Source of the DNA: Candidatus Electrothrix yaqonensis
Lineage (GTDB): Bacteria > Desulfobacterota > Desulfobulbia > Desulfobulbales > Desulfobulbaceae
Direction of reading: 5' to 3'
Assembly (NCBI GenBank): GCA_047651235.1
Contig: CP178758.1
Span: 3,390,001-3,422,000, forward strand
Length of the DNA: 32,000 nucleotides
Shown: positions 1-32,000 of the stretch, piece by piece
Layout of the letters: each line of letters begins with the position of its first letter
Numbering within the stretch: the stretch's first letter is position 1
The notes under the pieces: model-generated
Database searches by the model: none
What the model was told of the DNA's origin: nothing
What the model saw: only the letters and a program-made list of their open reading frames with translations
Made by a program: the position numbers and the translations under genes

Positions 1-617
1 CTGGCTCTGCTGTGCAGGGCTTCGGAAATATTTCGCATAGCTCTCCCGAATCGGCTTGCGCCTCTCTGGGCCCGGCGGATCATGCCGCCCAGTTTTCCCA
101 GAGCTGCGAATGCACCGCGCATTCCTAGCGCCATCAATGAAATCGTCGGAGGACCGCCGATGAGTACGCTGGGCCCGGCAGGAACAGACAATACAGTACA
201 GGCGGGCAAGACCATGCATTTGGGAGGTTGGCCTTTAGCCCTAGGCGGGGGCGGCACACCGACAGCTTGGCAGCTGATCACCGGTAATCCAAGAAAACTC
301 TGAGCATCGCCGTCAAAGGCCACGGTGGAGCTGCCCATAAAGACTTCACTTTCATTGGTCGGTGGCGGTGGCCCGAACGGCCCGCCCATAGGGATATGGG
401 CCGGACATGCCTTGCCACCCGATCCGGCCTGGGCCCGCATCAGGCCGTTAATCTTGACCGTCCCCCCGATTATCGGAGCATAATCACAGGGATCCATGAC
501 GATTCCCACATAGGGATGCGGAATAGGTGTTGGCACCGGCCCGGCTGGGGTGGGAATCATGATAATGTGTGTATCAAGTCCCAAAATGGGATCAAAATGC
601 TTGGCCGCTATCGTCAT
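1..617 (-). CDS. PAAR-like (DUF4150-type) T6SS spike-tip/effector protein, N-terminal part; the CDS runs off the left edge
   Basis: Not in the ORF track because it is edge-truncated. I translated the minus strand by hand from the ATG at 617-615 to position 1 and found no stop. It begins MTIAAKHFDPILGLDTHIIMIPTPAGPVPTPIPHPYVG and later reads SVLIGGPPT. This Pro/Gly-rich pattern fits my memory of PAAR-like N-domains of T6SS toxins. The ATG overlaps the stop of the upstream gene (ATGA at 617-614). It lies two genes downstream of vgrG. Confidence 0.6.
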   Translation of the reverse strand, partial: MTIAAKHFDPILGLDTHIIMIPTPAGPVPTPIPHPYVGIVMDPCDYAPIIGGTVKINGLMRAQAGSGGKACPAHIPMGGPFGPPPPTNESEVFMGSSTVAFDGDAQSFLGLPVISCQAVGVPPPPRAKGQPPKCMVLPACTVLSVPAGPSVLIGGPPTISLMALGMRGAFAALGKLGGMIRRAQRGASRFGRAMRNISEALHSRA

Positions 618-1927
618 CCACCCACCTCCTGCACCTGCTTCGGACGCCAATCACGGGTGCCTGCGATCTCGATGATTTTTTGCTCGGTATGCGATGCCAA
701 GTCGCGATACGTCCCGTTCTGACAAAGGCGCATTATGGCCTCGCCCAGATAGGCAAAGGTACTTGTTTCCAGGGTCTCCTGATCCATTTTCCGCGCCGTT
801 TTCAGGCCGAGTGATCCGGCCTGAAATGCTTTGTCCTGCTCACCGAGCTGTTCATAACAGAAGGACGCAAGGCGGTGACAATCCAGCTCGACCCGCGCAT
901 CCCCCAGCTTCGCGGCCAGCGGAGCGGTTTCTGTGAATTGCTGCGCAGCATGTTCCCACTCATTGGCAGCGATGAATGCAGAGCCGCATCCCATCCGGGC
1001 TTGGAGGCGTAGCTGAGGACATGAGGTCCGTGCTTCTTCCAAGCCCTCAGTTTCTCCTTGAATGGCAGCAGCCTCAGCAGCCTGATATCGTGCCACTGCG
1101 TCGTTATGCTGGCCTGCATTGCTCAGCCCGCCTGCAAGTGCCATGTGAACAGGCACGGCAAGGTAAAACCAGGACTGAGCAGCAGCAAGTTTTACGGCTC
1201 GGTCGCCGAGTGTCAGGGCGGTTTTCACATCCTGCTCCTTAAGTGCATTGGTGAGCTTGACAAAGAGGTGTCGATACTGACCGCCAGGCTGATCAAGGTT
1301 CCCTCCGGCAACACTGAGTTCCTCCAGGGCGGAAGCCATATCAAGCTCAGGCTCCTGTATCCAGATCCGTTGCTTTTTTTTTGAGGAAAGTGTGCTGAAG
1401 CCGGGCGTGAGGGCGTTATCAAACAGGAGTATCCGTATCTGTTCCGGTGCTTCAAGGGAAAAACTGCAGAGCCAGCGTTGATAGGCTTCTACCTGCTCAA
1501 TCAGCTTGGGACGCAACACCAGCACCAGACGACTTTGGATCGCGTAATGCTGGAGAAAGGAGGAAAGGGTGTCGAGCAGCACGGTGATGTCCTGGACTGA
1601 GCTGCCGACCTGGGGAGGAAGCCAATCCGTGTCCAGACCAAGCTCGGCCAAATTCTCCTTTTCCGCTCCATACCAGTCGATCAGCTCCTGGCGCAGGGAA
1701 TAGCCATAAGCGGAAGAATTGTTAAACGCTGCCTGGAGCTGGAGAAAGAGATCTCCTGTCTGGCCAGCCTGTTCGTCCTCCTCCATTGCCAGAAAGGCTT
1801 CAGCCATACGTACCTCGTCAGGCTGGAAACGCCAGCAGAGAATCCGCGCCTCTTTATCCTTGGAGAATTGCATATACTCGTAGGATAAAAGCTGTAGTCT
1901 CCGAACGATAGGTTCATTGAATGCCAT
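614..1927 (-). CDS. Hypothetical 437-aa protein between vgrG and the PAAR-like gene; candidate T6SS adaptor/chaperone, function unknown
   Basis: It is a long ORF 8 nt downstream of vgrG and translationally coupled (ATGA) to the PAAR-like gene. The C-terminal half looks alpha-helical and TPR-like (AVARYQAAEAAA, EWEHAAQQF, CYEQLGEQDKAFQ). I recognise no adaptor family (DUF4123, DUF1795 or DUF2169). Confidence 0.7.
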   Translation of the reverse strand: MAFNEPIVRRLQLLSYEYMQFSKDKEARILCWRFQPDEVRMAEAFLAMEEDEQAGQTGDLFLQLQAAFNNSSAYGYSLRQELIDWYGAEKENLAELGLDTDWLPPQVGSSVQDITVLLDTLSSFLQHYAIQSRLVLVLRPKLIEQVEAYQRWLCSFSLEAPEQIRILLFDNALTPGFSTLSSKKKQRIWIQEPELDMASALEELSVAGGNLDQPGGQYRHLFVKLTNALKEQDVKTALTLGDRAVKLAAAQSWFYLAVPVHMALAGGLSNAGQHNDAVARYQAAEAAAIQGETEGLEEARTSCPQLRLQARMGCGSAFIAANEWEHAAQQFTETAPLAAKLGDARVELDCHRLASFCYEQLGEQDKAFQAGSLGLKTARKMDQETLETSTFAYLGEAIMRLCQNGTYRDLASHTEQKIIEIAGTRDWRPKQVQEVGG

Positions 1928-1935
1928 GATCTACC

Positions 1936-4119
1936 TCAGTTGACTTTGACCATTGCACCTGTAATGGTCACTCCAGAAGGATCAGCTTTTACATTGCCTG
2001 ATGCATCCAGTTCAGCCGAGGCGGTTCCCTTGACAGTGGCTTTCGCGCCGGACATGGTTGCATTTGCATCCAGCTTGACTTTTCCACCACCGCTGGCTTC
2101 GGCGTTCACATCCCCGGTGAGTTCGATTTTGCCGCCGCCGTTGGCTTCTGCTTTCACATCTCCGGTGAGTTCGACTTTACCGCCGCCGCTGGCTTCAGCG
2201 TTTACATCGCTGGTAAGTGTGACCGTACCGCCGCCGTTGGCTGCGGCCTTCACACCGCCGTCAAGCAGCACACTGGATCCTCCGGCGCTTGTTGTCAACG
2301 CATTGGCATCAAGTACGATCGCAGCTCCGCCGCCTGCACTGAGTGTGATTTTTCCCGGCACCATAGTGATGGAACTGCCGCCGCAGGTCAGAGAAATTTC
2401 AGAAGGGGCCTGGATACTCACTGTACTGGTGGTGTCGAGCTTGTAATTGCCGGTTACATTCACAATCCTGTCTCCGGCCTCCACAGTGAGGCTGGTGTTT
2501 CCTTTCACGGTCACCGACTGCGTCCCGGCCTGTACTGCCAAGGAGTCATTGCCGCTTTTCACTGTTGCGGAACGATCATTTTCTACAGTTGTAGTCATAT
2601 CCTTCTTGGCATACAGTGAAAAGTCCTCCGCCCCTTCCTGATCCTCCATATGCAGCTGATTGCCGCCGCCCGATTTGATCACGCTCTGGGTCTGATTTCT
2701 CCCTTTCACCGGACTTCCTGTCTCCGGGTTCGGCACCGATCCGGAGATGATGGGCCGGTCCGGATCGCCCTCAATAAAGGTGAGCAGCACTTCGGTATTT
2801 TTGTGCAGGGGGAAATGCATGCCGTAATCTGCCCCGGCATAGGGCTGCATCATCCGGCACCAGGCCGATGCCTTGCCGCTGCCCCGGCCGCTGCGGTCAA
2901 GGGGAAGGAGAACCTTATAGCGTCCCTCATCGTCCAGCTCGGCATATTGACCACTGGAGGCCGCGTCCACCTTGGCATTGAACGTGCCGGATATTTTCGG
3001 CTTCACTGCGGTCCGCTCCGGCCGGAACTGGACACCCGCCGGAATGCCGGTAAAGCTGTTGGCATAGAACATCGGCTCGTCCACAGGGGCCGTTGCCGCT
3101 GACAGGCCGGAGATCAGATACCCGGTCTGGTGGCCCTCGTGGCTGACCTCGGAGAGCAGATATTTTTTATTGTACGCCTTGGTATAATGTTCCTGCAGAT
3201 CAAAGGTAAAGCCGGGTGTCATAAAGGGAACAGAGCTGTTGCCGTAATAGACGGACTTCCTGCAGAGAAGTTCTTCCGCCCGTATCCCGGCCAGCCGGTT
3301 ACCCTCTTCTGGAGTCGGAAAATGCTCACCGTAGATATAAGTTTCGCCTCTGCCATCCGGATCAACTTCAGCTTTTCCCTCTATTGCTAGGGAGGGTTTG
3401 CGGTAATTGTAATCCTTAAGAAAGACCTGCTGGGGCAGCAGGTTGTGCCTGCAGAGAAATTCTTTGACCACCTCCTTGGTATGCAGGGAATCCAGACCGG
3501 ACTGGGGATTATAGATCAGATCCTTCCCCTGGGGCAGGTCGGTATGGGAGATTTTGGTGTCCGTGAAAATAGCCTTTTCGCCCTGCTCAGTCTGCTCAAA
3601 AAAGTAGTAGATACCTTCCCGTTCCGCCCATCGGGAAACAAAATTCAGATGGGTCTCACCGTACTGGCAGACGTACTCCAAGGGCTGGTAGTCGTTCTGC
3701 AGCTTGAACTCGAAGTCGATGCCGCTGACCAGACCGCATTCCTTGAGCACGGCCTCCAGAATATCCGGAACGGGCTGATCAAGGAAGACCTGGTTATGGC
3801 CGGTCAGGGAAAGCCACTGCAGCTTGGGCATAAGCACGGCTTTAAAGAAGAGATAACCGTTGAACTCCTGGGTTTCCTCGAACTGCATGAGGATGCCGTG
3901 GAAGCTTACATCCTCCTCACCGTCCCGGTGGATGGTGAAGACAGCGGTGTTCTGGAGCACCTGGAGGGGATCAATATCCTTTGTCTCTGAGATCAGGACG
4001 ATCTCGAACCGGTAGGGGGTGGAGAACGCCTCAAAGCCGGTGAAACTGACCACGGCAAAACTGTCCGGGGCTGCTGCTTTGGAGACAAAAGAGTATTTTC
4101 TTTTAGTCAGAAGAGCCAT
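1936..4119 (-). CDS. vgrG: Type VI secretion spike protein VgrG (TssI)
   Basis: The sequence has the VgrG/gp27-gp5 signature: FEIVLIS, CQYGETHLNFVSRWAEREGIYYFFEQ, WCRMMQPYAGADYGMHFPLHKNTEVLLTFIEGDPDRPIISGSVPN. The C-terminus is a Gly-rich beta-helix. I prefer the ATG at 4119 (MALLTKRKY) because GGAGGG lies about 7 nt upstream; the ORF track extends to 4203. Confidence 0.9.
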   Translation of the reverse strand: MALLTKRKYSFVSKAAAPDSFAVVSFTGFEAFSTPYRFEIVLISETKDIDPLQVLQNTAVFTIHRDGEEDVSFHGILMQFEETQEFNGYLFFKAVLMPKLQWLSLTGHNQVFLDQPVPDILEAVLKECGLVSGIDFEFKLQNDYQPLEYVCQYGETHLNFVSRWAEREGIYYFFEQTEQGEKAIFTDTKISHTDLPQGKDLIYNPQSGLDSLHTKEVVKEFLCRHNLLPQQVFLKDYNYRKPSLAIEGKAEVDPDGRGETYIYGEHFPTPEEGNRLAGIRAEELLCRKSVYYGNSSVPFMTPGFTFDLQEHYTKAYNKKYLLSEVSHEGHQTGYLISGLSAATAPVDEPMFYANSFTGIPAGVQFRPERTAVKPKISGTFNAKVDAASSGQYAELDDEGRYKVLLPLDRSGRGSGKASAWCRMMQPYAGADYGMHFPLHKNTEVLLTFIEGDPDRPIISGSVPNPETGSPVKGRNQTQSVIKSGGGNQLHMEDQEGAEDFSLYAKKDMTTTVENDRSATVKSGNDSLAVQAGTQSVTVKGNTSLTVEAGDRIVNVTGNYKLDTTSTVSIQAPSEISLTCGGSSITMVPGKITLSAGGGAAIVLDANALTTSAGGSSVLLDGGVKAAANGGGTVTLTSDVNAEASGGGKVELTGDVKAEANGGGKIELTGDVNAEASGGGKVKLDANATMSGAKATVKGTASAELDASGNVKADPSGVTITGAMVKVN
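2074..2265 (-). repeat. Four tandem 48-bp units inside the vgrG 3' end, encoding 16-aa beta-helix repeats GGGK(V/I)ELTGDV(K/N)AEA(S/N)
   Basis: Direct reading gives units at 2074-2121, 2122-2169, 2170-2217 and 2218-2265. The middle two are near-identical at the DNA level. Confidence 0.85.
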
Positions 4120-4280
4120 AGCGTTTCCCTCCTTTGTATTTTCAGGCCGGTCGTCTTGCAAATGACATGCAATTAGGAATTCACGAAAATAACTATACCC
4201 CATATTGACAGGGGATTCCAGAGAAATAAATTGGAATAGACTTGTTCCTTTTTAAAAATCGGGTAAACTTCACGAAAAAA

Positions 4281-4510
4281 ATGGAGCAACGTGATGACCG
4301 TCATCTTCGTTCATTGACTGGCGTGACACAGAAACAGTTCGATATTCTGCTTGAAGCGTTCACTTCAGTTCACTTCAACCTTCAAAACGCTGCGGCAGCG
4401 TGCATATCAGGAGGGATTTTCCTCTGGAACCCGAAAGCACCGTCCCGGAGGCGGCAGAAAAGGAGCATTGCCCTCCATGCGGGACAAGCTGTTGTTTGTT
4501 CTTTATTGTC
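4281..4510 (+). pseudogene. Relic of a transposase N-terminus (HTH region of an IS5/DDE_Tnp_4-like transposase), frameshifted and 3'-truncated
   Basis: Frame 1 reads MEQRDDRHLRSLTGVTQKQFDILLEAFTS. A second frame continues FKTLRQRAYQEGFSSGTRKHRPGGGRKGALPSMRDKLLFVLY, a typical transposase HTH/linker. A 10-bp tandem duplication (ttcacttcag / ttcacttcaa, 4359-4378) causes the frame switch. No DDE catalytic domain follows. Confidence 0.6.
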
Positions 4511-4554
4511 CTAATCGCCAGTTAAAACTATGGACTTCAGTCCAAGACTTTTAG

Positions 4555-4692
4555 TAATGCGAATTAGGAGTTGGATTATCCGGTCTCAGTAAAAAAACAG
4601 ATAGTTACAGAAAATCCGTTCCGATTTTGCAGAATCTGGCAGTTTTATCCTTTTGATTTTGCGTCATAGATTTTAACCCCTAATTCGCATTA
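4555..4692. repeat. Perfect 14-bp inverted repeat (TAATGCGAATTAGG / CCTAATTCGCATTA) bracketing 110 bp; MITE-like or IS-end remnant
   Basis: The arms read directly at 4555-4568 and 4679-4692. A degenerate third copy (cctaatcgc) lies at about 4510-4518, where transposase homology ends. Confidence 0.75.
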
Positions 4693-4711
4693 TTAAGGAA
4701 CAGGTTTAGTA

Positions 4712-4742
4712 CAGGAAAAGGCCGCAGTTTGATCCTGCGGCC
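4712..4742 (-). terminator. Rho-independent terminator downstream of pntB
   Basis: On the minus strand the sequence is GGCCGCAG-gatcaaa-CTGCGGCC followed by TTTTCC. This is a perfect 8-bp GC-rich stem about 35 nt after the pntB stop. Confidence 0.6.
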
Positions 4743-4777
4743 CCTCGGTTTATAAAAGACTGTGACTCTGACTTCTG

Positions 4778-6157
4778 TCAGCTGTTTTTAAATTCAGCAA
4801 CCAGCGCCTGAATTGACTCCTTGGCATCGCCGAAATACATGCGGGCATTTTCGGCAAAAAACAGCGCGTTCTGAATACCGGCAAAACCGGGATTCATGGA
4901 ACGCTTCAGAACAATAACCGTCCCGGCCCGGTGGGTCTCGATGATGGGCATGCCGTAGATCGGGCTGGATTCGTCATCAAGGGCTGCCGGATTGACCACG
5001 TCATTGGCCCCGATCACCACGCAGACATCCACGCTGTCCATGCGGGGGTTAATATCATCCATCTCAACCAGCTGATCATACGGCACATTGGCTTCAGCCA
5101 GCAGGACGTTCATGTGCCCGGGCATCCGTCCGGCAACCGGATGGATGGCATAGGACACCTCGGTGTCGTTTGCCTCCAGAATTTCTCCGAGCTCCCGGAC
5201 CACATGCTGGGCCTGGGCTACAGCCAGCCCGTAACCAGGTACAAAGACTACAGAATCAGCTGATTCCAGAATATAGTACACATCCTCTGCTGAGGCCGGA
5301 CGGATTTCACCTTGCGGCCCGTCCCCGCCTGCCGCAGCCGTGGTGCTGCCGAAGCCGGAAAACAGGACATTGGCCAGCGACCGGTTCATGGCTTTGCACA
5401 TAATATTGGTTAGGATGATTCCGGAAGCACCGACCAGCGCACCGGCAACGATCAGGATATTATTGGAGATGACAAAACCGGCAGCACAGGCGGCCAATCC
5501 GGAATAGCTGTTCAGCAGGGAAATGACCACCGGCATATCAGCCCCGCCGATAGGAATGGTGGAGGTTATGCCAAAGCACAGGGCCACCAGCAGGATCAGG
5601 ACAAAAATGCCGTAGCCGAAGATACTGCCCGGCGTTGCGCAGAAAATCACAGCTCCGATCAGGGCGGCTGCCAGGATTGCCCCGTTGATAATATGCTGTC
5701 CTTTGAACACCACTGCTTTCTGGCTGATCTTGCCGGAGAGTTTGCCGAAGGCGACCATGGAACCGGTAAAGGTCACCCCACCGATAAAGGCGGATAAAAA
5801 GGCCACAAGAGCAATAAACACAGACAGGTGCATGTTCTGGTGGTATTCAGCCCAGGCAAGCAGCAGGCTGGAGATACCGCCGAAGCCGTTGAACAGGGCA
5901 ACCATTTCCGGCATGGCGGTCATCTGCACCCGGAGTGCGGCAACTGCTCCGATACCGGTGCCGATGACGATGCCGAGCAGAATCCATTTATAATCCAGTC
6001 CGGCGTTCATCAGGGTGATGATAATGGCGATCAGCATACCCAGGGAGGAAAGCAGATTACCGCGCCGCGCCGTTGCCGGAGAACTGAGCATTTTCAGGCC
6101 GAGAATGAACAGGGCTGCTGAAATGACATAGGCAAAATTGATAAAAAGAGGGTTCAC
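4778..6157 (-). CDS. pntB: NAD(P) transhydrogenase subunit beta
   Basis: A 459-aa protein with a polytopic N-terminal half and a C-terminal NADP(H)-binding domain (VVFVPGYGLAVAQAQH, HPVAGRMPGHMNVLLAEA, VIGANDVVNP). It overlaps the upstream pnt gene by 4 nt. Confidence 0.95.
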   Translation of the reverse strand: MNPLFINFAYVISAALFILGLKMLSSPATARRGNLLSSLGMLIAIIITLMNAGLDYKWILLGIVIGTGIGAVAALRVQMTAMPEMVALFNGFGGISSLLLAWAEYHQNMHLSVFIALVAFLSAFIGGVTFTGSMVAFGKLSGKISQKAVVFKGQHIINGAILAAALIGAVIFCATPGSIFGYGIFVLILLVALCFGITSTIPIGGADMPVVISLLNSYSGLAACAAGFVISNNILIVAGALVGASGIILTNIMCKAMNRSLANVLFSGFGSTTAAAGGDGPQGEIRPASAEDVYYILESADSVVFVPGYGLAVAQAQHVVRELGEILEANDTEVSYAIHPVAGRMPGHMNVLLAEANVPYDQLVEMDDINPRMDSVDVCVVIGANDVVNPAALDDESSPIYGMPIIETHRAGTVIVLKRSMNPGFAGIQNALFFAENARMYFGDAKESIQALVAEFKNS

Positions 6158-6465
6158 TTGCCACCTCCTTCATTTTTCGGTGTTTTCTTTGTTTTTTTCT
6201 TGAACATTTCCAGCATTCTGTTGGTGACCATGTAGCCGCCCACCACATTGATGGTAGCAAAAATCACAGCCAGCGTGCCGAGCAGGATGGAAAAGCCGTC
6301 GTGGTCCATACGCAGGGAAGCAATGGCGCCGATCAGGGTAATGCCGGAAATCGCATTGGACCCAGACATGAGCGGCGTATGCAGAGTGGAAGGTACCTTG
6401 GAAATAAGTTCAAAACCCAAAAAAATTGCCAGGATAAAAACAAAAGTCAGATATACCGGTTCCAT
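6154..6465 (-). CDS. pntAB: NAD(P) transhydrogenase subunit alpha, part 2 (membrane part)
   Basis: A 103-aa membrane protein (HTPLMSGSNAISGI motif) lying between pntAA and pntB with overlapping start and stop codons. Confidence 0.9.
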   Translation of the reverse strand: MEPVYLTFVFILAIFLGFELISKVPSTLHTPLMSGSNAISGITLIGAIASLRMDHDGFSILLGTLAVIFATINVVGGYMVTNRMLEMFKKKTKKTPKNEGGGK

Positions 6466-7610
6466 TATTCACCTCGCTTGTTCATGATGTTCTTATACAT
6501 CTGGCTGACGATCTCCCCGGCATGGGTGATCAGCGCGCCCTGCATGATTTCATCCTCTTTGTTGACTGTCATGTTTTTCGTTTCCTTGTCCCAGAAGTGG
6601 TCAACAAAATTGCCTAAATTGGCCGAGTACATCTGACTGGCAGTGACGGCTACCCGGCCGGGCAGATTGGCGATTCCTAAAATTTTGACCCCGTCCACCT
6701 CAACAATGGTGTCAACTTCAGAGCCTTCCACATTGCCGCCGGTTTCCACTGCCATATCAATGATCACAGAGCCCGGCTGCATCCCGGCCAGCATCTCGCG
6801 GTCAATAATGCGTGGTGCCGGACGGCCGAAGAGCTGAGCCGTAGTGATGACAACATCCGCTCGTGCACAGGCCTTGGCCATGCCCTCCTTCTGCAGGTCC
6901 AGCTGCTCCGGGGTCAAGGCCTTGGCATAGCCGTCCTTGGTCTGCCCGGTCTCACCGAGATCGACTTTGACGAATTTGGCGCCCAGGGATTTTACCTGTT
7001 CCTCCACCACAGGGCGGGTGTCAAAGGCCTCAACCACCGCTCCCAAGCGTTTGGCCGTGGCAATGGCCTGCAGCCCGGCCACGCCGACCCCGATAATAAA
7101 CACCCGTGCCGGTTTAATGGTCCCGGCCGGAGTTGTCATCATGGGGAAGATCTTGTCGAGCTGCTCAGCAGCAAGGGTGACGGCTGCATAGCCGCCCAGA
7201 TTGGCCTGGGAGGAAAGCACGTCCATCTTCTGGGCGATCGTGGTGCGGGGAATCATCTCCAGGCTGACTGCCGAAATTCCGGCTTCCTTGAGTTTCTCCA
7301 CCAATTCGACCTCATTGAACGGATCAAGATAGCTGACATGGAGACAGCCTCTTTTCAGCATGCTGATCTCATTTGCAGGCGGCTTGCGCAGACGCAGCAC
7401 AATATCAGCCGTTCTGAGCATATCTTCACGGGAAGCGCCCACCGTGGCCCCGGCCTTCTGATACTCGGCATCCTCAAACCGGCAGCTCAGGCCGAGGTCG
7501 GCTTCGACAACCACCTCAGCTCCCAGTTTGACCAGCTTGGCGGCTGTTGCCGGAATCAGGGGCACCCGTTTTTCCCGTGGATGATTTTCCTTCATGACCG
7601 CAATTATCAT
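6465..7610 (-). CDS. pntAA: NAD(P) transhydrogenase subunit alpha, part 1 (AlaDH/PNT domain)
   Basis: A 381-aa protein beginning MIIAVMKENHPREKRVPLIP, with a Rossmann motif VFIIGVGVAGLQAIATAKRLGA. It is the first gene of the pnt operon. Confidence 0.95.
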   Translation of the reverse strand: MIIAVMKENHPREKRVPLIPATAAKLVKLGAEVVVEADLGLSCRFEDAEYQKAGATVGASREDMLRTADIVLRLRKPPANEISMLKRGCLHVSYLDPFNEVELVEKLKEAGISAVSLEMIPRTTIAQKMDVLSSQANLGGYAAVTLAAEQLDKIFPMMTTPAGTIKPARVFIIGVGVAGLQAIATAKRLGAVVEAFDTRPVVEEQVKSLGAKFVKVDLGETGQTKDGYAKALTPEQLDLQKEGMAKACARADVVITTAQLFGRPAPRIIDREMLAGMQPGSVIIDMAVETGGNVEGSEVDTIVEVDGVKILGIANLPGRVAVTASQMYSANLGNFVDHFWDKETKNMTVNKEDEIMQGALITHAGEIVSQMYKNIMNKRGE

Positions 7611-7823
7611 ACGTCACTCCTTGGGTTGCATATAAAGAATTCTGACAGAAAAACACGCTGAAATATTGTCGGGAGATCAACCGGACTGACCTGCTGAACT
7701 CCTGGGCCGGGAAATCATGACGATTTTTGCTGCAAAGTAACACGGTACCTTGGACAAGAAAAGGAAAAAATATCGAGAACTGATGAACAGCACCGAAGTG
7801 CCTGCGGAATGACCACTCCGGTG

Positions 7824-7842
7824 TATCCTGAAGTTCAGGATA
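7824..7842. promoter_or_regulatory. Perfect 19-bp palindrome TATCCTGAA-G-TTCAGGATA upstream of the pnt operon; possible operator
   Basis: Read directly from the sequence. It lies about 215 nt upstream of the pntAA start. Its function is inferred from symmetry only. Confidence 0.3.
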
Positions 7843-7880
7843 GGAGCTAAGAAGCCGGACAAGCCCGAATTATCGGACAA

Positions 7881-7972
7881 GCCTCCTCCAGATCAAGGGC
7901 GGCCGGATCTCCGCGTCAATCTGCACGACACGGGTGAAGTGCTGCTCTGCCCCCGATCTCCCGGCGTATGCA
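7881..7972 (-). pseudogene. Relic of the 3' end of a TPR-repeat gene, paralogous to 10115-11647
   Basis: cctccagatcaagggcggccggatctccgcgtcaatctgcacgacacgggtgaagtgctgctctgcccccgatctcccggcgtatgcag aligns by eye to 10155-10320 of the intact TPR gene. Most positions match, but the relic lacks an internal segment of roughly 80 nt. Confidence 0.6.
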
Positions 7973-8094
7973 GCTCTTGTACAAAGCAGCAGAATATATT
8001 ATAACCCATTCAGCAAGAATGATACGACAAGCGGTTAAATGAATTACGATTCTAAAATATATTCTCCTTTGAGATCAATATAGGGACAGGGCTG

Positions 8095-10089
8095 ATGCTA
8101 AAAAAAATTTTCAGCGAGAAAAACGGCAGATACTTCCTTTTTTTTACAACTCTGACTCTTGTTTTTTTCTCACATCCTTTTCTGAAAATTCCTTTTGACA
8201 TATGGTGCCATTTAATGCTATTGAGGGGATTGTATGATGAAGGAAAGATCTTTCTTTTCTGGCCCGGTCAACACGTCGGAATTCTGACGACCTGGCATTA
8301 TGTATGGTATGTTATCTTTAAGCTGCTCCATATAAACGATACGCTGGCTTGGGCAAAAATTATTCATGTTGCTCAGACAATTCTCTCATTGATCCTTGTT
8401 TTTTTCTCGTCAAAAATTTTTCTTCGTTTAATTCTGCCGAAAATTAAAGATTTTCCTTTGGACTATCTGGCCTTTCTGGGAGTTGTTTCCTGGTTTGCAG
8501 GCTCAGGAACTTATTCAGTGAATGTTCAACAGGCATGGCTTATGTGGTACTCTGTAGGATATCAAATAACACTGCCGCTGTATCTGTTTATTTCTGCTTT
8601 AACACTGAAAATATTTTACGGAAAAATGAGCAGAGCAAAAAAAAATTATTCTATTGTGTTGATATTGATAGTAACATTTTTCACAGTAAAAACTCATCCG
8701 TCAGAGACATTCTATTTTATTCTTTTTGTTTGCTTTGTTTCTATCTTGAATTTTGATATTACAATCGAAATATTCAAAAAAAAATTCCTTATACTGATTC
8801 CGTCTATCATCGCGTTCACTCTTCTGATTATCTACGGAGTAGATATATGGCAAAAGTTTACAAGACATTTTAAGACTGATTCCTTATTAAAGGAATTTAT
8901 CATAATGGATAATCATATTAATATAATAGAAAAGACAAAAATCTTATCAAGTAATTCAGAGTTGACTGTTATCTCTATAATATTAGGGTTATTAATCGGT
9001 ATTAAATACGGCATCTTAAAAAAAGGATCATATGTTATCAATAAAAAAGTTTTTTTTACTTTGTTAATCATATCAGTTTTATTCTTTTTTATTCCAGTCA
9101 CTCCGTACATTAGGGCGTTGTTTGGAATGATCATGCAGGCAAGCCGTACGTGGAGAATTGTTCTTGCGTGTCCGTTTTTCATTTTTTATCCGATCTTCTG
9201 CTATTTGTTCTGTCAAAAAATTCTAAAAAAAGATGATGGCAGGTTTACTTTTATAACGGGTGCTGCTGGCCTGTTGATTCTGATTGTACTTTCCAGATTC
9301 CTGATGTGGAACACGCTGTATCTGAACACGAAATCACTCGTGAATTCCGTATTTTTTAAGGAAAAAATAACCATGCAGTATACAGATGCAACCGTAAAAA
9401 GACTGGAGGGGCTGCTTGAATCCGCTAAAGCGCAGTGCAGGAGCGGGAAATGCATGTACTATATGCGGGGAGATATGGCATATATAGCCAGAGCGGTTTT
9501 AGGAGAATACGTCTATCAGAGAAGATGGAGACAACCGAATTTTCACCATCAAGTTGGCGGATTTCAGGTTATCCCTATTCAACTTCCCGACAATATGCCC
9601 AAGGATGAAAAGATATTTAAATCGTTCGATTTAAATGAGATACTCCCTTTACTGAAGCCGGTATACCATTTCCGGAGGAAAAATGATGGATCGCCTTTAT
9701 ATACCATTCGGGAAACGGAGAAAAATAATCTGCTGCATAACGATCTGATCTGGAAATACGAAGGTATTGCATACTATGCGTATCCTGGTCAGAAACGTGG
9801 CACGCGCCCTGTTCATCGTTTCTGGACGAGCTACCAATCTCATTTCTACACAATTTCAAAGAAAAAAATACTGAATGATCATCCTGACTGGAAATATGCA
9901 GGTATTTCCTGGTATGTGTATAAAACACAACAGCCGGACACGGTTCCTGTATACTTTTTTTGGAATGACAACTCCCGATCTTATTTTTATACAGCTTCGG
10001 AAACCGAAAAAAATGACATGACAAGCGATGGTTCAAACTGGAAATATCAAGGTATTGCTTGGTATACATTGACCAAAGGGGATAAGTAA
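8095..10089 (+). CDS. Polytopic membrane protein (about 400-aa multi-TM N-domain) with three C-terminal repeats of about 45 aa (DUF5648-like)
   Basis: A 664-aa ORF in a visibly AT-rich segment with many hydrophobic helices. The C-terminus has three repeats of the pattern PVY.F...(S/H)(H/Y)FYT.SE.EKN...WKY(E/A/Q)GI(A/S)(Y/W)Y, covering about nt 9661-10075. This fits my memory of Pfam DUF5648 repeats. Confidence 0.8.
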   Translation: MLKKIFSEKNGRYFLFFTTLTLVFFSHPFLKIPFDIWCHLMLLRGLYDEGKIFLFWPGQHVGILTTWHYVWYVIFKLLHINDTLAWAKIIHVAQTILSLILVFFSSKIFLRLILPKIKDFPLDYLAFLGVVSWFAGSGTYSVNVQQAWLMWYSVGYQITLPLYLFISALTLKIFYGKMSRAKKNYSIVLILIVTFFTVKTHPSETFYFILFVCFVSILNFDITIEIFKKKFLILIPSIIAFTLLIIYGVDIWQKFTRHFKTDSLLKEFIIMDNHINIIEKTKILSSNSELTVISIILGLLIGIKYGILKKGSYVINKKVFFTLLIISVLFFFIPVTPYIRALFGMIMQASRTWRIVLACPFFIFYPIFCYLFCQKILKKDDGRFTFITGAAGLLILIVLSRFLMWNTLYLNTKSLVNSVFFKEKITMQYTDATVKRLEGLLESAKAQCRSGKCMYYMRGDMAYIARAVLGEYVYQRRWRQPNFHHQVGGFQVIPIQLPDNMPKDEKIFKSFDLNEILPLLKPVYHFRRKNDGSPLYTIRETEKNNLLHNDLIWKYEGIAYYAYPGQKRGTRPVHRFWTSYQSHFYTISKKKILNDHPDWKYAGISWYVYKTQQPDTVPVYFFWNDNSRSYFYTASETEKNDMTSDGSNWKYQGIAWYTLTKGDK

Positions 10090-10114
10090 TGCGAAAGCAG
10101 CTTACGAATCACTC

Positions 10115-11647
10115 CTACCGTCCCTGCAGGGCTGCCCGCACCTCCTCCAGAACCCGGCGGTCTTCCTCCAGATCAGGATGCCCGATCTCCTCGTCAATCT
10201 GCACGACGCGGGTAAAGTGCTGCTCTGCCCTGCGCAGCTCGCCCCGCTCTTCGTGAATGCGGCCGATGTTCCAGCAGGTGACCGCCTCCCCAGCCTTGTC
10301 TCCGATCTCCCGGCGTATGGTCAGGCTCTGCTCAAGGTATATCAACGCTGCATCATGGTCACCCTGTGCCCGGTGAATCTCGCTGATATTATTCAGTGTT
10401 GTTCCCTCTCCTGCCCGATCTCCGATCTCCCGGCGTATATTCAGACTCTGCTCAAGGTACTCCAGGGCGGCGGGGTAGTTGCCGTGGGCATCGTAAATCT
10501 GGCTGATGTTATTCAGCGTTATGCCTTCGACATACCGGTCCCCGATCTCCCGGCATATATTCAGACTCTGCTCAAGATGCTGCAGAGCAGTCGAGTCGTA
10601 CCCCCGTGCATAAAAAATCCTGCTGAGACTATTGAGCGTTGCCGCCTCCGCACTCCTGTCGCCGATCTTGCGGATGATTGTCAGGCTCTGCTCAAGATGC
10701 TGCATGGCAGCTGTGTTATCGCCCTGTGCTTCATAGATTTCGCTGATACTGTTCAGCACTGAAAATTCACCGCGTCTGTCGCCGATCTTACGTGTAACTG
10801 CAAGGCCCTGTTCCAGACACTCCAGGGCAGCGGCAAACTCGCCCCGTGTCCTGTACATCCCGCTGATGCGGTGTAGCGTTGCAAGCTCGCCGGATCTGTC
10901 ATGAATCTTCCGGCGTATATTCAGGCTCTGCTCAAGACATCTCAGGGCAGCTTCGTCATCACCCCAAGTCCGATGAATCTCACTGATGTGGTTCAGGACA
11001 ATGCCTTCCCCTGCCGGGTCGCCGATTTCCCGATATATCTTCAGACTCCTGATATACATGTTCAGCGCCTCGCTGTAACGGGAGATCCGGTGCAGGTCAT
11101 AGCCTGCCCAGCGCAGATACAACGCCCGTTCCTGTCCGCTGTCCGGGGGCAGCAGTTCAGCCGCTTTTTTCCAGTACCCGGCAGCCTTGGCATACCGCAA
11201 TTGGACTTCCTGCAGCTTGGCATTTTCAGCGCTGCCTGCTGCCGCCGCAATACGCTGCGCTTCGGTTGCCTGTTCGAGATCTTCAATGGACTGCAGCTCA
11301 CAGGCGTGGGCCCGGTTAAACAGAGCTTCGGCCCGGATAAAGTCGTCGTTTTCAACAGCCTGCCGCGCTTCCTTCCTAAGCCTGACTGCTTCCGGATTTT
11401 CGGACTGCACCGTATTCAGCCGCTGGAGCAGATCCCTGTACTGTATTCCAATTTCCCGAAGCGTGCTGTCTATATCGCATCGGGGAACATGCTGCTCCTC
11501 CAGTATCCTGAAGAAAGTGTTCAGAACCGCACCTGTGACCGCGAGTTGGCGTGCATATTCGGCAAAATCCTCCGGCGTAATCCCGTAGCTGTTCATCTGC
11601 CTGTTCGTTGCGCCACGTCGTGTCGTATTTTTTCTGTTCATAAACAA
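10115..11647 (-). CDS. Tetratricopeptide-repeat protein (kinesin-light-chain-type TPR array)
   Basis: A 510-aa protein with eight or more consecutive 40-aa units, LEQSL.I.R(E/K)IGDR.GE..TLNNIS.I(Y/H).A.GD...AL. The start could be any of the Met codons within the first 19 residues. Confidence 0.9.
   Translation of the reverse strand: MFMNRKNTTRRGATNRQMNSYGITPEDFAEYARQLAVTGAVLNTFFRILEEQHVPRCDIDSTLREIGIQYRDLLQRLNTVQSENPEAVRLRKEARQAVENDDFIRAEALFNRAHACELQSIEDLEQATEAQRIAAAAGSAENAKLQEVQLRYAKAAGYWKKAAELLPPDSGQERALYLRWAGYDLHRISRYSEALNMYIRSLKIYREIGDPAGEGIVLNHISEIHRTWGDDEAALRCLEQSLNIRRKIHDRSGELATLHRISGMYRTRGEFAAALECLEQGLAVTRKIGDRRGEFSVLNSISEIYEAQGDNTAAMQHLEQSLTIIRKIGDRSAEAATLNSLSRIFYARGYDSTALQHLEQSLNICREIGDRYVEGITLNNISQIYDAHGNYPAALEYLEQSLNIRREIGDRAGEGTTLNNISEIHRAQGDHDAALIYLEQSLTIRREIGDKAGEAVTCWNIGRIHEERGELRRAEQHFTRVVQIDEEIGHPDLEEDRRVLEEVRAALQGR
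10180..11060 (-). repeat. 120-bp periodic intragenic DNA repeats (TPR modules)
   Basis: The motif gatctcccggcgtat..tcag(g/a)ctctgctcaag recurs at about 10305, 10425, 10545, 10665, 10785, 10905 and 11025. Confidence 0.8.
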
Positions 11648-11690
11648 GCAGTCAAATCATCAGTCAAACATACATGATGCGGAGAAGCGG

Positions 11691-12422
11691 TTATACCCCC
11701 AATCCTCCACCATTGATCCTGAGCCATTCTTTCTGCACCGCATAATCCGGCAGCACCGTAGCAAGAAACCGCCAGAAGCGTGGTGAGTGATCCGGATGTA
11801 CCAGATGGCAGAGTTCATGCACTACCACGTAATCCACTACAGAACGCGGGGCTGCAATGATCCGCCAGTTGTAATAGATACGACCGTCCGCATGGCAGCT
11901 GCCCCAGCGTGACCGGTAGCTTTTGATCCCGACAGAAGCAGGAACTACAGTCATCTGTTGCGCGTAGCGTGCTGTTATTTCCTGCAGGCGCACAACCGCA
12001 TGTTCTCTGAACCAGGATACAAGCTGCTCCCTGATCAGGTACTCACGCTGCTCCTGTACAAGACCGGAGGGCAGCGTCACGTAGAATCTGCCGTTGATCA
12101 GCTTGACCCGCTGCCCCGCCGGATCATCCTGCCCGTTGTCCTGCACACCCTGCACAACTTTGAGCCGGTAATTGCGGCCCAGATAGGGGAAGCATGCACC
12201 GGAGACATACTGCTTTGCTCGGCTATTCTGCCGTATCTTCTGAAAATGGGCTATCTTTCCCTTGATCCAACTGCTTTTCCGCTGCACCAGTTCCTCTATC
12301 TGCTCCTCCTGCAGAAAAGAGGGCACCAGCACCCGGACAGAGCAGTTCGGACCGACCGATATACAGGCGGTCTTTCTGCGCGGACTTCTGATAATTTCGT
12401 AGGTAAAAGGTATGGTGTTCAT
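11691..12422 (-). CDS. M48-family / DUF45 (YgjP-like) zinc metallopeptidase
   Basis: A 243-aa protein with the HExxH motif VVHELCHLVHPDHSPRFW near the C-terminus and SRWGSC upstream of it. This is the typical DUF45 architecture. Confidence 0.85.
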   Translation of the reverse strand: MNTIPFTYEIIRSPRRKTACISVGPNCSVRVLVPSFLQEEQIEELVQRKSSWIKGKIAHFQKIRQNSRAKQYVSGACFPYLGRNYRLKVVQGVQDNGQDDPAGQRVKLINGRFYVTLPSGLVQEQREYLIREQLVSWFREHAVVRLQEITARYAQQMTVVPASVGIKSYRSRWGSCHADGRIYYNWRIIAAPRSVVDYVVVHELCHLVHPDHSPRFWRFLATVLPDYAVQKEWLRINGGGLGV

Positions 12423-12452
12423 AGCTGCGGCGGTTGGCGAATCTTTCGTTTT

Positions 12453-13079
12453 TTATTGTTTTGTCAACCAGTTATTGTTTAAATAGCACTCATGCACATC
12501 CTCAGCAAGTCTTGTGAGGATGAGCTGACTAATCCTGCTGAACTGATCTATTCTTCTTGAATCCATGAGCATTTCCTGATCGCCATGTGCAATATTATTC
12601 CTGAAACGTAACAACTGATTGAGGTCTTTTTCATCTTCATTGGTCAGAAAATTTTCAACACCGATAGAGGCGCAGATTTTTGCAAATACCTTGGGGGTGA
12701 TATTTGACTCTGTGTTTATGCTACCCGGCAACTGTGCAGTGCCGTTCACTGCATTGCGGATTTTACTGACAATTTTTTGCTGTTGTATGAAATTCGTTAC
12801 AGGATTTTCGAGTGAACAGGCTCCTCCAATAGCCAAACAGAGAAATGGTTCAGAAAGATCGGAGACCTTCTCCAATTTTCGATTAATATGCCCGAAAAGT
12901 TGACCGGTTAATTCCCGAACGCCACCTTCTAAAGCTGCATAAATCAGCAGAACGCATGCTCCGCGCAGCAACTTTTTCTGCTCTTTGGTTTTGGCGAGCA
13001 GTACTGCTCTTTTTGCCAGCCCAATATCTGCCTGTCTGCGATCTACAATTTCGGCAAGAGCCTCAGAAAAGTCAGGCAT
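12453..13079 (-). CDS. HEPN-domain protein (predicted RNase; resembles the RiboL-PSP / MAE_28990-type HEPN families)
   Basis: A 208-aa protein with the C-terminal Rx4H motif LLRFRNNIAHGDQ and the N-terminal helix LLIYAALEGGVREL. It overlaps the upstream DUF262 gene by 8 nt and is AT-rich. Confidence 0.7.
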   Translation of the reverse strand: MPDFSEALAEIVDRRQADIGLAKRAVLLAKTKEQKKLLRGACVLLIYAALEGGVRELTGQLFGHINRKLEKVSDLSEPFLCLAIGGACSLENPVTNFIQQQKIVSKIRNAVNGTAQLPGSINTESNITPKVFAKICASIGVENFLTNEDEKDLNQLLRFRNNIAHGDQEMLMDSRRIDQFSRISQLILTRLAEDVHECYLNNNWLTKQ

Positions 13080-14142
13080 TTTTAAAGATTTCTTTTGCCC
13101 TTTTTATTCTTTTTCTGACACGGGCTTGGTAATTTGAAGAAGCCCCTGTCGCAGATAAAAAATCTTTATCCTGAAGCAGTTTCCGGATTTTTTCAGCAAC
13201 TTTTTCAGGATTTTTTTCAAAAGAATCTATTTGATATGCGATTCCCATCATAATACCGTCATATCTGGACGGAGAGAACGAGTAATTCCTACCGTGAAAA
13301 ACATTTTCAATATTTATCTTTTTTACAACTTGCAGGGTTCTAAGGAAGAGATCTTTATTCCCTTGAAAAAGGCTGTGATCAGCCGACGCTTTTCTCATAT
13401 ATTCAGTGAGGTGACTGCCAAGATTTCTTTCTGGCCCAAAATTTTTTTCAGACTCCTCAATCCAAAGCAGCGCATAAAATCTCACGACAAGTTCGTCCAA
13501 GTAGAGTTGAGATTTCTGTCGTTCAGTTGGTCTGACCAAGGCAATCAGATCTTTGTTATTCGACAACTCACGAACTTCATTTGCCAATTCATTTCCGCTT
13601 CCCCGAAAAATACAGTTTCGCACCTCCTGCTCCGTCAGTGGCGAGCCTCCAGTATTAAGCCGATTAAATAGCTCATAACGCATATCATATCGGGAGTCCC
13701 ATTTTATAACCTCAACCCGTACTGCACTACGTTTGATATTAAGCTGAAGTTTTAAAGGCAGGTCATCAATTTTTTTCCCTGCCAAATTAGTTACAAGATC
13801 GCCTTTGCACATTGCCCAGCCGTTTTCCTTGGAAGACTCTTCCCCTATCAATTTGCCGAAAAACGATAGCACCGTGCTGACTCGTTGCAACCCATCGACG
13901 ATTTCCCATTTACCTTCATCGTCTTCAGCGATAAATATTGAAGGTATGGGAATACCACATAATATAGATTCGATGAAACGAGTTCTCTGGTAAATACCCC
14001 ATCTGAAATATCGTTGAAATTCCGGATCAATAATCAATTCACCTGCATCATACATATTTATCAGCTCACCAAAACTCATATCCAGTCGGTCCGCCGAGAG
14101 CGTATTTCTAGCCTTGATCAATTCCTGTTCTAAGTCGATCAT
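13072..14142 (-). CDS. DUF262 (ParB-like / GmrSD N-terminal-type) domain protein lacking a DUF1524 nuclease domain
   Basis: A 356-aa protein with the motifs IIDPEFQRYFRW and WEIVDGLQRVSTV (DGQQR-type). No HNH/His-Me motif is seen in the C-terminal half. AT-rich. Confidence 0.85.
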   Translation of the reverse strand: MIDLEQELIKARNTLSADRLDMSFGELINMYDAGELIIDPEFQRYFRWGIYQRTRFIESILCGIPIPSIFIAEDDEGKWEIVDGLQRVSTVLSFFGKLIGEESSKENGWAMCKGDLVTNLAGKKIDDLPLKLQLNIKRSAVRVEVIKWDSRYDMRYELFNRLNTGGSPLTEQEVRNCIFRGSGNELANEVRELSNNKDLIALVRPTERQKSQLYLDELVVRFYALLWIEESEKNFGPERNLGSHLTEYMRKASADHSLFQGNKDLFLRTLQVVKKINIENVFHGRNYSFSPSRYDGIMMGIAYQIDSFEKNPEKVAEKIRKLLQDKDFLSATGASSNYQARVRKRIKRAKEIFKNA

Positions 14143-14166
14143 CCGTTATGTATCCTTCAAGTTTTT

Positions 14167-14193
14167 AATCTGACAGCCCGGAGCCGTCAGATT
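14167..14193. terminator. Stable hairpin between glmS and the DUF262 gene; candidate terminator/insulator
   Basis: AATCTGACaGC-ccgga-GCcGTCAGATT. The T-tract (ATTTTTAAATTT) is on the plus-strand side and only an A-tract on the glmS (minus) side, so its polarity is ambiguous. Confidence 0.4.
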
Positions 14194-14213
14194 ATTTTTA
14201 AATTTACAGTCCG

Positions 14214-16052
14214 TTATTCCACAGTCACACTCTTAGCCAGATTCCTGGGCTGGTCCACATCGCAGCCGCGCCGGTTGGCGATTTCATAGGCAAGGAGCTG
14301 GGCCGGGATGGTGTAGAGCAGCGGGTTCAGCTCCTCATGCACTTTGGGGAGATAGAGCACGTCATCGGTCAGTTGGGCAAGATGGGTGTCGCCCTCGGTG
14401 CCGATAAGCAGCAGTCTGCCCTGGCGGGCCTTGATCTCCTCCACATTGGAAATGCTCTTCTGATACACTGCATCCTGCGGCACAATGGCCATGATCGGCA
14501 TGTCCTTGTCAATCAGGGCGATGGGGCCGTGCTTCAGTTCTCCGGCAGCATAACCTTCCGCATGGATATAGGAAATCTCCTTGAGCTTCAGGGCGCCTTC
14601 CAGGGCAATAGGGAAATTCAGGCCCCGGCCGACAAAGAGAAAATCCTTGGCATCATAATACTGCTCGATCATCTCCCGAATCTGCTTCTGCATGACCGGC
14701 AGGGTGCTGTCGATTACCGCAGCGATTTCAATCAGGGCAGCTCCCAGCTCTCTGAGCTGCTCCTGCGTAACGGTCTGCCGGACTTGGGCAAGATACAGGG
14801 TGAAAAGAAAAAGGGCAGAAAGCTGGCTAGTAAATGCCTTGGTCGAAGCCACGCCGATTTCCGGCCCGGCATGGGTGTAGATGACCCCATCCGCCTCTCT
14901 GGTCATAGTGGAACCGACCACGTTGCAGATGGTTACCACTCTGGAACCCAGTGAGGCCGCGAGCCGAATTCCGGCCAGGGTATCGGCGGTTTCACCGGAC
15001 TGGGAAATGGAGATCGTCAGGACCCGCTCATTGAGCAGCAGTCGGCGGTAGCGGAATTCCGAAGCAATATCCACCTCAACCGGAATACCGGCCCATTTTT
15101 CAATCCAGTATTTGGCCACTAGGGCTGCATGCCAGGAGGTGCCGCAGGCCACCAGGGCAATCCGTTCAATTTTGCACAGCTCTTCATCGGAAAGACCGAT
15201 TTCCGGCAGATCAACTCGACCGGTATCCGGAACAATCCTGCCGCTCACCGTATTGAGCACGGCCTGGGGCTGCTCATAGATTTCCTTGAGCATGAAATGC
15301 CGGTACCCGGCCTTTTCCGCCATTGCCGCATTCCAGTCAATGATCTTGACTTCTTTCTCGATCGTCTGACCATCTTCAATGCCCATGACCTGGTACGATC
15401 CCCTCTCTAGGACAGCCAGCTCATGATCGTCCAGAAAAACAACCTCCTTGGTATAGGGCAGCAGGGCCGGAATATCCGAAGCCAGATAGCAGGCATCCTT
15501 GTCCACGCCCATGACCAGAGGGCTCTGATTGCGGGCTGCCACCAGCCTGTCCGGGTCTTTCAGCCACATCACGCCCAGAGCATAGGAGCCGTCCACCCGA
15601 ATCAGGGCCGTGCGCACGGCGGCCACCAGATCATCTTCAAGATATTTTTCAATCAGATGGGCCAGCACTTCAGTGTCGGTCTCCGAGGAAAAGACATGCC
15701 CCTCATCGGCAAGCTCCTGTTTCAGGCTGCCGTAATTTTCAATAATCCCGTTGTGGACCACCACCAGTTCGCCGGTGCAGTCGGAATGCGGATGGGCATT
15801 GTCCTCGGTCGGAGCGCCGTGGGTGGCCCAGCGGGTATGGCCGAGACCGGTATGGGCGTCTGCGCCGATATACTCGTCCACGGCCTTTTCCAGGTTCACC
15901 AGCTTGCCGGCAGCCCGGAATTTAACCAGTTTATCCTGATGATGATAGACAAGACCTGCTGAGTCGTATCCCCGGTACTCCAGACGACGCAGACCCTCCA
16001 GCACAACCGGAATGACTTTCCGGTTTCCGATATACCCGACTATTCCGCACAT
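14214..16052 (-). CDS. glmS: Glutamine--fructose-6-phosphate aminotransferase (isomerizing)
   Basis: A 612-aa protein with N-terminal MCGIVGY, two SIS domains and the C-terminal DVDQPRNLAKSVTVE. Confidence 0.97.
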   Translation of the reverse strand: MCGIVGYIGNRKVIPVVLEGLRRLEYRGYDSAGLVYHHQDKLVKFRAAGKLVNLEKAVDEYIGADAHTGLGHTRWATHGAPTEDNAHPHSDCTGELVVVHNGIIENYGSLKQELADEGHVFSSETDTEVLAHLIEKYLEDDLVAAVRTALIRVDGSYALGVMWLKDPDRLVAARNQSPLVMGVDKDACYLASDIPALLPYTKEVVFLDDHELAVLERGSYQVMGIEDGQTIEKEVKIIDWNAAMAEKAGYRHFMLKEIYEQPQAVLNTVSGRIVPDTGRVDLPEIGLSDEELCKIERIALVACGTSWHAALVAKYWIEKWAGIPVEVDIASEFRYRRLLLNERVLTISISQSGETADTLAGIRLAASLGSRVVTICNVVGSTMTREADGVIYTHAGPEIGVASTKAFTSQLSALFLFTLYLAQVRQTVTQEQLRELGAALIEIAAVIDSTLPVMQKQIREMIEQYYDAKDFLFVGRGLNFPIALEGALKLKEISYIHAEGYAAGELKHGPIALIDKDMPIMAIVPQDAVYQKSISNVEEIKARQGRLLLIGTEGDTHLAQLTDDVLYLPKVHEELNPLLYTIPAQLLAYEIANRRGCDVDQPRNLAKSVTVE

Positions 16053-16294
16053 TGGTCACTCCAAAAAAAATTATACGTTAAACGGCACATATCTGCAGAC
16101 TGCCGAACAGATATAAGATATAAGGAAAAAGATAGCATATCCCTGCGCTGAAGCATACCGAAAAAACGGGCTGTCAGACGCAACAGGAAAATTCTTTGCA
16201 TAAGATCGGCAAAGGCGTTATTTTATGCTTTTTGTTTTTTTCTGCACCGGACGGAAACTGCAGACAGGAAAGATCAGAAAGTAAAAGGCAGGTC

Positions 16295-16738
16295 ATGAAA
16301 GAGGAAGAATGCAAAGCAGCTGAACAGAATACATCGACCCCTGTGAAAGAAAAAGCCGGTGTTGTCGCCTATAAACCGGAGGGCAGTGAACCGCTCGTAC
16401 TCCTTGTTTCGGCCCGCAAAGTGAAAGGATCGTGGGTTTTTCCGGTCGGGGGAATTGATCCGGGAGAAACAGCGGAAATCGCGGCTCAACGGGAATGCGA
16501 GGAAGAGTCCGGGTACCGTGTTGAACTGGGCGAACAGCTTGCATCGGTGGAATCATGCGTAAAAGGGAAAACAGTCCGCTTTATCTTCTTTCTTGCCTCA
16601 GTCGTTTCGGAAGCAGAGACTTGGGAAACAGACAGAACCAGAGAATGGGTGCCGCTTTCTCAGGCAGCGGACCGGCTGCCCTCAATTTTTCAGAGCGTGG
16701 CAGCTGAAGCGGCGCAGTATCTTGCCGAACAGAACTGA
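16295..16738 (+). CDS. NUDIX hydrolase
   Basis: Contains the Nudix box GGIDPGETAEIAAQRECEEESGY. I prefer the ATG at 16295 (MKEEECK) to the TTG at 16196 used in the ORF track. Confidence 0.85.
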   Translation: MKEEECKAAEQNTSTPVKEKAGVVAYKPEGSEPLVLLVSARKVKGSWVFPVGGIDPGETAEIAAQRECEEESGYRVELGEQLASVESCVKGKTVRFIFFLASVVSEAETWETDRTREWVPLSQAADRLPSIFQSVAAEAAQYLAEQN

Positions 16739-16773
16739 ACACATTTGATATCAAAGAAAAGGACACACTGGAC

Positions 16774-17334
16774 ATGAACACCGCAGATGAACGCCGGCGG
16801 CTCAAGGAACTGCTGCTGGAAAAATCATACCGCAAGGGCACCTTTACCCTGACCTCAGGCAAGACCTCGGATTTTTATATTGACGGCAAACAGACCACCT
16901 TGGATGCCGAAGGGGGCTACCTCTGCGGCCGTCTGCTGTTCAGGCTGATCAGAGAGGCATCAGACCTCATAGCCGGAGTCGGCGGCATGACCCTCGGTGC
17001 GGATCCCCTGGTCACGGCGGTGTCTGTTGTCAGCCATCTGGAGGGTGAGCCGATTCCCGCCTTTATCGTCCGCAAGGAGGCCAAAGGCCACGGCACCGGC
17101 AATTTTCTGGAAGGAAAAAACAACCTGCAGCCCGGCTGCTTTGTTGCCCTGGTTGAGGACGTGGTTACCACCGGCGGTACCCTGATCAAGGTGATTGAAC
17201 GGGTGGAAAACGAAGGATTCAAAGTGGGGCTGGTGGTCACGGTGGTTGACCGGGAAGAAGGCGGGGCAGACGTGCTTGCCCAGGCCGGGTATCCGCTGAA
17301 ATCCATTTTTACCAGAACGCAGCTTATCGGTTGA
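16774..17334 (+). CDS. pyrE: Orotate phosphoribosyltransferase
   Basis: A 186-aa protein with FTLTSGKTSDFYIDG and the PRPP-binding loop VALVEDVVTTGGT. Confidence 0.95.
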   Translation: MNTADERRRLKELLLEKSYRKGTFTLTSGKTSDFYIDGKQTTLDAEGGYLCGRLLFRLIREASDLIAGVGGMTLGADPLVTAVSVVSHLEGEPIPAFIVRKEAKGHGTGNFLEGKNNLQPGCFVALVEDVVTTGGTLIKVIERVENEGFKVGLVVTVVDREEGGADVLAQAGYPLKSIFTRTQLIG

Positions 17335-17355
17335 ATCCAGTGAGGAGATTTTTTC

Positions 17356-17526
17356 ATGCGCTGTAAAAAATGCGCCGGTGAGCTGGAAGTGCATCGGCAG
17401 TGCCGCCGGGTTCGGCTGAAATGCCGCAGCTGTAAGCAGGAGTACCAAATTCACGAGGTTGCAGAGGATTTGGATGATGAAACCGAAAAACTGCTTGAGC
17501 GGTATACCTGTATTATTTATGATTGA
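17356..17526 (+). CDS. Small (56-aa) four-Cys zinc-ribbon protein
   Basis: Below the ORF-track length cutoff, so hand-translated: MRCKKCAGELEVHRQCRRVRLKCRSCKQEYQIHEVAEDLDDETEKLLERYTCIIYD. It has CxxC and CxxC pairs, and GAGGAG lies 8 nt upstream of the ATG. Confidence 0.5.
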   Translation: MRCKKCAGELEVHRQCRRVRLKCRSCKQEYQIHEVAEDLDDETEKLLERYTCIIYD

Positions 17527-17706
17527 GAAGGGAGAAAGGAGAGTGCTGCCGGATTGGCTTCACATACTTTTGGACAGGCTGAACGTGTACATGACCTCGA
17601 CACCCATTACAACATCCAATATATACCGGTCGGAACCAGTTTTCACCGCATTCACCGCAACAATTGAACAAGCTCAAGTCGATCAAGTCGATACGGTGCA
17701 GAATAT

Positions 17707-19134
17707 ATGGCCCCTGCGTTATCTTGGAATCTGCGCCAGCGCAGTTCCCTTATTTATAAATTACTGCACCTCCTGGACTGTGTTCTGGCCAGTGCTTTTC
17801 TCTGGCTGCTTGTCCGCTGCTACAACGTTCCCTGGAGCCGCTACTATACCTGGCTGGAGGCGGTCATCTTTGCTGTCTCCTTTCTTAGTTTTCAGCATTT
17901 TCAGCTTTACCGTTCCTGGCGCGGCTGGAAACTCTATCTTGAATTTCTTGTCATTCTGAAAGCCTGGGCAACCGTTGTCGGTTTACTGCTTTTCTACTTT
18001 TTCATCTTTAAAATTTCAGAGGCCTACTCACGGGTTGTTTTTATCCTCTGGTCAGTCTCCACCCCCTTTCTTCTGTTTTTTTCCCATCTTATTATCCGCA
18101 AGCTGCTCCGGTATTACCGGCTGCAGGGAAAAAATATCCGTCATGCCGTTATTGTCGGAGCCGGTGATCTCGGCCTCAAAATGGCTGTACATCTGGAGGA
18201 GATTCCCTGGGCCGGGATTGAAATAGTTGGTTTTTTTGACGACAAGCTGCAGACTGAAATTCCGGCCCTGGTCGACAAACCGCTGCTGGGTTCTATTGAT
18301 GCGGTGCAGGAATATCTTATGGTCCATGATATTGATTATGTTTATATTGCCCTTCCCATGCGGGCGGAACGCAAGATATTCTGGCTCCTGCGGGAATGCC
18401 GGGACCTAGGGGCGCAAATTTTTCTTGTTCCGGACCTGTATATTTTCGGTCTTCATCATGCGGAGATTCAGTCTGTCGGTGACATGCTGGTCCTGAATTT
18501 TAATCCGGCTTCAGACTGGAAACGGGCCTTTGATATTATGTTCTCTCTGTCTGTCCTGCTGCTGAGCAGTCCCCTGCTGCTGCTGATTATGGTGTTGATC
18601 AAACTGGACAGCAGAGGGCCGGTTTTTTATCGGCACCGGCGGATTACGGCGACCGGGCGGGAGTTTGAGTGCCTGAAATTCAGAACAATGGTTCAGAATG
18701 CCGATCAGACCTTGAGCAAACTGCTGGAGGAAAACCCCTGCCTTGCCGAGGAGTGGAATAAAAACTTCAAGCTGAAGAATGATCCGAGAATTACCCGGAT
18801 GGGACGTTTTCTCCGCCGTGCCAGCCTGGATGAATTTCCCCAGTTTATTAATGTGCTGAAAGGGGAAATGAGCGTGGTCGGAGCCCGACCTGTTGTGGGC
18901 AGAGAGCTGCAGGAATACTATAAAAGCGGCGGTGAGCAGAGCGCGGGTCGGTACGTCTCCATGAAGCCGGGCATCACCGGACCGTGGCAGGTCACCTCAC
19001 GGAATGATGTGGCGAATTACCGGGAGCGGGTGGAGTTGGATGACTGGTATGTCCTGAATTACTCTTTATTCGGTGATCTGAAAATCATCCTCAAGACCGT
19101 CCGCTGCATGATCAGCGGCAAGGGAGCGTATTAA
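17707..19134 (+). CDS. Undecaprenyl-phosphate sugar phosphotransferase (WcaJ/exopolysaccharide priming glycosyltransferase family)
   Basis: A 475-aa protein with N-terminal TM helices, a central Rossmann-like region (AVIVGAGDLG) and the C-terminal bacterial sugar-transferase motifs KFRTM, DPRITRMGRFLRRASLDEFPQFINVLKGEMSVVGARP. Confidence 0.9.
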   Translation: MAPALSWNLRQRSSLIYKLLHLLDCVLASAFLWLLVRCYNVPWSRYYTWLEAVIFAVSFLSFQHFQLYRSWRGWKLYLEFLVILKAWATVVGLLLFYFFIFKISEAYSRVVFILWSVSTPFLLFFSHLIIRKLLRYYRLQGKNIRHAVIVGAGDLGLKMAVHLEEIPWAGIEIVGFFDDKLQTEIPALVDKPLLGSIDAVQEYLMVHDIDYVYIALPMRAERKIFWLLRECRDLGAQIFLVPDLYIFGLHHAEIQSVGDMLVLNFNPASDWKRAFDIMFSLSVLLLSSPLLLLIMVLIKLDSRGPVFYRHRRITATGREFECLKFRTMVQNADQTLSKLLEENPCLAEEWNKNFKLKNDPRITRMGRFLRRASLDEFPQFINVLKGEMSVVGARPVVGRELQEYYKSGGEQSAGRYVSMKPGITGPWQVTSRNDVANYRERVELDDWYVLNYSLFGDLKIILKTVRCMISGKGAY

Positions 19135-19199
19135 TTTCATTCTGTTTTATCAGTACTGAAAATATTATGAAATATTTTGATCAGGAAGAATCGGGTGCC

Positions 19200-19265
19200 C
19201 CTTGCGGGACAAAAAAATACGTCCCGCAAGGACGATGCGAACATAGCCCGTTGCTTCAGGCGGGG
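19200..19265. repeat. Intergenic repeat family, copy A (11-bp hairpin plus conserved tail)
   Basis: CCTTGCGGGAC-aaaaaaatac-GTCCCGCAAGG followed by acgatgcgaacatagcccgttgcttcaggcgggg. Related copies lie at 19951-20000 and 20336-20372. Confidence 0.75.
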
Positions 19266-19296
19266 GGCTTCGCTACAATGAACAGAGGAGGTTTCT

Positions 19297-19551
19297 ATGA
19301 AATCAATGACCATTCATGGCATAGACAGCGAGCTTGAAAAAAAGCTGACTGAAAGATCGAAACAGTCCGGCCTGAGCCGAAATCGTTTTGTAAAATTTAT
19401 CCTGCAGAAAACGCTGCTCTCCGACCGGAAGGCGGCACGACGGGAAATGTTTTCCGATTTGTTCGGTAAATGGACAGAATCTGAAAAAGAAGATTTTGAA
19501 GAGAGGATCAAAGAGTTGAATAGAACGGACGAGTCTGACTGGCAGGAATGA
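19297..19551 (+). CDS. Type II antitoxin, ribbon-helix-helix/VapB-like
   Basis: An 84-aa protein, MKSMTIHGIDSELEKKLTERSKQSGLSRNRFVKFILQK, with an acidic tail. It lies immediately upstream of a PIN-domain reading frame. Confidence 0.75.
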   Translation: MKSMTIHGIDSELEKKLTERSKQSGLSRNRFVKFILQKTLLSDRKAARREMFSDLFGKWTESEKEDFEERIKELNRTDESDWQE

Positions 19552-19557
19552 GCGGGA

Positions 19558-19895
19558 ATGACAAAGATACTTCTCGACACAAACGCATACAGCAGCTTCA
19601 TGTCAGGAAACCGGCTTGTTTTTGAGTATCTCGTTGAATCGGAAATCATATATCTTTCCACCGTCATGATCGGCGAACTCTTTGCCGGATTTCATGGCGG
19701 CAGCAAGTTCTCTCAAAACAGGAGAGAACTGAAATATTCGGAGAAATAAAATCTCAGCTTCGCGGCAAAGGAAAGATGATTCCCCTGAATGATATATGGA
19801 TTGCCGCTCACGCCGTTGAAACCGGGGCAAAACTGATTTCTTATGATGCGCACTTCAAAAATATTAGCGGACTGCGCTTATGGGAAGAATTGTAG
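19558..19895 (+). pseudogene. vapC: PIN-domain toxin VapC, frameshifted and probably internally shortened
   Basis: Frame 1 reads MTKILLDTNAYSSFMSGN...IGELFAGFHGGSKFSQNRRELKYSEK and then stops at 19749. A second frame continues EIFGEIKSQLRGKGKMIPLNDIWIAAHAVETGAKLISYDAHF...EEL and stops at 19895. The two halves together make a PIN domain. Confidence 0.7.
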
Positions 19896-19950
19896 TATTA
19901 AGGTGTTGAGGAAAAAGGCCCGGCGATAAATCTCCGGGATATCGACGGTC

Positions 19951-20000
19951 TCCTTGGCGAAAAAAAATACGTCCTGGAGGGACGCTGCGAACAAAGACCG
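19951..20000. repeat. Intergenic repeat family, copy B
   Basis: tccttggcgaaaaaaaatacgtcctggagggacgctgcgaacaaagaccg aligns to copy A at most positions by eye. Confidence 0.7.
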
Positions 20001-20335
20001 CGAGCCGCCGTGCCCGCGTCAGCCGGTGCAGATCAGGTTGCGGAAGAGCAGCTGGCAATACCGGGTAAAAAGTATCCGGTTTCTCCTTTTTGCCTGCATA
20101 TAAATTACCCGTATTCACTGGAGAAAAAAAGAATTCTTTTTCTTAACAGCAAGATGAATATACCGGCATCCTCCCGCATTATACAATATTTTGTACATTC
20201 TGGATAAAACAGCATGATTCCTGCATGGTTGAGAATATTTTTGAGGCCGACTTTTCGGAAGACGGGGGAGCAGGGTTTGGTGCGCTGTGGCTCTGCCGGA
20301 TCAGGGAAGTACGGGCTGATGGTTTTCCGGCCCAG

Positions 20336-20372
20336 AAGGACGATGGGAACATAGCCCGCTGCTTCAGGCGGG
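20336..20372. repeat. Intergenic repeat family, copy C (tail part only)
   Basis: aaggacgatgggaacatagcccgctgcttcaggcggg versus copy A aaggacgatgcgaacatagcccgttgcttcaggcggg. Only two mismatches. Confidence 0.75.
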
Positions 20373-20447
20373 CGGATGTACGGTCAGATAAGAAAAGGCA
20401 AAGTTGTGCCAAGCTAACATATTAAATTTACCAAAGGAGCAGTTGTT

Positions 20448-22151
20448 ATGAAAAAACGGTTCAATATTTTTCCTCTTGCTATCGCTGCGGCTGTTTGTGC
20501 AGCTCCAGCAAGCAGTTACGCTTACGAAAATGTTGCTGATGCCATTTCATGGGCACAAGATGAAGACAATAGATGTCCAGGCTCAGATTGCAGAGATCCA
20601 GAGGGAGACAATTGGATTAATTGGTGCATGCGTTTTGTAGCCAATTGCTATGGCAAAAAAAATGCGGGGATGAATGCGATTGGAGGATGGTATACAAGTG
20701 AATTTGGTGCTCAGGAAAGTAGCTTTCCTCCTCCTGCCGGTGCATTAGTTTTTTTCGATACGTCAAAAACTCCTTATGGTCATGTAGGTTTGTCCATAGG
20801 AAATGGTCGGATGATTCATGCTCATTATAAAAAAAGTGTACGTGAAGATAGAATTCCGACCGGTGACTCCCCTTACGGTAAATATCTTGGCTGGCGCTGG
20901 CCGACTGCTTGGACACCTGATGAGCCGTTTCATGGCGGTGGCCCTAAAGATCCCGATCCTGATGATCCGCCTGTCGCTGGCTTCCCCGACTTCATCATCG
21001 ACAAAGTCGTCATGAGCAGAAAGAAAAGCGGCGGCAAAGAGAGATACGTCTGGAAAATCAACGAAACCGCCTATGTCGTCACCTGGATAGACAACATCGG
21101 TGATGCCGACTGGGAAGGCGATGCCAAAAAGATCAAAGTGCCTTTCTACTTGTCCAAGGGGAAAAAGGAAGACCGCCATTCCGAATGGATACGGGTCGGT
21201 CGTGAAAAGAGCAAAAAGAACAATCTCAGGATCAAAAAGAAGCCTAAACGCGAAAGGATCAAGTTCGATCTGTTGGAATGGGCCAATGAGGGCAAAGTCC
21301 TGCCCGGACGCACCTACAACTTCGTGGCCTGCGCCGACCGGCCCAAGGATGAAGGCAACAAAGACGGCGACGTGAAGGAGAAGCACAAGTCCAACAACTG
21401 CTCCACCGAGGCGGTCTTCTACGTGGACTTCGGCCCACCCCGCGATGTTGATCTGATGGCCGACAATCTGGCCTTGACCGGCGGCAGAACCGAGCTTCAG
21501 GGAGGTGAACGCTACGGCCTGCGGGTCGATGTTTCCAATATCGGCACAGAACAGCCCTGGAACGGCTTCCGCACCAGCTATGAACTTAAAGGCCCCGGCA
21601 CCGGCGGCGTATGGCAGCGTATCGGCGAGGACAAATCCAAAGCCAGCAGCCTCTATCCCGGTGCTATCCACTTCGAGGCTATGGACGGCGATGACGAAAT
21701 TTCTGCGCCTATGGTGGGCGGCGACTACATTTTCCGCGCCTGCGCCGACTACGAGCAGGTGGTGCCGGAGACCGACGAGAGCAACAACTGCACTGAGATA
21801 ACCTTTGAAGTGAAGGAGGTTCCGGCCGGCTCGCCCCGTATTGTCATCACCAATCCCACTCATGACGACGACTGGCGGAGCGACAGCAAGGAGCACGATG
21901 TACGCTGGGATTACTTCGATTTTCCGGTAAAAGGCCATGTGATGGTGGAATACTCACTGGATGGCGGCGCAACTTGGCGGCTGATTGATGATGAAACCAC
22001 CAACGACGGTAAGAAGCACTGGGAGGACATGTGCGATTACCACACCATCGACACCCATCATGCCTACATTCGCGTGACTTCGCTGGAATATCCATATGTC
22101 TATGATATCTCTGACGAGTTCGCTATCGATCATGCCAAGGAGTGCGAGTAA
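20448..22151 (+). CDS. Secreted cysteine peptidase (CHAP / NlpC-P60-like) with two CARDB-like domains and a C-terminal beta-rich domain
   Basis: Signal peptide MKKRFNIFPLAIAAAVCAAPASSYA. Cys...His catalytic-type pattern: WCMRFVANCYG and GHVGLSIGNGRMIHA. Two CARDB-like modules end in KSNNCSTEAVFYV and ETDESNNCTEITFEV. A Lys-rich linker reads KKNNLRIKKKPKRERIK. Confidence 0.75.
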   Translation: MKKRFNIFPLAIAAAVCAAPASSYAYENVADAISWAQDEDNRCPGSDCRDPEGDNWINWCMRFVANCYGKKNAGMNAIGGWYTSEFGAQESSFPPPAGALVFFDTSKTPYGHVGLSIGNGRMIHAHYKKSVREDRIPTGDSPYGKYLGWRWPTAWTPDEPFHGGGPKDPDPDDPPVAGFPDFIIDKVVMSRKKSGGKERYVWKINETAYVVTWIDNIGDADWEGDAKKIKVPFYLSKGKKEDRHSEWIRVGREKSKKNNLRIKKKPKRERIKFDLLEWANEGKVLPGRTYNFVACADRPKDEGNKDGDVKEKHKSNNCSTEAVFYVDFGPPRDVDLMADNLALTGGRTELQGGERYGLRVDVSNIGTEQPWNGFRTSYELKGPGTGGVWQRIGEDKSKASSLYPGAIHFEAMDGDDEISAPMVGGDYIFRACADYEQVVPETDESNNCTEITFEVKEVPAGSPRIVITNPTHDDDWRSDSKEHDVRWDYFDFPVKGHVMVEYSLDGGATWRLIDDETTNDGKKHWEDMCDYHTIDTHHAYIRVTSLEYPYVYDISDEFAIDHAKECE

Positions 22152-22180
22152 TAAGTAACAAGAACCTCAAGACCACCCCG

Positions 22181-22224
22181 AATCCCTGCGCCTCTTCTCC
22201 TTTCCGGCGCGGGGATTTTTTCTC
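22181..22224 (+). terminator. Rho-independent terminator after the secreted peptidase gene
   Basis: AATCCCTGCGCC-(13-nt loop)-GGCGCGGGGATT, with 11 of 12 positions paired, running into TTTTTTCTCC. Confidence 0.65.
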
Positions 22225-22334
22225 CTTTCTTTTCCCCGCAGCATAGCATACAAGAAAAACTGATATCCCCTGTTCAATTCGGAAACGACAGGCAGCCCGT
22301 TTCCTTCTCTTATCAACGCATCCTGAAAACAGAC

Positions 22335-22589
22335 ATGACTTTTATGACAACCTGTGAGGATATCATCCTGTACCTGCACAAAAATCAGGATGGTATACCG
22401 CATCTGCACGCAACATATCAGGGCCAGGAATCGATCATCACCCTGCCTGACTGCAGCCTTCGCAAAGGAAACCTGCCGGAAAACAAAATGCAGCAGCTCC
22501 AGGCATGGGTTGAGGTGCACAGGCATAAACTCATGGCGGACCGGGAAGCGGTCAGGTTCCGCTCGGATTTATGCGGACAGGAGTCATAA
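22335..22589 (+). CDS. DUF4160-domain protein
   Basis: An 84-aa protein, CEDIILYLHKNQDGIPHLHATYQGQESIITL...LPENKMQQLQAWVEVHRHKLMADRE. This matches the DUF4160 pattern (h.I.hY..DH.PPHFHA.Y.G.ea...) as I recall it. Confidence 0.65.
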   Translation: MTFMTTCEDIILYLHKNQDGIPHLHATYQGQESIITLPDCSLRKGNLPENKMQQLQAWVEVHRHKLMADREAVRFRSDLCGQES

Positions 22590-22763
22590 GCTGCGGCAGG
22601 ATGCAGTTTTTACCGGCTGCCGGGTTCATTGCTCCGCTTTTCCTCCGCCGTTATTGACAACCCATAACCCCGGCCTTTTTCATAACTCATCCAAATAGTC
22701 GGTGCGGTTTTTCAGGATTCAAGGCTGTTTCTTTTCCCTCTCTCACCAACGCATCCAGCCCCC

Positions 22764-22898
22764 ATGACCTTTATGACAACCTGTGAGGATATCATACTGT
22801 ACCTGCACAGGAATTCGGATGGTATACCGCATCTTCATGTAACATTCACGTAATATATCAGGGCCGGGAATTGATCATCCCCCTGCCTGACTCTGCAG
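22764..22898 (+). pseudogene. Broken tandem copy of the DUF4160 gene
   Basis: 22727-22898 duplicates 22299-22455, leader included. The copy encodes MTFMTTCEDIILYLHRNSDGIPHLHVTFT and then TAA. An 11-nt insertion (ttcacgtaata, an imperfect tandem duplication of the preceding 11 nt) disrupts it. Confidence 0.7.
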
Positions 22899-23086
22899 GA
22901 CGGATACCTGGAATAACGCGGGTTTTATGCTGCCCGGAACAAGGTGTTTCGGGCAGCCATCGGATTATCCGGTGTTTTTGTTGGTTTCTTCTGTTCAGAA
23001 GCGTTATACTGAAAAATATAATTCATTCCAGTGGATGACAGATATGTAGGCTGAAAGATATAACAAACTGAATTTCCGGAGAATAC

Positions 23087-25474
23087 ATGGACAATCAATC
23101 ACAGGACAACAACACAACCACACCAAACGACCCGGCCCTGCTGCCGATCCCGAAAAACATGCCGATCCTTCCCCTGCACGGCTTTGTCTTTTTTCCGGGC
23201 ATGGGCTTTCCCCTGCAGGTAGCCAGCGCCACTTCAAAGCAGCTGGTGGACGAGGCTATGGAAGGCGACCGGATGGTCGGACTGGTGCTCTGCCATAAAA
23301 AGCAGGTCGGGGATGAGGACACCATTTCCAGTGACGATCTGCATCGGGTAGGTGCTGTCGGGTATATCCATAAGGTGAGCAAGACTCAGGAAGGGTACTA
23401 TCAGGTGCTGGTCAGCGGGATCCATAAACTCAACGTGGATCAATACACCCAGGAAAGGCCGTATATCCGGGGAGACATCAGTATCCTGCCCATGCAGATT
23501 AATGACGGCGACAAGGAGAGCGAAGCCCTGGTTCTCGCAGTCCGCAGTGAATTCAGAAAACTGGGAGAGCTGATCAATCTGCCGGCGGAGATCATGGTCA
23601 CCCTGGATGCGATCACCAACCCCTATCATGTCGGGTATTTGGTGGCCTCCCAGCTGAGTCTGCGGGTCAACAGGGAACAGGAGATCCTGGAAATCGTCGA
23701 AGTCAACCTGATGCTGCATCGGGTGGCGCGGGAGATGAACCGGCGGATCAAAACCGCCGAGATGAGCAACAAGCTGCAGGAGGATATCAAAAAAGATATC
23801 GACAGCAAGCAGCGGGAGTTTTTCCTCCGCCAGCAGATGCAGGCCATCCGCAAGGAGCTGGGGGAAGACTCCGACAGTAAGGTGGAGCTGAAGGAGCTGC
23901 GGGAACGGGCCGAGGAAGCCGGTCTGAGCGAGGAAGCATTAAAAGCGGTGGAAAAAGAGCTGACCCGTCTGGAACGGATCTCTCCCTCCTCACCGGAGTA
24001 CTCGGTATCGCGCAACTATATCGATTGGATTCTGGACCTGCCGTGGAGCGTCTCGACGGAAGACGCACTGGATTTCAACAAAGCGGAAAGGGATCTGGAA
24101 GAGGAGCATTACGGTCTTGAAAAGATAAAACGACGGATTCTGGAATTTCTGGCTGTGCGCAAGCTGAAAAACGACATTCACGGCCCGATCCTCTGTCTGG
24201 CCGGTCCTCCGGGGGTGGGCAAGACATCTCTGGGCCAATCCATTGCCCGGACCATGAACCGGAAATTCTGCCGTATTGCCCTGGGCGGCATGCGTGATGA
24301 GGCGGAAATTCGGGGCCATCGGCGGACCTACATCGGTGCCCTGCCGGGCCGGATTATCCAGAATTTGAAAAAGGTGGGGGCCAACAACCCGGTCATCCTT
24401 CTGGATGAAATAGATAAGCTGGGCAATGACTTCCGCGGCGATCCTGCTTCCGCCCTGCTGGAGGTTCTGGATCCGGAGCAGAATTCAACCTTTACGGATC
24501 ATTATCTGGATGTTGAGTTTGATCTGTCCAAGGTTATGTTCATTGCCACGGCTAATATGCTGGAAACCATTCCCGGCCCCCTGCGCGACAGGATGGAGGT
24601 AGTGGAGCTGTCCAGTTATACGGAAAATGAAAAGGTGGCCATTGCCCGAAAATACCTGCTGAAAAAGCAGCTCAGGGAGCATGCCCTTACGGAAGAAAAT
24701 CTGGAGATGGATGATGATACCCTGCTGGCGGTGATCCATTCCTATACCAGAGAAGCAGGGGTGCGTAACCTTGAGCGTCAGCTGGCTGCTATCTGCCGCA
24801 GTGTTGCTGCCAATGTTGCCCGGGGCTGGACAGAAAAAACCGTGGTTACAGCCGACAACCTGTACGATTTCCTCGGCGTGGTCAGCTATACGTCTGAGAT
24901 GAAGGCCCGTACCTGGGGACCGGGACTTTCCACCGGCCTGGCCTGGACACCAGTGGGTGGTCAGATCCTCTTTATTGAAACCTCGAAAATGAAGGGCAAG
25001 GGCGGGCTGGCCCTGACCGGTAAACTGGGTGATGTAATGAAGGAATCCGCGTCCGCTGCCCTGACCTATATCCGTTCCAATGCCGAAGCCTTGGGGGTTG
25101 ACGAGGAGATTTTTTCGCAGACCGATCTGCATGTGCATGTGCCGGACGGCGCCACTCCAAAAGACGGCCCTTCCGCCGGTGTGGCTATGGTCAGCGCCCT
25201 GATTTCGGTGATCACGGGCCGGGTTGTGCGCCAGGATGTGGCCATGACCGGGGAGATCACCCTGCGCGGTGATGTCCTGCCGGTAGGCGGTATTTCGGAA
25301 AAAGTCCTGGCTGCCCTGCGGGCCGGAATCAACGAGCTGGTGCTTCCGGTTCTCAATGAAAAGGATGTGCTGGAGATCCCGGAAGAGATACGCGGAGACG
25401 TGACCTTCCATTATCCGCACACCATTGAAGAAGCTCTGGAATTTGTTCTGGAGAAAAAAATGGATACCGAATAA
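23087..25474 (+). CDS. lon: ATP-dependent Lon protease (endopeptidase La)
   Basis: A 795-aa protein with a LON N-domain, Walker A motif GPPGVGKTS and the catalytic-Ser motif PKDGPSAG. Confidence 0.97.
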   Translation: MDNQSQDNNTTTPNDPALLPIPKNMPILPLHGFVFFPGMGFPLQVASATSKQLVDEAMEGDRMVGLVLCHKKQVGDEDTISSDDLHRVGAVGYIHKVSKTQEGYYQVLVSGIHKLNVDQYTQERPYIRGDISILPMQINDGDKESEALVLAVRSEFRKLGELINLPAEIMVTLDAITNPYHVGYLVASQLSLRVNREQEILEIVEVNLMLHRVAREMNRRIKTAEMSNKLQEDIKKDIDSKQREFFLRQQMQAIRKELGEDSDSKVELKELRERAEEAGLSEEALKAVEKELTRLERISPSSPEYSVSRNYIDWILDLPWSVSTEDALDFNKAERDLEEEHYGLEKIKRRILEFLAVRKLKNDIHGPILCLAGPPGVGKTSLGQSIARTMNRKFCRIALGGMRDEAEIRGHRRTYIGALPGRIIQNLKKVGANNPVILLDEIDKLGNDFRGDPASALLEVLDPEQNSTFTDHYLDVEFDLSKVMFIATANMLETIPGPLRDRMEVVELSSYTENEKVAIARKYLLKKQLREHALTEENLEMDDDTLLAVIHSYTREAGVRNLERQLAAICRSVAANVARGWTEKTVVTADNLYDFLGVVSYTSEMKARTWGPGLSTGLAWTPVGGQILFIETSKMKGKGGLALTGKLGDVMKESASAALTYIRSNAEALGVDEEIFSQTDLHVHVPDGATPKDGPSAGVAMVSALISVITGRVVRQDVAMTGEITLRGDVLPVGGISEKVLAALRAGINELVLPVLNEKDVLEIPEEIRGDVTFHYPHTIEEALEFVLEKKMDTE

Positions 25475-26670
25475 TGCTTGGTTGGTTTAAAAAAAAGCTG
25501 TCCCGCAACAAGGAGGAGGAGCCTGCTGCGGTCGAGGAGTCTGTTGTCAGCAGTGAAGGAGATGTTGATGCTGCTGCGCTGGCACCGGAGGAGACCGATC
25601 AACAGTCTGCTCCTCCCCCTTCGGGGGGGGCTTCAGGGAGCGGTACAGCAGCTCCGTCTGCACCTGAACCCGCAGCTGCAGCCGGGGGAGAACAGTCGGA
25701 AGAACAGGATAAGCCGCAGCGGCAGTCCATGTTCAGGCGCCTGCAGCAGCGGCTTGCCAAGAGCAGAAATCAGTTTGTCCATCGTCTGGATAACCTGTTT
25801 ATCGGCAAAAAGAAGATTGATCAGGAACTGCTGGATGAGCTGGAGGAAATTCTGATCACTGCTGATCTGGGAGTATCCACAGCGATGGAGCTGCTGGAAG
25901 CTGCCAGATCGAGCGTGAAGCGGGACGAACTCAGTGATCCGCAGGCCCTGAAAGGGGTGCTGCGGGATAGGATTCTGTCCTTTCTCCAGGAGTCTGATCA
26001 GCCTGCGGAACTGGTGCTGCCGGAATCCGGCCCGTTTATCGTCATGGTGGTGGGCGTGAACGGGGTGGGCAAGACCACCTCCATCGGCAAAATCGCTGCC
26101 AAATTTATCAACTCCGGCCAGTCCGTGCTCCTGGTGGCCGGGGATACCTTCCGGGCCGCTGCCATTGATCAGCTGAAGATCTGGGGCGAACGGACCGGGG
26201 TGGAGGTGGTTGCCGGGGCGCCGAAATCCGATCCCTCGTCCGTGGTCTTTGACGGCGTGGCTCGTGGTATTGCCAAGGAGTATGACGTGGTCATCATTGA
26301 CACGGCCGGTCGTCTCCACACCAGTGTCAATCTGATGGAGGAGCTGAAGAAGATCAAACGGGTGATCGGCAAGAAGCTCCCTGCTGCTCCCCATGAAGTC
26401 ATGCTGGTTCTTGATGCCACCACCGGGCAGAATGCGGTTTCCCAGGCCAGAATGTTCAACGAGGCCGTCGGCGTGACCGGTCTGACCCTGACCAAGCTGG
26501 ATGGCACGGCCAAAGGCGGTATTATAACCAATATCTGTCATGAACTGAAAATACCAGTCCGCTTCATCGGCATCGGTGAGCAGGTTGACGACCTGCGGGA
26601 TTTTGATCCTGAAGAATTTGTCGATGCTCTGTTCAGCGCGGATGACGCATCCGGTGCGCAGGCTTCCTGA
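25474..26670 (+). CDS. ftsY: Signal recognition particle receptor FtsY
   Basis: A 398-aa protein with an acidic/Ala-Pro-rich N-region and an SRP GTPase domain (GVNGVGKTTSIGK, DTAGR, TKLDG). Its ATG overlaps the lon TAA by 1 nt. Confidence 0.95.
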   Translation: MLGWFKKKLSRNKEEEPAAVEESVVSSEGDVDAAALAPEETDQQSAPPPSGGASGSGTAAPSAPEPAAAAGGEQSEEQDKPQRQSMFRRLQQRLAKSRNQFVHRLDNLFIGKKKIDQELLDELEEILITADLGVSTAMELLEAARSSVKRDELSDPQALKGVLRDRILSFLQESDQPAELVLPESGPFIVMVVGVNGVGKTTSIGKIAAKFINSGQSVLLVAGDTFRAAAIDQLKIWGERTGVEVVAGAPKSDPSSVVFDGVARGIAKEYDVVIIDTAGRLHTSVNLMEELKKIKRVIGKKLPAAPHEVMLVLDATTGQNAVSQARMFNEAVGVTGLTLTKLDGTAKGGIITNICHELKIPVRFIGIGEQVDDLRDFDPEEFVDALFSADDASGAQAS

Positions 26671-26703
26671 CCGTCAGACGAACAATTCCTTTCCCTCTCC
26701 CCG

Positions 26704-27591
26704 ATGCAATCTCGACAGTACAGTTACAGAAGCAACCAGCCGGGCTGCGGCGGCTGCCTTCTGATTCTCCTCCTCATCCTGCTGGCCACCGGCGGCTGGC
26801 AGGCTGTGGGCGGGTTTATAGGGCTGACCTTCTTAATGGTCGTCCTTGGAATTCTGGCGTTACCTGTTGCCTTTTTTGCCTTTACGAAGTGGATTCAGAA
26901 CCGGGCTGCAGCCTACGAGCAGTCCCAGACCGAGAGTCATAATCGGTTTGTTTTTCTGCTGGTCAACATTCTGGTCAGCATTGCCAAGGCTGACGGCCAT
27001 TTCACCAAGTCCGAGCTGCGGACCATGCTCAATTTCTTCCAGCATTCTCTGCACTATAATCAGGAGCAGATGTACTGGATCAGGCAGCTGATCAAGGAGG
27101 CGCGGGATACGCACCAGAACCTTGATGCCCTGCTGGTGGAGTTTCGCAGCAATTTTGCCTATGAACCCCGCCTGATCCTGCTGGAACTGGTGTACCAGAT
27201 CATCTATACTAAAAATCGGGTGATGGACGGGGAGCTCGATCTTGCCCGGAAGATAGGTGCTTTTCTGGAAATTTCTGAGTATGAACGCCGGACCATTGAG
27301 AACAGGTACCGGTACGGACATCGTTATCAGCGGCAGGGGAGGGGAGCCTTCGGCAGCTCCGGCTCCGGATATCAGTCTGCTGCGGAGGAATATCGGTATT
27401 ACACAGTATTGGGTGTCGAGCAGGGTGCTGATTTCGGTGCCGTAAAAAGAGCCTACCGCAAACTCTCCATGCAGTACCACCCGGATAAGGTGGCGCATTT
27501 AGGTGATGAGTTCAAGGGAGTGGCTGAGGAGAAGATGAAGGAGATCAATGCGGCGTATGATTATTTTCGGAAAAAGTTTGGGGGGAGTTAG
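26704..27591 (+). CDS. DjlA-like co-chaperone (N-terminal TM, TerB-like domain, C-terminal J domain)
   Basis: A 295-aa protein with two N-terminal hydrophobic helices, a central region LVSIAKADGHFTKSELRTM (TerB-like) and a C-terminal J domain, YYTVLGVEQGADFGAVKRAYRKLSMQYHPDK. Confidence 0.8.
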   Translation: MQSRQYSYRSNQPGCGGCLLILLLILLATGGWQAVGGFIGLTFLMVVLGILALPVAFFAFTKWIQNRAAAYEQSQTESHNRFVFLLVNILVSIAKADGHFTKSELRTMLNFFQHSLHYNQEQMYWIRQLIKEARDTHQNLDALLVEFRSNFAYEPRLILLELVYQIIYTKNRVMDGELDLARKIGAFLEISEYERRTIENRYRYGHRYQRQGRGAFGSSGSGYQSAAEEYRYYTVLGVEQGADFGAVKRAYRKLSMQYHPDKVAHLGDEFKGVAEEKMKEINAAYDYFRKKFGGS

Positions 27592-28101
27592 GAGGTGGAT
27601 GAGAAGGTCTGTCTGTTCGCAGTAACATCCGTAAGTCTAGCAGGTTAAAGTCCTGTCCGGGAATTGTCCGTACGCCCCGGTAGTATGAGGAAGCGGCGTT
27701 GTAGAGATGCAAGGTCGTGAGTTTCCCCCCAACAATAAAGCAGGCCGTAACGCAAGTGAACCTATGAGTAGCCTCGTAAACTAATTGGAGGAGCCGACCC
27801 TGTGGACGGAAGGGGAAGGCCGTTGGATGGGTGCCGGAATAACGGAAGTGGCACACGTTGACTCCCGGGGTAGCAGGGATGGCATGTTTTAGAAGATTTG
27901 CAGACCAGTGCTGGAGACCCGTCTCCGGGGGTGGTGAGAGCACCAACCGATGCGTATAAGGAAACGAAATCGCAGAGGCCCGAAGCGGGAGTCGGAGGGG
28001 TTCATAGTACCGTTCGAGACCTTGGGACAACATAACCTAGGTCAAGGGAAGGAACCCTGCTTTGTTCATGCAACCAAAGAGTGGAGGATCAGGGGATTGC
28101 C

Positions 28102-29415
28102 ATGTCGCTAGTCACCCCGGAAAAGATCAGGACGCTACAGAGGAAGCTGTATATCAAGGCCAAGCAGGAACCGGCCTATCGCTTCTACGCACTTTACGAC
28201 AAGATTTTTCGGGCTGATGTTCTCAATCACGCCTGGAGGCTTGTTCGTGCCAATGGAGGAAGCCCTGGAGTAGACGGGGTGAGCTTCAAGGCCATAGAGG
28301 GCGGGGTAGGGGTAGGAACGTTTCTTCTGGAGCTGGCCCATGATCTGAAGGAAAGAAAATACCAGGCCCAGCCTGTTCGCCGTGTCATGATACCCAAAGG
28401 TAACGGAGATTTTCGTCCGTTGGGTATTCCGACGATACGTGATCGGGTCGTGCAAATGGCGGTAAAACTGGTTATTGAGCCGATTTTTGAGGCGGATTTC
28501 TGTGCGCATTCGTATGGATTTCGTCCTGGAAGGTCGGCCCACCATGCCGTGGATGATATTGCCAATACGCTCTGGGCAGGCTGCACAAAAGTCATAGACG
28601 CTGATCTGTCGAAGTATTTTGACACTATTCCACATAATAAACTGCTGATCGTAGTGGCTGAACGCATTGTAGACGGGAGCATATTGCACCTTATCAAACA
28701 GTGGCTCAAGGCACCTGTAATCGGTGAAGACGATTGTGGAAAGAAGAAAACTGTAGGAGGCGGGAAAGGCAATCGGAAAGGTACACCGCAAGGTGGTGTG
28801 ATCTCACCGTTGTTGGCTAACTGCTACCTGCATATTCTGGATCGTGTATGGCAACGACGGAACCTCAAGTTCAGGCTGGGGGCGCATATTGTCCGCTATG
28901 CGGATGATTTTGTAGTGATGTGTCGAGGCGATGTAGAGAAACCAATGGAAGTGGTGCATGATGTGTTGAACCGACTTGATCTTACACTCAATGAGGACAA
29001 GACGCACGTCGTGAACGCCGCTGAAACAGGTTTCGATTTTCTTGGTTTTACAATTCAGATGAGTCGGGGTGCTCGAAGCGGTAAACCGTATCCCAATGTA
29101 CGACCGTCGGATAAGTCGCTGAAGAGAGTGAAAGCGAGGCTGACGGAACTGACAGACAGGAAGCTGACCTGCATTCCTCTGAGTGATGTGGTGGGCAATG
29201 TAAATCGCAGCCTTCGTGGCTGGGTGAACTATTTCCACTTTCGTAACTCAAGCATGGCGATGAGCAAGGCGAGGCAACATGCGGAAGACCGACTGAGAAT
29301 ACACCTGATGAAGCGCCATAAGGTCAGGGACAGAAAAGCGGCTTTATGTCGTTTTCCCCGTCGTGATCTCTATGAGTGCTATGGGCTGTACAAGGTTTCT
29401 GGAAAAGCGGGCTGA
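28102..29415 (+). CDS. Group II intron reverse transcriptase/maturase (En-minus)
   Basis: RT motifs GSPGVDGVSF, RVMIPKGNGDFRPLGIPTIRDRVVQ, TPQGGVISPLLAN and YADDFVVMC, followed by the X/maturase region LRGWVNYF. There is no C-terminal HNH motif. The start is the ATG at 28102 or the GTG at 28081. Confidence 0.9.
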   Translation: MSLVTPEKIRTLQRKLYIKAKQEPAYRFYALYDKIFRADVLNHAWRLVRANGGSPGVDGVSFKAIEGGVGVGTFLLELAHDLKERKYQAQPVRRVMIPKGNGDFRPLGIPTIRDRVVQMAVKLVIEPIFEADFCAHSYGFRPGRSAHHAVDDIANTLWAGCTKVIDADLSKYFDTIPHNKLLIVVAERIVDGSILHLIKQWLKAPVIGEDDCGKKKTVGGGKGNRKGTPQGGVISPLLANCYLHILDRVWQRRNLKFRLGAHIVRYADDFVVMCRGDVEKPMEVVHDVLNRLDLTLNEDKTHVVNAAETGFDFLGFTIQMSRGARSGKPYPNVRPSDKSLKRVKARLTELTDRKLTCIPLSDVVGNVNRSLRGWVNYFHFRNSSMAMSKARQHAEDRLRIHLMKRHKVRDRKAALCRFPRRDLYECYGLYKVSGKAG

Positions 29416-29450
29416 AGAACGGCGCATGCCTCGGTATGAAGAACATCGGA

Positions 29451-29483
29451 AAGCCGTGTGCGGGAAAACCGCACGCACGGTTT
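29451..29483 (+). ncRNA. Group II intron domain V (catalytic hairpin)
   Basis: AAGCCGUGUGCGG-GAAA-ACCGCACGCACGGUUU: an AGC triad, a 2-nt bulge on the 3' strand and a GAAA tetraloop. Confidence 0.8.
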
Positions 29484-29694
29484 GATGAGGGAGCATTGAG
29501 GAAGCAAGCACTTGGTACACGTAGTAGCCGCGTGCGGCGAGGCGTCTGTAAAAGGGCCAGGATTACTGCTGAATCAGTGCTCTACTCTACCGACTGTTTC
29601 GATGTGAAAAATATGATCATTTTATTCTGCTTTTCAAGTCGTTACTGTTTGTTTTCTATCAAGAAGGTGTCGTTTTTGAGGATAAGGTGTAACC

Positions 29695-30822
29695 ATGAAG
29701 GGTAATAATTTTTTTGAAGAGCAGAAAGAGCAGTCCTTGGTTAAGTCTACAATTGTGGCAAAATACTTTGACGCTTGGTCTGCTGTCATAATCAGTACTC
29801 AGAAACGTTACCCTCAGCATCCCCAGAAAATAGCTTATATTGATCTTTTCGCAGGCCCAGGTCGTTATGATGATGGCAGTCAGTCAACCCCGTTAAAAAT
29901 ATTAACCAATGCCATAGACAAGCCTGATTTATGTGAACGACTTGTAACCATATTTAATGATAAGGACGAGGATAAGTCGGGAAAATTAAGGGAAACAATT
30001 GCAGAAATTCATAGGATTGAAGAACTGAAATACAAGCCGCAGATTTACAACCAAGAAGTTGGCGAAAAGATCGTTCGCATGTTTGAAAGCATGAATTTGG
30101 TTCCGACATTATTCTTTGTTGATCCTTGGGGATATAAAGGTTTATCTCTTAGGCTTGTTAACTCGGTATTAAAAGACTGGGGGTGCGATTGTATCTTTTT
30201 CTTTAACTACAACAGGATCAATATGGGACTGAGTAATCCCTTTGTCAAGGAACACATGGATGCCCTGTTCGGACAAGATCGGGCTGATGAACTGAGACCA
30301 AAACTTGCTCAAACCTCTCCAAAAGAGAGGGAGTTAATAATAGTTGAAGAACTTTGTCAAGCGATTAAATCCTATGGCAGTCGCTACACTTTGCCTTTTA
30401 GATTTAAAGATTCAAAGGGAAAACGAACAAGCCATCATCTTATTTTTGTCAGCAAGCATTTTCGCGGTTATGACATCATGAAGGATATCATGTCTCGTGA
30501 AAGTACAAGCGACACAGAAGGTGTGCCTTCATTTGAATACAATCCCGCTGACTTTTTGCCAAAGCAGACTCTTTTGTTTCAACTTTCCCGTCCAATTGAT
30601 GATCTAAAAAATGATTTGCTGGACAACTTTGCAGGTCAAAGACTCACAATGGAAAAAATTTACGAAGAACACAACGTAGATACTCCTTATATTAAAAAGA
30701 ATTATAAGGATACGTTACGTACACTTTATGATGAGAATCTCATTGATGCAATTTCGTTAAAAGGGAAGCCGCCACGTAAAGATACATTCGGTGATAAAAT
30801 TATAGTTACTTTTCCAAGGTAA
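29695..30822 (+). CDS. TcmP-like protein (three-Cys-motif partner protein family) with methyltransferase-like motifs
   Basis: A 375-aa ORF in AT-rich DNA, 5 nt upstream of a DUF5131 gene; that pairing defines the TcmP family. The N-terminus FFEEQKEQSLVKSTIVAKYFDAWSAVI fits my recollection of the family. It contains YIDLFAGPGRY (SAM-MTase motif I-like) and FFVDPWGYKG (motif IV-like). Confidence 0.6.
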   Translation: MKGNNFFEEQKEQSLVKSTIVAKYFDAWSAVIISTQKRYPQHPQKIAYIDLFAGPGRYDDGSQSTPLKILTNAIDKPDLCERLVTIFNDKDEDKSGKLRETIAEIHRIEELKYKPQIYNQEVGEKIVRMFESMNLVPTLFFVDPWGYKGLSLRLVNSVLKDWGCDCIFFFNYNRINMGLSNPFVKEHMDALFGQDRADELRPKLAQTSPKERELIIVEELCQAIKSYGSRYTLPFRFKDSKGKRTSHHLIFVSKHFRGYDIMKDIMSRESTSDTEGVPSFEYNPADFLPKQTLLFQLSRPIDDLKNDLLDNFAGQRLTMEKIYEEHNVDTPYIKKNYKDTLRTLYDENLIDAISLKGKPPRKDTFGDKIIVTFPR

Positions 30823-30827
30823 AGAAA

Positions 30828-31604
30828 ATGGCCACAAGTAAGATAGAATGGACGGAGGCAACTTGGAACCCTGTTACTGGCTGCTCAAAAATCAGTGAAG
30901 GTTGCGTTAACTGCTATGCCGAACGGTTGGCGAAACGTCTCAAGGCAATGGGGCAAAAAAACTATGCGAATGGTTTTAATGTTACTCTCCATCCACATGC
31001 TTTAACTATTCCTTTGAAATGGAAAAAATCACGATTAGTTTTTGTAAACTCAATGAGTGATCTTTTTCATCATGAAGTTCCTCTAGAATTTATTCAGCAG
31101 ATCTTTCATATAATGAATCAAGCCAGCTGGCATCGTTTTCAAGTGCTGACAAAAAGGGCCGAGAGGCTTGCTGAGTTAGCCCCTTTTCTTAAATGGTCAG
31201 AAAATATATGGACGGGAGTTACTGTTGAGAAAGATACTTACTTAGACCGTCTTAAATACCTGAAAGAGGTTCCGGCTGCTATAAAATTCTTATCGCTTGA
31301 GCCTCTTTTGGGGCCAATAACTACTATAGATTTAACTGATATTCATTGGGTTATAGTCGGCGGTGAGAGCGGGCCAAATGCACGCCCAATGGAAAAAAAA
31401 TGGGTAATTGATATTCAGAAACAATGTATTGAGTTGATGATACCTTTTTTCTTTAAGCAATGGGGTGGTGTTAATAAAAAGAAAGCTGGAAGAATATTGA
31501 ATGGAAAGATATTTAATGAAATGCCAATCTTGAATAAGAGACAATTAAGTTTAATAAATATAAATAATAGCAAGATGGATATAAATAAAAAATATCCTGA
31601 CTGA
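30828..31604 (+). CDS. DUF5131 family protein (phage Gp37/Gp68 family, three-Cys motif)
   Basis: A 258-aa protein with IEWTEATWNPVTGCSKISEGCVNCYAE (C-x6-C-x2-C), VIVGGESGPNARPM and FFFKQWGG. These are the hallmarks of Pfam PF07505 as I recall them. Confidence 0.85.
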   Translation: MATSKIEWTEATWNPVTGCSKISEGCVNCYAERLAKRLKAMGQKNYANGFNVTLHPHALTIPLKWKKSRLVFVNSMSDLFHHEVPLEFIQQIFHIMNQASWHRFQVLTKRAERLAELAPFLKWSENIWTGVTVEKDTYLDRLKYLKEVPAAIKFLSLEPLLGPITTIDLTDIHWVIVGGESGPNARPMEKKWVIDIQKQCIELMIPFFFKQWGGVNKKKAGRILNGKIFNEMPILNKRQLSLININNSKMDINKKYPD

Positions 31605-31834
31605 ACTGAATCCGCACAAACCCGTGCTATTCGGTTCGTATGCATACGGAGAGATCGGTGAGTAATATGACTGGCTGGCCTTGAAGTAACGCCGCAATCT
31701 TCCCAATTCAAGTTTTTCTTGGGAATTATCAGAGTTATTTCCCTCTGTCTTCTTTGTTTGCTTTTTCGGTCAAAACATTATAGATTTATCAGGTAAAGGC
31801 GGTTATTCATCAATTCTTGTCAGCGGGAGTGGCA

Positions 31835-32000
31835 ATGGACCTTGTTTCACCGGTGCTTATCTGGTTTCTTTTGGGAATCGGCTTCTTTGTCATGGAACTG
31901 GCTGCTCCCGGATTTATCCTTTTTTTCTTTGGTATCGGGGCTTGGTGTACAGCTGCGGTGCTGGCCCTGATCGATTTTTCTCTCCCTGTCCAGATGATCA
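31835..32000 (+). CDS. NfeD-like membrane protein, N-terminal fragment (runs off the right edge)
   Basis: Hand-translated: MDLVSPVLIWFLLGIGFFVMELAAPGFILFFFGIGAWCTAAVLALIDFSLPVQMI. GGGAG lies 5 nt upstream of the ATG. This is the typical N-terminus of short NfeD-family proteins. Confidence 0.55.
   Translation, partial: MDLVSPVLIWFLLGIGFFVMELAAPGFILFFFGIGAWCTAAVLALIDFSLPVQMI

Follow-up and report, generated by a model that had tools for sequence, protein, structure and literature searches.

A pair of overlapping genes in the cable bacterium Candidatus Electrothrix yaqonensis, encoding a DUF262 protein (gene A) and a small HEPN protein (gene B), is probably an anti-phage cassette of the PD-T4-2 type that consists of just two genes, is self-contained and was acquired horizontally. 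The pair lies in the 32,000-nucleotide stretch of contig CP178758.1 that was analysed (hereafter the window), directly downstream of glmS. The DUF262-HEPN architecture is not new, having been described in 2013 and shown to protect against phage in 2022, and it is by analogy with PD-T4-2 that a defence function is proposed for the genes described here.

The gene pair and its products

The features of the locus, all on the minus strand, are as follows.

12453..13079, minus strand: gene B, a 208-aa stand-alone HEPN protein of RiboL-PSP/MAE_28990 type, predicted to be a metal-independent RNase (Pfam, model)
12585..12602, minus strand: HEPN catalytic motif (Rx4H), R160-N-N-I-A-H165, where model helix 147-164 ends
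13072..13079, minus strand: 8-nt A/B overlap, ATGCCTGA on the coding strand, with the start codon of gene B within the end of gene A
13072..14142, minus strand: gene A, a 356-aa DUF262/ParB-like NTPase (PD-T4-2_A / NsnA-like) without DUF1524 (ORF, Pfam, PADLOC)
13075..13590, minus strand: C-terminal half of gene A (residues 185-356), entirely helical (secondary structure of the model)
13606..14070, minus strand: DUF262 domain of gene A, ParB/Srx fold, residues 25-179 (Pfam), carrying the FQRYFRW, DGLQR and NRLNTGG motifs
13882-13896, minus strand: DGLQR, residues 83-87 of gene A (read from the translation)
13999-14019, minus strand: FQRYFRW, residues 42-48 of gene A (read from the translation)
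14166..14194, minus strand: hairpin with a 13-bp stem, in the 71 nt that separate the glmS stop from the start of gene A (RNA fold)
14214..16052, minus strand: glmS (context; Pfam SIS and GATase domains), with the A-B cassette directly downstream in the same orientation

The preliminary description had read two ORFs with an 8-nt overlap, and positions 13072-13079 are indeed common to both; the motifs it had picked out, FQRYFRW, DGLQR and RNNIAHG (residues 160-166 of gene B), are all present on direct reading of the translations. With gene B starting before gene A has ended, the overlap suggests that translation of B is coupled to that of A. Judged from their sequences both ORFs are real genes and the pair is probably functional, and annotated proteins with 100% identity to both products exist in Candidatus Electrothrix sp. 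YB6. An exact-sequence look-up with the gene A protein returned no recorded contig.

Gene A matched PF03235 (GmrSD_N) at 6.1e-26 across residues 25-179, which confirms its earlier identification as a DUF262 protein with ParB-like motifs, and the Pfam search gave no second domain at E<=1. The residues of FQRYFRW, DGLQR and NRLNTGG are invariant among 28 homologues. In all, 3392 homologues were found, with at least 550 confirmed DUF262 relatives among GTDB species-representative genomes, and gene A also matched PHROG 2598 (1e-74). Among PADLOC models the best match was NsnA (3.3e-61; residues 13-355 against model positions 42-381 of 385), along with PD-T4-2_A (3.6e-51; residues 25-354 against model positions 41-362 of 363), while matches to SspE and HEC-06 were marginal and confined to the DUF262 part. 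A Foldseek search with the gene A model placed BrxU first (7p9k, E 6.7e-3), with further matches to Noc/ParB CTPases, PadC and sulfiredoxin, although Foldseek matches for both the A and B models are statistically weak (E 0.007 or worse). Residues 185-356 of gene A fall on the C-terminal part of the NsnA model in the PADLOC alignment; the corresponding domain of NsnA has been named ParBDB and predicted to bind DNA (Menshen paper, PMC12065111), and the helical C-terminal domain of gene A probably binds DNA as well. A DUF1524/His-Me nuclease hidden in gene A was considered and rejected, in keeping with the earlier claim that the protein lacks one: PF07510 (DUF1524) gave no match at E<=1, residues 185-356 are modelled as entirely helical, and the 28-homologue alignment contains no invariant His in the C-terminal half.

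Two HEPN families recognised gene B well above threshold, namely PF18737 (1.4e-19, 71.6 bits, cut-off 26.8) and PF18735 (1.6e-19, 71.0 bits, cut-off 28.4), and the protein is named 'MAE_28990/MAE_18760 family HEPN-like nuclease' at NCBI. It also matched PHROG 22325 (5e-17), and its family comprises 1489 clusters at 50% identity (E<=1e-3). The structural model (pLDDT 91.4) comprises helices H1 (2-27), H2 (32-68), H3 (147-164) and H4 (174-200), with an insert at 69-146; an invariant E51 lies within H2, and R160..H165 closes H3. Canonical HEPN domains consist of four core helices, the second of which bears a conserved acidic residue and is separated by an insert from the third, which ends in an Rx4-6H motif with a polar residue after the R (PMC3710099); the modelled topology of gene B is this canonical arrangement, and the suggestion that the 208-aa protein is a HEPN protein is upheld by the Pfam scores and the model together. 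Residues R160, N161, N162, I163, H165, G166 and D167 are invariant in 22 homologues, and RNxxxH followed by G occurs in all 30 distinct motif variants listed for B partners; gene B is predicted to be an RNase with an intact RNxxxH site. The best real matches of its model in Foldseek were HepT HEPN toxins (7ae6, 7bxo and 6m6w), the match to 7ae6_B being weak (probability 0.75, E 0.65).

Conservation, mobility and history of the pair

Conservation of the pairing was assessed in the 80 best-scoring loci of the at least 550 DUF262 relatives in GTDB species representatives, which span many bacterial phyla as well as archaea. A homologous HEPN ORF lies directly downstream on the same strand in 75 of these 80 loci, and four of the five loci without such a partner end at a contig edge. 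Hence, the pairing is found in 75 of the 76 loci with room for a HEPN gene, and the co-conservation expected of a two-component system is observed; an orphan A without B occurs at one locus (L066). The junction between A and B is overlapping in 42 of the 75 paired loci and has a gap of 0-15 nt in a further 32, so that 74 of the 75 are either overlapping or separated by no more than 15 nt. DGLQR is retained in 78 of 79 gene A homologues from the best 80 loci. The neighbouring 4 kb of the 80 loci yielded no third conserved gene, such as a methylase, nor was there a conserved ATPase neighbour across them. These comparisons show the pair to be a unit of strictly two genes, widely transferred and probably coupled in translation, for which no further conserved partner is required.

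The identities of A and B homologues to the window proteins co-vary closely (Pearson r 0.90), yet the mean identity across the 75 loci is 27% for B against 49% for A; B evolves approximately twice as fast as A, which would be unusual if A recognises phage. The rates bear on a quite improbable reading in which the roles are reversed or doubled, so that DUF262 would be a DNA-directed effector (a nickase, nuclease or clamp) and HEPN would be either the subunit that provides specificity or sensing, or another effector. Such divergence of B is what would be expected of a phage-facing component, the conservation of gene A across bacteria and archaea is striking, and the 2013 survey treats the ParB domains of such operons as DNases (PMC3710099). 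In the DUF262 enzymes so far studied (GmrSD, BrxU and SspE), however, DNA is cut by DUF1524, DUF262 being the NTPase or sensor (review, PMC10952713), and the catalytic R, N and H of HEPN are conserved in the partner proteins, which argues that B does not simply sense but works as an RNase.

The composition of the pair (41.1% GC, GC3 38-42%) differs from that of the genes on either side, as had been noted: glmS has a GC content of 56.5% (GC3 67%) and the YgjP/DUF45 gene one of 54.4% (GC3 62%). Mean GC across the window is 50.5%, and 8% of 1690-nt windows within it are as AT-rich as the pair. Other low-GC patches occur at 8.0-10.0 kb and at 29.5-32 kb. Among 67 loci, 63 have a cassette that is richer in AT than the flanking DNA. 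Relatives occur on E. coli plasmids, in phage genomes and in a P2-like prophage, where one is situated between cI and the integrase gene.

That relatives are common on E. coli plasmids, one adjoining pemIK (L083) and another on a 3.9-kb plasmid that also carries a VbhA-family antitoxin gene (L082), is a point in favour of an alternative that we consider clearly unlikely, namely that the main role of the pair is that of a toxin-antitoxin or addiction module, in which a HEPN toxin restrained by DUF262 is kept by post-segregational killing or stabilisation of the locus and not for phage defence. HEPN RNases are classic toxins, as in HepT-MntA, and HepT proteins supply the best real fold matches of gene B; the 8-nt overlap fits the fixed co-expression ratio typical of toxin-antitoxin pairs; and no other defence genes accompany the cassette. 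PD-T4-2, on the other hand, guards its native strain against T4, a 356-aa NTPase with invariant catalytic motifs goes far beyond a simple antitoxin in complexity, and A can occur as an orphan. Since one pair may serve both as a toxin-antitoxin module and in abortive infection, this reading is a rival to phage defence in part only.

The neighbours of the pair are glmS upstream and a YgjP-like peptidase and a TPR protein downstream, with a Nudix protein and a phosphoribosyltransferase also nearby. No recognisable defence island is present; at this locus, a placement among defence genes, which the preliminary description had raised, gives way to a neighbourhood of housekeeping or unrelated genes. 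The glmS-A-B order recurs in Candidatus Electrothrix laxa (L001) and in none of the other 79 loci, and it has been kept in both Electrothrix species despite differing regions on either side; A, B and glmS have been inherited together. Old co-inheritance fits better than repeated targeting, because dS is alike for glmS and the pair. A Tn7-like insertion at the 3' end of glmS was considered and is unsupported, the linkage to glmS being confined to Ca. E. laxa among the 80 loci; transposase or Tns-like genes were found neither in the window nor in L001.

Compared with the orthologues in Ca. E. laxa, dN/dS is 0.059 for A, 0.095 for B and 0.056 for glmS, with dS of 1.3-1.6 for the pair, and on these sequence comparisons A and B are under purifying selection. 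These values stand against the idea that the two genes survive, with no current function, as the inert remnant of an insertion made downstream of glmS long ago, since a dN/dS of 0.06-0.10 at such distances indicates constraint like that of glmS; moreover, neither ORF is disrupted, none of the family-invariant residues is missing, and the gene order is retained in both species though the adjacent regions differ. The AT-rich, foreign composition, the lack of mobility genes in the neighbourhood and the lack of a sigma-70-like promoter on the coding strand of the 71-nt spacer would suit a remnant, which we nevertheless regard as highly improbable. The hairpin in this spacer (-22.7 kcal/mol, z = -4.1) has a T-run on the opposite strand and is partially conserved in the Ca. 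E. laxa spacer; it is possibly a transcript-end or processing structure.

Relationship to known systems

The closest described system is PD-T4-2 of E. coli ECOR65, whose entry reads 'DUF262, HEPN' and whose activity against T4 has been validated; its deletion from ECOR65 restores T4 plaquing, and its B component matches PF18735 and PF18737 by HHpred (Vassallo et al. 2022). Both PD-T4-2 and the window pair are stand-alone mobile cassettes in which a DUF262 protein (PF03235) of approximately 350 aa without DUF1524 is followed by a small RiboL-PSP/MAE_28990 HEPN, and gene A matches the PD-T4-2_A model at full length. The earlier reading of the pair as a defence system is backed by this homology of architecture, and would hold by analogy. 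The two differ in that gene B has 208 aa against the 168 positions of the PD-T4-2_B model, and in that the window pair, known here from sequence alone, resides in a cable-bacterium chromosome downstream of glmS rather than in a prophage.

The B components are the more divergent element of this comparison. No PADLOC family, including PD-T4-2_B, matched gene B at E<=1, and PD-T4-2_B matched none of 10 partner HEPNs from related loci, whereas it does match E. coli relatives (L088 at 1.4e-8, L082 at 4.4e-4). Gene A is approximately 29% identical to an E. coli prophage relative whose partner matches PD-T4-2_B; when gene B was compared with the E. coli prophage HEPN by profile, the motif region alone aligned (E 0.023), so that the case for homologous B components is built on their common Pfam families rather than on similarity between the sequences themselves. 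Strict membership of PD-T4-2 is accordingly unsupported for B, and the Electrothrix clade, with a highly conserved DUF262 protein of approximately 350 aa, a MAE_28990-type HEPN of approximately 210 aa and no PD-T4-2_B match in 11 partners tested, is better described as a divergent subtype. A blastn search of E. coli genomes with a Symbiopectobacterium homologue gave no match, and a search for ECOR65 PD-T4-2 through a plasmid homologue returned related pairs but not PD-T4-2 itself.

The 2013 survey had already recorded the RiboL-PSP and MAE_28990 HEPN families as "in operon with ParB" (Anantharaman et al. 2013, PMC3710099), which is the exact neighbourhood seen here, a HEPN with Rx4-6H adjoining a ParB/DUF262 gene. 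Its MAE_28990 entry also mentions DNA methylase genes, whereas none is near the window pair, and the pair differs from the RiboL-PSP families in having no fusion to an L-PSP endoribonuclease.

Several other systems share individual components. Menshen (NsnABC) is alike in its ParB-DUF262 plus helical C-terminal (ParBDB) layout, and NsnA is the best PADLOC match of gene A, yet identity with Menshen was rejected: the NsnB ABC-ATPase and NsnC inPIN-effector genes are absent, HEPN is the sole conserved partner, and no ATPase transducer stands between A and its effector. GmrSD, BrxU and SspE share the DUF262 NTPase domain with its DGxQR motif but possess the DUF1524 His-Me nuclease that A and B both lack; in the window pair there are two polypeptides and the output domain is a separate HEPN. 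HepT-MntA resembles the pair as a two-gene operon with a small stand-alone HEPN RNase bearing Rx4H, but its partner is an MNT nucleotidyltransferase antitoxin and not a DUF262 NTPase; this type VII toxin-antitoxin identity was rejected on the nature of the partner and on scores under threshold for gene B with Pfam PF01934 (HepT-like; 16.1 bits, cut-off 23.5) and NCBIfam HepT_toxin (15.6 bits, cut-off 60). For Dazbog (DzbAB), neither DzbA nor DzbB matched A or B at E<=1 in PADLOC. The partner HEPN at one locus (L077) gave a marginal DzbB match (0.0035).

Proposed mechanism and significance

No study of the PD-T4-2 mechanism was found in the literature searched, so that for this family the roles of DUF262 as sensor and HEPN as effector are assigned by analogy only. 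A and B would be made together and form a latent complex, in which the DUF262 protein would bind DNA and its DGLQR nucleotide site would act as a switch, as in GmrSD, BrxU, SspE and ParB. On meeting foreign DNA, for example modified or replicating phage DNA, this switch might release or license the HEPN protein. HEPN domains typically dimerise, two Rx4H motifs forming one active site. Once active, HEPN would cut RNA, perhaps tRNA, rRNA or mRNA, and so halt translation and phage growth.

More tentatively, and on the unlikely side, the Electrothrix clade may constitute a distinct, currently unannotated DUF262-HEPN subtype in which a ParB-like nucleotide-gated DNA clamp licenses an RNase directly, with no ATPase in between, and the phage-facing specificity would reside in the fast-evolving HEPN and not in the DUF262 protein.

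Current understanding is not overturned by the Electrothrix pair, and PD-T4-2 is the one validated case among DUF262-HEPN pairs. Tools based on PD-T4-2_B probably under-count such systems, since the PADLOC profile misses the Electrothrix clade. With its two genes and intact predicted NTPase and RNase sites, the pair would be a compact system for the control of an RNase by a ParB-like NTP switch. For cable bacteria, it represents one more likely anti-phage gene pair, kept beside glmS in at least two Electrothrix species; and if the subtype reading is true, it would offer a simple model for the wiring of ParB-type NTP switches to effectors that target RNA.

The gene pair and its products

Directly downstream of glmS, two ORFs on the same strand encode a DUF262 protein and a HEPN protein.

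13072–14142, minus strand: gene A, 356 aa (ORF list)
12453–13079, minus strand: gene B, 208 aa (ORF list)

The ORFs overlap by 8 nt (ATGCCTGA), and their products are 100% identical to proteins of the cable bacterium Candidatus Electrothrix sp. YB6 annotated as 'DUF262 domain-containing protein' (A) and 'MAE_28990/MAE_18760 family HEPN-like nuclease' (B). The overlapping pair claimed in the preliminary description is thus present, with all of its motifs: FQRYFRW (residues 42–48) and DGLQR (residues 83–87) in the A protein, and RNNIAHG (residues 160–166) in the B protein. Its claim that the pair is AT-rich beside glmS and the DUF45 gene also holds, since GC content is 41.1% (GC3 38–42%) against 54–57% (GC3 62–67%) in the flanking glmS, YgjP-like and TPR genes; in a scan of the window, only 8% of equal-sized segments match this AT-richness.

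PF03235 (GmrSD_N/DUF262) is the sole Pfam domain of the A protein (6.1e-26, residues 25–179), which is matched nearly end to end by the PADLOC models NsnA, from Menshen (3.3e-61), and PD-T4-2_A (3.6e-51). FQRxFRW, DGLQR and NRLNTGG are among the residues invariant across 28 homologues, and the ParB-like nucleotide site is intact. The AlphaFold model (pLDDT 79) combines a ParB/Srx-type N-terminal half with an all-helical C-terminal half; its best Foldseek matches, every one with a weak E-value, are BrxU (7p9k), the Noc and ParB CTPases, PadC and sulfiredoxin. The helical C-terminal domain is homologous to a predicted DNA-binding domain, the equivalent region of NsnA that was named 'ParBDB' in the Menshen study (PMC12065111). 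The protein had been said to lack a DUF1524 nuclease, and we saw no such His-Me finger: there is no Pfam match at E≤1, and residues 185–356 contain neither a beta-beta-alpha element nor an invariant histidine.

The B protein passes the cut-offs of both PF18737 (71.6 bits; cut-off 26.8) and PF18735 (71.0 bits; cut-off 28.4). Its model (pLDDT 91.4) has helices at residues 2–27, 32–68, 147–164 and 174–200, with an insert at 69–146. In canonical HEPN domains helix 2 bears an acidic residue, an insert separates helices 2 and 3, and helix 3 ends in an Rx4-6H motif with a polar residue after the arginine (Anantharaman et al., PMC3710099). As modelled, gene B has this layout, with an invariant E51 in helix 32–68 and R160-N-N-I-A-H165 closing helix 147–164, which upholds the HEPN assignment first made from the motif. 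The RNase site is intact and an RNase role is predicted. Foldseek matches to the PDB are weak, the best biologically meaningful ones being HepT HEPN toxins; a plain toxin-antitoxin role for the pair is nonetheless unlikely in our estimation. At 50% identity the gene B family falls into 1489 clusters, nearly all of them stand-alone proteins of ~210 aa.

Pairing and mobility across genomes

Scanning one genome per GTDB species yielded at least 550 confirmed relatives of gene A, of which the 80 best loci were kept and searched for partners using an HMM built from gene B homologues. A B-type HEPN ORF lies directly downstream, on the same strand, in 75 of the 80, so the two-gene architecture does recur; four of the remaining five end at a contig edge, and only L066, where a nitroreductase gene follows gene A, has lost B. 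The A-B junction is an overlap in 42 loci and a gap of 0–15 nt in 32. Pairing is strict and translational coupling is probable, while no third conserved neighbour was found in the 80 loci. DGLQR is retained in 78 of 79 gene A proteins, and RNxxxH in the gene B partners.

These best 80 of at least 550 loci include Desulfobulbales, Gammaproteobacteria, Bacteroidota, Bacillota, Cyanobacteria, Chloroflexota, Acidobacteriota, Campylobacterota and Patescibacteria, as well as Methanosarcina- and Methanoperedens-type archaea; gene A proteins are still 42–55% identical even between bacteria and archaea. Over 75 loci the mean identity to the window proteins is 48.8% (A) and 27.3% (B), and the two co-vary (Pearson r 0.90), so the two genes travel and diverge together, B changing faster than A (about twofold, at 27% versus 49% mean identity in the 75 related loci). 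Fast evolution of B would also suit a reversal of roles, in which A is the DNA effector and B the specificity subunit, a reading we consider quite improbable.

In 63 of 67 loci the cassette has a lower GC content than the DNA around it (mean difference 9.9 GC points). Such relative AT-richness is typical of mobile accessory genes, and the cassette is horizontally mobile. The loci of Methylococcaceae/Methylobacter and a related uncultured proteobacterium MAG (L036–L038, L065, L071) represent another insertion between housekeeping genes, putatively prfB upstream and lysS downstream, as identified by eye.

Local history and other features of the window

Among the 80 loci, the order glmS-A-B is shared only with Ca. 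Electrothrix laxa (L001). Beyond this shared block the neighbours are different: arylsulfotransferase genes upstream and recJ downstream in E. laxa, and in YB6 Nudix and phosphoribosyltransferase genes to one side and YgjP and TPR genes to the other. Comparing YB6 with E. laxa gives dN/dS values of 0.059 (A), 0.095 (B) and 0.056 (glmS) at similar dS (1.2–1.6). Genes A and B are therefore under purifying selection and were probably inherited together with glmS since YB6 and E. laxa diverged; these ratios contradict the idea that the pair is an inert remnant, which we regard as very improbable. Neither the window nor L001 carries transposase or Tn7-like genes. The 71-nt glmS-A spacer contains a strong hairpin (14166–14194; 13-bp stem, z = -4.1), partly conserved in E. 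laxa. Its T-run lies on the plus strand, so that by its sequence it resembles an intrinsic terminator acting on transcripts antisense to the cassette and not on those of glmS. The coding strand of the spacer yielded no sigma-70-type promoter, so transcription by read-through from glmS is possible.

The next gene on this strand, 30 nt beyond the stop codon of the HEPN gene, encodes a YgjP-like/DUF45 metallopeptidase (11691–12422, minus strand) but has a host-like GC of 54%. A YgjP-like gene also lies near the pair in a Saprospiraceae locus (L032, 7953–8636, minus strand), on the opposite strand to it, probably by coincidence. Elsewhere in the window, the gene at 8095–10089 (plus strand; GC 36%, locally down to 29%) forms a second stretch of foreign appearance, also downstream of glmS, and its 664-aa product, hydrophobic in its N-terminal two-thirds and with a C-terminal DUF5648 domain, is probably a multi-pass membrane protein. 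A group II intron (27647–29590, plus strand; RF02005, domains D1-D4, at 27647–27880 and RF00029 at 29449–29590) encloses a reverse transcriptase/maturase ORF (28081–29415; RVT_1 and GIIM). Shortly after it, two adjacent genes (29695–31604, plus strand; GC 37–41%) code for a GMT-like wHTH domain protein (375 aa) and a DUF5131 protein (258 aa; 8e-99), and together resemble a further acquired cassette of two genes. At 1936–4203 (minus strand) lies a gene for a VgrG-like type VI secretion spike (Phage_GPD, Gp5_C, DUF2345); the ORF after it (614–1927, minus strand; 437 aa) has no Pfam match and is possibly a cargo or effector gene.

Relation to PD-T4-2 and proposed mechanism

The DUF262+HEPN architecture is already known. 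PD-T4-2, listed as 'DUF262, HEPN', was found in E. coli ECOR65 by Vassallo et al. (2022); its deletion rendered the native strain T4-sensitive, and its B protein matches PF18735 and PF18737 by HHpred. The original proposal of a two-component defence system was thus sound, but it rediscovered a system type already described and experimentally validated. PD-T4-2, Dazbog and Menshen are DUF262 systems without DUF1524 and are largely uncharacterised (2023 review; 2025 Menshen study), and our literature search found no papers on the mechanism of PD-T4-2.

Such pairs are frequent in E. coli, where relatives include three plasmid-borne variants and one in a P2-like prophage of the E. coli 504239 chromosome (L088, 3916–5686), where 384-aa DUF262 and 211-aa HEPN proteins (PD-T4-2_A 1.8e-55; PD-T4-2_B 1.4e-8) are encoded between cI repressor and integrase genes. 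All partners in these pairs belong to PF18735. Temperate phage genomes also contain genes resembling A, and both window proteins match PHROG families. The window and prophage A proteins are ~29% identical over their full length. The PADLOC PD-T4-2_B model (168 positions) matches the HEPN partners of the E. coli prophage and plasmid pairs, but neither the Electrothrix HEPN nor 10 partners from related loci; profiles of the two HEPN groups align only in the catalytic motif region. It is in B that the pair departs from strict PD-T4-2, and on these profile comparisons we classify it as a divergent, MAE_28990-type member of a PD-T4-2-like DUF262-HEPN class. Menshen was rejected for want of NsnB or NsnC, GmrSD for want of DUF1524, and HepT-MntA for want of an MNT partner.

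We propose that A and B would form a latent complex in which A binds DNA and NTP binding or hydrolysis may serve as the switch, by analogy with GmrSD, BrxU, SspE and ParB. HEPN dimers would then be released or activated by a DNA cue specific to infection, and the active HEPN would cut RNA, so that translation and phage growth stop. The clade to which the Electrothrix pair belongs escapes the PADLOC PD-T4-2_B profile.

What the first reader, a model, noticed from the sequence alone, without database searches (positions are those of the whole stretch)
29591..31720. AT-rich two-gene islet: TcmP-like partner plus DUF5131 (Gp37/Gp68, three-Cys) protein, a candidate uncharacterised nucleic-acid modification or defence module
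- Two genes separated by 5 nt form a compact operon in a patch of about 2.1 kb. The patch looks far more AT-rich than the flanking djlA-like and nfeD-like genes, which suggests horizontal acquisition.
- The left edge of the patch coincides with the 3' end of a group II intron.
- Gene 2 carries the DUF5131 hallmarks: an N-terminal C-x6-C-x2-C cluster reminiscent of radical-SAM/Fe-S cluster ligation, GGESG, and FFFKQWGG.
- Gene 1 looks like the family annotated only as its conserved partner (TcmP). It also contains DLFAGPG and DPWGY, which resemble SAM-methyltransferase motifs I and IV.
- To my knowledge no biochemical or biological function is established for this pair.
- Working hypothesis (inference): an Fe-S enzyme plus a methyltransferase-fold partner acts on DNA or RNA, either as a modification system or as an anti-phage/anti-MGE system.
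Basis: partly seen in the sequence, partly recalled or inferred. Interest (0 to 1): 0.85.

Follow-up and report, generated by a model that had tools for sequence, protein, structure and literature searches.

The report
TcmP plus radical-SAM DUF5131 gene pair
This is a horizontally acquired two-gene cassette, a methyltransferase-fold protein with a DNA-binding tail plus an unusual radical-SAM enzyme, that databases already list as an untested anti-phage defence candidate, so this copy is a typical member of a widespread family whose chemistry is still unknown.

Summary
There are two co-directional ORFs, 29695-30822 and 30828-31604, 5 nt apart. Their GC is 0.37-0.38 (GC3 0.33-0.36), against GC3 0.64-0.67 in the neighbouring genes. 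A group II intron ends at 29590.

- **ORF1** is TcmP (TIGR04474). The AlphaFold model has a class-I SAM-methyltransferase fold, closest to the rRNA m6A methylase RlmJ, plus a C-terminal winged helix. The SAM-binding motifs and a DPxGY motif are conserved deep in the family.
- **ORF2** is DUF5131, the CX6CX2C subgroup of the radical-SAM superfamily that clusters with spore photoproduct lyase.
- **The pairing is obligate.** All 82 assessable loci, from many phyla and one archaeon, have a radical-SAM partner next to TcmP, in three different gene arrangements. There is no conserved third gene.
- **Context.** Neighbours are enriched in restriction-modification and defence genes. In prophages the pair lies near integrases and repressors.
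- **Catalogue status.** PADLOC already lists the pair as PDC-M30/M41, which are untested "guilt-by-embedding" candidates.
- **In Electrothrix** the pair sits after djlA in three species and was exchanged more recently than the flanking genes diverged. The intron is a later insertion found only in this strain.

The most likely function is a two-enzyme, nucleic-acid-directed conflict module. The chemistry is unknown. This is a new member of a catalogued but uncharacterised kind.

The parts
29591..29694 (+). AT-rich leader between the 3' end of the group II intron and the tcmP start codon. An AAGGTG Shine-Dalgarno-like element lies about 6 nt before the ATG.
   Evidence: Sequence read; Rfam intron domain V/VI match ends at 29590. 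The leader is not conserved with the other Electrothrix spacers. No promoter call on the + strand in this stretch.
29695..30822 (+). tcmP: a 375-aa three-Cys-motif partner protein (PADLOC PDC-M30A type). It has a class-I SAM-methyltransferase fold plus a C-terminal winged helix.
   Evidence: TIGR04474 E 3e-62; PDC-M30A E 7.8e-27; AF2 pLDDT 79, pTM 0.81; best PDB match RlmJ 6qe5, E 4.4e-6.
29842..29862 (+). TcmP motif I, D50-L-F-A-G54-P-G56, the predicted SAM-binding loop after beta1.
   Evidence: D50, G54 and G56 are conserved in at least 97% of 137 representatives that are 38-57% identical to the query. The strand-loop position comes from the model.
30121..30135 (+). TcmP motif IV-like D143-P-W-G-Y147 after beta4. 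It is a variant of the (D/N)PP(Y/F) motif of amino-methyltransferases.
   Evidence: D143, P144 and G146 are conserved in at least 97% of deep representatives. The short PDC-M41A partners keep D-P-Y at the same place.
30535..30765 (+). TcmP C-terminal winged helix-turn-helix domain (PF22560 GMT-wHTH), residues 281-357.
   Evidence: Pfam E 2.5e-21; pLDDT 88-97 for residues 301-375.
30823..30827 (+). 5-nt intergenic spacer (AGAAA). An AAGG Shine-Dalgarno-like element lies in the last codons of tcmP, just before its stop codon, so translational coupling is likely.
   Evidence: Sequence read. In most co-directional loci the tblastn matches of the two genes lie only 11-33 nt apart.
30828..31604 (+). 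DUF5131 / Gp37-Gp68 family protein, 258 aa (PADLOC PDC-M41B/M30B). It belongs to the radical-SAM superfamily subgroup with a CX6CX2C motif. The last roughly 20 residues are a non-conserved tail.
   Evidence: PF07505 E 8.4e-99; PDC-M41B E 4.5e-121; RadicalSAM.org Megacluster-5-2 (PMC9477430); AF2 pLDDT 86. Homologues are about 245 aa.
30882..30914 (+). C19-x6-C26-x2-C29 motif, the predicted ligands of the SAM-binding [4Fe-4S] cluster.
   Evidence: Invariant in 86 close homologues, and in phage and distant members.
31359..31373 (+). G178-G-E-S-G182 motif.
   Evidence: G178, G179, E180, S181 and G182 are invariant in alignment A4.
31425..31427 (+). Cys200, a fourth conserved cysteine.
   Evidence: Invariant in A4 and present in all seven true DUF5131 proteins of A7, including the phage ones. 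A catalytic role is inference only.
31446..31469 (+). F207-F-F-K-Q-W-G-G214 motif on the last barrel strand.
   Evidence: Invariant in A4.
31605..31720 (+). 3' untranslated tail of the AT-rich patch, before GC rises towards nfeD (ATG near 31836).
   Evidence: The downstream sequence is unrelated in the three Electrothrix species.

Best explanation
The region is a self-contained, horizontally mobile two-enzyme module of the PADLOC PDC-M30 type. It most likely acts on nucleic acid in conflicts with phages and other mobile elements.

**Shown here**
- TcmP has a class-I SAM-methyltransferase fold with intact SAM-binding motifs.
- TcmP carries an amino-methyltransferase-like DPxGY motif and a C-terminal winged helix.
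- DUF5131 is a radical-SAM superfamily member with a CX6CX2C motif, from the cluster that also holds spore photoproduct lyase.
- The two genes are always adjacent, whatever the gene order, and need no third gene.

**Inferred**
- TcmP binds the target, probably DNA, through the winged helix.
- TcmP flips a base into its DPxGY pocket and may methylate an exocyclic amine.
- DUF5131 uses a [4Fe-4S] cluster and SAM to make a 5'-deoxyadenosyl radical.
- That radical drives chemistry on the same nucleotide or a neighbouring one.
- The resulting covalent change marks or disables nucleic acid.

The product and the self/non-self logic are unknown.
For: **Domains and folds**
- Family matches.
- The TcmP model has pTM 0.81. 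Its best PDB matches are RlmJ (E 4e-6, probability 1.0) followed by other class-I methyltransferases.
- Conserved in at least 90-97% of 137 representatives that are 38-57% identical to the query: D50, G54, G56, F87-N88-D89, D143, P144 and G146.
- The same motifs survive in the short partners, which are only 24% identical.
- DUF5131 has three invariant Cys residues.
- The literature places DUF5131 in the radical-SAM superfamily, in the same megacluster as spore photoproduct lyase.
- The DUF5131 model is a beta/alpha barrel. Its best-TM match is spore photoproduct lyase 4fhg (TMq 0.50, probability 0.98). Lipoyl synthase and viperin also appear.

**Obligate pairing**
- A DUF5131 gene lies next to tcmP in 81 of the 82 assessable loci. 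The arrangements are co-directional, convergent and reversed order, or with an inserted ORF.
- In the remaining locus, L012, the partner matches canonical Radical_SAM, PF04055.
- There is no conserved third gene.

**Conflict context**
- Both proteins match PADLOC PDC-M30/M41 models.
- The nearest neighbours include ResIII, type I methylases and specificity subunits, CapP, AriA, AbiLi and PbeA.
- About twice as many PADLOC family matches per residue occur next to the pair as 7-10 kb away.
- In Gordonia phage Easley the pair lies between the integrase and the immunity repressor.
- In 36 paired IMG/VR loci the neighbours include integrases, recombinases, repressor-type HTH/S24 proteins and restriction-modification genes.

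**Mobility**
- GC3 is 0.33-0.36 against 0.64-0.67 in flanking genes.
- Among identical residues, 0.75-0.84 of codons are identical in the pair, against 0.51-0.64 in flanking genes.
- The family occurs in many bacterial phyla and one archaeon.
Against: - No experiment on any member was found in the searchable literature.
- The PADLOC PDC systems are not validated.
- The Foldseek matches of DUF5131 to radical-SAM structures all have E above 0.001. De novo TIM barrels score equally well.
- PF04055 does not match ORF2, and TIGR04471 matches far below its cutoff.
- The best structural relative of TcmP is an rRNA methylase, not a DNA methylase.
- In this genome the neighbours are housekeeping genes.
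- The defence-context comparison is crude. It counts family matches rather than running a genome-wide enrichment test.
- TcmP lacks the hypervariable target-recognition region typical of restriction-modification methylases.
Confidence: 0.45

Rival explanations
1. A reversible-damage toxin-antitoxin or abortive-infection module, working like DarTG. TcmP would place a toxic methyl or other adduct on DNA or RNA. The DUF5131 enzyme, a relative of the repair enzyme spore photoproduct lyase, would remove it by radical chemistry. Infection would tip the balance towards damage.
For: - DUF5131 shares a megacluster with spore photoproduct lyase, a direct-reversal DNA repair enzyme, and that lyase is its best-TM structural match.
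- TcmP was never found without a radical-SAM neighbour.
- DUF5131 often occurs alone in phages. It is found in 181 phage records, against 6 for TcmP.
- In IMG/VR there are at least 576 DUF5131 loci, against 13 for M30-type TcmP. Phage-borne solo copies could act as anti-defence.
Against: - The solo phage proteins are a structurally distinct long form with insertions. Only 1 of 23 proteins longer than 300 aa is paired, whereas 32 of 41 short-form proteins like the window's are paired. The asymmetry therefore largely reflects subfamilies.
- There is no evidence that TcmP is toxic.
- The convergent arrangement in cyanobacteria and phage Easley is unusual for a toxin-antitoxin operon.
Confidence: 0.15
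2. A restriction-modification-like system. TcmP would methylate host DNA as a self mark. DUF5131 would be the effector that damages unmarked DNA by radical chemistry.
For: - The methyltransferase-fold gene comes first and appears translationally coupled to its partner.
- Restriction-modification genes are frequent neighbours.
- TcmP carries a winged helix domain.
Against: - Neither protein has a nuclease domain.
- TcmP is unusually uniform, 55-79% identical across phyla, with an alignable C-terminus rather than a hypervariable recognition domain.
- Under this model a solo effector should be lethal, yet DUF5131 is commonly solo in phages, although as a different subfamily.
- The same DUF5131 clade pairs with partners that lack the winged helix.
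Confidence: 0.1
3. An RNA modification pair acting on rRNA or tRNA. TcmP would act as an RlmJ-like m6A-type methylase and DUF5131 as a radical-SAM RNA-modifying enzyme. The effect could be altered translation or resistance, with no direct role in immunity.
For: - The closest solved structure to TcmP is the 23S rRNA m6A2030 methylase RlmJ.
- Established knowledge: many radical-SAM enzymes modify RNA (RlmN/Cfr, MiaB). MiaB appears among the weak fold matches.
Against: - Distribution is patchy, GC is atypical and exchange between species was recent.
- The pair sits in prophage lysogeny modules and next to restriction-modification genes.
- TM-scores to RlmJ are only 0.37-0.48, with 10-12% identity.
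- No RNA-methylase Pfam or NCBIfam model matches.
Confidence: 0.1
4. A viperin-like small-molecule producer. DUF5131 would convert a free nucleotide into an antiviral analogue and TcmP would methylate it.
For: - Viperin is among the weak structural matches.
- Established knowledge: prokaryotic viperins are radical-SAM defence enzymes.
Against: - The winged helix on TcmP and the clustering with spore photoproduct lyase point to polymer substrates.
- The viperin matches have E of 0.04 or higher and TMq about 0.35.
Confidence: 0.07

Closest known systems
PADLOC phage-defence candidates PDC-M30 (A+B) and PDC-M41 (A+B)
   Same: - Both window proteins match the models. ORF1 matches PDC-M30A at E 7.8e-27.
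- ORF2 matches PDC-M41B at E 4.5e-121 and PDC-M30B at E 3.1e-118.
- The two-gene architecture is the same.
   Different: - Nothing differs structurally: the window is a PDC-M30-type instance, with the long partner carrying the wHTH.
- PDC-M41 uses a short partner of about 282 aa without the wHTH, only 24% identical.
- PDC systems are guilt-by-embedding predictions without experimental validation.
TIGR04474 TcmP / PF07505 three-Cys-motif (Gp37/Gp68, DUF5131) pair
   Same: - Scores are far above the curated cutoffs.
- The partner protein is adjacent, as the family name implies.
- NCBI already names the window's protein TcmP in Candidatus Electrothrix sp. YB6.
   Different: None. The family is defined by sequence and neighbourhood only; no function is attached to it.
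Spore photoproduct lyase (radical-SAM DNA repair enzyme; RadicalSAM.org Megacluster-5-3)
   Same: - It shares a radical-SAM megacluster with DUF5131, which is subgroup 5-2.
- It is the best-TM structural match to the model (4fhg, TMq 0.50, probability 0.98).
   Different: - Spore photoproduct lyase has CX3CX2C, whereas DUF5131 has CX6CX2C.
- There is no detectable sequence similarity.
- The Foldseek E-value is only 0.03.
- DUF5131 is about 100 residues shorter and needs a methyltransferase-fold partner.
RlmJ (E. coli 23S rRNA m6A2030 methyltransferase)
   Same: - It is the best structural match of the TcmP model (E 4.4e-6, probability 1.0).
- Both have a class-I fold with a helical insertion and an aspartate-proline catalytic-loop motif. 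The RlmJ motif is recalled from the literature, not tested here.
   Different: - Identity is 10-12% and TM-score 0.37-0.48.
- No profile-level sequence match was found.
- RlmJ has no wHTH, is a housekeeping gene and works alone.
Two-component radical-SAM plus methyltransferase-fold systems, such as C10P/C10Q in CC-1065 biosynthesis (recalled from the literature, not tested)
   Same: A radical-SAM enzyme and a methyltransferase-fold protein act as an obligate pair on a single substrate.
   Different: Those are HemN-like enzymes in natural-product clusters. No sequence or context link to this pair was seen here.

Membership tests
[quoted passage not shown] | Whole-protein HMM score above the curated cutoff | tested here: met
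   210.9 bits against a cutoff of 53, E 3e-62, covering profile positions 1-262 of 263.
[quoted passage not shown] | Encoded next to a three-Cys-motif (PF07505) protein | tested here: met
   The window has a 5-nt gap. All 82 assessable loci have a radical-SAM neighbour: 81 DUF5131 and 1 PF04055.
PF07505 DUF5131 (phage Gp37/Gp68) | HMM score above the gathering threshold over the full profile | tested here: met
   330.4 bits against 28.9, covering profile positions 2-243 of 243.
PF07505 DUF5131 (phage Gp37/Gp68) | N-terminal CX6CX2C motif | tested here: met
   C19, C26 and C29 are invariant in A4 and A7. The motif is as described for Megacluster-5-2.
Radical SAM superfamily | Three-cysteine motif able to bind the SAM-binding [4Fe-4S] cluster | tested here: met
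   Variant spacing CX6CX2C. RadicalSAM.org and SFLD list it as a radical-SAM subgroup. This is a sequence-level test only.
Radical SAM superfamily | Partial or full (beta/alpha) TIM-barrel core resembling solved radical-SAM enzymes | tested here: inconclusive
   The AF2 model (pLDDT 86) has alternating beta/alpha elements. Foldseek lists lipoyl synthase, spore photoproduct lyase, viperin and MiaB, but every E-value is at least 0.008 and designed TIM barrels rank first.
Radical SAM superfamily | Match to the canonical Radical_SAM model (PF04055) or an NCBIfam radical-SAM equivalog | tested here: not met
   No PF04055 hit at E of 0.01 or better. TIGR04471 scores 77.6 bits against a cutoff of 355.
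Radical SAM superfamily | Fe-S cluster binding and reductive cleavage of SAM | not testable with these tools
   Requires anaerobic purification, UV-vis/EPR and 5'-deoxyadenosine assays.
Class-I SAM-dependent (amino-)methyltransferases | Seven-stranded Rossmann-like fold | tested here: met
   AF2 pTM 0.81. The strand order is consistent with beta1-beta7, including the beta6/beta7 hairpin. The top 40 or more PDB and viral matches are almost all class-I methyltransferases.
Class-I SAM-dependent (amino-)methyltransferases | Motif I glycine-rich loop and an acidic residue at the end of beta2 | tested here: met
   D50-x-F-x-G54-x-G56 and N88-D89 are conserved in at least 90-97% of deep representatives.
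Class-I SAM-dependent (amino-)methyltransferases | Catalytic motif IV (D/N/S)PP(Y/F/W) | tested here: inconclusive
   The motif is D143-P-W-G-Y147 (DPxGY), one residue longer than the canon. It is deeply conserved. The loop has low pLDDT, 50-55.
Class-I SAM-dependent (amino-)methyltransferases | Match to a curated methyltransferase sequence model | tested here: not met
   No methyltransferase family matches in Pfam or NCBIfam at E of 0.01 or better. No PDB sequence relative was found.
Class-I SAM-dependent (amino-)methyltransferases | SAM binding and methyl transfer | not testable with these tools
   Biochemistry is needed.
PADLOC PDC-M30 | Adjacent genes matching the A and B models | tested here: met
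   A at E 7.8e-27 and B at E 3.1e-118, adjacent in the window.
PADLOC PDC-M30 | Protection against phage | not testable with these tools
   No validation was found in the literature.
Restriction-modification systems | A nuclease component | tested here: not met
   Neither protein matches a nuclease family.
Restriction-modification systems | A variable target-recognition domain in the methylase | tested here: not met
   TcmP aligns end to end at 55-79% identity across phyla. The C-terminus is a recognisable Pfam wHTH.
Spore photoproduct lyase | CX3CX2C motif and sequence membership | tested here: not met
   The motif is CX6CX2C, and no sequence match to spore photoproduct lyase chains exists in the PDB. 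Only a weak fold resemblance was seen.

The most novel reading that the evidence does not exclude
The pair is an immune or modification system built on new radical chemistry on nucleic acid. A methyltransferase-fold protein would flip out, and perhaps methylate, a base. A radical-SAM enzyme from the spore-photoproduct-lyase clade would then transform it. The result would be a DNA or RNA modification, or a lesion, of a type not yet described. Long-form solo DUF5131 proteins in phages would act as the counter-measure or as the phage's own version.
Probability: 0.3. Interest if true: 0.85.

Novelty: new member of a known kind. Interest (0 to 1): 0.45.

Why it matters
DUF5131 is a whole subgroup of the radical-SAM superfamily with no known reaction. 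TcmP has about 2,800 clusters at 50% identity. The pair is spread over most bacterial phyla, some archaea and prophages.

Solving its chemistry would assign function to thousands of genes. It could also reveal a new nucleic-acid modification or a new logic of anti-phage defence.

The analysis sharpens the experiment in four ways:
- The minimal unit is two genes.
- The SAM motifs of the partner are under strong constraint.
- The short DUF5131 form is the paired one.
- Phage long forms are solo.

This particular copy in a cable bacterium adds little beyond showing that the cassette is exchanged between Electrothrix species at a fixed spot downstream of djlA.

Tried and rejected
- **Group II intron as part of the module: rejected.** E. 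gigas and E. aarhusensis carry the pair after djlA without the intron.
- **Flanking repeats or att sites around the islet: none found.** No convincing direct or inverted repeats. No tRNA or integrase lies next to it.
- **A conserved third gene: none.** The largest neighbour cluster covers 10 of 82 loci and consists of generic histidine kinases. Others reflect Microcoleus synteny.
- **Sequence relatives with solved structures: none**, for either protein or either profile.
- **Literature: no functional study found.** Searches covered DUF5131, TcmP, PF07505, TIGR04474, PF22560, Gp37/Gp68, GMT-wHTH and COG4422. The origin of the Pfam name "GMT" could not be traced.
- **Apparent fusion P0143 (PF07505+PF22560): not evidence of fusion.** It looks like a read-through or miscalled gene joining the TcmP C-terminus to DUF5131. 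P0128 is an internal duplication.
- **Heterodimer prediction.** It could not be run.
- **Plasmid carriage: rare.** 15 of 72,556 records, all distant relatives.


Full report
**1. Observation**

The window holds two co-directional ORFs, 29695..30822 (375 aa) and 30828..31604 (258 aa). They are 5 nt apart. An AAGG element lies in the last codons of the first gene, just before its stop codon, which suggests translational coupling.

GC is 0.34-0.41 from 29550 to 31800 and 0.48-0.62 upstream. GC3 is 0.36 and 0.33 for the pair, against 0.64-0.67 for Lon, FtsY and DjlA.

Rfam places group II intron domains at 27647-27880 and 29449-29590. The intron ORF, 28081-29415, carries RVT_1 and GIIM. The left edge of the patch therefore does coincide with the intron's 3' end.

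**2. Identity of the two proteins**

ORF1 matches TIGR04474 TcmP at 210.9 bits against a cutoff of 53. It also carries a C-terminal PF22560 GMT-wHTH domain at residues 281-357.

ORF2 matches PF07505 DUF5131 at 330.4 bits and PHROG 2045, which has no known function. It matches TIGR04471 only weakly, below the cutoff.

PADLOC models match both proteins:
- ORF1 matches PDC-M30A.
- ORF2 matches PDC-M41B and PDC-M30B.

According to PMC10855318, PDC systems are non-validated candidates found by "guilt-by-embedding". RadicalSAM.org lists DUF5131 as Megacluster-5-2 of the radical-SAM superfamily. It has a CX6CX2C motif and sits in the same megacluster as spore photoproduct lyase (5-3) and MJ0683-like proteins (5-1) (PMC9477430).

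The window comes from Candidatus Electrothrix sp. YB6, whose protein is 100% identical and already named TcmP.

**3. Structure**

*TcmP.* The AlphaFold model built from 102 sequences has pLDDT 79 and pTM 0.81. It shows a long N-terminal helix, a seven-stranded Rossmann-type core with a helical insertion, and a confident C-terminal winged helix. Foldseek against the PDB returns E. coli RlmJ first (E 4.4e-6, probability 1.0, TM 0.37-0.48), followed almost only by class-I SAM methyltransferases. The viral library gives the same picture.

In an alignment with 137 representatives that are 38-57% identical to the query, the positions conserved in at least 90-97% are:
- K17 and W28
- D50, G54 and G56 (motif I)
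- P66
- F87-N88-D89 (the acidic end of beta2)
- P137 and F141
- D143, P144 and G146 (the DPxGY loop)
- F170

The SAM-binding and catalytic-loop positions are thus the most constrained part of the protein. That argues for an active SAM-using enzyme rather than a degenerate scaffold. This last step is inference.

*DUF5131.* The model has pLDDT 86 and a beta/alpha barrel, with the Cys motif on the loop after the first strand. Foldseek matches are weak, all at E of 0.008 or higher. They include lipoyl synthase, spore photoproduct lyase (best TM, 0.50) and viperin, alongside designed TIM barrels.

C19, C26 and C29 are invariant. A fourth cysteine, C200, is conserved in all true DUF5131 proteins aligned, including phage ones.

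Neither protein, nor either profile, has a sequence relative in the PDB.

**4. Is the pairing real?**

A genome scan returned 80 loci from many phyla: Thermodesulfobacteriota, Chloroflexota, Cyanobacteria, Acidobacteriota, Planctomycetota, Bacillota, Nitrospirota and others. One archaeon, Methanimicrococcus, is among them.

Together with the Electrothrix loci, tblastn finds a DUF5131 gene next to tcmP in every locus where the contig allows it, except L012. The arrangements vary:
- co-directional, with the tblastn matches of the two genes 11-33 nt apart, in most loci;
- convergent, with about 89 nt between the matches, in cyanobacteria;
- DUF5131 upstream in L016, L026 and L072;
- an inserted 408-aa ORF between the two genes in L029.

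In L012 the downstream gene matches canonical Radical_SAM (PF04055, E 2.8e-10) and DUF5131 only weakly. TcmP therefore has a radical-SAM neighbour in 82 of 82 assessable loci.

Clustering of 693 neighbouring ORFs shows no conserved third gene.

A DUF5131 protein that is 66% identical to the window's pairs with a 282-aa partner in other genomes. That partner has no winged helix and is only 24% identical to TcmP, but it keeps D-x-F-x-G-x-G and D-P-Y. This is PDC-M41.

**5. Context**

Among 120 nearest-neighbour ORFs from 70 non-redundant loci, PADLOC and Pfam find the following:
- ResIII in 6
- type I methylases in up to 5
- HsdS (a neighbour cluster present in 5 loci)
- mad2 in 7
- CapP, AriA, AbiLi, PbeA and a type III restriction enzyme

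As an internal control, 83 ORFs lying 7-9.8 kb away were scanned. They hit 141 PADLOC families, against 516 for the nearest neighbours. That is about 5.4 against 10.3 family matches per 1,000 residues. The comparison is crude and supports embedding only qualitatively.

In phage records, DUF5131 occurs in 181 and TcmP in 6, all of the latter Gordonia phages. In Gordonia phage Easley the pair lies between the tyrosine integrase and the immunity repressor. This is the lysogeny region, where prophage-encoded defence genes usually sit.

In IMG/VR, at least 576 contigs encode DUF5131. Of the 80 closest to the window's protein, 36 have an adjacent TcmP-type gene.

| DUF5131 length | Paired with a TcmP-type gene |
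|---|---|
| 265 aa or less (the window's form) | 32 of 41 |
| 266-300 aa | 3 of 17 |
| More than 300 aa (with insertions) | 1 of 23 |

Neighbours of the 36 paired viral loci include HTH_3 (5), tyrosine integrases (4), serine recombinases (3), S24 and M78 peptidases, and restriction-modification components.

In the window itself the neighbours are housekeeping genes: Lon, FtsY and DjlA on the left, NfeD and Band_7 on the right.

**6. History in Electrothrix**

E. gigas and E. aarhusensis carry the pair, at 87-91% amino-acid identity, directly after djlA with the same upstream genes. The downstream sequence differs in all three species, and neither sister species has the intron. The intron is therefore a later, strain-specific insertion into the djlA-tcmP spacer.

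Among identical residues, the fraction encoded by identical codons is 0.75-0.84 for the pair. For Lon, FtsY and DjlA it is 0.51-0.64, even though amino-acid identity is similar to Lon's.

Together with the unameliorated GC3, this shows that the cassette was exchanged between these species after they diverged, at a fixed site. No repeats, integrase or tRNA mark its borders.

**7. Mechanism**

The best-supported reading is a two-enzyme module acting on nucleic acid.

*Shown:*
- the folds and motifs of both proteins;
- obligate adjacency in any gene order;
- sufficiency of two genes;
- mobility;
- conflict-type context.

*Inferred:*
- TcmP provides target binding through the winged helix, base flipping into the DPxGY pocket, and perhaps methyl transfer.
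- DUF5131 provides 5'-deoxyadenosyl-radical chemistry on the presented nucleotide.

This follows from its kinship with the DNA-repair enzyme spore photoproduct lyase.

*Rivals considered:*
- a DarTG-like damage-and-reversal pair;
- a restriction-modification-like self-marking system with a radical effector;
- an RNA-modification pair, suggested by the RlmJ match;
- a viperin-like nucleotide-analogue pathway.

The solo-versus-paired asymmetry that would favour the toxin-antitoxin reading is largely explained by a distinct long-form phage subfamily. The lack of a nuclease and of a variable recognition domain argues against a classical restriction-modification logic. The patchy, mobile distribution argues against housekeeping RNA modification. 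None of the rivals is excluded.

**8. Comparison and verdict**

By all sequence and neighbourhood criteria, this is a member of the TcmP/DUF5131 pair, PADLOC PDC-M30 type. Membership of the radical-SAM superfamily rests on three things:
- the Cys motif;
- curated classification in the literature;
- a weak fold resemblance.

The canonical PF04055 model does not match. TcmP qualifies as a class-I methyltransferase by fold and SAM motifs, not by any curated sequence model, and its motif IV is a variant.

No experimental work on any member was found.

However, the candidate status is already catalogued, and the intron link is coincidental. The family is a good experimental target, but this instance is ordinary for the family.

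Noticed in passing
window 27600-29590: A complete group II intron lies in the djlA-tcmP spacer: RF02005 at 27647-27880, an intron ORF with RVT_1+GIIM at 28081-29415, and RF00029 at 29449-29590. It is absent from the same spacer in E. gigas (L001) and E. aarhusensis (L003), so it is a recent strain-specific insertion just downstream of djlA.
   Followed up: partly
window 29695-31604 compared with L001 10001-11874 and L003 8492-10368: Synonymous divergence of the pair between Electrothrix species is much lower than in flanking genes. The identical-codon fraction is 0.75-0.84 against 0.51-0.64, while GC3 stays near 0.35. This points to recent exchange between species at a fixed hotspot whose downstream flank differs in every species.
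   Followed up: yes
window 13072-14142 (-): A 356-aa ORF with a GmrSD_N (DUF262) domain, typical of type IV restriction enzymes, lies about 15 kb upstream of the pair, next to glmS.
   Followed up: no
window 1936-4203 (-): A VgrG-like protein (Phage_GPD, Gp5_trimer_C, Phage_base_V, DUF2345), which suggests a type VI secretion spike gene at the start of the window.
   Followed up: no
L012 11120-11887: In Desulfatirhabdium butyrativorans the gene after tcmP is not DUF5131. It matches canonical Radical_SAM (PF04055, E 2.8e-10) and DUF5131 only weakly. The partner can therefore be replaced by another radical-SAM type.
   Followed up: partly
L018, L021, L023, L028, L030, L031, L044, L052, L053, L066 (the spacer after the tcmP match): In many cyanobacteria the two genes are convergent, with a recurrent distance of about 89 nt between the two tblastn matches. 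Other convergent loci show 35-116 nt. The spacer was not examined for a shared terminator or RNA.
   Followed up: no
L029 11243-12541: A 408-aa ORF is readable on both strands between tcmP and DUF5131 in a Caldilineaceae genome. It is probably an insertion sequence that splits the pair.
   Followed up: no
L019 10001-11116: The tcmP copy in a Nitrospira MAG has an in-frame stop codon. This could be a pseudogene or a sequencing error.
   Followed up: no
L086 3489-4505 (Mycobacterium phage Phayonce gp62) and L087 3483-4565 (Rhodobacter phage RcapNL gp36): Solo phage DUF5131 proteins are 338-360 aa, with insertions of 60-100 residues, mainly before the C-terminal GKK-AGR motif. They lie in early or replication regions downstream of DNA methylase genes. 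The function of the insertions is unknown.
   Followed up: partly
window 31542-31604: The last roughly 20 residues of the window's DUF5131 (258 aa, against about 245 aa in homologues) form a lysine- and asparagine-rich, non-conserved tail with low pLDDT. It is probably a recent extension into AT-rich sequence.
   Followed up: partly
L001 1-3086: In E. gigas, 7-10 kb upstream of the pair, there are AAA_23, DndE-like/FtsK and PDDEXK_2 genes. These may form a defence-type cluster. The YB6 window has different genes at the equivalent distance upstream.
   Followed up: no
PMC12445080 (S. meliloti SMa2243): A TcmP gene lies beside the validated Hna defence helicase gene (SMa2245) and is co-upregulated with it in a nolR+ background.
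   Followed up: no
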